A stretch of 64,000 nt of DNA. It comes from a virus (taxonomy: Duplodnaviria > Caudoviricetes). The stretch's first letter is position 1. Every line of letters begins with the position of its first letter. The position numbers and the translations under genes were made by a program. This document shows, piece after piece, positions 1-64,000 of the stretch. The notes under the pieces are model-generated. The model did no database searches and was not told the DNA's origin. It was given only the letters and a program-made list of their open reading frames with translations. The stretch is taken from positions 7,465 to 71,464 of the IMG/VR virus record IMGVR_UViG_3300005683_000038. The stretch is one strand, 5' to 3'.

Positions 1-404
1 CGCACGCGGAAGATTTGCGTTCTGCCTGCGCCGTGTCTGAAGCCAGCGGAAGCCAACCGCCATCATGCCCATAAAAGCCCTGTCGTTTACCTTACCTGTT
101 GGCCGGTGAGATGGGAGTTTCCTCGCGTGCCCTAGCGCTAGCACCCGCCGCAGCGAGGCCAACCATGTTCCGGCAACCGTATGGCATGAAGCCGTTTCAC
201 GGTTCAGCACAGGAAAATCTCCGCACCAGCCTTTCGGCCAGTGCGGGTACGATTCACGAGTGACAGCCTCGCACGCAGCGCATGTTTGGCGAGTGTTCAG
301 CAAGCCTTGAGGCTGTTGAACTCGTGTATCTAAATCTCGTTTGCATGATCTGCGTCGGAAGCAATTACTTGCTTGCTGAACAGCGCAAACTTGAACCTCA
401 GTCG

Positions 405-674
405 TCATTTTGTCAATGCCTCAATTGCCTCGAAGATTCTATGATTGTTATACCGTGGCGGCAGCAAATCCAATCCGAGAGCATTCACAAGCTCCACGCG
501 CAGCTTCGAGTGGGCCAGTTGGTCAACGTAAAATGGTTCTACGAATTCCTTGATCAACGTCGCCACAACTTCAGCCCGGTTCAATTTGCTGTCGCCTTGG
601 CTGGCATCGCAGGCGTCAACGATCTGAGCGGCTAGGGATTCGATGGTCATACGGTCAGAGTAGTAGCCACGCAA
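405..674 (-). CDS. Hypothetical protein
   Basis: Same strand as operon; plausible helical composition. Confidence 0.5.
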   Translation of the reverse strand: MRGYYSDRMTIESLAAQIVDACDASQGDSKLNRAEVVATLIKEFVEPFYVDQLAHSKLRVELVNALGLDLLPPRYNNHRIFEAIEALTK

Positions 675-939
675 TGAACGCGCCCAAGAGGATTACAGCC
701 GTCACCGGCCAGTAAACCAGCGCCAGCATGATCGTGACAAAGGCCTAGTTGCCGCGCTCAGGCTCAATGGCTTCAACCTCGTAGCGGTGGTGGCCGTCTT
801 CATTCTCGGCAGCTTGGCAGGAATCACACACGGCGAGCGCGGTAAGGCAATCGCCTCCGAGATGAATCGGTGTTCCGTGGTCAATGACAGCGGAACACCG
901 AACGCAGATGACGTGGCGGCGCATGGCTTGTATTGCGGG

Positions 940-1632
940 TTAAGTGCTTGCTTGAGATTTCGGCGCTTCATCTTTTTCGAGCGTCTTTTTGAAGCCAGAA
1001 TTGGCGGCGACGTGGAAGCAGATGATTCCCTCTGGCTTCATAAAGCCGGGAGAGGCTTTGCTACCATTTGCACGCAGGTCAGCGATTGCCGCTTCGCAGG
1101 CGTCAGTCGTGAAGATACCTCGATACAGCACCGGAACGAGGTGGCAGCAGGCGGGTAGCACGTCTTGCATTTTCACGATTTGAGGGTCAGCGGTCGGGAT
1201 GCGTTGCGGAGTTTGCCCGGCCAGACACCAGCGCGAGACGTTGAACAGACTCCACCGCTTTTCGCCTTTCGGCAGGTTGTATCCACGTTGGCAGCCGCTA
1301 CCCCACCATTCCCCGAAGTGCCTCCCGACTCCGAGCGTCATCAGTTCCTCGCTGTGTTCCATAGCCCACCGAGCAAATCCGTAGTTGTCCTGCTCTGGTG
1401 TTATCCACCGCGAGCGCGAGCCGACGAGCATCTTGCCATCTTCTGTGATGCAGATTTGCCCATTCGTGCCGTCTATCTTTTCCGTAATGATACATTCGCG
1501 AGACAGGCGCGCGATTTTTGGAAATTCAACGAACTCACTTAGCAAACCACTGCATACAACCGACTTATCGCTGGAAGTTTGTGAGTCTTTGGATTCGTTG
1601 ACAGTTTTTGGTTGTTCGAGTGTTGTTGTCAT
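940..1632 (-). CDS. ATP-dependent RNA ligase family protein (Rnl2-like nucleotidyltransferase)
   Basis: Motif I TEKIDGTN, GSRSRWI, GEWWGSG and EGII motifs typical of phage RNA ligases. Confidence 0.85.
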   Translation of the reverse strand: MTTTLEQPKTVNESKDSQTSSDKSVVCSGLLSEFVEFPKIARLSRECIITEKIDGTNGQICITEDGKMLVGSRSRWITPEQDNYGFARWAMEHSEELMTLGVGRHFGEWWGSGCQRGYNLPKGEKRWSLFNVSRWCLAGQTPQRIPTADPQIVKMQDVLPACCHLVPVLYRGIFTTDACEAAIADLRANGSKASPGFMKPEGIICFHVAANSGFKKTLEKDEAPKSQAST

Positions 1633-1660
1633 ATTATCGGCGGTGGTGTGATTTCCATCG

Positions 1661-2926
1661 TTACGCCACAGGCTCGCCCTGCCCTTGAATCTGCCGCAGT
1701 TCAGGCAGGATGTTCGGCCAGACCTTAATCAGATTCTTCAGCTTGGTGGTAGCCAGTTCGGACAGCGCGTTTTGATTGTCGCGCGCCAACTTGTTCTTCT
1801 TGGCGAACAGCATCACGGTGCTCTGTTGGATTTCCGATTGCTGGCAAAGCAAATCCACGGAGGCTAGCGCATCCGCGCCGTCGTCTGACGAAGGAGCGGA
1901 AGCAGCAGGGGCTGGATTGGCCGGCGGATTTGCCGCAGCTTTCTCAGCGAGCGCTGCCTGCATTTCCGGGCAGTTGTGCGCGGCCATGTCCGCAACCGTC
2001 TGCTTGCAGTAATGGCACGTCACAACGGGGGCTTGCGTTACAGTCCCATCGGCTGCCGGCGGCGGCGGTTGTTGCTTGGTTGCGGTGGACGTGGCTGGAG
2101 CTTGAACTGGCGGCGTTTCCTGCGGTTTCCCCTGCGGTTCTGTGGCACCAATCTGAGTAATCGGCGCAATGTCAGTCATGGCTGGCCTGTTTTCCGAACC
2201 GGGACCGTCAGGATAAACGATTTCGCTGTCAATGTTGGCCTGCGCTCCCTGATCGTGCCGAAACGCCTTCTGCATTTCCACGGAGAGAATGCCCCAATCG
2301 GAAAGCTCGTTTTTGATGACGGTCTTGAGGGCCATTTGCTCGTAATGCGTCTGCCAAGGCGAGGTCCTTCCCTTCTTGAAAGCCATTGAATAACGGCTGG
2401 CGTGGTCGCGAATCTTGCTATCCGTCCAGAAGCAGGTCTTGCGAAAGCCATTGACGAGTTCCCAAGCAAACGCGAAACCAACCGCCGGCTTCGTTTCGTC
2501 GAGTTTTTCCCAGTTGATGATCGGCTCGCCGAAGCTGTCGAGGCCCGCGTATGCCTCGGCATTGATTGGCTTGGCGTTCATGCGGCGATATTGGCCAGAG
2601 CGCATGGCAAGCTGAATGACGCCTTTCGCCCCAAGCTGGAATGTGGCGCGCGGCGTGCCGCCTTCCTTGTATGGCACAATCCACGCGAAGCCGAGATTCC
2701 TATCAACCGGCAAGTCAAGTGACGCCGCCACAATGGCAGAGGCAATGACGCTGTGGGGATCGCACTCGGAAATGTTTTGATCGCGAGAGATGTTGACGAC
2801 GCTGGCGCAAAACTGAGCCGCGCGCTGGCCAAGGATTTCACCGAAGCGGGCGCGATAATCCTCGCGCTGAAGAAGTGATTTGACGGAGACGACAGCGGAT
2901 CGCTGTGTTACTGATTGGTTGCTCAT
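1661..2926 (-). CDS. recT: RecT-family single-strand annealing recombinase with long C-terminal extension
   Basis: AAS-LDLP..NLGFAWIVPY, FQLGAKGVIQLAMRSGQY and MALKTVIK motifs. Confidence 0.9.
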   Translation of the reverse strand: MSNQSVTQRSAVVSVKSLLQREDYRARFGEILGQRAAQFCASVVNISRDQNISECDPHSVIASAIVAASLDLPVDRNLGFAWIVPYKEGGTPRATFQLGAKGVIQLAMRSGQYRRMNAKPINAEAYAGLDSFGEPIINWEKLDETKPAVGFAFAWELVNGFRKTCFWTDSKIRDHASRYSMAFKKGRTSPWQTHYEQMALKTVIKNELSDWGILSVEMQKAFRHDQGAQANIDSEIVYPDGPGSENRPAMTDIAPITQIGATEPQGKPQETPPVQAPATSTATKQQPPPPAADGTVTQAPVVTCHYCKQTVADMAAHNCPEMQAALAEKAAANPPANPAPAASAPSSDDGADALASVDLLCQQSEIQQSTVMLFAKKNKLARDNQNALSELATTKLKNLIKVWPNILPELRQIQGQGEPVA

Positions 2927-2956
2927 AGGCTAATGGATTTGTTGGTTGGTTGTTTG

Positions 2957-3202
2957 TTAATTGTTCGCCCTAAGCTGCTCAAGCGCCGCCTTGGCGGCTG
3001 CCTCATGCGCCTCCTTGGCGAGTTTCTTGGCCAGCTTGATACGAATGCGGCGGGCGCGGACAAGGTTGCGCTTGGCGGCGGCGATTTTCTTGGGCGATTT
3101 GATCGCGCCGGCCAGCGCCTTTTTGGCAGGATCGCCGGCCAATCCTCCCTTGCGGCCTTTGGCCACAAAGTATTCGCGGGTGAACATTGCTGGTCTGCTC
3201 AT
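2957..3202 (-). CDS. Small basic Lys/Ala/Arg-rich protein, possibly nucleic-acid binding
   Basis: KGRKGG...KKIAAAKRN low-complexity basic sequence; operon context. Confidence 0.55.
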   Translation of the reverse strand: MSRPAMFTREYFVAKGRKGGLAGDPAKKALAGAIKSPKKIAAAKRNLVRARRIRIKLAKKLAKEAHEAAAKAALEQLRANN

Positions 3203-3250
3203 AGGTAGAAAGATAACTTCCGCGATATTAGAGCTAGGGGGTTCTTGGTG

Positions 3251-3535
3251 TCAAGTCCCGCGTTTCACAAACCGCGAGAAAGTTTCAAGTATTTCGCGCT
3301 GCTGGCCTCCGCTGATGGTGGCAACATCCATGAACCGCAGGTAGATGCCCTCCAAAACGGTTTTGGTTTGCTTATCCAGCTTGAGCTTTTCATCGTTCAT
3401 TACGCGCCGTATTCCCTCAGCCGTTTTCAACAATGAGATGGCCGCGCCGGGGCCGATGCTTGGAATTTGAAACTTCGCAAGGATGCCTCCGATTTTCATC
3501 GCGTCTTCAGTGGTGTAAGGAATGATGTCTTTCAT
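3251..3535 (-). CDS. Hypothetical protein
   Basis: ATGA overlap with upstream gene. Confidence 0.6.
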   Translation of the reverse strand: MKDIIPYTTEDAMKIGGILAKFQIPSIGPGAAISLLKTAEGIRRVMNDEKLKLDKQTKTVLEGIYLRFMDVATISGGQQREILETFSRFVKRGT

Positions 3536-3918
3536 AGAATCTGTTTGTCGCAGTCGTTATTCCATTTTATCACCACGCCATCGAACGGCAGTCCGTGCTC
3601 TTGAAAGAACCAGTCTGCCATTTCGTAAAAGCTCGCAAACCCGTCAGCCGTGGCGAACGCTTCCGGTGGTTGCTCGATTCCATCCACGATGACACTGCTT
3701 GCCCTGACCGTGCATTGCTTGACTTCCGAGATGACAGACTCGCGCAGGATACGCTGCTTGCTCCGATACGGTTTGCCAGTCCACGTCCGCAGGCTGATTA
3801 GATCGCCGGGCTTGGGCATCCGCTTTGGCGTCGGTCGCACGGTCTGACACTTCACGCCAGACTCAACCAGCGGCGCAAACTGAGGCTTGAACATGCGGAC
3901 GTGGCGTGAAGGATTCAT
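3532..3918 (-). CDS. ASCH/PUA-like domain protein
   Basis: F.PLVESGVKCQTVR..KPGD.ISL..WTGKPYRSK; FATADGF. Confidence 0.75.
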   Translation of the reverse strand: MNPSRHVRMFKPQFAPLVESGVKCQTVRPTPKRMPKPGDLISLRTWTGKPYRSKQRILRESVISEVKQCTVRASSVIVDGIEQPPEAFATADGFASFYEMADWFFQEHGLPFDGVVIKWNNDCDKQIL

Positions 3919-4115
3919 ACTTGCTTAATTTTTGCCCCACGCATTCGCAGAACAGCCATACAGGCAAGGCAAAGATTGAATGTTTTTCCCTCTTTTTCAG
4001 AGCCGTTGACGCCGTATTTGTTGACGCCTTGCTGGCTGCAAAACGGCGACGAGGCATCGCATTTGGTGCGTTCCTTTTGCGGCTTTGATTTCTTGCTACT
4101 GCGAATCGCTTTCAT
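3915..4115 (-). CDS. Hypothetical small Cys-containing protein
   Basis: Coupled to both neighbours. Confidence 0.5.
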   Translation of the reverse strand: MKAIRSSKKSKPQKERTKCDASSPFCSQQGVNKYGVNGSEKEGKTFNLCLACMAVLRMRGAKIKQV

Positions 4116-4510
4116 CAGTTATTTGCTCCCGTCAGATATGCCGCGTTGATTTCGTCGGCCAGTTTCGCCCCGGGCTTGTCTTGGATGTCCTTCTTTTCAA
4201 GCCACTGATTCAAATAGATCACAGCCCACTTGATCGGATCACCAAAGAATGATCGCTGGCCGTGGCAGAATGAAACCTTTGCAACCTGAGCTTCGGTTGC
4301 GCCGTGCTCGCGCATTGTCCAGCACAGGAATGAACCGCAGGGATAAACCAGAGTGGCGTATCGCTGGTCGGACGCAATCAAGCTTGGGATGCGTTTGTTG
4401 TCGTCGCGGTTGCAGTCTTCGTCAAACGCCGCCTTTATTTCCGCAGCGAAGTTGACCATGTAATCGCGTAAATCCTGCTCCGTGTATTGTGTCTTGAGGG
4501 GTGGTTTCAT
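4115..4510 (-). CDS. Hypothetical protein
   Basis: Coupled start and stop in operon. Confidence 0.6.
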   Translation of the reverse strand: MKPPLKTQYTEQDLRDYMVNFAAEIKAAFDEDCNRDDNKRIPSLIASDQRYATLVYPCGSFLCWTMREHGATEAQVAKVSFCHGQRSFFGDPIKWAVIYLNQWLEKKDIQDKPGAKLADEINAAYLTGANN

Positions 4511-4926
4511 TTGGCTTCAGCCTTCATCAATTGTTCTCGAATGTGGATCATCTCCGGGCAGCGGTTGAAGCTCTCAGCATAAATCCGCACTTCGCCGTTG
4601 TGCGCCCGGCGGCGGCAGTTGTGGCCATCCAGTTCCAAGTATTCCTCACAGCCCTTCTGCGTGAACGCGACCATCACGGTTTCCCAGCGGTCAACGTAGC
4701 CGAAGCAATTCCACTCATCGCCCTCCGGTTCTTTGAAGTCATGGTCATCGTCGTAGATGGTTTCGTCGGCGTCCCAATTACGCCAGCACTGGCCGGTTGC
4801 GTAGCCAGAGTCATACCCCACGTCTCGCCGCTTGATTTGCACGCAGAACATCGGGTTTTCCGTAATACGATTATCTTGCGTCCGCAGGCGTTCGCCGATG
4901 GCATTCAATTGATCGGTGGGCTTCAT
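4507..4926 (-). CDS. Ead/Ea22-like phage protein (C-terminal-type domain)
   Basis: IGERLRTQDNRITENPMFCVQ...AFTQKGCEEYL..DGHN resembles the Ead family. Confidence 0.65.
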   Translation of the reverse strand: MKPTDQLNAIGERLRTQDNRITENPMFCVQIKRRDVGYDSGYATGQCWRNWDADETIYDDDHDFKEPEGDEWNCFGYVDRWETVMVAFTQKGCEEYLELDGHNCRRRAHNGEVRIYAESFNRCPEMIHIREQLMKAEAK

Positions 4927-4932
4927 AAAATC

Positions 4933-5355
4933 CTATTGGTCACGAAACATAAGCCAGCGGAACCAGCGCGGGCAGGAGTCGGGAATGCAGTTCATGTTGC
5001 TGCAATTGGGGCTGCCGCTGCATTTGCGCCCGTGCCGTTCCTTGTGGGCGATGTAATCCACGGTTTCGGGAATGTCGTAAATCTTCGACCAACCTACGCG
5101 GTCGGTAATCCAGCAGGCCAGTCGGCTCTTGCGCTCCAGCCATTCCTCTTGCAGTGCGGCTTTGAGGATTCGCCACCCGGCGCGCATTCGTCCGCCGTGA
5201 TAGGTGTAGAGCGCCAGCCGCATCTCGCATTCGAGAATCAACGAGGGGCAATGCTTGGTTTTGACCAAGCCAGCGATGCGCTCCATGCGACGGTCGAACA
5301 TCATGCGCCGTCTCTGGCGTTGCGTTTCCTGTGGTTTTGGTGCTTCGTGGTTCAT
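4933..5355 (-). CDS. Hypothetical protein with Cys-rich C-terminus
   Basis: ORF in operon orientation. Confidence 0.6.
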   Translation of the reverse strand: MNHEAPKPQETQRQRRRMMFDRRMERIAGLVKTKHCPSLILECEMRLALYTYHGGRMRAGWRILKAALQEEWLERKSRLACWITDRVGWSKIYDIPETVDYIAHKERHGRKCSGSPNCSNMNCIPDSCPRWFRWLMFRDQ

Positions 5356-5364
5356 TTCAAATTT

Positions 5365-5513
5365 ACCCCGGGCGGCTGTTACGGCAAGCCGGTCCAGACT
5401 GCCGCAACCTGACGCCCGGGGTTTTGGTTTAACGCATAGATCAAAGAAGCCCGTTCAAGCTGGAGTAGCGGCGACCAACCGCCGGCTCGTGACAAGCCTA
5501 AGCCTGAACGGGC
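5365..5513 (-). ncRNA. Candidate structured RNA: two long tandem stem-loops in an intergenic gap
   Basis: ACCCCGGGCG/CGCCCGGGGT (5365-74/5413-22) with inner GTTGCGGCA/TGCCGTAAC; GCCCGTTCA/TGAACGGGC (5449-57/5505-13); mismatches become G-U pairs on the minus strand. Confidence 0.4.
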
Positions 5514-5523
5514 GAAAGTCATA

Positions 5524-5895
5524 TCAGCCATTCACGTTGAAATTGCCAGACATTTTCAACAGTTCTTGATCGGTCATCTCAACCAAGACAGCCGAACAAG
5601 TAATGTGACGCAGGGCAATTGTCAGTTCATCGGCCCGCACGTCTGGCGTTCCAACGCCCGCATCGGATTTATCACCCATGATCTGCAAGCCAAACTTGCT
5701 GTGGAGAATAGACATGGCGCAAATCACGTCCTGCCGGTTGGGAACTACGCCGCCAATAAAGATACCGTATTCCTGAAGCTGTATCCGAATAAGAAACTTG
5801 ATGAACAGGATCATGCTCCGGTGGTTTTCGTTGACCGTTGCGATTTCAGCCGCATCTAGTGACGCCAGCGATTGGATTAGATGGTGGATGTTCAT
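5524..5895 (-). CDS. Hypothetical protein
   Basis: ATGA overlap with upstream ORF. Confidence 0.55.
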   Translation of the reverse strand: MNIHHLIQSLASLDAAEIATVNENHRSMILFIKFLIRIQLQEYGIFIGGVVPNRQDVICAMSILHSKFGLQIMGDKSDAGVGTPDVRADELTIALRHITCSAVLVEMTDQELLKMSGNFNVNG

Positions 5896-6119
5896 GGTTC
5901 CTCAACCGGAACAGTGTTGAGCAAAACTTCGCCTTCAAGGATGTATTTTCGGGCGCGATCAAGCGCCTCCACGCAATCCAGATTAACCGCTTTGGCGCGC
6001 ACGAAGTAAGGCGGCACAGCCTTGGCTCGGGGCGGAGGTTTTGGATTTCCCGTAACCAGCTTGTGGGCATTGGTCAACTTGGTGGGTGAGCCAAACAGGA
6101 TGATTGATCGGATTGGCAT
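5892..6119 (-). CDS. Hypothetical protein (start moved to MPIRS)
   Basis: Moved start avoids overlap with the upstream gene. Confidence 0.45.
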   Translation of the reverse strand: MPIRSIILFGSPTKLTNAHKLVTGNPKPPPRAKAVPPYFVRAKAVNLDCVEALDRARKYILEGEVLLNTVPVEEP

Positions 6120-6130
6120 ATTGATGTTCC

Positions 6131-6658
6131 TTAATCGCAATTCTGGCCAAGGATGACGAGCGACCAGCGCCCTACAATGCCGCAGAATTGTTGGCTTTCG
6201 TATTCCCATTCAATAAGGTCGTCATGGTCGCTTGGAAGAATATCGCTGGCAAGTGCGGCAAGGCTTTGATCGGTCAAATCCACCGGATACCAGCCTTCAA
6301 CAAAGCTTTGGTAACTGCGATTGCAGTCACAATTAAGCAGGCTGCGCAAGTCTTCGCGGTAATTTATCAAGTCGTCAAGCGATGTGTAAAATTGACCGCA
6401 GCAGGAGCCTTCCCATTTGTTGCACAGCTTTTGCAACTGAATCATTGTTGCAACGTCTTTCACGGTAAGAACCGTGCCGAGAATGTTTTTATGCAAGCAA
6501 GCGTGCCCGGCGCATTGATGGCTGATGATGACAAACTCACGCCCCGGCTTGAAGGTGTAAGCCGGGCAGAAGTCTCCGCTAAACTGTATTCCCAGCACAA
6601 GCTGCGGGTAGGTGGCAAAGCCGTGGATTTCGATTCTGGCCGAGGTCGTTTTACTCAT
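6131..6658 (-). CDS. Hypothetical protein
   Basis: 175-aa ORF in operon orientation. Confidence 0.6.
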   Translation of the reverse strand: MSKTTSARIEIHGFATYPQLVLGIQFSGDFCPAYTFKPGREFVIISHQCAGHACLHKNILGTVLTVKDVATMIQLQKLCNKWEGSCCGQFYTSLDDLINYREDLRSLLNCDCNRSYQSFVEGWYPVDLTDQSLAALASDILPSDHDDLIEWEYESQQFCGIVGRWSLVILGQNCD

Positions 6659-6702
6659 GGGCTTCTTTTACATCAAGGGGGTTGTTGGTTGCAAGGAAAT
6701 TC

Positions 6703-7263
6703 TTAGTCCGTGCCATATTTTTTTCGGCTCTCTGTTTCGCACGATGTTCCTGTGAGGGCTTCAATCAACAGCGCGCCGATGTGATCCATTTCAAGGGTTT
6801 GATGACTGAAGAAATACTCAGCCAGCAAGTTGTACGAACCGGGGAATTCTCCATACTGTTGACGTTCCCGATGTTCAAGGGCGCAATGCTCGGGATTCTC
6901 CCGGGCGAAGAATGAGCGGCAGCCAAACGGTCGGCGATCGTACACCATGCACTCATTGGTTTCCAAGTTGAGCAACGGGCAGGGCGCTTGCAGCCTGCGG
7001 TATGGCAATGCGCCCGGCATCTCCGTGGCGAGCAATGGCTGAACCTTTGCCAGCCAATCGGGCAAGCGCTGCTTTACCTGCTCCCGCTGTTCTTCGGAAA
7101 GCAAGTCAACGGCGTGCTTGATTTCATGGGTGTCAGCATAGGCCGGCTCGTAGCAGCAGTGGGCCAGCCGGCAGCCTTCGCAGCAGTGTTTGGCAGCCGG
7201 ATTTCGCCGGAAGACTTCGGAGAAAAATGCGTCAGCCTTTTTGTGTAATTCGGAGGGGTGCAT
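6703..7263 (-). CDS. YkgJ-family cysteine-cluster (Fe-S/Zn) protein
   Basis: CCEGC..HCC, CPLL, CMVYDRRPFGCRSF. Confidence 0.85.
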   Translation of the reverse strand: MHPSELHKKADAFFSEVFRRNPAAKHCCEGCRLAHCCYEPAYADTHEIKHAVDLLSEEQREQVKQRLPDWLAKVQPLLATEMPGALPYRRLQAPCPLLNLETNECMVYDRRPFGCRSFFARENPEHCALEHRERQQYGEFPGSYNLLAEYFFSHQTLEMDHIGALLIEALTGTSCETESRKKYGTD

Positions 7264-7302
7264 GGTTTGATGTGGTGCTGATTCCGCTTCGTGTCTGTGA
7301 TA

Positions 7303-8175
7303 TTACGCGAACGTCAGTTCAAGCTGTGGCGCGGTTGGTTGCGAGCGTGGTTCTGTGGTGATGGCTGGGATTTGTTTGGGCTGTTCACTGGCTCGCGGCG
7401 GGCAATCCTGCCAGAAGGATTCCGGCAGCGGGCGAACAAGCCAAGGTGCATACAGCCAGCCATTGACCTTGCACGCTTTCAGCACGGTCAAGCTGATGTC
7501 CTGACAGAACAGGCGATAACTGAAGTTGGAAGCCGCGAGAATCATGCGCCCGGTGCCGACGCAAGGATCACACACAGTCTTGGCGCGCATGTCTTCGCCC
7601 GTGTCCATCTGCATCTGCGTCATCATCTCGGCAAGCTCCATCGGCGTCGGAAAGAACCCCTGTGAACGCCCGTGCTTGTTCTCGGCAAGGATGTCGCCGA
7701 AATAGTCGCCCGGATAAGCCAGCATCGTTTCGAGATTGAAAACTTGGTACAGTCGAGCCGATGCGCCGGCTTGGTCACTGCTCTCTTTCGGCTCTTCCTT
7801 GTGGGCCTGATCGCCAAAGCCAAACAGCAGCCAGTCCATGAAGAAATCAAAGTGCTTGTGACTGCTCCAGCCCTGCCAGTCGCCGTACGTGGTAATGCAA
7901 TTGAGGCAGCGCTCCAGCATCTTGAACGCCGGGCCGCGATGCTCTGAACTCCATGCGATTTGCGGGATGTCGCCGATTAACCGCCCGGCTTCGTGGAGCA
8001 AATACCAGTGGTGCCAGCGCTGCCAAAGGAACAGGTCGGCGTCCAATAGATACGGCAGAAGCCAGCCGTGATGCAGCGGCTTTTTGAATTGGAAGTCTGC
8101 GCGCGGCTTGCGTGGCTTGGCCTCGCCGATGGTACGCCGCAGGGCGTCAAGGTTGCGGTCAAGGTAAGGATTCAA
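7303..8175 (-). CDS. N6-adenine DNA methylase-like protein (SAM-binding half only)
   Basis: GFFPTP and DPCVGTGRM motif I present; no NPPY/F motif before the stop. Confidence 0.7.
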   Translation of the reverse strand: MNPYLDRNLDALRRTIGEAKPRKPRADFQFKKPLHHGWLLPYLLDADLFLWQRWHHWYLLHEAGRLIGDIPQIAWSSEHRGPAFKMLERCLNCITTYGDWQGWSSHKHFDFFMDWLLFGFGDQAHKEEPKESSDQAGASARLYQVFNLETMLAYPGDYFGDILAENKHGRSQGFFPTPMELAEMMTQMQMDTGEDMRAKTVCDPCVGTGRMILAASNFSYRLFCQDISLTVLKACKVNGWLYAPWLVRPLPESFWQDCPPRASEQPKQIPAITTEPRSQPTAPQLELTFA

Positions 8176-8705
8176 ATGACCCTCGCGCTTGGATCGGTGA
8201 AGCTCATGCTGCGAAAGTTCCCACCGGGCGCCGCGTTAATCTCCATGAATTCCCATTTGGGCAGTGTCCGGTTCGCGTGCAACTCGGATTTTTCAACCTT
8301 TGCGTGGGCCATGACGCGGCGTGTTTGGTGTTTGAGGTTAACGATAACGACATCCTCACGGTTCGGGTCCAGTCGCGGCTCTGGACAGACAACTGGATCG
8401 CCGTTGCGCACCGCTGTGGCAATGGCGCTGTCTGGCTTGGCGGACAGGCGCGTGCGCCACGCGCTTTGAATGACGGCAATGGGGCACTGCAAGCTTGCGG
8501 TGTGCGCCAATTGGTTGACGGCCTGCTTGGTCATGCCGGACAGGGAAACAACGACGGTTTCGCCGCTTTCAGGATGGAGGACAAGCATACACGACGGGAT
8601 GTCCTCGTGTCCGGCCTGCAAGCGCTCGGCGACTTCAATGCCGAACTGCAAAAGATCGCGCTCGGGCGGGGTGAGTGTGATGTGTGGTGGTATAGTGGTG
8701 GTCAT
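8172..8705 (-). CDS. Hypothetical protein
   Basis: ATGA-coupled to the methylase-like gene. Confidence 0.6.
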   Translation of the reverse strand: MTTTIPPHITLTPPERDLLQFGIEVAERLQAGHEDIPSCMLVLHPESGETVVVSLSGMTKQAVNQLAHTASLQCPIAVIQSAWRTRLSAKPDSAIATAVRNGDPVVCPEPRLDPNREDVVIVNLKHQTRRVMAHAKVEKSELHANRTLPKWEFMEINAAPGGNFRSMSFTDPSARVI

Positions 8706-8760
8706 GGCGTGAAATTTGCCCCGCCCGTCGTGTGACAGGCGGGGCTTGGTGGTAGTCCGC

Positions 8761-9855
8761 TTATTCCTCGAACTGAATCAGCCGGCCTTGTTCTTCAATC
8801 ATTCCGGACATGGCTTCCCGGATCGTGGCGAAGCGTTTGCGGGCTTCCTCGCGAACGTTGGGGAAATCGCGCAAGGCTTGCGCCTTGAGCTTGCTATTGC
8901 CCTGCTGGTCAATCAGCGCGGCGCGGGCCTGCGCAATTACCTGTGTCATGCGCTCGTCACCGAACATGTTGCGGCTGTCGAACGTGTTCAGAAACTCCAT
9001 GACGTTGCCTATCATGGAATCCCGGAACACCTTGGGCTTTTCACCGGGCGCCGTGGTCAGCCGGTCTTCGGCGTGCTTGATTAGGTCAAGAAACTCCGTG
9101 CGCAATGCCTGTTCGATCTGTTGCGCGGCGTCCTCCATGCGGCGTTTGAATTTCTCCTGAGCTTCGGCCTTGAGTGCGTCCGGGATATTCTCCGGGACAG
9201 AGAGCGCCATCCAATACCATTCCACATTAAACGTTGCTTGGAGCGCTTCCGCTTCGGGGTAATCCGCTTCCCGGAATAGCGGCCCAAGTCCGCCTTCCTT
9301 AACGCTCTGGCGGGCGCGTTCGATGTCTTCCGGATAGCCTTTAATGAAGTCGGCAAGCTCGTTGTTCTGGATGGCCTGCCAGCCGTCGCGAATCATAACT
9401 TCAACCTCGGCAACGCTCTCCTGCTTGCAGACGAACATGCCAGATCGGAAATAGCTTGGCATGGCCTTGGACTCAACGCGCTTTTTCAACTGGTTCATGG
9501 CCGCGCGCAAGCGGTCGTAGTTCTTGGAGCGGATAAGGGTCTTTGTGGACTTCACCCGGTCTGAGGCAAGGAACACTGCCGGCTCGGCCTTGAGTTCCAA
9601 GGCTTCGCTGCCGTCGCTTTCGCCGGCTTCCGCCTTGGCCTTGGCCTCGGCCCGGGCGGCTTTCAGGTCGTTGATGTACTGCTCCAGCGCTTTCACGTCG
9701 CTGACTTTGACGCTGTTTCCCCAGCGGGAAAGCGTGATGGCAAAAAGAACCGTCGAGCGGAACTTTTCGAGGTTAATGACTGTCACCTTGCCCCGCTTGG
9801 GGGCGGCAACGGGGTTCGCGGGCGTAGTGCCCGGAAGTGTGTCTTGTTCTGGCAT
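8761..9855 (-). CDS. DUF3150-like protein
   Basis: ITLSRWG..KV, ADYP, FRDSMIGNVMEFLNTF..RN pattern; next to DUF2997/DUF1257/AAA genes. Confidence 0.6.
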   Translation of the reverse strand: MPEQDTLPGTTPANPVAAPKRGKVTVINLEKFRSTVLFAITLSRWGNSVKVSDVKALEQYINDLKAARAEAKAKAEAGESDGSEALELKAEPAVFLASDRVKSTKTLIRSKNYDRLRAAMNQLKKRVESKAMPSYFRSGMFVCKQESVAEVEVMIRDGWQAIQNNELADFIKGYPEDIERARQSVKEGGLGPLFREADYPEAEALQATFNVEWYWMALSVPENIPDALKAEAQEKFKRRMEDAAQQIEQALRTEFLDLIKHAEDRLTTAPGEKPKVFRDSMIGNVMEFLNTFDSRNMFGDERMTQVIAQARAALIDQQGNSKLKAQALRDFPNVREEARKRFATIREAMSGMIEEQGRLIQFEE

Positions 9856-9897
9856 GGTCTTGTTTCTCCTGTTGGTTTGTTTGTGGTTTAACTGCGG

Positions 9898-10104
9898 TTA
9901 GTGATGCAAGTGGTCATGTCCGTGCTCGTGGCTATGCAGGCCAAGCGTGCCGTGTTTGTGCTTGGCTTCCACCTTGCCCCCGGCAAGGCGTGCGCTTTCA
10001 CGCATGAACTGTTCAGCGCTCAAATGGTTGGCGGCGCTGATGCGGTTGGTTTCGGATTTGATCGTGCCATCGGGCAGGATCGTGATTTTAACTTGGTCGG
10101 CCAT
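9898..10104 (-). CDS. DUF2997-like small protein with His-rich tail
   Basis: KITILPDGTIKSET start; C-terminal HKH..LHSHEHGHDHLHH. Confidence 0.7.
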   Translation of the reverse strand: MADQVKITILPDGTIKSETNRISAANHLSAEQFMRESARLAGGKVEAKHKHGTLGLHSHEHGHDHLHH

Positions 10105-10111
10105 AAAAGGA

Positions 10112-10417
10112 TTATCGTTTTACCATGACGTATTCATTTTGCTTCCCCGGCACGGGATTAAGCTGCCAGCCGTTTTTCTTCGCCGTCTGCCTGACTACCT
10201 GCGTCGAGTAAGCCCGTTTCAATTCGTTGACTTCCCGGTTGCGGTTGAACTGGCCAACGCCGGTCTTGCAATTGAGCGATTCGTTGCCGAAAAAAATGGT
10301 GTGCCCGTCGCTATGCAAGCGCGGGGACAGTCCCAATTCGGTGAGTGCGGCCAGCATCGTCGGCGGGTCGCATTTGTCGAGGGCGACTCCTACGAGCCGC
10401 AAAGTGTCACACGGCAC
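10112..10417 (-). CDS. DUF1257/Ycf35-like protein
   Basis: LAALTELG...LKRAYS..VVRQTAKKNGW; context. Confidence 0.7.
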   Translation of the reverse strand: MPCDTLRLVGVALDKCDPPTMLAALTELGLSPRLHSDGHTIFFGNESLNCKTGVGQFNRNREVNELKRAYSTQVVRQTAKKNGWQLNPVPGKQNEYVMVKR

Positions 10418-10468
10418 CTTGCCCTCCCTTGCTCCGTTTTTGGTATTCTTTCATATATCGTTTCAACA

Positions 10469-11977
10469 TCAAGCGAGGGTGAGCGCGCGGCCAAGGTCAA
10501 GCGCTTTGGTTGTGTCGGTTTCTTGGTTGTAAATTCCCACCGTTGCGGCGGAGATAAAGCGCCCGCTGGCCTCACTGCGCAACGCCTCCATTTTCGCCGT
10601 ATTGGCGCGGGCCACGGGCACCACGGACTTGGCGGCGTCCAGCAGGCTGCAATTGAACAGCCAAGCACGATGACAGCAGGATTCGATTTCACGGCCAACC
10701 CAGCGCCGGGCGTCGGGCTGCGGATCGCTGGCGGGAATCTCATAGCGCTTGCGGTAAAGCTGCCAGAGCGCGGCGGCTTCCTCAGTGGTCGGGTAATCGT
10801 AGAAGAATACCCCCAGCTTGAAGCGGGAAAGAATTTCCGGCGTGAGATTGGCCAAGCTGTTACACGTCGCAATCAGGAGCGTGCTTTCCTGCGTCACGCT
10901 GTCAACGGTGCGCAGGAGCTTCCGCATGTTCTGCTCCGACTCGCCAACGAGCGAGCCTTTGACCGTGGACATGCTGCCACGCAAAAGGGGAACTTGTGCC
11001 TCACCGGCAACGCAAGCGGCGGTGTGCGACTTGCCAGCGCCGGGGATACCCAGCAACAGGACGGCCATGACTTTCTTCGCTTCCGTCCAGTAAAGAAATT
11101 GTTCGATCATAGCTTGCGACGTGCCGCTAAGATCACCGCCACCGCCGGCAATCATCTTTTCGATTTCGTCCAAAAAGAACACGCCGCGAAAGCGCTGCCG
11201 GCCTTTGATGAGTCGCCCGAAAAAGTCTTTCGCGCCGAACGTGCCGGCCAAGTCCTTGAACGTCGTTTCCGGCTGGCTGATTTCCAAGCCGGCGGTGTTC
11301 TTCAGGCTGGCCACTTTCAATTCCCACAAGCGCCGGGTATTTATGCCTTCCTTGGTCGTGGCCAGCGCCAAGCTTTGCTCAATGGCAAAGAGGGACAAGT
11401 AACCGGTCAACGTGTCCGTGATGCGCACGCGTTCCTCGGGGCTGGGTTCGGGGTAATCGGCCTTGGCTTTGCGTGCGTCGGCAAGGGCGCCGTCAATCTT
11501 GGCGGCAATGTCGCCAGCGGTCGGGGCGGGTTCTTCAAACACGGGTACGTCGTTGGCCAATTCCGGGGGCATGGGTAGCGCCGGCCCCAGCAAAATCAAC
11601 GTGGTGCCAACGGCCTTGAGCGGGTCGCGACAATTCCAAAACGCTTGGAGGGCGGTGTAATCCCGAAAGGCGGCTTGCGCGTTGTGAATGAAGATGGAAC
11701 AGCGCTGCGGCTGCTTCTTGGCAATGAGGTCCAGACAGGCAACCAAGTTTTGCGTCTCTGCCGGATCGCCGATTTCCTTGGCGACTTCGGCGGCGGCTTT
11801 TTCGATGGGGGTCAAGCCTTGGATGCAATCCCACTGGAGGAAATAGTCCGGACGCCCGTTGCGCGTGGCGCCGCAACTGCGAATGGTGGCTGCCGGGTCG
11901 GCGGTTTCCACGGCAATGATGGGCACGCCCAGATTGCGCGCCTGCTTGAATGGGTGTTCTTTGAATGTTGTTTGCAT
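10469..11977 (-). CDS. Ycf46-like AAA+ ATPase with permuted Walker motifs
   Basis: TFKDLAG, FFLDEIEK (res 267-274), GIPGAGKS (res 310-317), SLVGESEQNMR, LIATCN, SRF. Confidence 0.9.
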   Translation of the reverse strand: MQTTFKEHPFKQARNLGVPIIAVETADPAATIRSCGATRNGRPDYFLQWDCIQGLTPIEKAAAEVAKEIGDPAETQNLVACLDLIAKKQPQRCSIFIHNAQAAFRDYTALQAFWNCRDPLKAVGTTLILLGPALPMPPELANDVPVFEEPAPTAGDIAAKIDGALADARKAKADYPEPSPEERVRITDTLTGYLSLFAIEQSLALATTKEGINTRRLWELKVASLKNTAGLEISQPETTFKDLAGTFGAKDFFGRLIKGRQRFRGVFFLDEIEKMIAGGGGDLSGTSQAMIEQFLYWTEAKKVMAVLLLGIPGAGKSHTAACVAGEAQVPLLRGSMSTVKGSLVGESEQNMRKLLRTVDSVTQESTLLIATCNSLANLTPEILSRFKLGVFFYDYPTTEEAAALWQLYRKRYEIPASDPQPDARRWVGREIESCCHRAWLFNCSLLDAAKSVVPVARANTAKMEALRSEASGRFISAATVGIYNQETDTTKALDLGRALTLA

Positions 11978-12073
11978 GGTCTTGATTTACTCGGTTTCGT
12001 GTTGTCAATCGCGGGCAGGAAAACGCCCGCTGCCAGATATACTAGCAACGGGCTTGATGGTGTCAAGGATGGA

Positions 12074-12232
12074 TTAGGGCTTACGGCTGGTGTTCTTGGT
12101 TTTTGCTGGTTTGCCTTTGGCTTTGGCCAAGCCGTAACGGATGAGGTTCACGGCTGCCGGCGCGGTGAAGATCGCAAGGCCAAGCAAGGCGCCGCTGGCC
12201 TGCTCGTGGTGGTGGTGGTCGGGGTTAATCAT
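12074..12232 (-). CDS. Small hypothetical protein with one hydrophobic segment
   Basis: ATGA coupling; MINPDHHHHEQ... Confidence 0.45.
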   Translation of the reverse strand: MINPDHHHHEQASGALLGLAIFTAPAAVNLIRYGLAKAKGKPAKTKNTSRKP

Positions 12233-12435
12233 GGTCGAAGCTCCTCTTTTCCGCACAGAATACAGCGCCGCGTGAATTTGCGGATTTGCCATCGGTGCCG
12301 TTCTGGATCGCAAAGCGTTCGCCGCAATGGTCGCTTGTTCGGGTAAACTTTCGGCGGCGTTTGCGCGCTGGCCAGTGAATCAGCTTCTAGTTTGTGAGCG
12401 GCAATGTTCTTGCGGGTGCGAAATGGTTTATTCAC
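12229..12435 (-). CDS. Small hypothetical protein, possible Zn ribbon (C..H..C..C)
   Basis: GTG start overlapping upstream stop; coupled downstream. Confidence 0.4.
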   Translation of the reverse strand: MNKPFRTRKNIAAHKLEADSLASAQTPPKVYPNKRPLRRTLCDPERHRWQIRKFTRRCILCGKEELRP

Positions 12436-12580
12436 GGGCACCGTCCTCCGCGTTGTGTTGGTGGGTGACAATTTCGCGACAGGCTTCCGCGATGGCAAAG
12501 GCGATGTAGAGAACGAAAAACGCCACGGCGCCGGCAATGAAGCCAAGCCAGAATTCGAGCGTGCAAAGAATGGCAATCAT
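12428..12580 (-). CDS. 50-aa single-pass membrane protein (below ORF-track cutoff)
   Basis: Manual translation MIAILCTLEFWLGFIAGAVAFFVLYIAFAIAEACREIVTHQHNAEDGARE; ATGA coupling. Confidence 0.55.
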   Translation of the reverse strand: MIAILCTLEFWLGFIAGAVAFFVLYIAFAIAEACREIVTHQHNAEDGARE

Positions 12581-12819
12581 GGGAACAGGCTGATTTGATG
12601 TTGTTGGTTGTACGCTTCCCGGTTGGCTTTGGTGTCCGTGGACGCAGTCTTCGCGACGCGTTCACCGGAAAGATTGAATGGCTGCGCGGGGAGTTCCCGC
12701 ACGGTGAATTGCTGGCGCACGTATCCGTACCCTTTGCAGGCCGGACAGGTCGCGCCGTGTTTGATGCGGGCCCCTTCGCAAGTGGGGCAGGTTAATCGGG
12801 CAGAGTCTTTGCGTTTCAT
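12577..12819 (-). CDS. Small DnaJ-type Zn-finger protein
   Basis: CPTCEG and CPACKGYG. Confidence 0.65.
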   Translation of the reverse strand: MKRKDSARLTCPTCEGARIKHGATCPACKGYGYVRQQFTVRELPAQPFNLSGERVAKTASTDTKANREAYNQQHQISLFP

Positions 12820-13028
12820 GGTGTTGGCGTGTTTGGGCGTGGGCAGGGTGGAAGACAGCAAATGTTTCCGGTGTAGCTGATAAGCTGACCGTGGCTTTCG
12901 AGGATTTCACCCTTGTCCGTTTTGAATCGGCAATGCATGGCGGACGGCTCCAGCATGGAAAATTCCACAATGGAAAAGCAGCGTCGCGAGCTTTCGCCGT
13001 CGAGAATCAGGAGTGCGGTTTCGTTCAT
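12816..13028 (-). CDS. Hypothetical protein
   Basis: ATGA coupling on both sides. Confidence 0.5.
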   Translation of the reverse strand: MNETALLILDGESSRRCFSIVEFSMLEPSAMHCRFKTDKGEILESHGQLISYTGNICCLPPCPRPNTPTP

Positions 13029-13213
13029 GGCGTTACACCGGTTAAGGTTTGGCGTTCGGCTCGGTAGAAGCGTGTGAAGCGCTCGCGCAACGTGCGCCCG
13101 TATTGGCGGGGCAAGTGGCCGCAGTGCTCGGCGCACGCGGCAGCACGGATCACGGCCCGGCGGCGTTCGTCCTGTTCGGGTGACAGGCGCAAGTTTCCGG
13201 TCAGGGATTTCAT
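13025..13213 (-). CDS. Hypothetical protein
   Basis: ATGA coupling on both sides. Confidence 0.5.
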   Translation of the reverse strand: MKSLTGNLRLSPEQDERRRAVIRAAACAEHCGHLPRQYGRTLRERFTRFYRAERQTLTGVTP

Positions 13214-13536
13214 GGTGTTGGGCTTTCGACAAATATCCAGACGGTGGGGGTATAGCTGCGGCCATAAAGATCGTTCTTTGCGCGCAAGTTGCGGCTCAGA
13301 ACTTTCACGGTGCGAAAGGCGAGTTTGCGCGCCTTGGCTTCGGCAACGATGAGCTTGCGCTCGCCGTGTTCGCTGTTTGGGTATTCGATTTGATCGCGCC
13401 AGCCGTTTTTTGTCACGTCCACGCCAGAGCGTTCTTTCGTGAGGAATGGCTTTTGGCCGATATGTCCACCGATTACAGGCAGCAATCGCTTTCCGTTCGG
13501 CAGGGTGATTTCGTCGGGCAGGTAGGTTTTAAGCAT
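13210..13536 (-). CDS. Hypothetical protein (start at MLKTY)
   Basis: Avoids overlap with the 13589 gene. Confidence 0.55.
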   Translation of the reverse strand: MLKTYLPDEITLPNGKRLLPVIGGHIGQKPFLTKERSGVDVTKNGWRDQIEYPNSEHGERKLIVAEAKARKLAFRTVKVLSRNLRAKNDLYGRSYTPTVWIFVESPTP

Positions 13537-13588
13537 GGATTGAATGCCCGGCTTAGTGTCCCCGCCGGGCGTTGGTGGTTGCGGTTGG

Positions 13589-14035
13589 TTAATTCGTCGG
13601 GTCGGGCTGGCCTTGGTCCGGGTCGGGCTGTCGTTGGTTGGCCGTCCGCACGGCGAGCGCAAAGGCGTTCTGCGCGTCGAGGAACAACGTTTGAGCCTCG
13701 GCAAGTTGACGCTCCGCGCCTTTGACATACAGCGCGGCGTTGCGCTGCTCGTGAAGCAGCCAAGCGCACTCGCCATTGGGAAGCTGGCCCAAGCTTTCGC
13801 TGTCACACCAAGCGGAGGTCTGGCCGTCAACGTGGGCGTAACGCCAGCCGTCCTCAAATCGGAGCATGAAGACACCGCCAGAGCGGAGCGGGCCGGCGCT
13901 ATCGGCTACGGGAACGATCTCGCGGGCACCCCACGCCCAAAACAGGGCTTCCGGGCTTTTGCCGCGCAATAGGGCCCAGCGGGTGCCGTCTTCGCGCATA
14001 TCGGGCGGCAATGGTTGTTTTTGCTGTGTGTTCAT
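13589..14035 (-). CDS. Hypothetical protein with C-terminal coiled coil
   Basis: ORF in operon orientation. Confidence 0.55.
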   Translation of the reverse strand: MNTQQKQPLPPDMREDGTRWALLRGKSPEALFWAWGAREIVPVADSAGPLRSGGVFMLRFEDGWRYAHVDGQTSAWCDSESLGQLPNGECAWLLHEQRNAALYVKGAERQLAEAQTLFLDAQNAFALAVRTANQRQPDPDQGQPDPTN

Positions 14036-14071
14036 AGTCTTGGCGATTGGTTTTCTGGTTTCGTCCGCTGG

Positions 14072-14251
14072 TTATTCAACGACTTCGATGGTGACGCGAA
14101 CTTTCTTCGCCGTGTTGATCGCCGGGAAAGTCCGGTTGACGTACACATTCGAGAGCGCCTGCGGGGCGCCCTGCGTCTTCGGGGTGTCAAAGCGGACACT
14201 CCCGCCGCATTGCTTCGTTTCGGTGAGTTCAACGACAATCTTCTTTTCCAT
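14072..14251 (-). CDS. Small beta-rich hypothetical protein
   Basis: MEKKIVVELTETK...KKVRVTIEVVE. Confidence 0.55.
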   Translation of the reverse strand: MEKKIVVELTETKQCGGSVRFDTPKTQGAPQALSNVYVNRTFPAINTAKKVRVTIEVVE

Positions 14252-14335
14252 AGGTCTTTCGGTGTTGTTCTGCGGGTTGGTTTGACTCCCGCCCGTTGCC
14301 TCTGCTGTCACCAGAGGCAAGCGGCGGCGGTCGGA

Positions 14336-14689
14336 TCAACCGCGATTCTTTACCCACTGGCGCACGCGGCGCACGTTCGGCCTAAGTCCTTCCGCTCCCC
14401 ATTGAATGGGCAGGCGTTCCGGGTAAACGGCAAGGATGACCGTGAGTGCGGCCCAGTAATCAACTTCGGCCCGCTTGGGGTCGGTGGGGATCAACACGCC
14501 GCTCGCGGCAATGAGTTGAACTTCGGAGTCTGTGAGCTTGTCCCAATTGTGGAGGGCAGAGCTTTGGATGTCTTCGGCAATGCCGGTGGCAGCATGGTGA
14601 ACGCCCGCCGCAAAGGCGGCGCGCAAGCGGGCGCGGTCTTGGTGGGTAAACGTGGCTGGCTGGTTTGGTGTCTTTGGTGTCTTCTTCAT
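14336..14689 (-). CDS. Hypothetical protein
   Basis: First ORF after the 14.7-15.7 kb gap; CA-rich leader. Confidence 0.6.
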   Translation of the reverse strand: MKKTPKTPNQPATFTHQDRARLRAAFAAGVHHAATGIAEDIQSSALHNWDKLTDSEVQLIAASGVLIPTDPKRAEVDYWAALTVILAVYPERLPIQWGAEGLRPNVRRVRQWVKNRG

Positions 14690-15582
14690 GGTGTCATGTG
14701 GTTTGTTCTGCGGTGGTTGTTGGTTAAATGGAGTTGGCGCGGATAAATGCCTTGCGGGCTTGGCGCCATGGCACGCCCTGCTGTTTCATGGTCGTCATAC
14801 TCTCTTTTCCTCTGTCTTGGTTGTTGTCTCAAACCCCGCCCACATCAGGCAGGACAGGCGCACTCATAGCAAAGAACCCCATTGTTAGTCAAGTCAGAAC
14901 TGGAAAAGCGATTGCGCTGGATGGGGGTGGAGGGGGAAGGGAAAGGGTTGAGCGTGACTTTTTCTTCTCGCTCTTTGAGGCTTAGAATCATGCTGGAGCA
15001 AGCGATACAGGAGATGATTCAAGAGGGATGCTATAGCGATGTAATCGGCGGTGATTTGATTCTGACGGGGTGTGGTGAAGGGCTGCTTCGAAGCGTTCTT
15101 CTATGCACCGGTCTGTGATCGGCGAGAGGACTCAGGGAAAACGAAGTTGGATTCCAGCTAGGTACAAGCCAACTGTTGCGACAGATAGCTTGTTTTGCGA
15201 GCTTCCGCCATGCTGCATCAATCACCGTAGGAGAATGGTAAATTGGGATGCTGGGGCACTGGTGGCACGGAAGCTACCTTAATATGAAAGACGTACCGCA
15301 ATGACGCGGTGAGATTGGCACACCTTAACCATCGGAAGCCAAGGGCGATTGTGACGCTGCCCGGTCAATCATGCTGTGTCGCGCGTTACGATCCGCACTG
15401 GCAGAACGCGGATTATGCGACACATCTTTAAGCCAGCCGGTTTGTTAATCACGCTGGCCGTGTTTGGGTGCGATTACCTGTTTATCTGCCTGCGCAGGGC
15501 TGAAGCAATATCAGTCGGCACCTTTGGCGTTTCGGCATTGTGGGTAGCGGTGTTGGCGCTGGTGGGTGGTTGGGGACGGTAC

Positions 15583-15614
15583 AAAAAGCGACCCGGGGCT
15601 TTGCGGCCCCGGGT
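15583..15614 (-). terminator. Rho-independent terminator of the 26.3-15.7 kb transcript
   Basis: 9-bp stem ACCCGGGGC/GCCCCGGGT followed by CGCTTTTT on the minus strand. Confidence 0.6.
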
Positions 15615-15764
15615 TGGAGTTGTTTGTGAGACTGGCTCCACACTCTGGCTGACGCCTGAAAAGACGCCCGAAAAGACGCCCGCCATATCCTTTGAGTCTT
15701 CGAGTGACGATTCACCAATCTCACGCGAGCATCTGTAACGCGAGACGGCAATTCTGTCAACCGG

Positions 15765-16049
15765 TTATTTTTCTTCCCGGAGCAATGGACACCAATGGGG
15801 CTGTTTGGCGAACAGGCTCTTGCCGATCATGCGGCCATGTTTGGCCATTCCTGCGCGCAGTTCAATTTGCTTTTCCCGTATCTTCGGGTCATCGGATAGC
15901 GGGCTGTCGTTGTTGGCTTCCGGGTGCATACAACACCAGAGGTCCCAGACATTGCCCGGGCCTCCGCGCATTCCGCCTTGGCTTTCAAGGTGCGCGCAGG
16001 GCGAGCATCGGTTTTCGGTGTGTCGCAGGATGGTGAATTTGGTCGGCAT
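15765..16049 (-). CDS. Cys-rich hypothetical protein
   Basis: CxxC, CCxH and WCPL motifs. Confidence 0.55.
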   Translation of the reverse strand: MPTKFTILRHTENRCSPCAHLESQGGMRGGPGNVWDLWCCMHPEANNDSPLSDDPKIREKQIELRAGMAKHGRMIGKSLFAKQPHWCPLLREEK

Positions 16050-16053
16050 AGAT

Positions 16054-16317
16054 TCAGGTTTCAGATGATTTCTCTTTTCCTTTGCCCAAGGCTTGGATCA
16101 AGGCGTCAGCCATCTGGACGCAATACTTTGCGTCTGCCGCGCGCGCCTCGGCCCGCCATGCTTCCACATCTTCCATTCGGCTGTGCGGGCAGTGGCGTTC
16201 GTCGTCTTGGGACAGCAGGCCGGCAAGAGCGGCGCTGGCGAAGTAATCGCGGCGGGTGATGATAACGTCGGATTGGGCGTGCATTAACTTTGGTTGGTAT
16301 TTGGATTTGATGGGCAT
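16054..16317 (-). CDS. Conserved phage hypothetical protein (RDYFA..AL.GLL type)
   Basis: TRRDYFASAALAGLLS...ADALIQAL. Confidence 0.65.
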   Translation of the reverse strand: MPIKSKYQPKLMHAQSDVIITRRDYFASAALAGLLSQDDERHCPHSRMEDVEAWRAEARAADAKYCVQMADALIQALGKGKEKSSET

Positions 16318-16592
16318 GATGGTTTTGATCGGTTGGGTTTGGTTTGGTGATGGTGGTAGTAGCTGGCCATTGCCTTTGGGAAGGTCCGGTTCCAAGCTTC
16401 GGCCTGTTCGCGGCTCATCGGGACGTAGTAATAATTATCTTCGCCCAGATGCGGGAGAGTGTTCTTGATCTCGTATAACGCTTTGAACAGTTCGCTGGCA
16501 AGCTCGCGGCCAAAGGCAATCTCCTGCGCCAAGGCGACGGTGGCAGCCAAGGCGGCGAGACGTTTTAGGAAGGAGCGGTGGGATGGTTTCAT
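16284..16592 (-). CDS. Hypothetical protein with Tat-like N-terminus
   Basis: SHRSFLKRLAALAATVALA. Confidence 0.55.
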   Translation of the reverse strand: MKPSHRSFLKRLAALAATVALAQEIAFGRELASELFKALYEIKNTLPHLGEDNYYYVPMSREQAEAWNRTFPKAMASYYHHHQTKPNRSKPSCPSNPNTNQS

Positions 16593-16945
16593 GGCGCAAT
16601 GTCTCCCGTGCCGAGCTTGGTGTTCTGCGCGCGGGCGATGGTGATGTCAAACTCCCACAGCAGGAAGCACAGCGTCAGGCTGGTGGTTTTGTAGCATCGG
16701 CCAAGCGAATCCTCTGTTGGTGTGTGGACCGACCTCCTCCATTCGTCAAACTCGACCCCAATTGTCCAGCGCCTTGAAATGCAGTTGCGTTCCCAGCGGA
16801 AATGCAGCCGCCATTCCGTGCGGTAGTTGGGCCGGCCATTGGTGCAACGCCACATCACCGGCCCGAGCAGGATATGCGGTATGAACTTCCAGCCGCGCCG
16901 ATAATTGGCGTGGCGTTCAATCAATCCGAATTTGAGGTTTTTCAT
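16589..16945 (-). CDS. Hypothetical Trp-rich protein
   Basis: ATGA coupling. Confidence 0.55.
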   Translation of the reverse strand: MKNLKFGLIERHANYRRGWKFIPHILLGPVMWRCTNGRPNYRTEWRLHFRWERNCISRRWTIGVEFDEWRRSVHTPTEDSLGRCYKTTSLTLCFLLWEFDITIARAQNTKLGTGDIAP

Positions 16946-17430
16946 GGCCGGGTCAATCCGCAGAATTGGAACAGTTCCAACAGGACATTGAAGTCCGCGC
17001 CGTTGTTGGGGTCACACAGCAACAGCCGCGAACTAAGCTCGGGGTCTTCGTTGAAATCGTGCGCTTCGTCGTCAAGGATGCGGTAGTCGGTGGTTTCCGG
17101 ATGCGCCTTGAGCCAAGCGCGTATCTCCGCGCCCCGGGTTGGAGGCATGTAAATGCCGCCGGGGGAAAGCGGAAGGTCAACCGGTGTGCGCCAGTCGGTT
17201 TTATGAAGGCAATGTACCAGCCCGCCCTCCGCAAGCTTGGCCCGGCACTTGGCGGGAGTGTCGCGCCATGTGCTGGAAATGACGATGTGCGTTCCGTCCT
17301 GATCGCAGCCGCATTGCAGCAGTCGGCACAATACCCGGTCTGGTTCGGCAGCGCTCCAGTTGCGTCCGGTGGCAATCATGGTGCGGCGCGTCAACAACAC
17401 GCCATCAATGTCGAGAAAGATGATCTTCAT
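16942..17430 (-). CDS. HAD-superfamily phosphatase (Swiss-Army-knife RNA-repair type)
   Basis: IFLDIDGVL, IVISSTWR, RGAEI..WL, ILDD. Confidence 0.85.
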   Translation of the reverse strand: MKIIFLDIDGVLLTRRTMIATGRNWSAAEPDRVLCRLLQCGCDQDGTHIVISSTWRDTPAKCRAKLAEGGLVHCLHKTDWRTPVDLPLSPGGIYMPPTRGAEIRAWLKAHPETTDYRILDDEAHDFNEDPELSSRLLLCDPNNGADFNVLLELFQFCGLTRP

Positions 17431-17486
17431 TCGAGTTTGTGCTTATTTGCCCGGTGGCTGTCCCGGGCAAAGGTTGTTGGTTCTGC

Positions 17487-17801
17487 CTACGCCAGCGGCG
17501 TAGCCTCCACGCCGCGCGCCTGCCGGTCGCGCGTGCGATCCTCCAAGCGCTGCAAGGCCATCTTGCAATACTTGAGCGCGTCGGCGGTTTCTTCGCTGGG
17601 CAACTTCTGGTAGAGGCTATCCAAGTGGTCAATCAGCATGGCGAGAACTTCCTCGTTCGTGGTGCCGTCGTTAACAGTGATGAACTTGACGCTCTCTTCA
17701 TGCTCGCGCTGCTTCTCAATGAATTGAAGAAGCTGGCCGGGCGCGTCCTTGTTCTCATGGTTGGCCAGTTCGTATTTATGTCCGGGGGTCAGTACTTTCA
17801 T
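17487..17801 (-). CDS. Tad1/Acb2-like anti-defence nucleotide-sponge candidate
   Basis: DGTTNEEVLAMLID.L...AL..LEDRT.DRQARGVE resembles the Tad1-family C-terminal hairpin. Confidence 0.65.
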   Translation of the reverse strand: MKVLTPGHKYELANHENKDAPGQLLQFIEKQREHEESVKFITVNDGTTNEEVLAMLIDHLDSLYQKLPSEETADALKYCKMALQRLEDRTRDRQARGVEATPLA

Positions 17802-18241
17802 GGTTGCATTGTGTTGTTTTCACGAAGCTGAAGGAATTGATTTCCCTTCAATCGCTCGTAAAGCGTTTCTCCGGTGGGCGTGATGGCGTAAGGCAGCATC
17901 ACTTGCTCGATTTCGGCGGCGCCAATCTCAATCAGCGCCAGTTGCGCCCGCAGCCAATCGTGAACGCAACGCCACGCAACACGCTTGGCGTGATCGTTGG
18001 ACCTGAAACGAATCGGGCATTCCTTGGTGCGATTCAATACGGTCAACGTTTTTCGCCAGTCGCAGGGCAGCCGGAAGCCAAGCTGATTGTCGCCACGGTC
18101 AATGCGAAACGTGATGGCGCAAACTTCCTTGTCTTCATATTCCTGCATCACAGCTTTGGCGCCGGCGTTGGCTAGCAACTGCAAAATCCATTGCAGACTG
18201 CGGCTGACCGGAACGGTGGTGGTGTAATTGGCGATGGGCAT
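17798..18241 (-). CDS. Conserved phage hypothetical protein
   Basis: IANYTT.V...FRLP...VAWR..HDWL.AQLALIE...MLPY pattern seen in phage early regions. Confidence 0.65.
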   Translation of the reverse strand: MPIANYTTTVPVSRSLQWILQLLANAGAKAVMQEYEDKEVCAITFRIDRGDNQLGFRLPCDWRKTLTVLNRTKECPIRFRSNDHAKRVAWRCVHDWLRAQLALIEIGAAEIEQVMLPYAITPTGETLYERLKGNQFLQLRENNTMQP

Positions 18242-18246
18242 ATTGT

Positions 18247-18441
18247 TTACGGATTTGGTGTTGGTTCGACGGGATAAATCAAGGCCGGCTCTTCGTGGCA
18301 GTGCGGGCAGGTCGCGCTTGGCTTAATTGGTTTTTGCCTGCTGTCCAGCTTGACCGGAAAAATTCCACCGCAACTCATGCAGCAGCCTTCGCCCATGACA
18401 ATGATCTTGTCCGGTCTTTTGGTGGTGATGACCGTCTTCAT
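18247..18441 (-). CDS. Small Zn-ribbon protein
   Basis: CMSCG...CPHC. Confidence 0.55.
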   Translation of the reverse strand: MKTVITTKRPDKIIVMGEGCCMSCGGIFPVKLDSRQKPIKPSATCPHCHEEPALIYPVEPTPNP

Positions 18442-18881
18442 TTCTGGTTGAGGATGAGGGGCAGATGATGCTTGTGGTGGATCGCCTGCAAAGCTGGCAT
18501 GGCCGGCGTGATGAAGCTGGCGGCGCAATCGCAGAGGTCAACAAACTGGGTGTGGTCGAAGACAAACAGGTACGAGGATGAGTCGCCCGCCACGCCGCTG
18601 CGCTCCAGCCGCAAACGATTGATCGCCATTGCCAGTTCCAAGGCTTCATGCAACAGCACTTCAACGACGCTGGGCCAGTGCGGTCGCTGGATGCCCACTT
18701 TTATGCGAGGCGCTGATTGATTGTCGGGGTTGGTGTAGAAGCAGCCGCCGGAATCATTCGTCAGCGCGTACAGGTCAACGGAGATGAAGCCGAGCGGAAA
18801 GGCGCCCACGTAAATTTGCGTGATGGGCAGCCGGCTTTTTTTGTGGCGGCGGATTTTCATACCGGTCGTTTGCTGGTCCAT
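18438..18881 (-). CDS. Possible zincin-like metalloprotein
   Basis: EVLLHEALE (HExxE-like). Confidence 0.5.
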   Translation of the reverse strand: MDQQTTGMKIRRHKKSRLPITQIYVGAFPLGFISVDLYALTNDSGGCFYTNPDNQSAPRIKVGIQRPHWPSVVEVLLHEALELAMAINRLRLERSGVAGDSSSYLFVFDHTQFVDLCDCAASFITPAMPALQAIHHKHHLPLILNQK

Positions 18882-19267
18882 TTGAACGGCAGCCGGCCAA
18901 CGATCCAGAGATGGCGCATGTTGGCGACATTCACGATGTCAAAGTCAGAGGGGAAAATCTCAACGGCATCGTTGCTGCCCCATCCGCATTCGCGTTTGAG
19001 CCGTTGCAGCGTGTCCCAATCGAAGCCCTCTTTCCATCCGCCGTTCTTGTCCAGTTCGGTGCGGCAAAAGGACAGGCGCACCGTGCCGTCGTTGTTGTGA
19101 AATTCCTGACAGAGAAATTCCCGGGAACGCCAGACGAAATCCGGACATATGGTTGCTGCCTCCATCGCCGGCCACTGATCGCGCGGAACTTCAACCAGAC
19201 GGGCGGGCCATTTCTTGTTTTCTTCGTAAAGAAAACGGCGGAGGATTCGCAGTTCTTTGGAGGTCAT
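18857..19267 (-). CDS. Conserved phage protein (WD.LQRLK...NVANMRHLW family)
   Basis: Characteristic C-terminal motif. Confidence 0.65.
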   Translation of the reverse strand: MTSKELRILRRFLYEENKKWPARLVEVPRDQWPAMEAATICPDFVWRSREFLCQEFHNNDGTVRLSFCRTELDKNGGWKEGFDWDTLQRLKRECGWGSNDAVEIFPSDFDIVNVANMRHLWIVGRLPFKWTSKRPV

Positions 19268-19902
19268 GTCATTTTGCTAAGAATCAGTTGTTGATATGTA
19301 ATCCCTTTAATGCGTCTTCTTGCGTTATCAAACCAGACACGGCTAACTCCAACTGTTTCACACCACTGAGATACAGTCATTTTCTTCCCTCCTATCTCTA
19401 TGATTCGGTTGGTTCGCCTATTGTTTGCTTGTTCTTTTGATGTGGCCCACGAACAATTAGCTTTGCTGTAACCTTTGAGATTGTTTTTCCTGTTTAACGT
19501 CCTCCCGTTTGGACGATTTCCCATATCTTCAAGAAAATTCTCAAATCTGATCCATCTCTTGCAGACTTTTATTCCGGCGCCTCCATACCTTTTGTAGTCT
19601 GGATTTTTGGGATTTTCACATCGCGAAACCATGCTTGACCAACTTCGGTATGTCGGAGTTATCCGTGATCCAAATATGGAATTGTTTTGAAGCCTTGTGT
19701 GCCCGTGTGACGTATGATCGTCCCGGCTTTTACATCCGCAGCTTTTTGATGCTCCGCAATTCAGTTGGTCTGTTCTTACAATCCCAAACGCTCCACAGTC
19801 GCATCTGCATCTCCAAAGCACGCTTCCGCTTTTTGATTTTCTCCCGCTGTTTTTAATTACCACCCAACGATCAAACCGCAACCCGGTTAAGTCTCTTTTC
19901 AT
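19264..19902 (-). CDS. HNH homing-endonuclease-like protein
   Basis: DLTG.RF, WRCRCDCG, SCGC, RYGGAGIKVC, NCSWAT..EQANNRR; AT-richer than neighbours. Confidence 0.85.
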   Translation of the reverse strand: MKRDLTGLRFDRWVVIKNSGRKSKSGSVLWRCRCDCGAFGIVRTDQLNCGASKSCGCKSRDDHTSHGHTRLQNNSIFGSRITPTYRSWSSMVSRCENPKNPDYKRYGGAGIKVCKRWIRFENFLEDMGNRPNGRTLNRKNNLKGYSKANCSWATSKEQANNRRTNRIIEIGGKKMTVSQWCETVGVSRVWFDNARRRIKGITYQQLILSKMT

Positions 19903-20387
19903 GCTTTGTAGATTTTTGCTTGTGAAACATCAATAAACGCATTTTCTCGTCTTGCTAAACCACCATTACAGGTTGCAGCCGTTTCTGTCGCTAAAATTTT
20001 ATATCGGCACACAATCAACCCGGTTTTGTCGGTCAGCCGCACAGCCAGCACGCAAGCGCTCGGCTTCAAGTACACAAATCCGAATGCGGGAATTCGCATC
20101 AGTCGGGATAGCGCATGGATGTCGAGAAGCTTCTGGTGGGTCAGCAGCCACTTGCCGCCGAACTTTTGCATCATGTCCTCTAGCGTGTTGTCTCGGCTTT
20201 TGATTTCCGCCAGCGCGTGCGCGCAATTGTCCTTGATGATAAAGCCGTCCACGGCGGCAGCGTCATCGGTGGGGGTGTGGACAAACCAAATGTTGGTCGA
20301 GTGACGAAACACAATCTCCACAGCCTCCAATTGATCCTGTGCGGCGATGCGGCCTCGCGGAGTAAGAATGTCGATGGCGCCGTTCAT
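19899..20387 (-). CDS. PD-(D/E)XK nuclease-like protein
   Basis: AVDGFI...AEIKSR; start set at the ATGA overlap. Confidence 0.55.
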   Translation of the reverse strand: MNGAIDILTPRGRIAAQDQLEAVEIVFRHSTNIWFVHTPTDDAAAVDGFIIKDNCAHALAEIKSRDNTLEDMMQKFGGKWLLTHQKLLDIHALSRLMRIPAFGFVYLKPSACVLAVRLTDKTGLIVCRYKILATETAATCNGGLARRENAFIDVSQAKIYKA

Positions 20388-20551
20388 TTGCCCCGTTTCT
20401 CCAGCCACGCAACCGCTCGCTTACAATCAACTTCGCAAACGTCGGAGATGGTGACGCAGTTATCGCTGATGACGGCGTGTTCTTGCAGCAGGTTCATGGT
20501 TTCGTCGGCGTCCATGTCATTTTGCAAAACGTAAAGCAGGAGGCTGTTCAT
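20384..20551 (-). CDS. 55-aa hypothetical protein (below ORF-track cutoff)
   Basis: Manual translation MNSLLLYVLQNDMDADETMNLLQEHAVISDNCV...; ATGA coupling. Confidence 0.55.
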   Translation of the reverse strand: MNSLLLYVLQNDMDADETMNLLQEHAVISDNCVTISDVCEVDCKRAVAWLEKRGK

Positions 20552-20557
20552 GGCGGA

Positions 20558-21577
20558 TTAGAGAATCACTGCGCCGAATTGCGCGTTGCGCTGCCACCAT
20601 TCACGCGTCTCCTTGGTGACGTATTGAAGAAAGCGGAACTTGTCAGCGCCGTAGTATTTCCACTGCGCCTCAAAAGTTGCTCGCGCGTATTCCTCCCAAG
20701 CCGACTTGTCGTGTGACACCAGATTCAACTGCGCCGCCTCCCAATGAAATCCGGCGGCACCCAAAGCCTTTTCGGTGCGCTTGAATGAGTCGCCGCGCAC
20801 ATTGATGACTTCAGCCCAACAGTGTTCAAGCCTCTCGGGCCGCAGCGCATTTGCCATGTCGCGCGCAAACTTTTCATAGTCGCGCTGGGGCAGGCTTGGG
20901 CAGATCATGCCGAACGTTCTGAATCCGTTGTCCTGCAACCAATGTATGGATTCAATGCGCTTCGATACCTTTGGCGTGCCTTGCTCGAACGCAGCGGCAA
21001 GGTTGTCGTCGAGTGTGCCGGTGCTGACTCCGTAGATAACTCTTGAGCGAGTGCCATGATACGCATAGTCGCTTGTGAAGCTTTTGCCTGCGTCAACTTC
21101 ATCCGCCAACGCTTGCGCTACCTTTGGAAGCAGATTGCTTTTGCTCAACAACCGGATGTCCCAATTCGTGAGTTCCAAAATCACCTTGCAGATTTCCACC
21201 GTCTCGCGAACCAAGTCCATGTTTGCCGCCACGTCAACCAGCGGTGAGGCGTAGATGACTTGCTTGCTCTGGCGAAACGCTTCCGGCTTGGACAGGATTT
21301 GCTTGCGGGAAATGTCCGCAGCGTTCTCCCGGCGAACAACGTGGCTCATATGCTTTCCAGTGACGCCATGATTCTTCAGCCAGTCCTGCTGTTTTTGCAT
21401 CATGGAATCAACATAGCAAAAACTGCACGAATACGCGCACGCGCTGCCAGCCGAGAATGTCATGCCGTCGCAAAGCAGCTTCTTGCTAAAGAGCGATTTG
21501 AAGTTGATGACGGTTTTGGCGGGAACGGTGAAGACTGGCTTGCCGGCCATTGTTTTTCTTTCAGATGTATTTTCCAT
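20558..21577 (-). CDS. Radical SAM protein, spore-photoproduct-lyase-like
   Basis: CAYSCSFCY (CxxxCxxC); LLSKS; GVSTGTLD. Confidence 0.85.
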   Translation of the reverse strand: MENTSERKTMAGKPVFTVPAKTVINFKSLFSKKLLCDGMTFSAGSACAYSCSFCYVDSMMQKQQDWLKNHGVTGKHMSHVVRRENAADISRKQILSKPEAFRQSKQVIYASPLVDVAANMDLVRETVEICKVILELTNWDIRLLSKSNLLPKVAQALADEVDAGKSFTSDYAYHGTRSRVIYGVSTGTLDDNLAAAFEQGTPKVSKRIESIHWLQDNGFRTFGMICPSLPQRDYEKFARDMANALRPERLEHCWAEVINVRGDSFKRTEKALGAAGFHWEAAQLNLVSHDKSAWEEYARATFEAQWKYYGADKFRFLQYVTKETREWWQRNAQFGAVIL

Positions 21578-21893
21578 GCCAATCTCTCTTTCTGGTTTTT
21601 ACGTGCAATGCCGCGTGTGTTGAATTTGTTTCAATTTGGATGTTTTTCATCCTGTTGTCCGATCTTACCCCATTTAAGTGATGTATGTGTTCGCTTGTAA
21701 GTAGTGGCCGTCTGATTTTTCTATCGGCAACTATTCTGTGCTCCGCTGCGTAGCCGCGCTTATCTGCGAGTGGATTGTCTGTGCCTACAAAAATGTAGAT
21801 GTATCCGTTGTGGCTTTTGCGTCTTCCGCCTTTCCAGTTCGGATTATTTTTACCAGACCTTGCCCCGTTCCATTTATGGTAATTCTTTGACAT
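21561..21893 (-). CDS. HNH endonuclease (phage HNH_3 type)
   Basis: NPNWKGG, GYIY, EHRIVA, IHHLNGVRSDNR.KN. Confidence 0.85.
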   Translation of the reverse strand: MSKNYHKWNGARSGKNNPNWKGGRRKSHNGYIYIFVGTDNPLADKRGYAAEHRIVADRKIRRPLLTSEHIHHLNGVRSDNRMKNIQIETNSTHAALHVKTRKRDWHGKYI

Positions 21894-21911
21894 GGCTGCA
21901 CATTTTGAAGC

Positions 21912-22002
21912 GTCTCCGTCCGCGTGTGCAGCGTTCGCTCGAAAGCGAGGCAACCCCACTGAAGGAGTTCGCGGACGGAGACAGATTGAATTTACGCTGC
22001 AC
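21912..22002 (-). ncRNA. Candidate pseudoknotted RNA leader of the HNH cassette
   Basis: Crossing perfect helices GTGCAGCGT/ACGCTGCAC (9 bp) and GTCTCCGTCCGCG/CGCGGACGGAGAC (13 bp), with two nested hairpins, one capped by UUCG. Confidence 0.55.
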
Positions 22003-22032
22003 GCAAACATGTTTTCATGTTGTTGCAAAAAG

Positions 22033-22062
22033 TCAACCGTTCATGGTGGTTCGTTCGCTCAT
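22033..22062 (-). pseudogene. 9-codon remnant (MSERTTMNG*) of the original radical SAM 5' end
   Basis: ATGA-coupled to the RusA-like stop; matches SERKTMAG at the current radical SAM N-terminus. Confidence 0.6.
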
Positions 22063-22523
22063 AACGGTATCGTGATTACGGCTCTTGGGTTGGCTTTGTC
22101 GTATGCCTTGGTGCTGGTGTTGATCCAAAGAAAAGTATCGTCAACCACAACGCCCGCGCGCTCCAAGATGTGAAAGATGGAGTCCAGCACGGCGGGCATG
22201 TCGCGGCGGCGCGCGTCGCCGGCAACGTAAGCTAGCGAAGCGTTCACAGGAACGGCGATGGCGGAAAAATCCGCCGGCAATTGCGCTCGCACTTCAGCAA
22301 CCTTCTCGTCGCGCCAACTAGCCCACTCAGCTTTGGGAATGTGCTTCCCTTGGCGCGTGACAATGTAGTTGTTTTTGCCGCCGCGAATCTGGCCGGTGAT
22401 GACAATGGTTAACTCGTGGGATCGTGGTGTCGTGGCGACAACTGGAGGAAGCTTGGGAATTGCCGTCTTGGTTTTGTTGACCCGTTTTTGCATGGTCACG
22501 AATTGTTCGATGGAGATTCCCAT
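22059..22523 (-). CDS. rusA: RusA-like Holliday junction resolvase
   Basis: GGKNN, RRDMPAVLDSIFHIL..AGVVVDD, NPRAVITI. Confidence 0.7.
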   Translation of the reverse strand: MGISIEQFVTMQKRVNKTKTAIPKLPPVVATTPRSHELTIVITGQIRGGKNNYIVTRQGKHIPKAEWASWRDEKVAEVRAQLPADFSAIAVPVNASLAYVAGDARRRDMPAVLDSIFHILERAGVVVDDTFLWINTSTKAYDKANPRAVITIPL

Positions 22524-22524
22524 A

Positions 22525-23136
22525 TCAATCAAAGGAGATGATCCGGCCATTGCCGGTCGGTGGGTTTGGTTGCGGAGAGGTCTCTTGCGTTGGCGCCGTT
22601 GCGGTCACTTCCGGCATAGACGACTCTAATACTTCAGCAATTTTCGCGTAGCGCACAACGTCATCAATGCGACCGTCTTCTTCGGCAAGTTGCATTTTTC
22701 TTTTTGCCGCCGCGATGTCCTGTCGCAATTGGTACTCGTGAAGCGTCTTGTACATGGCCTGAGCCTTTTGAAATTGAGTTGCCCAAGGCTCTTCAAGCGT
22801 CGCTGCCGTCATTGAAGTTTTCTTTGCATTGGATGCGGCCAGTTCCTTTTTGCGAAATGGCGGCTCCATCAATTCTTGCGCGGTCTTCAAAAAGAACCGT
22901 TTGTTTGGGTGGCTGATTTGCCGGCGATAGCGATAGATCAAGCGCCAGAGATACAGCGATTGCTTGTCAGTTATCTGCGGCGGCTGCGGGCCGTCGAGCT
23001 TGACGAACATTGTGCTCGCCATGCGCTTGTCGTAGGAAGCGAAAGGGAAGGTGACGGAGCGCAATAGCTTGGCTGCTTCAATCTCCATTGGCGTCATCTC
23101 GCGCCAAGCTGGTTTCAATGGCTTCAAATCACTCAT
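22525..23136 (-). CDS. Hypothetical protein
   Basis: 203-aa ORF in operon. Confidence 0.6.
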   Translation of the reverse strand: MSDLKPLKPAWREMTPMEIEAAKLLRSVTFPFASYDKRMASTMFVKLDGPQPPQITDKQSLYLWRLIYRYRRQISHPNKRFFLKTAQELMEPPFRKKELAASNAKKTSMTAATLEEPWATQFQKAQAMYKTLHEYQLRQDIAAAKRKMQLAEEDGRIDDVVRYAKIAEVLESSMPEVTATAPTQETSPQPNPPTGNGRIISFD

Positions 23137-23154
23137 GGCCTTTTCCTCTGCGCT

Positions 23155-23451
23155 TCAAAACGGAACATCATCGGCTTCCGGAGGTGAATCGTCTGGCTTG
23201 CATGGCTCTGCCTTTGGGGTCGGCTTGGAGCTTTTTGTCCGATCCAAAAACTTGGCGTTACCAATGATTGGCATTTCCAGCTTACGCTCGCGCTCTTCCT
23301 TCGTGCATTGCTGTTTGATGATGTAGTCGCCGTATTGCGAGTTCGGTGTTGGTATCAAAACAATGTCGATGTATTTGCCGTTCTTGCCTTCGAACAGGCG
23401 GGCTTTCTCAACTTTGCTGACGTTGATTTTTGCGGTCATCATTTCGCTCAT
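23155..23451 (-). CDS. Putative non-canonical single-stranded DNA-binding protein
   Basis: INVSK..K.RLFEGKNGKYID...PIIGNAK; acidic C-terminal DDVPF tail. Confidence 0.6.
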   Translation of the reverse strand: MSEMMTAKINVSKVEKARLFEGKNGKYIDIVLIPTPNSQYGDYIIKQQCTKEERERKLEMPIIGNAKFLDRTKSSKPTPKAEPCKPDDSPPEADDVPF

Positions 23452-23462
23452 AGTGATGTCTT

Positions 23463-25229
23463 TCAGTCTTCGGGTGGTGGCTCTAACTCAGGCTGGGCGG
23501 GGGTTTGTGGAACGTCTGCTTCAGTAATTTGAGAACGTTCGGTGATAATCATTCTGCCGCCATCAAAGTTACACTCTACCTCAGTGCCGCTTCCGCCTTT
23601 GGTGGCTTTCAAAACTTTCAGGTGCATCAAAGAGTAATCCTCGGAATCACGCCACGCCCCAATGACAACGCCGGCTGAGTTTTCAAGCGCTCCAGAGTCT
23701 TTTGCGGAATGCAGTGACAGTTTTTCCGGCTGTCTATTGCCGCCGCGAGCATCAGCTTTTGGGCGGGCTACCTGAGAAGCAACGACAATGATCGTTTTGG
23801 TTGCTTTGGCCAACACCTTCAATCCCTCGGCAATATCGGAAGTTCGCTCGTATCGGCTGGTGGATTTTCCGCGCATCAATTGCACATAATCAATCAGCAC
23901 CAGTTGTGGCTTGGCGCCCATTTTTAGCTCGGCCTTTACGATAAGCTGTTCCATTCGGTCAATGGTCAGGCCGGACTCAGGGCAGATAAGCAGCTTCTCA
24001 AACAAGCGATTCAATGCGGTGGCGCCTAAAAATGTTCCGGCACGATAATCCGATTCTACGTCAGTGGCGCTGGCGTTGACTTCGTTTCGGCTGGCAACAA
24101 ATCGCTCGAACAGCAATTCCTCCGGAAGCTCCATCTCGAACACGATTGTCCACAGATTGCGGGCGCTGTTGGCTATGTTCTGAAGCAGCGCAGTTTTCCC
24201 GGCGCCGGTATCTCCTATCAACAGCGCAACCTCTCCGGGAATCAGCGGACGCACGCGCCGGCCAAGAGTGGGGAGCCAGTTGGAAAAGTTGAGAGCAACA
24301 TCAGATTGCCTCTGCGCTTGCAGCGCGTACTTAGGCTCAATGTCCGCCATTGTGTAGAGTGGAAGCTTCACACCGTCAACGAACGGAACCGAAGCTAGCA
24401 GCAACTCGTTGATGGACGATCTGGCCAAGTCGGGAGTGGCAAATGTGGCGATGTAGTCGGATATGTCTTTCGATGGTGGTGGGACTTTTACAATGCGGAC
24501 GGTTTTTGCCTTTCCAGCAATGGAATCGAATATCAACTGAACATGATCCTGACCCGGCTTGTCGTTGTCGCCACACAGAACGACATCCTTTCCGGCGAGT
24601 GATTCGGTGTAACCATCCAACCACTTTCCCGCGCCGCCGACATTGCAGGTTGCCTGAAACCCAAGCTCGGAAAGATTGTCAGCGTCCTTCTCCCCTTCAA
24701 CAATCCAGACGCGTTGCTCCTTTGTTATTGCTGGAAGCCGGTAAAGCACTCGCTCTACTCCAGTCATGTTCCAAATCCATTTCGTTCCGTCATAGCGGCG
24801 CTGGCGAAATGATTTTGGTTTCAGCCGGATCGCTTGGTAAAGCTCCCGGCCAATTGGGTCTTGGTAGGAGTAAATCTTCTCAATCTCGGATGGCTGTGTG
24901 TCCTTCTGTTTGGCATCCCCCAATTCCGCAAATGGATCGTTGTCCTCTTGTTCTTGTGATTTCTTGACAGGTTTCGCTGGCCTTGGCGGCGGCGGCGTCC
25001 AGCGTTGCGCCTTTTCCGAGAACAGGTCTTTTGGCTCCAACCCAAGCGCTCCAACAATTTCCTCAAATCGGCATCCCGCAAAGCATTTCACCAGAATCTT
25101 GCCATCAGCTGTTTGAGTTACGGACATGGACGCGGTTTTGTCCTTGTGCGCGGGGCACTTTACCATGAAGCCGCTCGCCGTCTTCTTGATCGGCTCTTCA
25201 AATCTCAGAATGAAGGCGTCAATGGTCAT
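23463..25229 (-). CDS. Primase-helicase fusion (CHC2 Zn finger + TOPRIM + DnaB-like helicase)
   Basis: CPAH..CFAGC; VEGEKDAD; GDNDKPG; GDTGAGKT; LIDYVQLM. Confidence 0.9.
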   Translation of the reverse strand: MTIDAFILRFEEPIKKTASGFMVKCPAHKDKTASMSVTQTADGKILVKCFAGCRFEEIVGALGLEPKDLFSEKAQRWTPPPPRPAKPVKKSQEQEDNDPFAELGDAKQKDTQPSEIEKIYSYQDPIGRELYQAIRLKPKSFRQRRYDGTKWIWNMTGVERVLYRLPAITKEQRVWIVEGEKDADNLSELGFQATCNVGGAGKWLDGYTESLAGKDVVLCGDNDKPGQDHVQLIFDSIAGKAKTVRIVKVPPPSKDISDYIATFATPDLARSSINELLLASVPFVDGVKLPLYTMADIEPKYALQAQRQSDVALNFSNWLPTLGRRVRPLIPGEVALLIGDTGAGKTALLQNIANSARNLWTIVFEMELPEELLFERFVASRNEVNASATDVESDYRAGTFLGATALNRLFEKLLICPESGLTIDRMEQLIVKAELKMGAKPQLVLIDYVQLMRGKSTSRYERTSDIAEGLKVLAKATKTIIVVASQVARPKADARGGNRQPEKLSLHSAKDSGALENSAGVVIGAWRDSEDYSLMHLKVLKATKGGSGTEVECNFDGGRMIITERSQITEADVPQTPAQPELEPPPED

Positions 25230-25981
25230 GGCGCGAAGTCTAATGTTTTGGATTTAACCGGAGCCGGCCCGCGAAATGACTTTGGCCCCGCCGGCCTCCC
25301 GTCAGACTCCCACTTCGCCTTAACTCTTGCCATGACAGCGCGCCAGTCTCGGATCGGCCTATGGTTGAAATCAATCCAACCGCATCCTTGCATCTCGTTG
25401 AACCAGTCCGCAGCCTTCCAATCCGGAAGCCCTGTCATTCTTGCAGATTCTATTACCTCAGAAAGCGATGGATAGTTAACTTCAGGAAAGTGAGGCTCTG
25501 GTTTTTTAGGCAATTGCGCTGTACTCTCTCCTGCTAGTACTGAAGGTGAAGGTGAAGGTGAAGAGCGACCGTTCTGCGATACGCTCTGCGACTCGCTAAG
25601 CGATACGCTCTGCGACTCGCTAAGCGATTTTTTAGACCACCGCTTTTCATTGGTCTTAGTAGCTCCTAAACTCTTTGCTTTCTTGTTGTTACGAGCTTTT
25701 TCTAGTTCAATTTCTATGCGTTTGTGAATCCAAAGCTCTGGGTTTGACTTTCTGACGATAAAGAATTTCTCGATCACAGACCGTATCGCTGACCAGTCGC
25801 TTAGCGATAATTTGGTCACGTTGGCCAAGTATTTGTTGTCGTTTTGTATTGGCCCTCCGTTCATCCAATACGCATCCATCAACAGGTTGTAAGCTCCATG
25901 CTCCAAGCATGATAGGTGCATTGTATCACCGTGATAATCACCCACGTACTTGGGATACCAGATGTCGGCTTTTTCACCCAT
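25226..25981 (-). CDS. DUF1376/YdaU-family replication initiator
   Basis: WYPKYVGDY.GDT.HLS..EHGAY.LLMDAYW; SPSPSP linker. Confidence 0.85.
   Translation of the reverse strand: MGEKADIWYPKYVGDYHGDTMHLSCLEHGAYNLLMDAYWMNGGPIQNDNKYLANVTKLSLSDWSAIRSVIEKFFIVRKSNPELWIHKRIEIELEKARNNKKAKSLGATKTNEKRWSKKSLSESQSVSLSESQSVSQNGRSSPSPSPSVLAGESTAQLPKKPEPHFPEVNYPSLSEVIESARMTGLPDWKAADWFNEMQGCGWIDFNHRPIRDWRAVMARVKAKWESDGRPAGPKSFRGPAPVKSKTLDFAP
25576..25628. repeat. Iteron-like 24-bp direct repeat (2 copies + 5 bp) inside the initiator gene
   Basis: GCGATACGCTCTGCGACTCGCTAA x2 exact, next to an AT-rich stretch. Confidence 0.65.
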
Positions 25982-25984
25982 AGC

Positions 25985-26308
25985 TTAACCAACCCCCTTC
26001 ATTGCCTCGGCTATGATTCTTTGCGCAATCACATGGAGCCTTTGCGTGGGGACCTTCATAATTGCGATTCGCAAAGCGTCGGCGCTTTTGTCGGAAAGCT
26101 CTTGGCGCTCCTTGTGGCACGCATCGCAGAGTGTTTGAAGAAGACTGTCTGGATATTCCCAAGGGTCCATCCTGCGGTAAACGACGTGGCGAACCTGAAG
26201 GTTTCGAGTTGAGTCTCCACAGGAAAAACACTTCCACCCGTCGCGGTCTAAGATCAGGAGACGCTTTTTTTGCCAGCGAGGATCACGAAGCTTTTCGGAG
26301 TAGGTCAT
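25985..26308 (-). CDS. HNH-fold protein, possibly degenerate
   Basis: PRWQKKRL.IL.RD.WKC..C, LQVRH, PWEY, LC..CH. Confidence 0.8.
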   Translation of the reverse strand: MTYSEKLRDPRWQKKRLLILDRDGWKCFSCGDSTRNLQVRHVVYRRMDPWEYPDSLLQTLCDACHKERQELSDKSADALRIAIMKVPTQRLHVIAQRIIAEAMKGVG

Positions 26309-26481
26309 ACAGTCAATCAGTCAGCGGGATTGTTTCTCTCATAACACCCCAATGCGTTGCAACAAAAAACTGCGCGCGATGCTGGAATTTATTGCGGCCA
26401 TCAAAATCCCTTGCTTACCAAGTGCTTTGAGCTTAACAATCGCATGGCAGCAGTGCCCGGCTGCGTAAGACCGTACGCCAG

Positions 26482-26691
26482 ATGGCAACCAATCGAGAGC
26501 AAATTGCGGCGCGCGGCACATCGAATCAGGCAACCACACTGGTTATCCCGAAAGTGCCTTCAGCCAAACTGCCTCCACGCATCTTGAAGGCGTATCCCGA
26601 ACTCGAAGAATGGCAGCGCGAGCAGGAGCGTCAACACGAGCACTGGCGCGAGCAAGTCAACGTCATCCTCGTGGGCAAGATTGGAGGCTGA
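26482..26691 (+). CDS. Hypothetical protein
   Basis: First plus-strand ORF after the divergence point. Confidence 0.55.
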   Translation: MATNREQIAARGTSNQATTLVIPKVPSAKLPPRILKAYPELEEWQREQERQHEHWREQVNVILVGKIGG

Positions 26692-26700
26692 TCGGATTTT

Positions 26701-27009
26701 ATGGCAAGGCAAAGCAACATCAACCCGTGGCAGCGGTTTACTGAGTCGCTGTCCGCTGGAAATTATCCCGGAAGCTCTGGCTACTGGGGATTCCCGGCGG
26801 CATCGCGTTATCCGTATTCGCAGCAGGGACCGAATGAATACGGGCTCTATCCCGGGGACGCTGCCAAGGCGAATCTGGCCCGCCTTGCCGGGGTTCAGGC
26901 GCCAGCAGGATTGGCCGGATTCAGCCGCAATGGCGGTCGGGTTGCTCCCGGGCTGAGTGCGAGCCATGCGCGCCGTTGCTGGAAACACCCGCCTGTGGGG
27001 TTTGATTGA
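26701..27009 (+). CDS. Hypothetical protein, possibly a truncated relic
   Basis: Plausible Gly/Tyr/Pro N-terminal half, implausible C-terminus. Confidence 0.4.
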   Translation: MARQSNINPWQRFTESLSAGNYPGSSGYWGFPAASRYPYSQQGPNEYGLYPGDAAKANLARLAGVQAPAGLAGFSRNGGRVAPGLSASHARRCWKHPPVGFD

Positions 27010-27388
27010 CGGTTACAAGGCCAAGACGAAGGGCATTCGTCGGTATCGCGGATAGGTTCTAAAAAAGGCGGCGCAGATTTCACCGCAGTTGCTCAAGCAG
27101 GCGGAATCCATCGAAGACCCAATTCTGGTGTTGATGGCTGATTCGTACGAAGGCGGCAACCGGTCGCAATTCGTCGTCGAGGCCAACCAAAGCGCTTTGC
27201 AACGCGAAGACTCGGTGACGCAGAGTGTTCAGGATGCTCGGGCGCTCGGGGACCTGACTCGTTACACATTCACCGCGCAAGGCTTGCTGATAACCCTGCT
27301 GATCCCGTTGACAGTTTTTATTGTCTATCCCTTGCTAGGGGCTGGTGCGGTGATTGAACGTGACTACGAGAGACGTCGGCCCGACTAG
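26966..27388 (+). pseudogene. Interrupted ORF with in-frame TAG at 27053-27055
   Basis: MRAVAGNTRLWGLIDGYKAKTKGIRRYRG*VLKKAAQISPQLLKQAESIEDP... in one frame. Confidence 0.3.
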
Positions 27389-27454
27389 ACCCACGATTGA
27401 CCAGAGGCTGAATGACCACTTGCGTGGTGACGATTCCCGTATTAAAGTCGTCAT

Positions 27455-28000
27455 ATGAATACGGTGACAAATAAACCAACGAAGACGCCCATAAAACGCA
27501 ATCGGCCATTCAGAATCTTGAAGCCACTTGACCCGAGCAAGATCGCTGAGAAGTTGACTGAACTAGGAGCGAGTAACAAAGAGATTGCTGAACTGTATGG
27601 GGTGAAAGAGAATCAGTTCTATGTTTGGCAACGAGCCCTGCCTGATCTGAAAAAGGCCGTTGAAAAAGGTCGTCTTCGAGCCGATGAACGAGTGATTGAT
27701 TCTTTGTTCAACTTGGCCTTGCGTGGGAATGTCACGGCTCAGATCTTTTGGTTGAAGAACCGGCAGCCGAATGAATGGAATGACCGCCGTGAGCTGTTCG
27801 GCAAGATTACAGTGGAGAATCAGTCGCCAGATGAATTGGATCGTGCCAGTGATGCTGAGTTGCGGAAGATCCTTGGCACCGGTGGTTTGTGTCTATTGCG
27901 CGACCAACCGGCGGAGAATGGAAACGGTCATCCAGACCGGAAAACGGTTCCGGCGAAAAACAATAATGGTGATGATTCTTCTGAAACCGACCCGTGGTAG
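27455..28000 (+). CDS. terS: Terminase small subunit
   Basis: HTH GASNKEIAELYGV, VIDSLFNLAL.GNVTAQIFWLKNR; upstream of TerL. Confidence 0.85.
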   Translation: MNTVTNKPTKTPIKRNRPFRILKPLDPSKIAEKLTELGASNKEIAELYGVKENQFYVWQRALPDLKKAVEKGRLRADERVIDSLFNLALRGNVTAQIFWLKNRQPNEWNDRRELFGKITVENQSPDELDRASDAELRKILGTGGLCLLRDQPAENGNGHPDRKTVPAKNNNGDDSSETDPW

Positions 28001-28027
28001 ATAATAAGGTATGAACAGCTTGGCCGG

Positions 28028-28372
28028 ATGCCGTCACAGTCTATTAAGTTTATGAACACCCCTACCGACCGCCAACTAAAATTCGCACTCGCAAAAGAGT
28101 TGCCGGAGTTGATTGAAGTCTTTTTGAAATGCACATGTCCTGTGCCTCTCGAAGAATCAGACAATTGTAAATGCTCTGACTATAATTTCTTTTGGCGGGA
28201 CACAAAGGCTGGTGTTACTGACCGCGAATGGGATTGGGTGGTGAATGAAGTTATATCAAACTCCTCTGTTTCAGTAGAGCTAGAGAATCTAGTTCCAACA
28301 TTAAACTGGGGTAATGCAACTTGGCAACAACGCGCTATTGCCTACTTCAAAACCGTCGGAAAAGAGATTTGA
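28028..28372 (+). CDS. Hypothetical protein (AT-richer insert)
   Basis: ORF between terS and terL. Confidence 0.55.
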   Translation: MPSQSIKFMNTPTDRQLKFALAKELPELIEVFLKCTCPVPLEESDNCKCSDYNFFWRDTKAGVTDREWDWVVNEVISNSSVSVELENLVPTLNWGNATWQQRAIAYFKTVGKEI

Positions 28373-28385
28373 CGATAATAAGACG

Positions 28386-28574
28386 ATGAAGTGTAAATAT
28401 TCAATCTGGGGTTGGTCGCTTGGTGGTGTCGGCGGTGGACTGGCGGCGATATTGTTGGTGCGGCTGCTGGCTGATTCTTCTTTTCCTTTGCTGCCACTTG
28501 TGCTTTTGTTTTTCTGGAGCGGGTCGTGCATTGGCCTGTGGGCCGGCGGTAAACTGGATGATGGAACATGGTAA
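28386..28574 (+). CDS. Small two-helix membrane protein
   Basis: Hydrophobic Gly/Leu-rich segments. Confidence 0.45.
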   Translation: MKCKYSIWGWSLGGVGGGLAAILLVRLLADSSFPLLPLVLLFFWSGSCIGLWAGGKLDDGTW

Positions 28575-28595
28575 CAGAAGAATGATAATACGAAC

Positions 28596-28898
28596 ATGAG
28601 ACATTCACAACGACTACAGAAAATCCTCGCCACCCTCACCCTCATTTCCGCCACTTTCCAAGCGACGGTGGTTAATCGAGCAACCCAGGCCCGGATCAAA
28701 GCGAAGAAGTCACTCGGTTACATCCCCACTGCTGGATACGGGCACGGCTCTTACGGTGCCCGGGCGGACGGACACGGACCAGACTCGCACACGATGGAGC
28801 AACGCACACAAATTGGTTCGCGCCGTTTCATCCGTCAGCAACGGAGGATGGTGAACACTTTGAGCTGGCATCCTTTCAGCAAGATGATTCGCAGCTGA
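28596..28898 (+). CDS. Hypothetical basic protein
   Basis: Abuts the terL start. Confidence 0.5.
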   Translation: MRHSQRLQKILATLTLISATFQATVVNRATQARIKAKKSLGYIPTAGYGHGSYGARADGHGPDSHTMEQRTQIGSRRFIRQQRRMVNTLSWHPFSKMIRS

Positions 28899-28899
28899 T

Positions 28900-30510
28900 G
28901 TGAGCGTGCTGAATCCATCTCTCGAACAGGTACCGGCCGCTACCAGAACCAAACTGGCAGCGGCCGTTAATCGTGCCAAGCGGATCCTAGCCAAACGGTA
29001 CTTCTACGAATTCGTTCAGCAAGCCTGGCACGTCCTTGAGCCAGAGAAGGAATACAGTGACAACTGGCACATCAAAGCTCTGTGCGAGCACCTCCAAGCG
29101 ATATCTGAGGGGAGAATAACCAATGTCATTATCAACGTCCCGCCGGGCACAATGAAGTCTCTCATTGTGTCAGTTCTTTGGCCGGCTTGGGAGTGGGGTC
29201 CAAATGATCGACCTGGGAAACGATTTATGTCGGCCAGTTATGCTGAACCGCTGGCAATGCGTGATGCAGTAAAGACACGTGACTTGGTTCAGAGTGAGTG
29301 GTACCAAGCACGGTGGCCGATTGAGTTGCGCGATGACATTAACGCCAAAGGCAAATACCAGAACTTAGCTGGCGGGTGGCGACTGGTTGCTTCCGTCGGT
29401 GGTAAGGGAATAGGTGAACATCCTGACTACCTGATAATTGACGATCCGCACAATCCAATCGAAATGGAGAGTGAGGCTGAGCGAAAGGCCGTAGTGGATT
29501 GGTTGGATGGTGTTATTTCTTCCCGTGGTGTAACCCGTGACGTTCGTCGCGTGGTAGTGATGCAGCGACTCCACACCCAGGACGCGAGCGGTCACCTGCT
29601 AGAAAAGCGAGACCCGGCGGGACAGCCTATTTGGGAGCATATCTGCCTGCCGATGCGTTATGAGGCACCAACGCGAGATGAAGTAACGGGATCGGTGATA
29701 TTCCGGATGCGACCGACTTCGATTGGTTGGACTGACCCGCGCACAAGAGAAGGTGAGCTGCTTTGGCCAAACCTTTACACGATGACACGAGTCGAAGCGA
29801 TGGAATCCAACATGGGGCTCTATCACGCGGCTGGTCAGCTTCAGCAACGACCGACTCCACGTGGTGGTGGTAAGTTCAAGCGGGCTTGGTTTGAGGTGCT
29901 CACCACTTGTCCGCCTTTGATTCAGGGAGTTCGTTATTGGGACAAGGCCGGATCAAAAGGAGGCACGGGCGCACGGACGGCTGGGGTGTTTATTGGTGCC
30001 TATGATGATCCGAGTGTGCCAACCAGTTCACCTCTTCGTCGCAAATACATCATCACCGACGCCCAAGGACACCGGGTAGAGGCACCTGAACGGGAGATGA
30101 TTATTAAGCAGCAGGCAACGATTGACCAGCGGTTTTATCCGGCAGTGGTGACTTGGGTTGAGCAAGAACCAGGGTCAGGAGGAAAAGAGTCAGCTCAGAA
30201 CACCGTTGCCAATCTGGCTGGTTTTACGTGCATGGCGGAGCGGGTGACTGGGAGCAAGGAAGTTCGCGCTGATCCTTTGTCGAGTCAAGCCAGCGTCGGC
30301 AAGATAAAATTGTTGGCTGGTAATTGGAACAAAGAGTTCTTAGATGAGATTGAGTTGTTTCCGCTCGGCAAACTGAAAGATTTGGTAGATGCAGCCGGCG
30401 GCGGGTTCAACAAGCTCTTCCAGCCGACGGTGTTTGTTGGGGCTGATTGGGTGCGACTTAATCCAAGTGAAGAGCGTGAGCAGTTTGAACCAGACCGATT
30501 AGATTTATGA
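28900..30510 (+). CDS. terL: Terminase large subunit
   Basis: INVPPGTMKS, LIIDDPH, MQRLH, RYWDKAG, EQEPGSGGK, DLVDA. Confidence 0.95.
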   Translation: MSVLNPSLEQVPAATRTKLAAAVNRAKRILAKRYFYEFVQQAWHVLEPEKEYSDNWHIKALCEHLQAISEGRITNVIINVPPGTMKSLIVSVLWPAWEWGPNDRPGKRFMSASYAEPLAMRDAVKTRDLVQSEWYQARWPIELRDDINAKGKYQNLAGGWRLVASVGGKGIGEHPDYLIIDDPHNPIEMESEAERKAVVDWLDGVISSRGVTRDVRRVVVMQRLHTQDASGHLLEKRDPAGQPIWEHICLPMRYEAPTRDEVTGSVIFRMRPTSIGWTDPRTREGELLWPNLYTMTRVEAMESNMGLYHAAGQLQQRPTPRGGGKFKRAWFEVLTTCPPLIQGVRYWDKAGSKGGTGARTAGVFIGAYDDPSVPTSSPLRRKYIITDAQGHRVEAPEREMIIKQQATIDQRFYPAVVTWVEQEPGSGGKESAQNTVANLAGFTCMAERVTGSKEVRADPLSSQASVGKIKLLAGNWNKEFLDEIELFPLGKLKDLVDAAGGGFNKLFQPTVFVGADWVRLNPSEEREQFEPDRLDL

Positions 30511-30680
30511 ACCCAAACCTGACACGGGTATGGATTCGCAAATGGGATGAGAACTGGATGATCCCTTCCTCGCAACGGAGGAGCGAACGACCAGAGAAGG
30601 CGCAAGCCGGTTGGAGCTTGGCCCGCCAAACTGGAAATATACCTGTCAGCGGTGCGTTGTCACCGCTGGCTTTTCTTTGA
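30507..30680 (+). CDS. 57-aa hypothetical protein
   Basis: ATGA overlap with the terL stop; manual translation. Confidence 0.35.
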   Translation: MNPNLTRVWIRKWDENWMIPSSQRRSERPEKAQAGWSLARQTGNIPVSGALSPLAFL

Positions 30681-30682
30681 TT

Positions 30683-31134
30683 ATGAGCAACTTGGTTGAC
30701 TTGTCCATTGAGGAATTGGAAGTAGTAAACGGTGAGCTTTTAAGCCACAAGCAACGGCTGTCAGCTGAGAAACAAGCATTGCAGGGTCAGCTGGGTGTGT
30801 TGAAAGCTAAATGCACCATTCGTCTTTCCCCTTTAGAATATCACAAAGTTCAGACTGAACGTGGTCAAGTGGTCAATCAGCTTTCTGAAAAAGAAGTTGA
30901 AATTGGAAACCTCAACATTCAGTTGCGCGAAGTGATGACGGTGCTTGAGGTTAGGAAACGGCAATCCGGGAAGATACCACCGAAAGAGGTAAAGGAATTG
31001 GTAGGAATACGTGACCGCTGGCACGACTTTAGCATGGACCCTCCAACCATCAAAAGGCACGTGAGGTGGCTTGGAAGATTTCGCAAGAGATCCGAACGTG
31101 TCTGCGTTCGTTCTTTAACCTAACTGATGGATGA
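30683..31134 (+). CDS. Coiled-coil protein with an apparent frameshift near 31040
   Basis: One extra C at GACCCTCC would give ...MDPSNHQKAREVAWKISQEIRTCLRSFFNLTDG*, ending 3 nt before the next ATG. Confidence 0.5.
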
Positions 31135-31137
31135 TTT

Positions 31138-31452
31138 ATGAAAGAAGGAATTGCTTCACCTGAACTCGTAAAGAAATGGCTGGCACAGGGACGAGTCAAT
31201 ATCACTCCTGCCTCAGCGTCTGACCAGGTTGTGCCGGTGAAAGGAGCGTGGCACAAAAAAGGTGAAGGAAATGGACTTCACCTCCGTCCAAAGACGATTG
31301 CTTTGTTTTTGGTGCTAGATCCAGTCATCACTCATCACACTGTCATGCGGGAATTGGAAGTGGTTCGCATGACGGCAGCCAATATCCTTTACCATTGGAA
31401 GCAGATGGGATGGATTGAATCAGTTTCTTGGGGGGGTGTATCGGCGGACTGA
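31138..31452 (+). CDS. Hypothetical protein, possible winged helix
   Basis: Short helical C-terminus AANILYHWKQMGWIE. Confidence 0.45.
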   Translation: MKEGIASPELVKKWLAQGRVNITPASASDQVVPVKGAWHKKGEGNGLHLRPKTIALFLVLDPVITHHTVMRELEVVRMTAANILYHWKQMGWIESVSWGGVSAD

Positions 31453-31563
31453 TTTGTTTGGCAAGAAGATTGATTGAGTTACTTTTTTGAAATTCTTCCT
31501 TTACATTCCTCTATCATCTGCAATTTACTCATAGCGGGGTTAGGAGTATGACTGCTCCAAGCC

Positions 31564-33351
31564 GTGTTGATGAGATTGCTAGGACTAACGATTGAGCGCG
31601 CCACGCCAGAGTTGATGGTTCGAGGAACCGACTTTGAGGCGCGCTCAATCGTTTCAGCCTCTCAAGAACTCCCTACCAGCAGCACCGATCTCCAGATTGT
31701 CCGCCAGCAACGCAAGGCTGGGATGCGTGGTGATGAGATGGTTGATCGGGTAGTGATGTCTGATCCGCTTGGTGATTGGTATTTGGCTTTGCCGTCAAAG
31801 CTGGAGCCGAAGCAAGTGGATTCGATCATGCGGGCTTCGCTCGCCGGCAACATTTGGCAGTTCACCCAGCTGGTGCAGCGGATGATGGAATCGTGGCCGA
31901 TGTTGAAGAAATGCTCACATGAGTTGCGCCAAGCGGTGTCACGGGTCAAATACACCGTGGTTCCATTTGTTGAGAAAGAAGGAGAAGATCCGACTCCAAC
32001 CTCCGTCGAGAAGTCTGATACCGTGGCCCGGGCGATGCGGTCGTTTGAGATTGATCGCTTTTCAGATGAGGAGAGTTTTAACGGGTTGGTGTATGACATA
32101 ACCGACGCGGCGATTGTCGGGCTCTCCATCAGCGAAATCATGTGGCATCAGCAGGCTGATCCGGCGGGCACATTGGAGTGGTTGCCGCGGGCCAGTGCTT
32201 ATGTCCATCCGCGCCTCTATGCGTTTTCAAGCGACGGAAAGATAGGAATTGGTCGAAGCAACACGGATGATCCGATGTGGCAGCAGGTCCAAGCGGCCAA
32301 GCCAGTGTTGAACAATCCGATGAAATACATCGTAGCCAAGTTCAAATCAGGCAGCGGGTCCTGTCTGAAGAACGGGTTGGCGCGGTCGTTGTGCTGGTGG
32401 TGGGTGGCGGTGGTTTACGGACGTGACTTTGCATTGTCCTTCGCTCAGAAATTTGGCGGGCCGTTCCTCGACATTCCCTACCAAAGCGGTATTCCCAAGG
32501 AGGACATTGATAGACTCGAACGGCTCGCCAAGCGAGCTGCCAATCTCGGTTACTGCGTCCATCCAAATACGGGTGAAGTTAAGGTGACACCGGCTCAAAG
32601 CATGGGCGGTGAGAATCCACAAGTGGTGTTGATGCGGATGGCGGATGAGGCGTGTCAGATTCTGTTGCTGGGCCAGACGGCTTCGACCATGGGCACGCCA
32701 GGGATGCTCGGACAAGAGAATTCACGTGAGACGGTCCGCCGGGAGTATGTGGAAGGGTTTGCTGCTTGGGTGGCTGAGATCCTGACTGAGCAGTTTGCTT
32801 GGACGGTGGTGAAGCAGAATTATCACTTGTCCAGTGCGGTTACGGAACGACCGAAAGTCATTGCTGATTTCACCGAGACAGAAGACCCCATGCAGGCAGC
32901 GACGCGCTGGAGCACATTGCTTCACACGGGTCAGCCGTTCCATGCTGATGAGTTTTATGACGGGGTTGGTGCTCGTCAGCCCGAAGAAGGCGACAAAGTC
33001 GTCGTTGGTCAGAAGATTGGAACGATGGGGCCAGACGACTTCATTGTTACTGGCCAACCTGATTACGGTTACGGGTTTGATGACTGGGGCAATCCTATTC
33101 CTCCGCCTGAGATGCAGCAGATGGGGATGGTGCCTGGGCAAACGATGGGCGAATTCAACGGTCAGCAGATGATGGCACGCGATTCTCAGGTCCGTCGTGC
33201 GTTATCTCGCGCATCTCTCAGCGAACTCAACGCTCTGCGGGCAAAGGCTGCGGCCTGTGTCAAAGCGCGAGAGACAGGACACATCAACGGAGAGCACAAC
33301 GAATTTATCGCGGCCCTGCGCCAATTACAAGTCAACCATTCAAGACGATGA
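31564..33351 (+). CDS. Portal protein, DUF935/Mu gp29 family (true start may be downstream)
   Basis: DAAIVGLSISEIMW, GLARSLCWWW, FAQKFGGP, LLLGQTAST; position after terL. Confidence 0.85.
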   Translation: MLMRLLGLTIERATPELMVRGTDFEARSIVSASQELPTSSTDLQIVRQQRKAGMRGDEMVDRVVMSDPLGDWYLALPSKLEPKQVDSIMRASLAGNIWQFTQLVQRMMESWPMLKKCSHELRQAVSRVKYTVVPFVEKEGEDPTPTSVEKSDTVARAMRSFEIDRFSDEESFNGLVYDITDAAIVGLSISEIMWHQQADPAGTLEWLPRASAYVHPRLYAFSSDGKIGIGRSNTDDPMWQQVQAAKPVLNNPMKYIVAKFKSGSGSCLKNGLARSLCWWWVAVVYGRDFALSFAQKFGGPFLDIPYQSGIPKEDIDRLERLAKRAANLGYCVHPNTGEVKVTPAQSMGGENPQVVLMRMADEACQILLLGQTASTMGTPGMLGQENSRETVRREYVEGFAAWVAEILTEQFAWTVVKQNYHLSSAVTERPKVIADFTETEDPMQAATRWSTLLHTGQPFHADEFYDGVGARQPEEGDKVVVGQKIGTMGPDDFIVTGQPDYGYGFDDWGNPIPPPEMQQMGMVPGQTMGEFNGQQMMARDSQVRRALSRASLSELNALRAKAAACVKARETGHINGEHNEFIAALRQLQVNHSRR

Positions 33352-33848
33352 AGATCAAAGACAAGAAAGCCAGACAGGACAAGCCCCAGGTAACTGAAAC
33401 GCCGGAAACGGTTTCACCAGAGATTGCAAGCACAGAGGCGGCAGTTCCCGTTGAGGTTACCGAAGTGGTGACAGCGGCCGCAGCCGAGGAAGAGGAAGGC
33501 TGGGATTTGGCAGCTAAGGAACGGGAAAAGAAGGCGAAGGACACTGCCGTGGAGGAAGAGTGGTGCCGGCAGCAGATGGTTGGCTTTCAGGTTTATGCTC
33601 CTTCACTTGAGGAGTATGTGGCGGCAGGCTATACGGCAGCCAACTACCCTCCGTCCTTTGCCACGCAACGCAAGCAGACGGAAGAGTGGCATCGCTTGCG
33701 TGATGCCCAATTGAAGCAACCGGCGAAAGAACAGCCGAAGCGGGAGGCAGTTGAAAGCATTTTAACAACGGCCCTGAATACGAACACGGTGAGCAAGACG
33801 GCGCAGAATATGCGGTCGTTCGGCAAGCCGCAGACGTTTCGAGCCTGA
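33348..33848 (+). CDS. Acidic hypothetical head-region protein
   Basis: ATGA overlap; PSLEEYVAAGY..NYPP motif. Confidence 0.6.
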   Translation: MKIKDKKARQDKPQVTETPETVSPEIASTEAAVPVEVTEVVTAAAAEEEEGWDLAAKEREKKAKDTAVEEEWCRQQMVGFQVYAPSLEEYVAAGYTAANYPPSFATQRKQTEEWHRLRDAQLKQPAKEQPKREAVESILTTALNTNTVSKTAQNMRSFGKPQTFRA

Positions 33849-33856
33849 AAGGAACT

Positions 33857-36800
33857 ATGCCAGCTTGGTTAAATCAGACAGATGAAGGGAAGTGGGAGAC
33901 GGCTAAGAGTGCCGTCCTCAAGTCGTGTCAGGAGACTGATCCGGCTTTTCTTCCTTTGGTTACTGCCGTCTTCCGAAAGATGGGTGGGGTGGTGGCTGAC
34001 GATGCCGTGATGGCGAGTTGGTCGGATGCGGCAAGGGAGGCTGCGGCGGAAGCTCGTAGGAATGGTTCTCATGCTTGGAAAAAGGATGAGGAGGCATTTA
34101 ATGCGACAGTGAATTTGGCTTCAACCGGTGGTAGTGCGGAATCACACCAACGGGCGGCTGATTTGCACAAAGTGGCATTGGCAGCTCATCAATCGGCTGC
34201 TTCAGAAAAAGGGCCTGAGACGGATAGTCATTCTTTTCGTGCTGACATCCATAAAGAATACATTCAAAAGCATGAAAAAGAGGCCGCCGGGTTCAAGTCG
34301 GGCGGTCATGTCGTTTTCCAAGGTGATGCCGCTTCCCTTCCGCACCCTTCTCCGTCTAATGAAAAAGACAAATACGGTTTTACCGTATTTAATCAAGGGA
34401 AGGTTTACACCCCAAAGCATTTAGAAGGTCAGGTGGACAAGCATTACCGGTCCAAGGGATATACAAAGAATCGAGACAGGTCGAGGGGAGGCAGCTGGGG
34501 ACCAGCGACATATACTCGGAATGGTGCTCGTGTGTCAGTCCATTCCATTCAAGGTGATTCTACTAAAGCATCTGATGTTTCATTTGACGATGCCGTGATG
34601 GCGAGTTGGAGTGAGGAAGCCAGACAGGCAGCATTGGAGAAGCGACGTGAGTTGAAGAGCCAGCACAACGGCAAAGCCGGAATTGATTTTATCGCACCAC
34701 ACGGATCACCAGGCCATTTCATGGCGGTGGTAAAAGACAAGAGCCGATTGTCGGAAGCGGCTGAGCACCTGGAGGACGCTGGTCATACTGTGACGAAAGT
34801 CCACTCTGGTGATGAGAATACCCATCCTGCTGTTCATTTTACACCGAAAGGTGAGGCGGCGGCTGAGGCGAGGAGTCGAACCACATCTGCTTATCGCAAA
34901 ATGGCTTCTCATGCTTTTGAGGCATCTGATGAAGCTGATCGAGCAACTGCCTCTGCACATGGTCGTTTTTCTAGTCGATCCAACCATGAGTTAGCAGCCA
35001 ATATGCACCGGCAGGCGGCTCTTCACCATAGTCAGAACTATGATGAAATGAGTGAAGGAAGCGGGATGCGAAAAGGAGCAGGTGACATGATTGACTACCA
35101 TGAGAATCAAGCTAAGAAGCATGACCGATTGGCAAAAGGTAGTTCTACCAAAGCAAGTGACCCAACTGGAGATGAATTCATGAGTGACACAATTAAGGCG
35201 AGTTGGTCTGATGCGGCTCGTGAAGCCGCTGCGGCGAGTCGGAAGGCGCACATGGAATCGGCTGAGGCATCTGGATCAACTGATTTCAGTCTGCACCGTG
35301 CGGCAACAGACGCGCATCGAGAGGCAGATGATGCTCATCGAAATGCGGCGAATCAAGCTCGAAAAGAAGGTAAGAATTGGAAGTACCACAACCGCCAAGC
35401 TCGTCAACACGAGGCATTGGCAAACCATCACTCAGACCTCGCTGAGGAGTATGATTCCAATGGTGCTGAATCTTCAGATGCTGGTGGTACGTCATTTCAT
35501 GACGATTCTCCCGCCAAGGCGACAGAGCAATTGGCAAGTGAACGCAATATGATCACCGCCCGCGATCCAATCGTTCGTTGCCGCGATTATGGCTTTGCTC
35601 TTTCCAAGTCGGTCAAGGCGAAGAAAGTTTGGAAGCCGGGTGAGCAAGTGGACTTCCAGTGGATGCCGGGTGGGGTTCATGCAATTACTGCCTCGTATGG
35701 CCGAGGTGATCGCAATGTGCCAATTGAGTTGTGGGTCCATTGCAATGAAGCTGGCGCCCGTCGGGTTCAGCAGTCATTCGAGCAGATCATGGCAACGAAT
35801 TCGCGCCGTCCTCCTTTCATTTGCATTGAGCACCAGGCGAAGGAACGGGCCGGGCAGCCGGTTGGTTTTAAGTGGGGCGTAATTGAACATGACCAAGGCA
35901 GTGACACTGGCATCATTTGCACTTGCGACCCGTCAGCCCTCGGAGCCAACAATGTCAACGGCAAGATCCATACCTCGTTCAGTCCGACGTTTGACACTGA
36001 TGCCGATTACTCTCAATTGCGTTGCACTGGTTGCGCGAAGGACCGTAACGGTTGCCAGTGCGCTTCGCCACATGCCTTTGCCTTTGCCCGTGGGGCCCGT
36101 GGCAGCCAGGAGAATCCAGCAGAGGTGACTCGGCTCGATGCTCAGTCAGTTGGGTCGTTAACGAACTGGAATGCGTTCAAAGAGATTTTGCCGATTGCTG
36201 CCCGTGAACCTGAAACGGTGAAAGCTGGCGGCACGAGTGAGGGTGCGAAGAAGGGGTGGGAGCATCGTGGAAACATTGCCCATGATTTGAGTGCAAAAGC
36301 CGATATCGCAGAACAAGAGGCCGATGACTCTGCTACGATCAAAACATATAGAAAAGCAGCGGATATTCACCATAAGGCTTCAAGGGCTCATCGCGAGGCC
36401 GCAGACGCTGCGAGTGAAGAGGGCTACAAAGATGCGGCGACAGTCCATGAACAAGCGGCAAGTTTTCATTACCGCAAATCAATAGGTTTGCACGCAAAAG
36501 GTGATTCTGTCAAATCTCGTCAGCCTACTACCGCCGCCGAGAATCCCAATCCTGTCTTTGCGACGTATCCAGACCTGGCGTTGGCGAGTGTGAAGGCTGA
36601 TGAGGCTGAGGCAAGTGTGAAGGCGACTTGGTCCGATGCGGCGAGGGAGGCTGCGGCGGAAGCTCGTAGGAATGGTTCTCATGCAGGTGGCGATGAACAC
36701 GATAGTTCAAGTGAAGGGAGGTTATTAAACCAACCCTTGTCTCCTGCATTCAAGTCTCATGTTATTGAGCATTTGAAAAATCATATAGGAATACACGCGC

Positions 36801-37660
36801 CAGAGAAGGTTACGGTGAGAAAGAGTTCTGATGTAGAAGGGACGGTCGTCACTCTACATCATGCTGGTAAACGGCATTCATACTACACACCGCATGAAAA
36901 TATGTCGACTTTTACGAAAGAAAAAGAAGGCCAACATTGGATTAAGGCAAGTGATCTAAATGAAGACAATTCCTTCGCCATCATGCAGGCCCATGCCGAA
37001 GTGATTGTCCAGGCTGAGTTGGCAATGGTGAAGGCCCAGGAAACCAACAACCGCGATGACGTCCAGGCTTTGCGTGAGTTGATTAAGGCATCGAATGGGA
37101 AGATTCTGGAGCATGGTGAACAAGTGACTGACACTATTTTCACTCGTGCGTTGAAGTCAGACGCAGCGGTCCGGGCCATTGCTTTGCGGGTTGAGCCGGT
37201 TGATGACAAGTTTGAAGACACTGAGACGGTATTTGCCCGGTTGGCCGAGCGAGTGGCCGAGACGAACCGTTTACTGGAAGGGAAAGCGGCCTTGCCAAAG
37301 ACGGACGATGACATGGTGCGTGAGATCATGGCGCGGACTCATAATCCAGCCGAGAACGTGACGGCGACTGGTACGAGTGAAGGTGCGGAAAAGGGGTGGG
37401 AGCATCGGATGAGATTGAGTGAAGAGGCTCATTATGCCACGAAAATTGCTCTAGGTGCTCGTGGGAGTATCAATGAAGATGCTTTGTATAAAGAGGCAAG
37501 AGACAGGCATACTGACGCGGCAAAGGCATATCGTTCAGCTTCTTCTGAGAGTCGTCTTGTAAAAGAAGACAATGAAGGACGAGCGAAAGAGCATGAGGCA
37601 CTCGCAGCCCATCATCAACAGGTGATGGATAACGTAAGAGGCTACAAAGTGGGTGATTGA
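33857..37660 (+). CDS. Giant prohead maturation protease (Mu gpI-like core) with repeated cargo modules
   Basis: Core DFQWMPGG...FICIEHQ...HTSFSPTF...GSLTN; lies between portal and MCP; ChaB-like N-terminus. Confidence 0.75.
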   Translation: MPAWLNQTDEGKWETAKSAVLKSCQETDPAFLPLVTAVFRKMGGVVADDAVMASWSDAAREAAAEARRNGSHAWKKDEEAFNATVNLASTGGSAESHQRAADLHKVALAAHQSAASEKGPETDSHSFRADIHKEYIQKHEKEAAGFKSGGHVVFQGDAASLPHPSPSNEKDKYGFTVFNQGKVYTPKHLEGQVDKHYRSKGYTKNRDRSRGGSWGPATYTRNGARVSVHSIQGDSTKASDVSFDDAVMASWSEEARQAALEKRRELKSQHNGKAGIDFIAPHGSPGHFMAVVKDKSRLSEAAEHLEDAGHTVTKVHSGDENTHPAVHFTPKGEAAAEARSRTTSAYRKMASHAFEASDEADRATASAHGRFSSRSNHELAANMHRQAALHHSQNYDEMSEGSGMRKGAGDMIDYHENQAKKHDRLAKGSSTKASDPTGDEFMSDTIKASWSDAAREAAAASRKAHMESAEASGSTDFSLHRAATDAHREADDAHRNAANQARKEGKNWKYHNRQARQHEALANHHSDLAEEYDSNGAESSDAGGTSFHDDSPAKATEQLASERNMITARDPIVRCRDYGFALSKSVKAKKVWKPGEQVDFQWMPGGVHAITASYGRGDRNVPIELWVHCNEAGARRVQQSFEQIMATNSRRPPFICIEHQAKERAGQPVGFKWGVIEHDQGSDTGIICTCDPSALGANNVNGKIHTSFSPTFDTDADYSQLRCTGCAKDRNGCQCASPHAFAFARGARGSQENPAEVTRLDAQSVGSLTNWNAFKEILPIAAREPETVKAGGTSEGAKKGWEHRGNIAHDLSAKADIAEQEADDSATIKTYRKAADIHHKASRAHREAADAASEEGYKDAATVHEQAASFHYRKSIGLHAKGDSVKSRQPTTAAENPNPVFATYPDLALASVKADEAEASVKATWSDAAREAAAEARRNGSHAGGDEHDSSSEGRLLNQPLSPAFKSHVIEHLKNHIGIHAPEKVTVRKSSDVEGTVVTLHHAGKRHSYYTPHENMSTFTKEKEGQHWIKASDLNEDNSFAIMQAHAEVIVQAELAMVKAQETNNRDDVQALRELIKASNGKILEHGEQVTDTIFTRALKSDAAVRAIALRVEPVDDKFEDTETVFARLAERVAETNRLLEGKAALPKTDDDMVREIMARTHNPAENVTATGTSEGAEKGWEHRMRLSEEAHYATKIALGARGSINEDALYKEARDRHTDAAKAYRSASSESRLVKEDNEGRAKEHEALAAHHQQVMDNVRGYKVGD
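34012..36684 (+). repeat. Dispersed coding repeats (WSDAAREAAAEARR family)
   Basis: 34012-34074 vs 36622-36684 identical at 60/63 nt; 33998-34021 = 34586-34609; further diverged copy near 35200. Confidence 0.9.
36230..37407 (+). repeat. Dispersed coding repeat GTSEGA(K/E)KGWEHR
   Basis: Copies at 36230-36267 and 37370-37407. Confidence 0.9.
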
Positions 37661-37747
37661 TTTTTGATTTGCCGCAATGAAGCGGCGACTGGTCACCCGG
37701 CCAGCACAACTGAAACGGGAACAAGAACAAACAAACAGGAGACAACG

Positions 37748-39502
37748 ATGAAGAAAGTATTCATCACTAAGGTCCCGCCGACAGGTGCGATGTGCAAGGC
37801 TGGGGACTGGTTACCGATCCAAGCGAGTGCTGAGCTTGACGCCCTCACCGCAAAGGGTTACGAGTTCCAGACCGAATCCGAATACAACGCAGTGAAGGCG
37901 CGGGAACAAGCAGAACAATCGGCCCAGGCCAACGCGGTCAAGGCCCGTGAAATCCTTATTGACGGTGAGATTACCCGAGCGCGTGATCGCGGGGTGTTCG
38001 CTGCCAAAGAGGACGTTTCGACGGTCCGCGCCGAGGCGTTGGAAATGGAAGCCTTCCGTCCCGGCATGGGCGTGAAGTATCTGGCCGACAAACAACCGGT
38101 CAAGGCACAAGATGCCTCGCTCAAAGACCGCCTCACTGCCAGTGATCAGCCCATTCGGGTTCAGGTTGTGAGCGAAGGTGTGCGGGAACTGGTGCGTGGT
38201 TTCATTCACGCGAGTGAGCCGTTTACCAAAACGGTGCGCCAGGGCGGTATCCTGACGGTGTGCCGCAATGACAGCAAAGCGATGAGCGATGCAATTATGG
38301 CATCCCGTAACCGCGCCATCATCACCGGTGAACTCATCCGCGCCATTGAGGGCGGAGCGAACTTCACCCTGCAAGACATGGTGAAGGCCGGCGACTACGT
38401 TGACCCGGCGTCGAACAACCCGTTGGGCACCTTGAATTCTACGCTGGTCCTGACGTGGAATCTCGGTTACCTGAAGAACATGCTGCCGATGTTGAATGAC
38501 GTCGTTACGAGCATTAGCAACCAGCCGATCGAGTTCGGTCAAATGGCGAAGGTCCGGTATATCACCGTTCCCAAGTACCAGAAGAAGACGAGCACGACGG
38601 CCTGGAGCACCGCCCAGTCCGGTAACACGGTGGACGTGAACGTTTCGCTGACGAACTACAACGGCGTTCCGATCGCCTTCCCCGAGACCATCTTGGGTGC
38701 GACGGTGCGGCAGTTGCACAACGAAATGAAGACGCCCCAGCTTTACTCGCTGGGTGAATCCATGGTTTACAACCTGGTCAACACAATCATCAACGGCAAT
38801 ACCCGATATGCCAATGATGGTTCGACGACGTCCACGATCAAATTCGGCAATGTGGCCGAAGGTGGTACGGCAAACGGCATTCCGGCGTTCGGCGTTACCG
38901 GTTCGACGCTGGCAACGTTCACGGCGGATCTTCCGGCCTACATGGACCAGTATAAGCTGGCAGGTGGGCAGGAGCCTCCGGGCACGTCAGTGGAAGACCT
39001 CGCACGCTTCGCGTGGTTGCATCACAGCGTCTACGCCAACCTGGCAGCGGACACCAACCTCATGCTCAACCAGAGCATTTGGGGAGCGGTCGCTGGCAAG
39101 GGCGGAAACCTGATGGCGACGGGTGTCCTTCCTCCGTTGGGCAATGTGAAGATCAGCAAGAGCCAGCTCGTGCGCGATGGTTTGTCCGAAACCAGCGACG
39201 GCGCCACTCCGCCCCTTTACAGTGTGACGGTGCCGGCGACGGCTCCGGCCAGTGTGCTTGGGTTTGCTGGTACGCGCAACTCGCTGCTCTTCGCGAGCCG
39301 AGTCCCCACCGACTACACCAAGGTCATGCCGGAGATTCCGAGCACGGCGGCGGTGGAACTGGTTACCGAACCCTCCACGGGGTTGACGTTCATGGTCGTC
39401 AAGTACCTCGACCATGCCTACGAAATCAGCAATGCTCGCGTGTCGCTGATGTTCGGTATGGCGATCGGCGACGAGCGTCAGGGCTTCATCCTCAAAGTCT
39501 GA
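37748..39502 (+). CDS. Major capsid protein with N-terminal scaffold-like region
   Basis: Follows the protease; AGGAG RBS before ATG 37748; HK97/P22-coat-like spacing; C-terminal LMFGMA. Confidence 0.8.
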   Translation: MKKVFITKVPPTGAMCKAGDWLPIQASAELDALTAKGYEFQTESEYNAVKAREQAEQSAQANAVKAREILIDGEITRARDRGVFAAKEDVSTVRAEALEMEAFRPGMGVKYLADKQPVKAQDASLKDRLTASDQPIRVQVVSEGVRELVRGFIHASEPFTKTVRQGGILTVCRNDSKAMSDAIMASRNRAIITGELIRAIEGGANFTLQDMVKAGDYVDPASNNPLGTLNSTLVLTWNLGYLKNMLPMLNDVVTSISNQPIEFGQMAKVRYITVPKYQKKTSTTAWSTAQSGNTVDVNVSLTNYNGVPIAFPETILGATVRQLHNEMKTPQLYSLGESMVYNLVNTIINGNTRYANDGSTTSTIKFGNVAEGGTANGIPAFGVTGSTLATFTADLPAYMDQYKLAGGQEPPGTSVEDLARFAWLHHSVYANLAADTNLMLNQSIWGAVAGKGGNLMATGVLPPLGNVKISKSQLVRDGLSETSDGATPPLYSVTVPATAPASVLGFAGTRNSLLFASRVPTDYTKVMPEIPSTAAVELVTEPSTGLTFMVVKYLDHAYEISNARVSLMFGMAIGDERQGFILKV

Positions 39503-39527
39503 TTGACGAAAGAGGCACGTAACAATA

Positions 39528-39555
39528 ACGGGTGAGGCTTGTTTGGCTCACCCGT
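39528..39555 (+). other. Stem-loop downstream of the MCP gene
   Basis: ACGGGTGAG/CTCACCCGT; weak U-tract. Confidence 0.45.
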
Positions 39556-39590
39556 ATTAACTAAATCAAAACATCAGCAGATCAAAAGCA

Positions 39591-40097
39591 ATGAAAAACA
39601 AAATCACGAGTCCATTCGTTGGGCCCCTCATCACGTTGGGATTGGCGGTAGCCGCGGCTGTCACCATCGCAACTTTCGCGCCTGTTGAAAAAGCACAGGC
39701 AGCCAGCACGTTCCGATCGGACGGGAATCCCCTCTATTCGGTGACGTATCACAGTCCAGGTGGTGCGACGAACATCACAACTGGTTTCACCAATGCGTTG
39801 GTATATCGCCCTGTCACTGGGTCACTCCTGACCCTGGGCTTTGAAGCCGGCGGTACCACAGTCAACGTCTCCAATAATGTGACCATTGTCGTTTTCCCGT
39901 CGTGGGATGGAACGACCAATGACACAACGGCAGCGGCGCGAATCCAGCTCTTGCCAACGACGACGTTCAAACGATGGACGACCAATGTGTCAACCATCTG
40001 GGGCGCGCCTTACGCGGCCATCCAGTTGGAGAACCCCAGTTCCAATGTGGGGTGCCTGACGAACGTGGTCTTGCGGTATAACTCGAAACTTCCTTAG
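39591..40097 (+). CDS. Signal-peptide-bearing beta-rich protein in the capsid-decoration position
   Basis: N-terminal K-rich/hydrophobic/AQA signal; Thr/Asn rich. Confidence 0.65.
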   Translation: MKNKITSPFVGPLITLGLAVAAAVTIATFAPVEKAQAASTFRSDGNPLYSVTYHSPGGATNITTGFTNALVYRPVTGSLLTLGFEAGGTTVNVSNNVTIVVFPSWDGTTNDTTAAARIQLLPTTTFKRWTTNVSTIWGAPYAAIQLENPSSNVGCLTNVVLRYNSKLP

Positions 40098-40122
40098 CTC
40101 GGGTGTGGGCTATGGTTGCGGG

Positions 40123-40161
40123 GCCGTCCGCTGGGTTGTTGGTTAACCGGCGGACGGCTTT
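40123..40161 (+). terminator. Terminator-like hairpin
   Basis: GCCGTCCGC/GCGGACGGC followed by TTT. Confidence 0.45.
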
Positions 40162-40175
40162 CCTAGAAGGTAAAA

Positions 40176-40724
40176 ATGGCGACAAATTGGATCACTCTTA
40201 CAGGTGCTGACATTCGTCTGGTTCTAGCCGCTGCGGCCCAGGACCAGACGAATGAAAACACGGCTGAAGGGACTGAAGCAGGATCAGAAGTTGATTTGGG
40301 TGCTGATAATCGCCGTGACTTGTTGGTAGAGGATGCGGTAATCAGGATTCGTGCCGCCATCGCGAACGGCCAGCGCATTCCTATCAGTGTCACGCCAGAC
40401 ACAATTCCACCAGAAGCGAAACTCCATGCACTGTACCTTGCGGCGATGCCGTTGGTTCAGTCAATGCCGGGTCTGGCCAAGTCATTGTTGATTGGTGAGG
40501 ACGGTCGCAAGACTTCATTTGAACGCTCTTACGACCGCGCCGAACAGTTTCTTACCGATGTGATGGGCGGCATGAATGTTACCTATCCAACTGACCCGGT
40601 TGGTGAGGACGGTGAGACAGCGGTGACGGATGACAATCCTCTCTATTCTGCCGTCCGGTATGGTAGCTTGACAAATGTGGAAGAGGCAGACTTAACCACC
40701 CAGGGTCCAGTAACGGAGGGATGA
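40176..40724 (+). CDS. Head-tail adaptor, Mu gp36/DUF1320-like
   Basis: WITLT..D, IPPE...LYLAA, YDRAEQFL.DV..G. Confidence 0.7.
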   Translation: MATNWITLTGADIRLVLAAAAQDQTNENTAEGTEAGSEVDLGADNRRDLLVEDAVIRIRAAIANGQRIPISVTPDTIPPEAKLHALYLAAMPLVQSMPGLAKSLLIGEDGRKTSFERSYDRAEQFLTDVMGGMNVTYPTDPVGEDGETAVTDDNPLYSAVRYGSLTNVEEADLTTQGPVTEG

Positions 40725-42749
40725 ATGAATGTGCTTTCTTCTACTTCTATTCGCATTGGCCATCTTGCTCGGAATTTGGCTTGGAATGCGAAGCCGGCTG
40801 TGACGGCATCTTCGCCTCCCCCGCCGGTTGATCCCATGTTGGAAGATCCATCTAAGTTGTTCCGGTTGCTGGATGAAGAATTGATTGTGCGTGAAATGAT
40901 CACGGCAGTCGGTCGCGATACTTCAGTTTCAGTCAAAGCCACTCTCAAAGATGCCAATGGCGATGTCTTGCTTTTGAAAGATGTCCGAACAGGCAATTGG
41001 GACCTGCCCGGCGGTCACAAGCAGGAAGGTGAAAGCGATTACCGAGCCCTTGTCAGGGAGATAAAGGAAGAGACGGGGCTGGACGTGGCCAGTGTGACGT
41101 TTGTCAAGCAGATGCCAAAAGCAATCTTCTATGATGTGTTGGTTACGGGTGTTCGGCCGGCGGTAGTTTTAAGCAACGAACACACTGATTTCAAGTGGGA
41201 ACAGCCAGGTCGTGCAAAGCATGACGCGGCCTATTGGACGGGAGGTTATCTCGTGCATGATCTCACGCGAGACCAGGCGCAGATCAGTGTCACTAATGCC
41301 GTCCGGCGCATTGTAGCATTGGCTGAGACAGACGTGATCTCGGGCCGAGACAACCCCCATTATGAGGATGATGCTGCTTTGATCTTCACCGCCGCGTTGG
41401 CCGCTGCTTACGGTGTAGCGGTGATGAAGATGGACAAAGAGGTTCGGCAAGTGAACCAAGGCGATAAGACGACTAGGGTAGAAGACAGGATCTTCGCTCA
41501 TAGTCGGATTGATGACTTGCGCGGATTCATCCAGGACGTGAAGGAACGTCTGAAAGATACTGCCCGCACTTTGCCGGTTGAGGAGAAAAACACGGTTGAA
41601 CGGGCTCGGCGGGTTCACGCTGAAGGAGATGCCATTCTCGACGGAGCCGGCAAACGAGTGTCTGAGACAGAGTCCCAAATCATTTACGGACATTCGGTTC
41701 TGCGAGCTCTCCAACGGGCCGGTTATACCAGCGCCTATTGGGTGACGATGGGAGATGAACGAGTGCGCGATTCCCATAATGAGTGTGAAGCGGCCGGTGC
41801 CATCCCACTAGGCCAACCGTTTCCAAATGGTCTGCTCTTTCCGGGCGATGCTGAGCACGGTGGCCCAGAGGAAATTTGCAACTGCTTCCCAGCTGATACA
41901 CTTGTGCAGCTTCCTGGTTTACGAGCAGTCACCCGTCAAAGGTACAAGGGCGATCTCGTTGAGTTGCGATTTGCCAGCGGCCGCTGTCTCTCCGCTACGC
42001 CGAATCACCCGATATTGAGGGGTGACGGTAAGTGGATTCCTATTAACCTCTTCAACGAAGGTGATGATTGCATCAGCTGTGAGATTGGTAGGGAGCTCCC
42101 CAGCCAGCCATACAAAAATACAACACCAACCAAGATTTCCAAGGTCTACGACCTTCTTAATTCGATGGGGGTGTCTAAACGGAAAGTCGCATCCCCGATG
42201 GACCTCCACGGCGATGCGACCGATACTCAAATCGAGGTTGTATCCATAAAGGGGAGTTTGTCGGACCACATGGGGATTCCGAAGAATGAGCAAATTATAG
42301 AGTTCGGCTTCGCCCTTGCCAACATTACGAAGAAGAGATTGTTTAACGAAGGAGGAAGTGAGACATCGTTTATGCCCCCATTTCGATCGTTCGGATTCAA
42401 TGAAAGGATGGTTGGTTCTTCTGGCGATGTTGGCAGCTTGTGCGTATCTTCTCTTTTGTTCCGTTGTCCTTCCATTGGCGAGGAGTTGATTGGCTTCTTG
42501 GCTTCCTCTCAAGATGACACCAACATTCATCAATCGATTGCTAATTGTCCATCGGCTGACTTTGAACAACTCCGCCAAGAAATTTATACTTTCCCCTTTA
42601 GTATAACGTTGGACAAGGTCGTTGGTATCAAGCGGTATTTTTTTCATGGTGAGGTATTTAATTGTGACACAGGAGCAGGATACTACACCGCCAATGGTAT
42701 AGCAACGCAAAATTGCCGATGTTGGCTTGAAGGAGCATCAAAGCGATGA
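40725..42749 (+). CDS. Nudix hydrolase-MuF (phage minor head protein) fusion containing an intein
   Basis: Perfect Nudix box GGHKQEGESDYRALVREIKEETGL; MuF WVTMGDERVRDSH...FPGD...ICN/CRC. Confidence 0.9.
   Translation: MNVLSSTSIRIGHLARNLAWNAKPAVTASSPPPPVDPMLEDPSKLFRLLDEELIVREMITAVGRDTSVSVKATLKDANGDVLLLKDVRTGNWDLPGGHKQEGESDYRALVREIKEETGLDVASVTFVKQMPKAIFYDVLVTGVRPAVVLSNEHTDFKWEQPGRAKHDAAYWTGGYLVHDLTRDQAQISVTNAVRRIVALAETDVISGRDNPHYEDDAALIFTAALAAAYGVAVMKMDKEVRQVNQGDKTTRVEDRIFAHSRIDDLRGFIQDVKERLKDTARTLPVEEKNTVERARRVHAEGDAILDGAGKRVSETESQIIYGHSVLRALQRAGYTSAYWVTMGDERVRDSHNECEAAGAIPLGQPFPNGLLFPGDAEHGGPEEICNCFPADTLVQLPGLRAVTRQRYKGDLVELRFASGRCLSATPNHPILRGDGKWIPINLFNEGDDCISCEIGRELPSQPYKNTTPTKISKVYDLLNSMGVSKRKVASPMDLHGDATDTQIEVVSIKGSLSDHMGIPKNEQIIEFGFALANITKKRLFNEGGSETSFMPPFRSFGFNERMVGSSGDVGSLCVSSLLFRCPSIGEELIGFLASSQDDTNIHQSIANCPSADFEQLRQEIYTFPFSITLDKVVGIKRYFFHGEVFNCDTGAGYYTANGIATQNCRCWLEGASKR
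41883..42713 (+). mobile_element. Intein (277 aa) in the MuF NCRC motif
   Basis: C1 CFPADT, block B TPNHPI, C-terminal VFN...ANGIATQN followed by Cys+1. Confidence 0.9.
41919..42647 (-). CDS. Antisense intein-nested HTH + DUF559/Vsr-like endonuclease
   Basis: Y..GES...LA..F.VSR.TI..RL HTH; E..LY.LL...Q..L.GYNLDL...IAVEV...LG..GW..IFVW. Confidence 0.8.
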   Translation of the reverse strand: MKKIPLDTNDLVQRYTKGESINFLAELFKVSRWTISNRLMNVGVILRGSQEANQLLANGRTTEQKRRYAQAANIARRTNHPFIESERSKWGHKRCLTSSFVKQSLLRNVGKGEAELYNLLILRNPHVVRQTPLYGYNLDLSIGRIAVEVHRGCDFPFRHPHRIKKVVDLGNLGWCCIFVWLAGELPTNLTADAIITFVEEVNRNPLTVTPQYRVIRRSGETAAAGKSQLNEIALVPLTGDCS

Positions 42750-43225
42750 TTTTTGTCTTAGACCTCAACGATAGGGAATTGCAAGGTTTTGATGAGCACA
42801 TTATCAAAACCATTGAGGGTGCGAAGGCGCGAGTGCTCGCAGCCATGCGTGATCGGTTTGAGGCAATCGTCAAATCCAATTTTGGAATCATGGGACCTGA
42901 CCGTCCTTGGTCCTGGGAGATGTTGGCTGAGTCCACCAAGCAGAATTACCGTAAAAGAAATCCGCCGGTTTTGCGGGAGTATGCTAGTTTGGAACTGACA
43001 GGTGCGATGAAGAATGCTATTATGAAGGGCGGAGTGGAAGGGGGTTCGACCACTGTCAGCCTGTCCAATGCTGATGTGCCTTATGCAACGGCACATCATT
43101 ACGGAACGAAGAACCTTCCGGCCCGGCGGGTGTTTCCGGTTGACATAGATGACGAGGTGCTGCCATGGACGCAATCCGAGGTCTTGGCAGCGGCGCGTGA
43201 TGAATTGAGAGATGCTTTGAGCTAA
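42746..43225 (+). CDS. Virion morphogenesis / tail completion protein (Mu gpG-like)
   Basis: W..LAEST, L.LTGAMKN, VPYATAHHYG..NLPARR. Confidence 0.85.
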   Translation: MIFVLDLNDRELQGFDEHIIKTIEGAKARVLAAMRDRFEAIVKSNFGIMGPDRPWSWEMLAESTKQNYRKRNPPVLREYASLELTGAMKNAIMKGGVEGGSTTVSLSNADVPYATAHHYGTKNLPARRVFPVDIDDEVLPWTQSEVLAAARDELRDALS

Positions 43226-43226
43226 T

Positions 43227-43760
43227 ATGCCTTTGCCCGCACCAATTACGATTTCGACTCAGCTGAAGATGCTGCTTGACGTGCTTCAGCCATGGGCAAA
43301 AGAGCGAGATGGTTCAGCTAAAATCATCGCTAATCAGCGCCATATGTGGGAGGAGTTGGTCAATCTGCCAGCGGTACCAGCGGCTCCTCGCATTCTTATC
43401 ATGTTTTCTGGTGAAATCTCACGTGGTTCATTCGCTGAATCCGGACGATGGCACCGCGTTGATCGAACCTGGGAGATTGTCGTTGTCCGCGGCCGTGGAT
43501 TCAGCAATCTCAAAGATCCAATGTCCGGCGGGGCATACCAGCCTTTCACTGATTCACTTGAAGCAATACGAGACGTGATTCGAGTGATTTTGAATTTGAG
43601 TGAGGAGTTTCCGTTGGTCTATACTAGCATGAAACCTCTTTCCTCAGTCATGCCGTCGAAGGAAGCCGATGCCTACATGGATGGCACCGTGCTATCGTTT
43701 TCAACGGCCAATGACATCCCAGAGGTGCTTTTAGAGAACCCAGTCCAACCAGAAGAATAA
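43227..43760 (+). CDS. Putative tail terminator
   Basis: Size and position after gpG-like gene. Confidence 0.55.
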   Translation: MPLPAPITISTQLKMLLDVLQPWAKERDGSAKIIANQRHMWEELVNLPAVPAAPRILIMFSGEISRGSFAESGRWHRVDRTWEIVVVRGRGFSNLKDPMSGGAYQPFTDSLEAIRDVIRVILNLSEEFPLVYTSMKPLSSVMPSKEADAYMDGTVLSFSTANDIPEVLLENPVQPEE

Positions 43761-43761
43761 T

Positions 43762-44151
43762 ATGGCTACCACAAACAATGCAATCACCGTCACCGGCGGA
43801 CTTACCTGCTCAGCTCTTTCCAGTCCTCCGATTGGGGTAACTGGGGTATCAGCTTCACTTGCCTATACGGACGGTGATGCGGCTTCAGATACCTACGTCA
43901 ATGTCAGCGCCACAACCACACCGGGCACGGCTCTCCATACGGACTTGGCGGCGGATGGATTTGTCTTTGTCTTTGTCCCGTCCGATGGACAGAAGGTGAC
44001 GATTTATTCAGGAACGACCTTGATTGGGCCGATTCCGCCAGGGTTCGGTGTTCCCATCCCAGTGGGAAGTGGCGTGGTTTTGAAAGGTGTCGTCGCAAGT
44101 GGGACGCAAATGGTCGGAGTCGTGGCGCTAAAGACCAGTGCCAACGCATAA
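43762..44151 (+). CDS. Hypothetical virion protein
   Basis: Thr/Gly/Val-rich; tail operon. Confidence 0.55.
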   Translation: MATTNNAITVTGGLTCSALSSPPIGVTGVSASLAYTDGDAASDTYVNVSATTTPGTALHTDLAADGFVFVFVPSDGQKVTIYSGTTLIGPIPPGFGVPIPVGSGVVLKGVVASGTQMVGVVALKTSANA

Positions 44152-44183
44152 CGTAACAGTCAAAAGAAAAAGGAAAACACAAT

Positions 44184-44624
44184 ATGTCTTGGCCAACTAC
44201 AGGAGCCGGTTCAGTTGCAAGCGGTTATTTGGCGAGTGGCGTCTCCACTTATTTCCGCTGGGGAACTGACGAAGCCATTACTGTCATCAACGGGGTTACC
44301 GTATCTGGTTTCCTCACCATCATGTCTATCAACCAGAAACGGAAGAAAGAGGACATGGAATGGCCGCAAGGAGACGGCGTTCAGGCCGGTCGTACTCAAA
44401 TCATCCACGGTGTGGTTTGGGAAGCCCGTGTCCGTGACGACACCCGTATCACCGGTCTTCCGACCGAAGGAACCAGTGGAACTATCGTTGACATGGCTGG
44501 TCTGCTTGGTGCCGTTGGCGGGACCTACACCGCCTACCTGCTGACAGCCGATTATGATGCCGCTTTGAAGCAGCCAGGCGAACGGGTTCTGGTATTTGAG
44601 CGCATCAAGCTGATTGAGGGGTAA
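44184..44624 (+). CDS. Putative tail tube protein
   Basis: Beta-rich 146 aa directly before the chaperone and TMP. Confidence 0.55.
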   Translation: MSWPTTGAGSVASGYLASGVSTYFRWGTDEAITVINGVTVSGFLTIMSINQKRKKEDMEWPQGDGVQAGRTQIIHGVVWEARVRDDTRITGLPTEGTSGTIVDMAGLLGAVGGTYTAYLLTADYDAALKQPGERVLVFERIKLIEG

Positions 44625-44657
44625 ACCAAACCAGACCGCAATAGCAGAACACACCAA

Positions 44658-45230
44658 ATGAAAACCAACACGGAATTACCAAAGGTACCAAAAGCAATTC
44701 AGGAAACAATGGATCGTCAGCGGGCGGAAGATGCGGCCGGCGCACGAGCGGCGGCTACTCCTCTGCCCGGGCCGGCCCGGGATATCTGGAAACCGTTGCC
44801 TGATATTATCGTCGGTCCGCACCGGATTCGGCCTTTCTACGACATTGATTTTGAAATCCTCCAGCATCTGAAACACCCGCTCTATGAGTTCATGATGAGT
44901 GCGCTTCATCCGAAGACAGGGGACAGTGGAGAAGAGGACTTCATGCCAGTCGGACAACAGGGGCGTGAACTGGCACTTCTTTTCACCGTCACTCCAGATG
45001 AAGCTGAAGCAATGATGAGTCAGGGGACTTTCAGTGATGAGGCCCGGGCGCGATTTCGACGATATAACGCCATTCAGCTCATTGAAATCACCAAGGCTGT
45101 ATCAACGCAGATGGCTTTGTATTGGTCGCCGGCAGTGGCGTATGGTCCGGTGAAGCAAGGTGAGGGTGAGGGGGTTCAAAGCGATGTTCACCCCCCGTCT
45201 TCGGAGCCATCGACGGTTTTGGTTGGTTAA
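44658..45230 (+). CDS. Tail assembly chaperone (G)
   Basis: Precedes TMP; overlapping -1 frame ORF. Confidence 0.7.
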   Translation: MKTNTELPKVPKAIQETMDRQRAEDAAGARAAATPLPGPARDIWKPLPDIIVGPHRIRPFYDIDFEILQHLKHPLYEFMMSALHPKTGDSGEEDFMPVGQQGRELALLFTVTPDEAEAMMSQGTFSDEARARFRRYNAIQLIEITKAVSTQMALYWSPAVAYGPVKQGEGEGVQSDVHPPSSEPSTVLVG

Positions 45231-45430
45231 TTGAGAAGCGGTGCCGATTGGCGAAAACTTACGGATGGACGGACGACTACATTCGCAAAGGCATCACTGG
45301 AGCCAAGGGATGGGTCTATGCTAACTGGGCCCGGGAGAATGAAATGACGGTTTTCGGTGCGATAGAAGAAAGAAAGAGTGATGGTTACGTTGCCCAAGAA
45401 CGGAGAAGAATTTTAGCAGATGGCAAATAA
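45191..45430 (+). CDS. Tail assembly chaperone GT extension via programmed -1 frameshift
   Basis: Slippery C CCC CCG at 45191-45197; -1 frame open from 45170 to TAA 45430. Confidence 0.65.
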   Translation, partial: PPVFGAIDGFGWLIEKRCRLAKTYGWTDDYIRKGITGAKGWVYANWARENEMTVFGAIEERKSDGYVAQERRRILADGK

Positions 45431-46766
45431 GAATGAAATAGCAGTTGAGCTTCGGCTGATCCTTGATCGGTTGCGCGGTGATATTCGCCAAGCCGCCCAG
45501 GCGATGAAAGCTGGTTTGACTGGTAGTTTCAAAGACACGGCCCGAGATACTGAGAAGGCGGCGGGCGCGATGGACAAGATGGAACGCTCGACCAAGAAGG
45601 TGAGCGATCGTATCCGAGAACAGAAAGCCGCGTTGGATGCCTGGCGAAAAAGTCTTCCTCCGCCAAATGTAACCATTTATGGTGAAGGAGGTGGAAATCG
45701 ATCTACCTCTCCTTCAACACCAGTATCTATTCCTAGAGGAGGGTATGGTCTAGCTACGAAGCCCCCAGGGGCATCATCAAATTCTCCTCCTATTACACCC
45801 CCTCCCATTATGCCGCCACCGATACCCGGTGGAGCCGGAGCAGGGGGCGGGGGTGGTTGGCGTGGTATTTTGGCAACGGCATCACAGATAGGGAATGTCA
45901 TTACCGGAGTGGCGGCTTCATTTTATTTGATTCGTCGTGCCGTCAATATCGTGTTGGAACCGCTTAGGATGTTCGCACGGAATGTGATGAATGCGGCCGA
46001 GGCAGCGCGATCACTTTATGCTAAGACATTGGCGAGTGGTGGTTTACCAATTGGCTTTACGGCCCATCGGTCTAGCTTGTCGGCGGTGATTGGTATTGGT
46101 GAAGATCAGGTCTATCAATACGCTTCGGCGGTTTCTTACTTGAATTCACAGTTACGGCATTCGACCACTATCATATCTGAAACCACTCGAATCAACACGG
46201 CCACCGCGTGGAGTTTCAAAGCAATGGGGTTGAGCTTTACCGCCATCTGGGCCAAGATTGCCGTAGCGATGGCACCAGCTTTGCAAGAACTGGCGAATCT
46301 CATCCGGCACATGAATGAGTTCGTGGTAGATACATTCGCCTTCAATTATGTCATCGTGTCAGTTGGCAGAACTTTTTGGGGACTGTCAAAGATACTTGAA
46401 GCGGTAGCAATCGCTTCTGAGGGCTTTACTGTCGCCATGCAAGGACTAGTAGATTTGTTCACTGGAAGTCCGGCAAACATATTTGGCAAAACAAAGAATT
46501 TGTTCAGTCAATGGATGGAGCACACCAAGTCTTTTTTCACCGGGGGTGTTAAAGAAGCCCCAGCTCCAACGGTATCGACCCAACGGTTGCCGGGTTCACC
46601 TTGGGAACGGATGGGCTTGGTGATTGGAAATGCTGGGGGTGTGAACTATTCTCAGCAAATTGCACATAATACACGTCGGTCTAACCTTTTACTTGAACGA
46701 ATTGCCAGCAACTTTATGCCTCGCAGTGGAGGAGCCGGTTTTAGTCCAAATACCGCCATGCCATGA
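45420..46766 (+). CDS. Tape measure protein (short, 448 aa)
   Basis: N-terminal EIAVELRLILD, Ala-rich amphipathic helices; follows G/GT. Confidence 0.7.
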   Translation: MANKNEIAVELRLILDRLRGDIRQAAQAMKAGLTGSFKDTARDTEKAAGAMDKMERSTKKVSDRIREQKAALDAWRKSLPPPNVTIYGEGGGNRSTSPSTPVSIPRGGYGLATKPPGASSNSPPITPPPIMPPPIPGGAGAGGGGGWRGILATASQIGNVITGVAASFYLIRRAVNIVLEPLRMFARNVMNAAEAARSLYAKTLASGGLPIGFTAHRSSLSAVIGIGEDQVYQYASAVSYLNSQLRHSTTIISETTRINTATAWSFKAMGLSFTAIWAKIAVAMAPALQELANLIRHMNEFVVDTFAFNYVIVSVGRTFWGLSKILEAVAIASEGFTVAMQGLVDLFTGSPANIFGKTKNLFSQWMEHTKSFFTGGVKEAPAPTVSTQRLPGSPWERMGLVIGNAGGVNYSQQIAHNTRRSNLLLERIASNFMPRSGGAGFSPNTAMP

Positions 46767-48037
46767 AGACATTAACGATTTCAGCTGTTACTACGACACG
46801 GGCCACTGGGACTCTCACCTCTGACAACACCAATGTCTCTAACGGTGACACGGTTACCATAGGGACGACGGTTTATACTTTCAAAACAGCTTTGACGCCA
46901 ACTGAAGGTGAAGTGTTAATTGGTACCAGTGCTGATGCGAGTCTTCTTAATCTGACGAGGGCGATTAACCACACCGGAGAACCTGATGTGGATTATTCGT
47001 GCGCGGCAGCGAATGAAGATGTGATTGCGGCAAATTCTATCACATCTCATGCTTTTGCCGTTACCGCCATCGTCCCAGGCACTGTCGGCAATGCGATTGC
47101 AACGACCGAGACGTCATCACATCTGTCATGGGGAGCAGCGACACTGGCAAGTGGATCAGATTCTGTTTCAATCACAGGGGCATTGTCAGATGCGACCTAC
47201 ACCCAGCCGGCGCAACGACTCACCATCAACGAATATCCTACTGGGAATGCAAGTTGGTCACGTAACATCCGAACCACGTCAGATGGCACGATGGTAATGC
47301 GAAACGGAGCCGAATCGGTCATTGTTACGTTGACGTCGCTAGGACTAATGGCACTGGCATTGGAGCCTTCTCTTACGTGGGATCCGCGCATTGATGATTC
47401 TGATCAACCTACTGATGCCTCTTGTGTCCATTCCAGCACGGCAGCATCGTTTTCGGTAGTGGCGTCAAGTGAATTGACAAAGTCGTACCGCTGGGAATAC
47501 CTGGCGCCGGCAGCAGGGACAATCACCTCTGACAACACCAATGTCTCTAATAATGACACAGTGGTGATTGGAAGCAAGACCTACACTTTCAAAACCACCC
47601 TAACCCCAACTGAAGGAGAAGTGTTGATTGGGGCTGATGCTGATGCCAGCCTTCTTAACTTGATACGGGCGATCAACCATTCCGGCACGCCTGACACTGA
47701 TTACAAGTGCGCCGCAGCGAATACGCAGGTCTCAGCTGCGACTGCTGTAACCTCTCATGCTTTTGCCGTTACGGCATTGACAGCCGGCTCAGCGGGCAAT
47801 GCGATTGCAACGACCGAGACATCGTCGCATCTTTCTTGGGGGGCTTCGACGTTGACTGGTGGCGGATGGACACCGGCAACTGGAACCATCAATGGTTGCG
47901 CCTACACCAACGACACGACAGCGACGCTAACCTGCACGCCAACCACTACCGGTCAGACGGGTTTGTCGCATCGTTGTCTCATCACCACCTCCAAGGGTGT
48001 CACAGCGACTGATTCAGCTGAACTAACCATTACTTGA
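46763..48037 (+). CDS. Tail-associated protein with two ~120-aa repeats and a split Ig-like domain
   Basis: Repeats at ~46802-47155 and ~47512-47862; Ig-like strands SFSVVAS..YRW / TLTC..RCLIT..SAELTIT. Confidence 0.7.
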   Translation: MKTLTISAVTTTRATGTLTSDNTNVSNGDTVTIGTTVYTFKTALTPTEGEVLIGTSADASLLNLTRAINHTGEPDVDYSCAAANEDVIAANSITSHAFAVTAIVPGTVGNAIATTETSSHLSWGAATLASGSDSVSITGALSDATYTQPAQRLTINEYPTGNASWSRNIRTTSDGTMVMRNGAESVIVTLTSLGLMALALEPSLTWDPRIDDSDQPTDASCVHSSTAASFSVVASSELTKSYRWEYLAPAAGTITSDNTNVSNNDTVVIGSKTYTFKTTLTPTEGEVLIGADADASLLNLIRAINHSGTPDTDYKCAAANTQVSAATAVTSHAFAVTALTAGSAGNAIATTETSSHLSWGASTLTGGGWTPATGTINGCAYTNDTTATLTCTPTTTGQTGLSHRCLITTSKGVTATDSAELTIT

Positions 48038-48038
48038 T

Positions 48039-49205
48039 ATGCCTGAACTTCCTTCATGTTTTGATCGGGCCGATGGAATAGATGGGCGTCCAGGCACTCC
48101 AGCGCCAGAGGATTCTATTCTTAACACATCACCGTTGGGTGAAGGTGTTGAGAATATACCAATTGAAGAGGATCCGGAATCACCTGAAATCGAACGAGCT
48201 GAACAGGCCACCATTTCTAAGAATTATCGGATGTCTTGGGATGAGGCTCTCAATCGAATTGTTGGACTAGGGCGTGGCACACTTCTGAGGGATTCTAGTG
48301 GTAACGTCACCAAGATTCTTTCTTGCAAAATCCAACGCCTGAAAGGTCAAGCAGCTCGGCTGATTATCGTAGCCGAAGGGGTATCATTTGATAGTCCGCC
48401 GGATGAGTTTCAAATCATCCCAGTCGAGCTCAGTGTGAACTTGCTCAAACACCCTCGCTATATTAGCGCCTTAGAAGGTAACACCGTCACTGAAAACAAA
48501 TTGAATCAGCAGGTTATCCGACGGTTGCAGGATTACTTTGAGAATCCGTCGTCAGCCATGCGGGATGCAATTACTCAGCAGATTTGGGCATCGCTTACCT
48601 TTCCCGGGACGATAGATGGATCTGGTAACCCCGTAAGTGATGGTGATACACTGGTGAAAGATTGGGATGGAGAAGCCATCACCATTGAAACGATTACAGG
48701 TACTCAATTTGCTAAGGCGGCGGCGCTGGAAATCATTCAAAAGTATTGGCGCAATGAAGAGACCCCATACATCGTTGGTTATCAGATCACTTGGTCATCG
48801 TTTTATTTCCGACCACAGTATTTGAATCCGGGCGGATATGTGGAAGATCCCATCTATGATGCCACCCCGCAGTTGCCTGACTATTTTTGGTCACCTGATT
48901 TTCCACCTTCGACCAATACCATCTTTGATTTGTTGAGCGAGTTCAATCCACAATGTTTTTCAAGGAATGGACTGCGTGGTGGTCCAGTTCAGATCTCATG
49001 GCTTCGCAAAGCTGACCAGCAGGACTACCAGAGGACCTGGTTTAAGATAGATCGAACCTGGATTGGTTCACCGATTGGTTTTTGGGATCCGCAGTTTTTT
49101 AGTGGTGATCGAGCTCCGCTTTCTGCTAGTGACTACGTCTACACATCGCCGTCGCGCAATCCTCCGCTAGATGTAGGCCAGGATCGGACCATTATCAAAG
49201 AATGA
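48039..49205 (+). CDS. Putative distal tail/hub protein
   Basis: Position only; acidic and aromatic composition. Confidence 0.5.
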   Translation: MPELPSCFDRADGIDGRPGTPAPEDSILNTSPLGEGVENIPIEEDPESPEIERAEQATISKNYRMSWDEALNRIVGLGRGTLLRDSSGNVTKILSCKIQRLKGQAARLIIVAEGVSFDSPPDEFQIIPVELSVNLLKHPRYISALEGNTVTENKLNQQVIRRLQDYFENPSSAMRDAITQQIWASLTFPGTIDGSGNPVSDGDTLVKDWDGEAITIETITGTQFAKAAALEIIQKYWRNEETPYIVGYQITWSSFYFRPQYLNPGGYVEDPIYDATPQLPDYFWSPDFPPSTNTIFDLLSEFNPQCFSRNGLRGGPVQISWLRKADQQDYQRTWFKIDRTWIGSPIGFWDPQFFSGDRAPLSASDYVYTSPSRNPPLDVGQDRTIIKE

Positions 49206-49441
49206 AAGGGGCAAATCCACTTCCGAGAATAGGGCTTCCTCGATTGCATGAAGGATCAGGATTGCGATCTGGACGAGACAGTGATGTGACGGCGAAACTT
49301 TGGCAGAAGGTGCTCCCAGTTGATCAGCAACTCTATCGAGCTTGCCAGGCAATTGAGGAATTGCAACGCCAGTTGAATCGTTTACGTCGTCGATCTGGTG
49401 GTGAGAGCATAGGAGGAAAGGATCCGGTATGGCTGCCGTAA
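49202..49441 (+). CDS. Small coiled-coil tail protein
   Basis: ATGA overlap; IEELQRQLNRLRRR. Confidence 0.5.
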   Translation: MKGANPLPRIGLPRLHEGSGLRSGRDSDVTAKLWQKVLPVDQQLYRACQAIEELQRQLNRLRRRSGGESIGGKDPVWLP

Positions 49442-52400
49442 GGTTGCTGGCGGGCGGGGAGCAGGCCTCGTATTCGTATGTGCGCGACCTGTGGCGGGAG
49501 TTCGACTCGAAACTGTCACAGATGCTTTCTGGGAAGTCTTTCCTTGTAGGTCAGTTTGGCAAGGGTGACTCCGACCTGGGCGCGATGTCGGCGAAGTTGA
49601 TGGGGAAGTGCTTCTTCTTTACGTCTGGGGATACGCGCTACGTGAACAACGCGCCGGGTTTTATTGCGGATGGCGGAGGGGCGCGCAATTACGATCACAC
49701 CCAGTTCGAGCTGGCGCTGGCGGCGGTGGTGGTGACGGACTGGGATGAGGTCAACAAGGTGGCGAATATCGAGCGGGTGGATGGCTCGTGGTATGCGGGT
49801 TTGCCGCAGGAGGAAGCGGTGGGGTTCTTCGAGCACAGCCTGGCGGTGCATTCGATTCCACACACGGGGGCTGGTGATTCCGGGGACGTCCCGTATTACG
49901 TGCGGGAGGCGGCGATTGGGTATCTGCATCCACCGCCGGAAAAGCGGCTGCGCTACGGCCTGGCGGAGATTTTACTCGAAGGCGTGACGACATTGGTGTT
50001 GCCAGGGACGAGCAAGTACGACTGTTACCGGCTGCACAATTTGAATTTTACGGAAGCGACGGTGGAGCTGGCTGGGGAGACGGAGAATCTGACGGTGACA
50101 CTGGCGGCGTTTGATTGCCGGACGGTGCGGCGCCAGCGGGACGGAAATTTCGAGTTAACGGGTTGGCACTATTTTTTCCCGCCGCGGGGGGCGGAGACGT
50201 TTCCGCGGGGGGATCCGCGGTTGCCTTGGTTTCTGCCGACCAAGACGATTGATGCGGCCAACGACATCAATGACACGTATGTCAGCGCGGAGCAGGGCCG
50301 GGCGGCGAATTCGATGGCGGCGAACAACCTGACGAATCCCAGCATCATCTGCGATTGGGTGAACCACTTTGACCCGGAGAATCGCAAGGCGGATTACGCG
50401 CCGTGCCTGCATCGGGACCGCGACGCAACGGGAGCGGAGGAGGACATCAGTGACAAGTATCTGGAGTTGTTCGGCGATCCGGGCGACCCGGCGACGTTGC
50501 TTGGGGACCTACTGCACCACAAGGGGCGCATCGTCATCATCCGCAAGTCGCTCACGGAAACGGACCCGCTGACGAGCCAGCCGGTTATCACGCGGGACGA
50601 GGTGACGTTCAACGGGTATGCGACCATTGTGGCCGATTTCGCGGAGAAGCTGTTGAGTGTGACGGAGGACGTGGACGGCAATCTGGTGATTGACAACGAC
50701 GACCCGGACAACGACGTGGACCTGTTGCCGATCGGGACGAATCTGTTCAAGACAGGCGAGAGTTCGCCGACGATTGTGACGCTGCCCCATACCATCGAAG
50801 CGGCGGTATTTGAAACGACGGAGGCGGGCGGCCTTGGTGGTTACACTTTGTCGGCCACGGCGGACAACGTGGTGCAACAGCGCAGCGTTGCGGAGACGAC
50901 GGACGTGAAGCACGAATACATCATGGAGGCGGACGGCGATATTGTGGCCCATGATTACACGGCGACGGACACGGAGAAGGTGATGAGCGGGGCGTTGACG
51001 CGCTCCGCCGCGCGGGTGATGGCGGGGATTCATGCGGTGACCGTGGCGGACCTGTTGGACTTGTCCTGGTGGGGCGACGACGCGTTACCGAACCAGAGCA
51101 ACGACTGGGTGACGTTCAGCAACGTGCGGCTGTTGCTGACGTGGGAGGGTTTGGTGTTGCGCTTCACGGAGAGCATCGCCGGGTATCCCAACCTGGAGGC
51201 GGATTATTTGTCGGGCCGGCGATTCGGTGGCGCGAAGGAGCGGAGGATTTGGTTTCGCTCGCACGGCTGGCCGTATCATTCACCGACGCTCGGCGGGTGG
51301 ACGACGGGCTGGCTTTCGCCGCGCAAGGGACGGTTCACAACGTCGGTGGATTACGATGCTGAGGAGGTGGGATTATCGGGCGCGGACTTCGCGGTGTCGC
51401 GGTTGAGAGTGACGGAGCAAGCCATCACCGTGTTGCGGAGGATTCGGAACGCCTCGACGCTGGCCTCGCAGGGGGATACCTGGCTCGCGACGCCGAACGC
51501 TCGTTTCTGGCACGCCCGGTTCATGGACAATTTTTTGCTCTGGCTGGAGGAAGGTCAGTCGGATGCCGGCTACTGGAATATCCGCAGCTATCTGCTCGCC
51601 CCGCAGGATTTCACGGACGATCCGGCCGCCTCCAGTGATTTGTTTGTGTGCATGGCATTGCTGCCGGAGCATTACAACGCGCTGGCGACGACAGTTAATT
51701 CTCTGACGTCGGCGCTGCCCTTGAATGCGTTCTCGCTGCGCTGGGTGATTGGTGGGGATGTCTGCTGGCTGCCAGAGATGGGGCGTTACAGCAATGTGGG
51801 GAATAGCAATCCGGTGCCGATCACGGAATGGACGGAAGTGCCGGCGTCGAGCGACAGCAACTTTGATATTTTGCTCGCGGAGTTTGGGGTGACAATCCGG
51901 GACAAGACTGATTTGCCGTCGTGCCCGGACACGTTGACGGTGAAGTATAACATCAACGAGGGCATCTCCATCACCGCCGACAACTTCAGCGGGCCAGACG
52001 GCAGCGGTTACATGACGGGGGATTTGCACTTGAGTCTTTCGGTGGAGGACAACACGGAATGGTACTACTCGACGGCCAACCCACTTTATCCGACCGATGC
52101 GGATTTGGACCCGTTCCGCTACATCCCGGTGGGCGGGCCAAACATGCAGACGGGGTACGATGACTACAACTGGGTGACGATTGAGGACATCAAGACGACG
52201 TTTGGCCAGTGGGGAATTCCGGTGCTGGGCGTCCAGGTGTGCAAGCCGCTGAACCTGGTGGAGTTCTCGCGGGCGGACGCGACGTTCAACTGGAGCAATC
52301 TGGGGCCGGTGGACGATTCTTTCAGCATCATCGCGGATGTGATTCCCGATCCGCTGCCGTCGCTGGCGGAGGGGAACGACAATTTTATTCCGCTGGAAAC

Positions 52401-53004
52401 GCCGGAGAATTACAAGAGCGGGCTGATGTTTGCGCCGGCGATCATTCGCGGCGAGGACTCGGCGTTGTGGAAAACGCTGGGCGGCGTCGCGCCAGGCAAC
52501 CAGATCAAGACGAACATTGATTCGGTGGGCGATACCCAACTGCTGATCCAGCCAGGGTTAAACGCATCGCATCCGATCATCACGTACACGGGCAGCTACA
52601 ACCTGGGACTGGAGGCGTTGTGGGTGGTGAATCCGCCATCGCGCGATCCGGACGACTGGCCGGCGAACTACGCCTGGTGGTGGCTGCAACTGCCGTATGA
52701 CGATTTCTACAACACGCTGAAGAATACGGTGACGTGGGGCATCATCTCGGAGAACTGCCGGCTGACGGTGGCGCTGGTGAAACGAAATTACTGGGAGCGT
52801 CCGGTTTCCTGGGTGGACGCGCCGAGTTTCTGCGCGGCGGTTTACGCGGACGACATCCCGTGGACGTTCACGGCGGCGTCGGGAGTGCTGGAGCGGATCA
52901 CGAGCCAGCCGGGCGTGTGGACGGACGTGAAGCCCACGGCGAGTCAGCCCTTTTGGGGCGACGGTTTGTATGACCTGACGGACGTGTTCATCTCTTTGAC
53001 ATGA
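49429..53004 (+). CDS. Large hypothetical tail/baseplate protein (1191 aa)
   Basis: Long ORF with consistent codon bias in the tail region; no motif recognised. Confidence 0.6.
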   Translation: MAAVRLLAGGEQASYSYVRDLWREFDSKLSQMLSGKSFLVGQFGKGDSDLGAMSAKLMGKCFFFTSGDTRYVNNAPGFIADGGGARNYDHTQFELALAAVVVTDWDEVNKVANIERVDGSWYAGLPQEEAVGFFEHSLAVHSIPHTGAGDSGDVPYYVREAAIGYLHPPPEKRLRYGLAEILLEGVTTLVLPGTSKYDCYRLHNLNFTEATVELAGETENLTVTLAAFDCRTVRRQRDGNFELTGWHYFFPPRGAETFPRGDPRLPWFLPTKTIDAANDINDTYVSAEQGRAANSMAANNLTNPSIICDWVNHFDPENRKADYAPCLHRDRDATGAEEDISDKYLELFGDPGDPATLLGDLLHHKGRIVIIRKSLTETDPLTSQPVITRDEVTFNGYATIVADFAEKLLSVTEDVDGNLVIDNDDPDNDVDLLPIGTNLFKTGESSPTIVTLPHTIEAAVFETTEAGGLGGYTLSATADNVVQQRSVAETTDVKHEYIMEADGDIVAHDYTATDTEKVMSGALTRSAARVMAGIHAVTVADLLDLSWWGDDALPNQSNDWVTFSNVRLLLTWEGLVLRFTESIAGYPNLEADYLSGRRFGGAKERRIWFRSHGWPYHSPTLGGWTTGWLSPRKGRFTTSVDYDAEEVGLSGADFAVSRLRVTEQAITVLRRIRNASTLASQGDTWLATPNARFWHARFMDNFLLWLEEGQSDAGYWNIRSYLLAPQDFTDDPAASSDLFVCMALLPEHYNALATTVNSLTSALPLNAFSLRWVIGGDVCWLPEMGRYSNVGNSNPVPITEWTEVPASSDSNFDILLAEFGVTIRDKTDLPSCPDTLTVKYNINEGISITADNFSGPDGSGYMTGDLHLSLSVEDNTEWYYSTANPLYPTDADLDPFRYIPVGGPNMQTGYDDYNWVTIEDIKTTFGQWGIPVLGVQVCKPLNLVEFSRADATFNWSNLGPVDDSFSIIADVIPDPLPSLAEGNDNFIPLETPENYKSGLMFAPAIIRGEDSALWKTLGGVAPGNQIKTNIDSVGDTQLLIQPGLNASHPIITYTGSYNLGLEALWVVNPPSRDPDDWPANYAWWWLQLPYDDFYNTLKNTVTWGIISENCRLTVALVKRNYWERPVSWVDAPSFCAAVYADDIPWTFTAASGVLERITSQPGVWTDVKPTASQPFWGDGLYDLTDVFISLT

Positions 53005-53075
53005 TTTCTTATGTTGTAGAATGATACATGAGGTGTAATATGAACTTGAGACAGATAAACGGACACCATGTCCTT

Positions 53076-56000
53076 ATGAAAAGAATCGCTGTTTTTTTAC
53101 TTTTTTTGATGGTGGTTGCCTCTCATGGAGCAGACATGAGATTTGACTTTAGCGGATTCAACGCCTATCCTGCCAGTAATCGATGGATGACATTGCAAGC
53201 CCTCACTCCTTTGCGGGGAAATGTCATCAACTACACGAGCGACACGAGCGGCATCAAAATAATCAGCAATCTGAGTTCAGGGTATTTTTCGGTCGTCATC
53301 AAAGCGAAGGGAAATGCGTCTGAGATTCCCTTCCAGGTCTATGTGACTGCGACTGACAGTGGGCTGCTGGAAGCGAGCAATCGAACTTCAGTGGCTGGGG
53401 TTCAAACGTATCCATCAACCGGCGCCGCAGCTTGGACCATCCAGGCATCAGATCAAAAATATCAGAGTATTCCAACTAACAACTCAACGGCAAGTGATGG
53501 ACAGGTCATTTCAAAGACAGGTGACAAGGCCAAGTGGATTGACATGAGTGGCGGTGGTGGGGGCGGAACAACCTACACAAATAATTCTGACGGGCTACCT
53601 GGTGTGGTGGTCGGTGCGGGCATTGGCACAAATTATGCTTCCATCACTGCACCATTGGCCGGAACGAACGAAACTCGGGCCGTGACTCATACGAATGCCG
53701 CCAATCAGTTTCGAGGAAAATTACTTTGGACGGATGGGACTACTTTACTAGATACTGCCGATGGATTTTTGAAAACCACGGGTGGCATACTGGTGGCGGA
53801 TATTCAAGGAACCTCGCTTAATGACCCTGACACCGGAGCGGATTCCGTCTTGTGGGGCAATCGAACGCTCAGTAAGGATGACGGAGCGACGACTTCTCTT
53901 GATTGGCAATTATTACATTTGAACGGTGCGTGGCGACTGGATACCGCCGAAACAAATACTGCTCTGACCGGCGGCGTGCTCGCGGCGGATGCCAACGGGA
54001 AACGCAAAATCGCCACGCTTTCAGGTCTGTCCTGGGATGGATCATCTTTAACTGTGAATTCTGGCGGACCTCTTGTAGGAGATGGTAGCGGCCTGAGCAA
54101 CGTCGTCAACGCCTCAATCCCCATGTTCAACTCCATATCGAACATGATCGCCGCTTCGGTCACGAACAATGAAGTCATCGTCAACAGTTACTGGGGCACC
54201 AACCATAGTCCGGGTCGTTTCCGCCTGTTCACTGGCACAATGACAACCAACCTCGGGACGATCTTCACCAACGGCGTTTCGGGAGGTTATCGCGTGCGGG
54301 TCGAGTGGTTGCAACGCACGAATGAGTTAAAGCTGGAATGGTTCGGCACATGGCCGAACCAATACGATGTTACATCCGGCTTGCGCGATCAATCCGACCG
54401 CGTGCAGGCGGCCATTGACGCAACACCCGGAGATCAAGGGGTGCTGATTATCCCGGAGTATTGGATAACGATTACCAATTCACTGGTGTTCACCAACTGG
54501 CGTGGGGCTTATTTCGGCGGCGCGACAGCGGCTACCCGGAGGCCGGGCTACCGTTACTGGCCCTACCCGGTTTCAGGCTTCAACTGGAATGGCCCGACCA
54601 ATTTGGCGATGATAAAACAGCACAATGTCGGACACACTACTTTTGCCCATTTCGGGCTGGATACCCGCCCGCCAGCACAGGCGGCTTACTGGTCGAACTA
54701 TGCGACGCTGATGATTGACGCAGACCAACTGACGGGTCACATCACGACGACCTCGGCCAACCGATATTCGGGAATGATGTTTCGTGAGCGGGGCACGAAC
54801 GCCGGTCTGGTGGGGGTTCGTATTGCCAATACGTCGTGGGACAACTGCGAGTTCTTCCATTTTGAAGATTGTTACTTTGCCGGCAGCGGGGCGTCAGATC
54901 GGTCTCAATACTGGATGGCAACAACGAACATTGGCGCGGCGACCGCGATTCAGGTGGGGGGAAATGGCGGTGGCGCGAACTCTTTCAGTCATACGCTAAC
55001 CCGGTGCGGTTTCGATAGCTGGCAATACTTCGTAAACGGAAACGGCAACTGGTATGTGCAGAACTGCTACGGCACGGCGGCGGGCGTTCGCGGGTATCAT
55101 TTTACCGGAAATGCGGCCTCTTACCTCATAGGCGTCAATGATGAAGGCGATCGGCAGTTCGCTTACTCCACCGGCCCGTTGTATCTGGAGAGTTGCCGAA
55201 TTGCCCTCGTGTCTCTGTCCGTTTCCAACATCGCGGCTGTGGATGGACCGCAGATCACGATGAACAATTGCGTTTACAACAACGATCCGAGCGGGAACAC
55301 CCCATCCGTCACCAACTCGTATAATGCCACCGGGCGCTATTCCGGGCGCAACAATACACTTGCGTCAGTCAACAACGACGCGCTCTCCATATCCAGTTGG
55401 CGGTTCAGTTCTGCGTTCAATTCCCTTGGCGACTTCGGAACGATTGCGGCGAACAACAACATCCAATCGTTCCCGATGAAAACGCCATCGGCGCTCTCGC
55501 TGACGAACAAGGTATGGGCTGACTATCTGGACTCCGCGACGTGGCCGTATTTGACGCTGATGCCGAGCAACGGCTCTCTGGCCGTTGGCAGCCCCGGCGG
55601 CAATGCCGTTCTCAGCGTTTTTAATACCGATCCCGCAGTGAAGTATCACTACAGCTTCGGCGACGCTGTTAAAACTATTCGCCATCGCGGCTACGCGGGC
55701 GGAGCGACGACGTATGCCGAGGTCAACGGGCTGAGTCAGGGATGGCAGATCATTCAGTCGACCAATGCGGTGTTTAACCTCAAAGCTGGAAATGCCAACA
55801 GCACGATCAACTTCCAAAGCGGCTACGGAAGCATAACAACCACTGGCGACGTTGCTGTTGTGCGTTTTGAAAATGATGGTCGGGTGAGATTTCCGAATAA
55901 TACCAACGTTGAATTCGTTGGGCCAATCCACGGCGGAGTGCTCCGCGCCACGAACCATCTGACGCTGTTCACAAATGACACGCTGGCCAGCCTTGGCGCC

Positions 56001-57608
56001 ACGCCCACGCGGTATGGCCAAATTTCGCTGGTGGATTCCAATGCCACGCTGCTGGCGGCGACCGCCACCACGAGCGGCACGCTGGCCTGGGCCGGCACGA
56101 ACAGCATTCCCACGACGGCCAGCCAGGTGGTCGGCAAATTCAGCGGCACGCCCACCGGCTCGTTGTTCCTGCGCGACGACGGCACGCTGGCCGCGCCGAG
56201 CGTGGGCGGCGTCGCATGGGGCGCAATCAGCGGCACGCTCAGCAGTCAGACCGATCTCCAAACCGCGCTGGATGGCAAAGCCACGATCGCCTCGCCAAAC
56301 CAGTTCACTAAGACGAATGCGTTCGATGCCTTGCGCGCTACCAACATGGCCCAAGGTGTAAGCTCCGCTCTCGTCGGCTGGGTGGCGGACACTAAACTGT
56401 TTACAACAGGGAGCGTCGTGGTGGCTGGTTCACAAATCAGCCTGAGCGGCACGGATGGCGCGTTGCTTTACAACAATGCCGGCGGGGTGGACTTCGCTGA
56501 CTGGAGTGTGTTCAACTCGCAGGGCGGCACGCTCACCACAAACAACGCCACGCTTTCCGGCCTCACGAAAGGCAACGGCGCGCGCGGAGTAATCAATGCG
56601 GATTGGAGCGATGTGCAGGCGCTCACGAGCAATCCGATTCTCACAAACAACCACAGCGCCGCCGTGGTGTTCGGCAACACCATCACCAGCACGCAGTCCA
56701 CCAGCGGAAAATTTGTGTCCAGCGGCACCGGCAGCGGCACAATCGAATTGAAAGATGCCACGCCTACGTATGGGGCGCGCATCACCGCGGCAGCGGTGAT
56801 GACGACGAACTTCAACTACATCCTCCACTCCAATGCCACCGGGGGCGTTCTAAGGGCCGTCCCGCGCTCGGACTCACCGACGAACTTGAACCTCGTGCCA
56901 ATTGCGGATCCAGCAACGTCGCGGTTCGGCCTTCCGCAATTTCTAGGGACCGATGGCACCTCATTCCACTGGACGAACGCCAGCGCGTTCGGTTTCAAGC
57001 GCACTTTTGCGATCATCCCAACCAGAGATGCGAACTTCACATCCATCGGATTGACTTCGCCCAATTCCACAGGAACGCCCGCGGCCATCGCGGCCGGCAG
57101 TTACCATGCCGGAGTGCGCGTCTATTCCGCCGGCACCACCGGCTCGCAGGCGGGCTATCTCACGGGCGCTTACGTGTTCGGATATGGCCAGCCTTATGAC
57201 GTGTCGTTCGTTGTCGCTTCCACAAACTGGTCGAGCGCCCGCTCCTACCTGGGATTGACATCCACCACGTTGGGCAATCTGGTGAATGACCAAGCGCCAA
57301 CCACTCGGCACTTCATCGGTTTTAGGGCGAGCACTAATTCGGTGAACTGGCAATTCGTCACCTGTGGCGGCTCTGGACTGACCGCGACGGACACGGGAAT
57401 TGCGTTTGCCAACAACACGATCACCCGCTTGCGGTTCATCTGCGATGGCTCGACGACTGCCATCGGCTACATCAACGGCGTGAGTGTAGCGACCAATCTG
57501 GCAAATTTGCCCGCCCAGGGAATCGGCCCGGTGTGGGGCATCCAGACGTTGGAAGCGGTGGTCAAGGCGGTGGACATTTACAGCTTTTATGGTGAAGCGA
57601 GTTTTTAG
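53076..57608 (+). CDS. Tail fibre/adhesin with signal peptide, pectate-lyase-like beta-helix and C-terminal lectin-like domain
   Basis: MKRIAVFLLFLMVVASHGA; DRVQAAIDA...LIIP...ITNSL; WGAISGTLSSQTDLQTALDGK. Confidence 0.75.
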   Translation: MKRIAVFLLFLMVVASHGADMRFDFSGFNAYPASNRWMTLQALTPLRGNVINYTSDTSGIKIISNLSSGYFSVVIKAKGNASEIPFQVYVTATDSGLLEASNRTSVAGVQTYPSTGAAAWTIQASDQKYQSIPTNNSTASDGQVISKTGDKAKWIDMSGGGGGGTTYTNNSDGLPGVVVGAGIGTNYASITAPLAGTNETRAVTHTNAANQFRGKLLWTDGTTLLDTADGFLKTTGGILVADIQGTSLNDPDTGADSVLWGNRTLSKDDGATTSLDWQLLHLNGAWRLDTAETNTALTGGVLAADANGKRKIATLSGLSWDGSSLTVNSGGPLVGDGSGLSNVVNASIPMFNSISNMIAASVTNNEVIVNSYWGTNHSPGRFRLFTGTMTTNLGTIFTNGVSGGYRVRVEWLQRTNELKLEWFGTWPNQYDVTSGLRDQSDRVQAAIDATPGDQGVLIIPEYWITITNSLVFTNWRGAYFGGATAATRRPGYRYWPYPVSGFNWNGPTNLAMIKQHNVGHTTFAHFGLDTRPPAQAAYWSNYATLMIDADQLTGHITTTSANRYSGMMFRERGTNAGLVGVRIANTSWDNCEFFHFEDCYFAGSGASDRSQYWMATTNIGAATAIQVGGNGGGANSFSHTLTRCGFDSWQYFVNGNGNWYVQNCYGTAAGVRGYHFTGNAASYLIGVNDEGDRQFAYSTGPLYLESCRIALVSLSVSNIAAVDGPQITMNNCVYNNDPSGNTPSVTNSYNATGRYSGRNNTLASVNNDALSISSWRFSSAFNSLGDFGTIAANNNIQSFPMKTPSALSLTNKVWADYLDSATWPYLTLMPSNGSLAVGSPGGNAVLSVFNTDPAVKYHYSFGDAVKTIRHRGYAGGATTYAEVNGLSQGWQIIQSTNAVFNLKAGNANSTINFQSGYGSITTTGDVAVVRFENDGRVRFPNNTNVEFVGPIHGGVLRATNHLTLFTNDTLASLGATPTRYGQISLVDSNATLLAATATTSGTLAWAGTNSIPTTASQVVGKFSGTPTGSLFLRDDGTLAAPSVGGVAWGAISGTLSSQTDLQTALDGKATIASPNQFTKTNAFDALRATNMAQGVSSALVGWVADTKLFTTGSVVVAGSQISLSGTDGALLYNNAGGVDFADWSVFNSQGGTLTTNNATLSGLTKGNGARGVINADWSDVQALTSNPILTNNHSAAVVFGNTITSTQSTSGKFVSSGTGSGTIELKDATPTYGARITAAAVMTTNFNYILHSNATGGVLRAVPRSDSPTNLNLVPIADPATSRFGLPQFLGTDGTSFHWTNASAFGFKRTFAIIPTRDANFTSIGLTSPNSTGTPAAIAAGSYHAGVRVYSAGTTGSQAGYLTGAYVFGYGQPYDVSFVVASTNWSSARSYLGLTSTTLGNLVNDQAPTTRHFIGFRASTNSVNWQFVTCGGSGLTATDTGIAFANNTITRLRFICDGSTTAIGYINGVSVATNLANLPAQGIGPVWGIQTLEAVVKAVDIYSFYGEASF

Positions 57609-58431
57609 TTGGCTGTGGCTGGCGGTGGCGCTGACGGCGCGCGCGGACCTCTCGCTCTCCGGAAACGGAAGCGTGAGCGGGGCCGTGAGTCTGAGTGCCA
57701 TCGTGTTGCCGGATCCGCCCGGCGCGATCCGAGCCACGAACACCGTGGACTATTGGCTTAACTTCGAGCAGGACGGCCTGCTGACGACGGCCAAGCTCAC
57801 GAACAGCACTTCCACGTCCGGATGGTTCAGCTTCAGCGCGACGCCCGATACATCGATGTTGTTTACCAATGAGGCCGCCAAGGCGCTCCACTCCTACGTG
57901 AAGGTGGGTGGAACGGTCTATGACGACGTCGGTGGCACGCGCGGCTTGAAGTGCGACCTGAGCATCACCAACACCGATTATATCCGCATGTCGTTGCCAG
58001 ACGGTTACGACGAAATCGCCATTGCGGGTTTCTTTAAGACCGATCACCAGTTTGTGAACTTCAACAATTACGACTGGTTGATGACGGAAACCAACAGCGG
58101 GCAGGAGTTCGTGAGCGCGAGCTTGAAGCAGTTGACGTTGCGCGCCCACACCAAATGTGACCAGCTCAGCGGCGGCGATCCCGTTTCCTTCAGTGCAAAT
58201 CAATGGTATTGGGTTTGTCTCACCGCCAAGCGCTCTGACTACGGCCGGGCCTACATCTACTCGACGGCCAACTGGCAGTTGGTCGGCAGCACGGCGCTCG
58301 CCGTTTGTAACTTTGGCTTTAACCGCATGTTGCTCGGCGGCATTGAAAGCCATGGGGCCATTACGAACGCGCATTATTGGTTGGATAATTGGGTGATCAA
58401 ACTCGGTTCAAGCACGCCCATTCCACCGTGA
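57589..58431 (+). CDS. Secreted ConA/LamG-like beta-sandwich protein
   Basis: Signal WLWLAVALTARA; NQWYWVCL, YWLDNWVI. Confidence 0.6.
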   Translation: MVKRVFSWLWLAVALTARADLSLSGNGSVSGAVSLSAIVLPDPPGAIRATNTVDYWLNFEQDGLLTTAKLTNSTSTSGWFSFSATPDTSMLFTNEAAKALHSYVKVGGTVYDDVGGTRGLKCDLSITNTDYIRMSLPDGYDEIAIAGFFKTDHQFVNFNNYDWLMTETNSGQEFVSASLKQLTLRAHTKCDQLSGGDPVSFSANQWYWVCLTAKRSDYGRAYIYSTANWQLVGSTALAVCNFGFNRMLLGGIESHGAITNAHYWLDNWVIKLGSSTPIPP

Positions 58432-58435
58432 CTTT

Positions 58436-58675
58436 ATGACCACGAATCTCGGACAACTCTTGCAGGCGGTGGACGTGCTCGATGAGCAGGCCCGGCTGGC
58501 GCGCGGCCCCAATTGGAATGAACAGGTGCTCGCTCACCAACCGCTACAATTTGCAATGAATACCTTCTGCCAACGCCTGCTCAACCGGCTCGCCCCCGTA
58601 GGCTGGGAGGATGAAGCTGGTTTTCATTACGGACCGGAGCGCGGATCGCTGAACCCGCTACGCATTAGCCGCTGA
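58436..58675 (+). CDS. Hypothetical protein, possibly part of a relic tail module
   Basis: Precedes a TMP-like start. Confidence 0.45.
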   Translation: MTTNLGQLLQAVDVLDEQARLARGPNWNEQVLAHQPLQFAMNTFCQRLLNRLAPVGWEDEAGFHYGPERGSLNPLRISR

Positions 58676-58706
58676 CCACTGACTATTGACCACTGACCAC
58701 TGACTT
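58672..58706 (+). repeat. Five tandem 7-bp units (YTGACYW)
   Basis: CTGACCA CTGACTA TTGACCA CTGACCA CTGACTT. Confidence 0.85.
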
Positions 58707-58712
58707 TTACTC

Positions 58713-58991
58713 ATGGCCGATAACCTCATTGAAATCCTGATCAAGTTCGGCCTCGACAAGTCGAAGGCCGAGGAGGCTTCGCGCGAATTGCGGCGGCTCG
58801 GCGAGACTTCCGCCGCCTCCGGCAATTGTGCGGCTGTCGTGGGCTACATCAACGGCGTGGCGGTGAAAACCAATGCGACCTATTTGCCGGGCGCGACCAT
58901 GACAACATCAATGACCACCTACACGACCGAGAATGTCGCAAAGGGTTATTGTTTTTACAAATATTTCCGTCGCCAAGCATTGACGCCATAA
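58713..58991 (+). pseudogene. Chimeric relic: tape-measure N-terminus fused to a tail-fibre C-terminus
   Basis: MADNLIEILIKFGLDKSKAEEASRELRRL joined to VVGYINGVAVKTN..YLP (compare IGYINGVSVATN..NLP in the 53076 gene). Confidence 0.6.
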
Positions 58992-59392
58992 TGAAAACTT
59001 TCCTGCTGTTTTACCTTTTGTTGCTGGCTGCGCCTGCAAACGCGCAAACCAACGCGCTGTTTATCGGTGCGCCCGCGTCCTCTTGCGTGCTTCAGTGGAA
59101 TTACCCGGCTGCCGAGACGCATAGTAATTTAAGCTTCACTGTTTACACGTCGCCGAGTCTCAGCATCCCGCACACGAACTGGATGAGCGTAACAAACTTT
59201 AGCAGCCTGACAAACTTCACGACGATCAATGGGACGAACATTTACTCGGTGCGTGTAGGCGTGTGGTATGGCACTCAGTTCCATGCTGCAACAGCAGACG
59301 ATACGTTTTGGGGGAAAAGTTTTTTCTCCAACGACGCGTGGACAAATCCGCCTCCACGCCTTGAAAATCGGCTAAGAATCAATTCGCCATGA
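58991..59392 (+). CDS. Secreted FN3-like small protein
   Basis: Signal MKTFLLFYLLLLAAPANA; VLQWNYP...FTVY; TAATG coupling. Confidence 0.65.
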   Translation: MKTFLLFYLLLLAAPANAQTNALFIGAPASSCVLQWNYPAAETHSNLSFTVYTSPSLSIPHTNWMSVTNFSSLTNFTTINGTNIYSVRVGVWYGTQFHAATADDTFWGKSFFSNDAWTNPPPRLENRLRINSP

Positions 59393-59616
59393 CGCAGCCC
59401 CGCCGACAATTCAAAATTGATTGGGCGCGAACGGCGATTGTGCTGATGATCTTCGACCTGTTATTCGCCTTCACCCAACTCAGCAATTCGGAGCGAGTCC
59501 GCAATGAGGATTTGCGGGTGCTTGTGGTTTCCATTATCTGCGCTCGAACGCTCTTGATGTTTATCCTTACTGGTGTTTGTGTTACCTACATTCGGAGCAA
59601 TGAAAGGCGCCAATGA
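59389..59616 (+). CDS. Two-TM membrane protein
   Basis: Two hydrophobic helices. Confidence 0.6.
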   Translation: MTQPRRQFKIDWARTAIVLMIFDLLFAFTQLSNSERVRNEDLRVLVVSIICARTLLMFILTGVCVTYIRSNERRQ

Positions 59617-59936
59617 TCGAATGGACGGAAGAAGCTATCACCTTTGCCAAGCACGCCATCCTTGCGGCAGTGGGCGGACTTGTACGCGAACTGGCCAAGG
59701 GCGGAAAGCACACGCTGGCCGGCTGGATCGGCGGCGCATTGGTGGGAGTGTTCACTGGCTTCTTGGTCGGATTGATTTGCGGACACTACAACGTCGAGCC
59801 GAAAATGACTTGGGCCATGTCCGGCTTGGGCGGCTACATCGGCACGCCATTGCTTGACCTGATGGGCGCTATCGTGAAACGCTTCGTGCGGCGCAACATC
59901 ATTTACCCGGACAAACCACCGACAACATTGAAATGA
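59613..59936 (+). CDS. Putative holin (LydA-like)
   Basis: Three Gly-rich TM segments, basic C-terminus. Confidence 0.6.
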   Translation: MIEWTEEAITFAKHAILAAVGGLVRELAKGGKHTLAGWIGGALVGVFTGFLVGLICGHYNVEPKMTWAMSGLGGYIGTPLLDLMGAIVKRFVRRNIIYPDKPPTTLK

Positions 59937-60241
59937 AAGAGTGGGCATCAAAATCATGGCAGACCGCGCTGGTGTGGAAGCTGGCCATCGTCAAGGCTGT
60001 GCTGTTTTCGTTGGTGACGTTGGGGGCAGCGTGGCAGGTAGCTACCGCCGGCATGGATTTCGGCGCACTCTCATACTGGGATCGCGTCAACATCGTTGTC
60101 GGCATCCTTGTGTTGTGGGGCAACCAGATGATTTCATTCTTCGATAAGACCGCTTCGCAAATTTCCAGTGGACGCCCGCCCATTGGCGCGACGGGTGACA
60201 CCGAACTGCTAAAGCGCCAGAGCCAACCCGAGAACGGATAA
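59933..60241 (+). CDS. Membrane protein, holin-like
   Basis: Two hydrophobic helices; ATGA coupling. Confidence 0.55.
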   Translation: MKEWASKSWQTALVWKLAIVKAVLFSLVTLGAAWQVATAGMDFGALSYWDRVNIVVGILVLWGNQMISFFDKTASQISSGRPPIGATGDTELLKRQSQPENG

Positions 60242-60246
60242 CCACC

Positions 60247-60663
60247 ATGAAACCAACACTGTTTGCCTTAATCATCATCATCGTTCTTAGCTTAACGCAG
60301 GGCTGCGTTCTGCTGAAGAATCAGGAGCAATCCAAGCTCATCGCCGAACGCGCCGCCTATCGCATTTCCCAGCAAGTGCTGAAGCGTCACCCCGAATGGA
60401 GGGAGCACTTCGAGAAGGCGCGGGCGGAACTGGCCGCGCTTCAGGCGCAGCCGAAGCTGGACGCGCTGGCCGTCGTGGAGATTCTTGACCGGCTGCCAGA
60501 GGATGCGCTCGGCGCTGACGGTGCGTGGATCATCACTGATGCGGCGACACTAACGATTATGGTTGTTGGCGATCCTGCGCTAAAGCCGGAAGCAGAGGCA
60601 CAGGTGCGTGCGGTCGTTGCCGGCCTCATTGCTGGACTGGATCGGAGGCTGGCTACACCGTGA
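60247..60663 (+). CDS. Lipoprotein
   Basis: Lipobox LTQG-C. Confidence 0.65.
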   Translation: MKPTLFALIIIIVLSLTQGCVLLKNQEQSKLIAERAAYRISQQVLKRHPEWREHFEKARAELAALQAQPKLDALAVVEILDRLPEDALGADGAWIITDAATLTIMVVGDPALKPEAEAQVRAVVAGLIAGLDRRLATP

Positions 60664-60941
60664 AGCTGCTGCCATTTATTGCCCTGCTGGCGCTCACCGG
60701 CTGCCAGACCTACCACGAGCAGTTCGTGTACTTCAGTCCGACTGGCCAGACGAATCACATCGTTAACGTGGGATTCACGTCCTGCCTCATGTTCGGGGCG
60801 GCGGCGCGGCTCAAGACCGAGACGCAGACGGGTGAATTCATTCGCAACGTGAACGCGGATGGGCTTATTACCAAGCCCGACGCGGATTCGATCAGGGCGA
60901 TTACCGAGGGCGTTGTGAACGGATTAAAGAAAGTTCCGTAG
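60660..60941 (+). CDS. Lipoprotein
   Basis: Lipobox ALTG-C; GTGA overlap. Confidence 0.65.
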   Translation: MKLLPFIALLALTGCQTYHEQFVYFSPTGQTNHIVNVGFTSCLMFGAAARLKTETQTGEFIRNVNADGLITKPDADSIRAITEGVVNGLKKVP

Positions 60942-61197
60942 GAAATGCCATCACGGCATTGATCTTTCGTTTAGCTGACGCGAGCGAGTCAAAACTCCAG
61001 ATGGTTGCTTCGCGCACAATAGCCTCATTGGTTATCACCACTATCCTGCGGATTATGTGAGATGGGAATTGCTCCGCTGTGAGTGATGCCATCTTATTCC
61101 TCCGCTTTCGGTCTAGCTCCCAGCGGCGCATTGCCATTCTTTTTCCGCGCTCGCTGGCTGCCTTAACTTTTCTCCGAATGTAGTAGGACTCACTCAT
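60901..61197 (-). CDS. Basic hypothetical protein
   Basis: Convergent with the lysis-like cluster. Confidence 0.55.
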   Translation of the reverse strand: MSESYYIRRKVKAASERGKRMAMRRWELDRKRRNKMASLTAEQFPSHIIRRIVVITNEAIVREATIWSFDSLASAKRKINAVMAFPTELSLIRSQRPR

Positions 61198-61221
61198 TTA
61201 CGCTCATCAGGCATCTGTTTA

Positions 61222-61250
61222 GATTTGCATATCTGCTTGTTATGCCTCAC
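61222..61250 (+). other. Cassette left boundary: GTTRRRY core site without a full attC (attI/secondary-site-like)
   Basis: GTTATGC at 61239-45; GTTATGCCTCAC is the reverse complement of GTGAGGCATAAC at 63570-81. Confidence 0.6.
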
Positions 61251-63636
61251 TGAGCGCGGCTCCCGTAAAAGATGGCGCAGCCGTGCCCAAAGCGGCACCG
61301 CTGCGGTTGGGTTGGAAAAGATCACGCTCCGCGTCTGCCTCGCCCAATGCGAGATTCGCAGCCGCTTGTTTCCAGTAGCTCGCTTTAAGCTCCGCACCGA
61401 CAAATCTCCGGCCATTCATCAGCGCGACCCATCCTTCGCTTCCGATGCCGGCGAACGGCGACAGAACCAAGTCGCCCGGATTACTCCAAAGAAGCATCGC
61501 ACGACGGATTACATCGAGTTGCAGTGGGCATATATGCCGCTCGTCTTTGTCTTCGCGTGCGCTTCGATATTGGAGCGTGTCCGATGGGTCGATGTCCATC
61601 CACACCGGCGACGCCCACTGCTGCCACTGCTCAACCGGAAACTCTTCGTGCGTGTGCTCAATCGGCTCCGGATTCGCGCCATCCTTCCGCATCACGATGA
61701 GATAGTCCGGCAGACCTTGCCGACTCATCGCGGAGTCTTTTCGGATCTGCTTGTGTAGCAGCCCGAGTGCTTTCGTGCGCTGCATTTGCGTCACCGGGTC
61801 TTTCCAGATCGTGACGCGCGAATGATACACGAACCCTTCGGCCTCGAATGCCAGCCGGATTTGATTCGAGAAGTCTTTCAGACCGATCACGCCGTCCCGC
61901 TCTTTCATGCTTGGGATGTCGAAGCAATGGACGGCGACAAGTCGTCCCGGCATCATCACGCGGCCAAGTTCGCGGACAAGAAACCCGAAGTGCGCCGCGA
62001 ACTCGGAATCGCTCTTGGCGTTGCCCATATCGCGGTCGCTTGCGGAATACGTGTAGAGGCTCGCGAACGGCGGCGAGAACACCGAAAATCCGACGCTGGC
62101 ATCGGGCAACTTGCGAACAACCTCGACACAATCACCGAGGTGCAGTTCGTAGCGCGCTCCGCGCGCCACTTCTTCCACATAGGCGTCAGACGTTCGCCCT
62201 GTTCCTTTGATGTTGGCTTCATTGATTGAGTGCATGTGTTTGACCATTTCTTCAGCCATGCGCGCGGCATCGGATTCTTTTCGTTTGATGTTTGCCACGA
62301 CCGCGCCCTCGGCGCTCGACGTGATGATATAGACCTTGACCTCCTGCTTTTGTCCGAAGCGCCAGCATCGGCGCACGGCCTGATAGTATTGCTCCCATGA
62401 GTCGGACAGCCCGACGAAGGCGACATTACGGCAGTGCTGCCAGTTCATCCCGAATCCGGCGATGCTCGGCTTGGTCACGAGCACGCGAATCTTTCCCGCG
62501 CTGAAATCATGGAGTTTTTGCGCCTTGGCTTCCGGTTTCTCGCTGCCTTGCACTTGCACCGCATCCTCAATCTCCGCTTCCAGCTCATCGGATTCAGAGT
62601 TGAGGTTGCACCAGATTAGCCACGGCTCATCCGAGCCGTTGACCATCGCTGCGCATTTCTTCACGCGGTCACTCACGCTTTCGCGGCGAGCTGCGATGCG
62701 CTCTTGGAGTGTCTGAGCTTCCATCGCGAACAGGAACTCTCCGGCGTTTTGATGCTCGATGCTGATTTGTTCCATGGTCAGCGGGGGCAACACAAACGCG
62801 CCATCGGAGTAGCCGAGATCGGATGGCTTGCGAATCATCACCGCCCACGAGCAAACCCATTTCCAGAACTCCGCTTCCGCATGGCCTTTCAGTCGCCATT
62901 TCGCCGTTTCGCCGCCATCGTGGACGAAGAACATCGAGAGCATTTCCGTGCGACTCATCGCGCCGACAAACTCCGCGTGATTGCCAAGCTCCATGTGATC
63001 GTTCGGTGCCGGCGTCGCAGTGCAAGCCAATCGAAACGGCGTCTGCGCGAACCGCTCAATTACTTCGCGGCGCGTTTTGCCGGCGAAATGCTTGATGATG
63101 CTTGACTCATCCAGCACGACCCCCGCGAACCGGGTGCAATCAAAGTGTTCTAGCATCTCGTAATTCGTGATCGTGATTCCCTCTTTCACGTCCGCGCCAT
63201 CGCGGCAGTAGCGCACGAAGCATCCGAGTTTGGCGGCCTCATCAATCGTCTGCGTCGCTACGGCGAGCGGCGCGAGTATGAGCACGTCGCCTGGTATCTG
63301 CCGCGCCCATTCAATCTGCATGAACGTCTTGCCCATGCCACAATCCGCGAAGATACAAGCACGCCCCCGGCGAAGCGCCCACTTCACGATGTCGCGCTGA
63401 AACGGAAACAGGATTTCATGCGGTTCGCGTGGCGCGATTCCAGACGGATCGTGAATCACCGCCTTAGCCGAGAGAAAGCTTTGGTATCCGTCATCTGTAT
63501 TCGACCGCGCACCGTCTCCGCCCCGCAGACAAACCACCGGAGACCGTGCGCTATCGCCGTTGTAATTCGGTGAGGCATAACCAGCGCATGCAGTCGAACG
63601 CGCCTCCTCTGTGCTGTTCACGCTTTGAGTAGTCAT
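61240..63636 (-). CDS. SNF2-like helicase fused to a beta-class N4/N6 DNA methyltransferase
   Basis: ADCGMGKT, VLDESS, TATPAPN, RRCWRFGQ; then SVFSPPF and VLSPFAGIGS; start ATG 63636 lies inside an attC. Confidence 0.9.
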   Translation of the reverse strand: MTTQSVNSTEEARSTACAGYASPNYNGDSARSPVVCLRGGDGARSNTDDGYQSFLSAKAVIHDPSGIAPREPHEILFPFQRDIVKWALRRGRACIFADCGMGKTFMQIEWARQIPGDVLILAPLAVATQTIDEAAKLGCFVRYCRDGADVKEGITITNYEMLEHFDCTRFAGVVLDESSIIKHFAGKTRREVIERFAQTPFRLACTATPAPNDHMELGNHAEFVGAMSRTEMLSMFFVHDGGETAKWRLKGHAEAEFWKWVCSWAVMIRKPSDLGYSDGAFVLPPLTMEQISIEHQNAGEFLFAMEAQTLQERIAARRESVSDRVKKCAAMVNGSDEPWLIWCNLNSESDELEAEIEDAVQVQGSEKPEAKAQKLHDFSAGKIRVLVTKPSIAGFGMNWQHCRNVAFVGLSDSWEQYYQAVRRCWRFGQKQEVKVYIITSSAEGAVVANIKRKESDAARMAEEMVKHMHSINEANIKGTGRTSDAYVEEVARGARYELHLGDCVEVVRKLPDASVGFSVFSPPFASLYTYSASDRDMGNAKSDSEFAAHFGFLVRELGRVMMPGRLVAVHCFDIPSMKERDGVIGLKDFSNQIRLAFEAEGFVYHSRVTIWKDPVTQMQRTKALGLLHKQIRKDSAMSRQGLPDYLIVMRKDGANPEPIEHTHEEFPVEQWQQWASPVWMDIDPSDTLQYRSAREDKDERHICPLQLDVIRRAMLLWSNPGDLVLSPFAGIGSEGWVALMNGRRFVGAELKASYWKQAAANLALGEADAERDLFQPNRSGAALGTAAPSFTGAALSEA

Positions 63637-63695
63637 AGGATCAGGATTCCAATTCCCGGTTAGCCCCGGCGCGTCGCTGATGCGCATCGTTCGGC
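63575..63695 (+). mobile_element. Integron attC site (A)
   Basis: R'' GCATAAC, 5 nt, L'' CATGCAGT ... L' GCTGATG, 6 nt, R' GTTCGGC; extrahelical bases in canonical positions. Confidence 0.85.
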
Positions 63696-63931
63696 AACTT
63701 CACGATCATCCCGTTTATTCCGACGCGCTGGATCATGTCGTTTCGCTGCATCATTCGCACGGATTCTGGGAGCAGCGTCCGTATCATTCTGTTTGGACGG
63801 CAGTGTTTTAGTCCGCTCCAAAGCTGCCAGTATCCGCAAGGGTGATGGTAAAGGCTATATTCCGTTGCCGAACCATGCGCTCCAGCGAACCCGGCCTCCG
63901 CTTTGCGCTCGATGCTTGTAGTTGACTCCAT
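63641..63931 (-). CDS. Small cassette-borne hypothetical protein with both termini encoded by attC arms
   Basis: AAAGGA RBS + ATG in the attC B loop; TGA in the attC A loop. Confidence 0.65.
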   Translation of the reverse strand: MESTTSIERKAEAGFAGAHGSATEYSLYHHPCGYWQLWSGLKHCRPNRMIRTLLPESVRMMQRNDMIQRVGINGMIVKLPNDAHQRRAGANRELES

Positions 63932-63991
63932 AGTTCCTTTCACGCTCAACGCCCGCCGTCAGGCCGGGTCGCTGAGCTTGGGTCGTTAGAC
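63867..63991 (+). mobile_element. Integron attC site (B)
   Basis: R'' GCCGAAC, 5 nt, L'' GCTCCAGC ... L' GCTGAGC, 7 nt, R' GTTAGAC; CCCGGCC/GGCCGGG stem. Confidence 0.85.
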
Positions 63992-64000
63992 GCCAAGGCC

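Follow-up and report, generated by a model that had tools for sequence, protein, structure and literature searches.

A probable reverse-polarity array of integron-type attC sites, without an integrase, in a tailed phage from bioreactor sludge

The stretch of DNA analysed here (the window, 64,000 nucleotides) belongs to a contig from a bioreactor-sludge metagenome held in IMG/VR and very probably ends in the attI-side portion of a cassette array of integron type, reversed in polarity and without an integrase (a CALIN, cluster of attC sites lacking an integrase), in which attC sites would act as stop/start junctions between genes and an IntI would be supplied in trans. Positions in the window are marked w, and those in the contig c. 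The contig (71.5 kb; CheckV completeness 77%) encodes terminase, portal, head protein and primase-helicase, which mark it as that of a tailed phage. The end of the window is also the end of the contig, and the array continues beyond it: the last 21 nt of the window overlap exactly with c639–659, and the array resumes at c660. A Logan contig from the source run spans w60500–64000 at an even depth of 33x and extends 11.4 kb past the window end; this bridging contig and the 21-nt overlap argue that the record is essentially circular. In all, the array holds 12 complete attC sites and a further partial one, every one of them on the + strand, and ∼20 genes over ∼9 kb, in cassettes of 284–2450 bp. 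The original prediction for this DNA had counted two sites, those at w63575 and w63867; both are real and form the attI-side end of the array, but ten others lie outside the window, within c1–5596. The contig end and c552–650 both run into the same methylase cassette, so that two alternative cassettes precede it. The array is flanked by phage genes on the same strand (on one side a DUF2800 nuclease and an RNA ligase, on the other the last part of the late operon), and in the best explanation, which is held with good confidence as a whole, it forms the distal end of a leftward early/DNA-metabolism operon in a ∼71-kb tailed phage. The host of this phage is probably a member of Verrucomicrobiota or Planctomycetota. 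The elements concerned are listed below; E-values refer to R2, a covariance model made from the phage sites and bootstrapped from three of equal length.

w60901–61197, − strand: 98-aa ORF of unknown family, just past the first core site, at the position of intI in related phage integrons
w61239–61245, + strand: first core site GTTATGC (G/TT), where the array ends on the attI side; pairs exactly, as reverse complement, with R'' GCATAAC at w63575
w61240–63636, − strand: gene of cassette 1, an SNF2-type helicase fused to an N6/N4 DNA methyltransferase (Pfam N6_N4_Mtase, Helicase_C, SNF2-rel_dom)
w63575–63695, + strand: attC of cassette 1, with R'' GCATAAC, R' GTTCGGC and three bulges in the 5' arm (fold; R2 E 1.4e-5)
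w63641–63931, − strand: gene of cassette 2, p102, 96 aa from the ATG at w63931 (ORF list and junction reading)
w63867–63991, + strand: attC of cassette 2, with R'' GCCGAAC, R' GTTAGAC and bulged C and A (fold; R2 E 1.1e-16)
w63986–64000, + strand: first 15 nt of the next cassette, that of the N6/N4 methylase (21-nt exact overlap with the contig)
c645–1436, − strand: N6/N4 methylase gene (Pfam)

The sites at w63575 and w63867 each form a long-range imperfect hairpin on the + strand with canonical attC geometry, and both were present with the exact R''/core pairs that had been predicted. The order of elements in a site is R'' (7 nt), 5 nt, 3 bp, a bulged base, 6 bp, a bulged A, a GC-rich stem, the loop, L' and R'; the 12 sites all conform to this 7+5+3+bulge+6+bulge+stem pattern, the architecture expected of attC, and in most of them 13–15 of the 15 scored arm positions are paired. 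When the whole contig was scanned with this rigid geometry, every match fell within the array and on the + strand, the − strand giving no match. R2 recovered 12 of 12 sites on the 71-kb contig (E 1.6e-23 to 3e-4), the next match, outside the array, having an E-value of 0.13, and it scored every site far higher on the + than on the − strand. On plasmid R46 (50 kb), the model found exactly the four true attC sites, on the cassette-gene strand (E 4e-9 to 4e-5), and had no further match below E 0.03. That a model derived from phage sites cross-detects those of R46 supports their identity as attC. A MAFFT alignment of the 12 sites was dropped because the 3' arms were misaligned, and so was a consensus DNA pattern for the 12 left arms, the sites being too diverse for exact-pattern scans. 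A search of the array against Rfam returned nothing relevant; attC is not known to be a family of that database.

Complementarity between R'' and the core that opens its own cassette is the signature of exchange at G/TT. The chain of such pairs holds at 12 of 12 junctions, the contig end included, as it should in an integron cassette array, and the sites are co-oriented with one or few ORFs between them, as is also required of such an array. The pairs GTTATGC (w61239)/GCATAAC (w63575) and GTTCGGC (w63689)/GCCGAAC (w63867) are exact, and the R'' GTCTAAC foreseen for the next cassette rightward was found at c1365, across the 21-nt overlap. To the left of the first core site at w61239 there was no attC hairpin and no R2 match; a core lacking a hairpin on that side would fit an attI-type boundary, there being neither an attI model nor an integrase by which to define attI itself. 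Judged by sequence, the phage sites are genuine attC sites, of the subfamily present in the chromosomal integrons of Verrucomicrobiota and Planctomycetota, an identification that shares in the good confidence given to the explanation as a whole.

All genes of the array lie on the attC bottom strand. Four − strand ORFs are supported by Pfam, and the summed codon log-odds for the array were 272 on the − strand versus 36 on the + strand, bearing out the claim that the genes run antisense to attC. (Codon log-odds replaced a longest-open-frame test, which is ambiguous on its own in GC-rich DNA.) Each cassette gene has its own attC in front of it, and the array thereby departs from the canonical gene cassette, whose ORF occupies the attC top strand and is followed by attC at its 3' end; R46, the CALIN of phage TJE1 and bacterial arrays provided controls with the sense layout. 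The gene of cassette 1 (codon log-odds +116) has its likely start at the ATG at w63636–63634, in the attC loop, with an alternative ATG at w63687, and its stop TAA (w61242–61240) inside the first core site, of which the TTA is this stop read on the − strand. Its relatives align only from about residue 60; the attC-coded leader is therefore not conserved. The recognisable cargo comprises two DNA methyltransferases, the SNF2 helicase fusion, a PAPS-reductase-like enzyme and a DUF551 protein, and is, by inferred function, typical phage accessory or anti-restriction material. No PHROGs family was found for ten small cassette ORFs, and no Pfam family for most of these. The 98-aa ORF had no Pfam match, no tblastn similarity to the IntI of G043 (one of the phage-encoded complete integrons described below) and no homologue among the relative loci examined.

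An upstream gene had been predicted to enter the neighbouring attC with AAC in frame and to stop in its loop. AAC is read as a codon by all eight ORFs that extend into an adjacent attC, an AAC-phase stop is present in 12 of 12 sites, and at 7 of 12 junctions the ORF enters in the AAC phase and stops in or near the loop. One of these ORFs is p102, which has its start, preceded by AAGGA, in the loop of its own attC, AAC as an Asn codon at the junction and its stop in the loop of the following attC; on the − strand, the loop of the cassette 1 attC holds both the stop of this upstream gene (TGA, w63643–63641) and the ATG of the SNF2-methylase gene. The predicted tail at w63867, SNDPSSATRPDGGR followed by a stop, is available but unused: the AAC-phase TGA (w63948–63946) is in place, but in the current arrangement the methylase upstream of this attC ends at its own TAA in the R' box (GTC TAA C). 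The next start codon was also expected inside the same site. This was the case for at least five genes, whose in-site starts are accompanied by Shine-Dalgarno-like motifs at c1436, c2337, c5184 and w63931 and by a weak motif only at w63636, but at three junctions (c552, c4380 and c5504) the start codon lies outside. At c552 and c4380 the upstream stop, too, falls at or before the site edge, leaving both sites essentially intergenic. Dual coding at attC is, then, frequent but not universal; the use of these start codons is predicted only, and translation from within the sites is inferred. A single exit phase, proposed as a general rule, did not survive direct reading of the junctions, which gave two: one shared by the SNF2, p102, DUF551 and PAPS genes, the other by the methylase and p116.

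The frame-compatible design proved to hold family-wide. Entering ORFs were in the AAC phase in 57 of 62 cases in related viral arrays versus 34 of 71 antisense frames in those of bacteria; an AAC-phase stop occurred within 65 nt in 78% of viral versus 25% of bacterial sites, and an in-site ATG opening at least 40 codons in 66% versus 31%. The sites in these samples are not independent, and the labels 'viral' and 'bacterial' are imperfect for metagenomic contigs. The phase rule could reflect common descent or the origin of the cassettes instead of selection for shuffling.

Shuffling at G/TT, another element of the original prediction, was supported by contigs from other metagenomes and by a homologue of p102. 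Of the freshwater contigs of the SNF2 cassette, one begins exactly at w61239 and one ends at w63689 (the G of G/TT); after w63987/63989 (G/TT) at least four different continuations were seen among freshwater contigs, and many of these have both arms of the cassette 2 attC in common with other loops, of 32–35 nt, between them. Contigs of three other metagenomes break or diverge exactly at G/TT. These population data, drawn from Logan contigs, record breakpoints and alternative neighbours, not events, and low-identity metagenome joints can stem from other organisms. The p102 homologue P0002 is 78% identical up to ...KLPN, ending at the junction Asn, and then differs (AQD versus DAHQRRAGANRELES, each followed by a stop); the N-terminal leaders differ too. 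A relative, L171, has the DUF2800 gene and one cassette in common with the sludge phage, its remaining cassettes being different, and the R''/core chain also holds in G043, G032, L171, L042 (from the SNF2-methylase search) and the bacterial arrays. Among the 80 SNF2-methylase relatives examined, R2 matches were confined to three records (L042, L016 and L056), and the closest relative (L005, 72% identity) had none; the array therefore does not travel with the SNF2-methylase gene. No IntI was found in the four records of such relatives that were examined. Not one of the 26 relatives sought by terminase (≤45% identity) had an R2 site, nor did a close relative at whole-genome level emerge; probing IMG/VR with the DUF2800 nuclease as the sole query protein gave no confirmed locus.

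The 71.5-kb record contains no match to TIGR02249 or PF00589, and no remnant was detected by tblastn with phage IntI; the element is therefore a CALIN, not a complete integron, with 12 sites within ∼9 kb and no integrase on the record. An integrase on the part of the contig that is missing, given its CheckV completeness, cannot be fully excluded. The window had been said to lack an integrase, which is true of the whole contig; supply by the host or from elsewhere, the other half of that claim, is only plausible, and rests on IntI found in phages and candidate hosts. Of 31 other viral records with the same attC subfamily, five (G043, G032, G052, G044 and G042) have IntI beside the array; the G043 protein scored 348 bits and is 44% identical to IntI1, and the start codon of intI is within ∼25–40 nt of the first core site in both G043 and G032. 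The five Verrucomicrobiota/Planctomycetota genomes tested all matched the IntI model, three of them above the curated cut-off, and all five had R2-type sites; in G063 and G065, IntI was found with arrays next to it. The chromosomal integrons of these bacteria are a plausible source of an IntI acting in trans. That IntI recombines the sites at G/TT is inferred, none of this having been observed for this phage itself.

A real phage attC array might still be a frozen relic, captured or created once in this polarity and not shuffled here, in which coding overlap is passive, a matter of compaction and shared ancestry, and the AAC phase and the starts within loops are mere inheritance. The contig, after all, has no integrase, two of its 12 junctions (c552 and c4380) are essentially intergenic, and locus L329 carries a p102 homologue but no R2 site or other detectable attC, so cassettes can become fixed; that locus thus offers no second array context. 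Against such a relic stand breakpoints and alternative neighbours exactly at G/TT in three other metagenomes, two alternative cassettes before the methylase cassette in the contig itself, relatives whose arrays vary in content around shared cassettes, and arms that remain well paired in most sites. Sites within the family are related, and the stop/start and AAC-phase counts are not independent, but the 57 of 62 entering ORFs in the AAC phase come from unrelated phage backbones. This explanation is considered unlikely, though it retains some weight.

The hairpins might instead work mainly as RNA, in processing, attenuation or translational coupling, their likeness to attC being secondary and any recombinase other than IntI, or absent. 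The folding bottom-strand sequence is indeed on the transcribed strand, and at c2225 a GGAGGT ribosome site and an ATG lie within the L' arm, where pairing could mask both. Fold energies of −21 to −27 kcal/mol would suit such a role, but the fold z-scores are only modest (−1.3 to −2.1), and the bulge positions, AAC/GTT cores and R''/R' chain are features of IntI substrates with no known role in RNA. The same attC subfamily adjoins IntI in phages and bacteria, and an RNA role would not yield breakpoints at G/TT. As a replacement for recombination it is very improbable; the two roles are not mutually exclusive. That a bacterial integron fragment was joined to a phage contig by misassembly or host contamination, as the placement of the array at the two ends of a linear contig from a metagenome and the abundance of its attC subfamily in bacterial MAGs might suggest, is scarcely credible in view of the single, evenly covered source-run contig that runs on past the window end, the same-strand phage genes on both flanks, the phage-type cargo (DUF551, and an SNF2-methylase with >599 viral relatives), a polarity opposite to that of bacterial arrays, and complete viral genomes with terminal repeats that have the same kind of array.

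Under the preferred reading, that of a reverse-polarity array served by an IntI in trans, the cassettes would be transcribed within a long early operon, in the direction opposite to the attC orientation. The 5' part of each attC would provide an in-frame stop for an upstream ORF that crosses AA/C with AAC as an Asn codon, and its loop or stem the ribosome site and the start codon for the cassette's own gene. IntI, from a host chromosomal integron or a co-infecting related phage that encodes it, might then recombine folded bottom strands at G/TT, allowing cassettes to be excised, inserted or exchanged with reading frames intact. A crossover point inside an invariant codon would make gene exchange possible in a tightly packed operon. 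If IntI does act here, unrelated phage backbones would have a site-specific route by which to swap accessory genes such as DNA methylases, and part of the mosaicism of phages at gene boundaries would be explained. The case is evenly balanced for a broader proposal, in which phages of Verrucomicrobiota and Planctomycetota keep a reverse-polarity cassette pool of their own, attC serves as a translational junction, and IntI reshuffles early and anti-restriction genes within the operon, frames being kept; this would be a phage-specific class of integron, apart from the sense-cassette pool of the hosts though using the same recombination sites. The array also has a bearing on the origin of cassettes and on the question of why phage and host pools with identical attC keep opposite polarities, and surveys of the standard kind, which presuppose sense ORFs, would mis-annotate arrays like this one. 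The usual picture of an integron is of a bacterial device whose promoterless genes lie before their attC and are read from a promoter beside the integrase; the present array points to a second way of using attC, as a gene-leading element with translation signals.

The original prediction took the arrangement to be undescribed. Phage attC clusters have in fact been published, as CALINs in phage genomes (Qi, Rajabal, Ghaly, Tetu and Gillings 2023, Front Microbiol; PMC9892861), but the reversed polarity and the phase rule were not found in the literature. The published CALINs resemble the present array in having attC in a phage genome without an integrase and N6_N4 DNA methyltransferases in the cargo, and IntI1 recombined five of six attC sites from phages (PMC9892861). 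The published examples shown are small, with at least two sites per CALIN (three sites and four ORFs in TJE1; PMC9892861), whereas the sludge phage has 12–13 sites in a perfect chain and stop/start junctions with a fixed codon phase; and in TJE1 attC lies at the 3' end of + strand genes, in sense, while all genes of the sludge phage are antisense. In1 of R46 (intI1, attI1, oxa2-aadA1-oxa2-orfD) has the same attC architecture, orientation marks and G/TT cores. Its genes, however, occupy the attC top strand and are driven by Pc beside attI, with intI adjacent, in contrast to bottom-strand genes with a distant upstream promoter, transcription toward the attI-side end and no intI. The Verrucomicrobiota/Planctomycetota chromosomal integrons (MAGs G062–G066) have exact L-box stems, bulged G and A (top strand), similar lengths and a perfect chain in common with the phage array; unlike it, they lie beside IntI, are in sense in 18 of 20 cassettes (by the same codon log-odds method), mostly lack an early AAC-phase stop (the 25% versus 78% given above) and have fewer in-site starts. 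A looser parallel is offered by the promoter-early stem-loops (PeSLs) of T4-type phages, mobile regulatory cassettes reportedly described by Arbiol, Comeau, Krisch and colleagues around 2010. PeSLs are repeated structured intergenic elements with expression signals, for which modular shuffling of small early genes has been proposed; the likeness is one of function only, their shuffling reportedly proceeding by homologous recombination, and they are not known to have attC architecture, a G/TT crossover or IntI. The phage-encoded complete integrons (G043, G032, G052, G044 and G042) have the same attC subfamily, and the two records examined for it (G043 and G032) the same reversed cassette polarity. 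Cargo types are partly shared, for instance a PP-loop/PAPS-reductase-like cassette in G043, recognised by visual motif only, without a Pfam match. In these integrons intI stands directly past the first core, on the cassette-gene strand, and the cassettes are transcribed toward it, whereas in the sludge phage its place is taken by the 98-aa ORF of unknown family.

The window spans bases 7465-71464 of a 71,464-bp IMG/VR viral record, both ending at the same base; below, w marks window coordinates and c those of the whole record (contig). Judged by its gene content, the record is a tailed phage, with PHROGs matches to a large terminase, a portal, a head protein and a primase-helicase. The late genes occupy ~w27.4 kb to w60.9 kb and point rightward, whereas early and DNA-metabolism genes point leftward, from ~w26 kb through w1 into c1-7464. 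The contig's final bases are identical over 21 nt to c639-659, and one Logan contig of the source run spans w60500-64000 at even depth, extending 11.4 kb beyond; the record was therefore read as essentially circular, which places the attC region (attC being the integron recombination hairpin, R″-L″-loop-L′-R′) at the distal end of the leftward operon and makes c1-638 an alternative branch. Between the convergent late and early operons, a hairpin rich in GC (CCAGCGGCGC ... GCGCTCGCTGG) with a T-rich stretch behind it (w61119-61162) may be a bidirectional terminator. It falls inside a basic 98-aa ORF (w60901-61197, minus strand) of no family, 42 nt away from the array's first core, which occupies the intI position of related phage integrons; this ORF was ruled out as an integrase (IntI) remnant, and its function is unassigned.

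The two attC sites originally predicted in the window were both present as described, and the record holds 12 complete sites, a count that takes in two of slightly different geometry:

w63575-63695, plus strand, complete attC
w63867-63991, plus strand, complete attC
c552-650, plus strand, complete attC
c1365-1486, plus strand, complete attC
c1981-2074, plus strand, complete attC
c2225-2358, plus strand, complete attC
c3297-3420, plus strand, complete attC
c3628-3738, plus strand, complete attC
c4380-4472, plus strand, complete attC
c4777-4870, plus strand, complete attC
c5116-5223, plus strand, complete attC
c5504-5596, plus strand, complete attC
c1-24, partial attC, 3′ arm only, R′ GTTCTGG

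On the plus strand each window site begins with an R″ of 7 nt, then 5 nt, 3 bp and one bulged base, 6 bp and a second bulge (A), a stem rich in GC, the loop, L′ and R′; folding predictions give the long-range stems for either strand. A rigid scan of the whole contig for this geometry gave matches only within the array and only on the plus strand, with none on the minus strand. The expected complementarity between each R″ and the preceding core holds at 12/12 junctions, including w61239 to w63575, w63689 to w63867 and the contig end to c1365, where, across the contig end, the R″ GTCTAAC foretold for the next attC to the right was found. A covariance model seeded from three and then seven of the array's sites (R2) recovered, with filters off, all 12 on the plus strand (E 1.6e-23 to 3e-4), every one scoring far better there than on the reverse strand. 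The best match outside the array in the 71 kb had an E of 0.13; this weak match (w2823-3036, plus strand) and another at w19327-19429 (plus strand, E 0.33) are probably due to chance. As an independent control, R2 was run on plasmid R46, which bears a textbook class 1 integron: its matches were precisely the plasmid's four real attC sites (those behind oxa2, aadA1, oxa2 and orfD; E 4e-9 to 4e-5), all on the cassette-gene strand, and no further match below E 0.03 in 50 kb. Detection of the R46 sites indicates that the phage sites are built like attC. The plus strand is the top strand, and the attI side lies at w61239. Rfam returned no relevant match for the array.

All identifiable array genes lie on the minus strand, which bears out the claim that the genes run antisense to attC:

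SNF2 helicase fused to an N6/N4 methylase, minus strand, array
second N6/N4 methylase, minus strand, array
DUF551 protein, minus strand, array
PAPS-reductase-like protein, minus strand, array
DUF2800 nuclease and RNA ligase, minus strand, array flanks

A codon log-odds model trained on 17 confident phage genes agreed, summed positive values being 272 on the minus strand versus 36 on the plus strand, about half of the latter contributed by a genuine late gene that lies beyond the array. The control cassettes of R46 are sense, as are those of the published CALIN (attC cluster without integrase) of phage TJE1, where R2 matches lie at the 3′ ends of plus-strand genes.

Seven of the 12 complete sites are entered by the upstream ORF, which passes through R′ and terminates within its neighbour's attC; an eighth entering ORF runs into the partial site at c1-24. 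In all eight the core AAC is an Asn codon, as proposed for upstream genes, so that the crossover (AA/C) falls inside an invariant codon. An AAC-phase stop is present in 12/12 sites, used or unused; for two genes, methylase and SNF2 fusion, the core itself provides the terminating TAA instead (GTC TAA C and GCA TAA C, respectively). Starts also occur within sites, their use being inferred:

c1436, predicted in-site start with a Shine-Dalgarno-like motif
c2337, the same (GGAGGT, within the L′ arm)
c5184, the same (GGAAGGA)
w63931, the same (AAGGA)
w63636, in-site ATG 4 nt past the upstream stop, weak motif only

The proposed placing of stop, ribosome-binding site and start all inside the hairpin is not universal: at three junctions (c552, c4380 and c5504) the next gene starts outside the site, and the c552 and c4380 sites are essentially intergenic. 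The predicted tail SNDPSSATRPDGGR is an available reading, unused in the present arrangement, and the supposed shared exit phase proved to be no general rule across junctions; it is unnecessary because a gene and its own attC move as one. A 130-aa open frame (c5409-5801, minus strand) enters the last attC (c5504-5596) outside the AAC phase, traverses all of it and overlaps a lipoprotein gene starting at c5497; its end is uncertain.

The stretch w60500-64000 was compared with Logan contigs of three other runs, two from freshwater and one from an estuary. The SNF2 cassette occurs in one freshwater run at ~94-98% identity, on contigs that start at w61239 and finish at w63689, both crossover points. 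An estuary contig shows no differences over w63781-63989 and then ends; the freshwater runs contain at least four different sequences beyond w63987/63989. Many contigs keep both arms of site w63867-63991 with different loops of 32-35 nt, several ending TTTCAT (ATGAAA on the coding strand). Two distinct attC sites, c552-650 and that at the contig end, precede the same methylase cassette; the c1-650 branch and the contig end suggest two array variants in the source population. This branch consists of the 3′ arm (c1-24), a cassette with two small minus-strand ORFs and the closing attC at c552-650. The sole database homologue of p102 (the cassette 2 gene) shows 78% identity over the part between the attC-encoded leader and ...KLPN, whose last residue is the junction Asn; past it the homologue ends AQD-stop and p102 continues DAHQRRAGANRELES to its stop. 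At its locus (L329, 603-863) both core boxes are kept (GGTTCGG near the 5′ end, GCCGAAC at the 3′ end) and no attC is detectable; it could be a fixed cassette or a pre-cassette state. A related array-bearing locus has the DUF2800 gene and the p62-p77b cassette in common with the phage, with different intervening cassettes. Since Logan data are contigs and not events, they reveal alternative neighbours rather than recombination in action: the shuffling envisaged at G/TT is backed by breakpoints and alternative neighbours there, but no recombination event was observed.

The absence of an integrase from the window, already remarked, extends to the entire contig, on which neither a tyrosine recombinase nor an IntI remnant was found. 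An exact pattern from the L-box of site w63867, used to search for relatives, matched 32 stretches on 31 IMG/VR contigs, and R2 sites were present in 31/31 of these records (up to 19 each). In five, an integron integrase directly adjoins the array with canonical intI/attC geometry; three of these viral IntI exceed the curated cut-off, that of record G043 (348 bits) being 44% identical to IntI1 over its full length. In G043 and another phage record with a complete integron (G032), the R″/core chain is perfect and the larger ORFs, including a DUF1643 protein (E 4e-46), are antisense, on the same strand as intI. G043 is a complete 43.5-kb phage genome with a full integron (locus L203, 28500-39500): its intI (330 aa) is followed directly by a same-strand 648-aa ORF, whose identity as a terminase is no more than a guess. 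Transcription of its chained cassettes, at least 13 in number, runs towards intI, the start codon of which is 23 nt away from the first core. That IntI acts on the attC sites of the present phage is inferred.

The L-box pattern also matched >120 stretches in bacterial genome contigs, mostly from Verrucomicrobiota (Limisphaerales, Pedosphaera, Prosthecobacter and others) and Planctomycetota. Of these genomes, five were tested; each had a match to the IntI model, which in three exceeded the curated cut-off, and each contained R2-type sites, with IntI and adjoining arrays in MAGs G063 and G065. Bulged bases are identical between phage and bacterial sites and, with scanner and measures unchanged, 18 of 20 bacterial cassettes (one encoding an ankyrin-repeat protein) have on their sense strand the open frame that is longer and low in second-position GC, which together point to common recombination sites but cassettes of opposite polarity in the phage and its likely host. 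Several contigs with this verrucomicrobial-type attC subfamily are assigned to MAGs under the names 'uncultured Klebsiella sp.' or 'Bifidobacterium sp.' (L225, L234, L256 and L285), which look like binning or naming errors. Junctions were compared between 86 distinct sites from related viral loci and 161 from bacterial loci:

Junction features at viral and bacterial sites
AAC-phase stop within 65 nt: viral 78%, bacterial 25%
In-site ATG with an open bottom-strand frame of at least 40 codons: viral 66%, bacterial 31%
Frames open over at least 50 codons that enter the site in AAC phase: viral 57/62, bacterial 34/71

These contrasts are descriptive and carry no probabilities, because the sites are interrelated and contig labels imperfect. 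That the phase rule is kept by selection for shuffling, and is not simply inherited, is only an inference.

Phage CALINs and a few phage integrons have been reported previously, some with methyltransferase cargo, and IntI1 recombined five of six phage attC sites tested (Qi et al. 2023, PMC9892861); the array therefore belongs to a known kind and is classed as a CALIN. Full-text searches, in a collection that does not cover all journals, turned up no account of cassette arrays with reversed polarity or of an AAC-phase junction. The observation behind the original prediction is confirmed, and its interpretation is supported in its main lines. In a textbook integron the integrase adjoins the array, the genes are sense and attC lies behind the gene, whereas the phage array has no adjacent integrase and departs from the textbook in both gene sense and attC placement.
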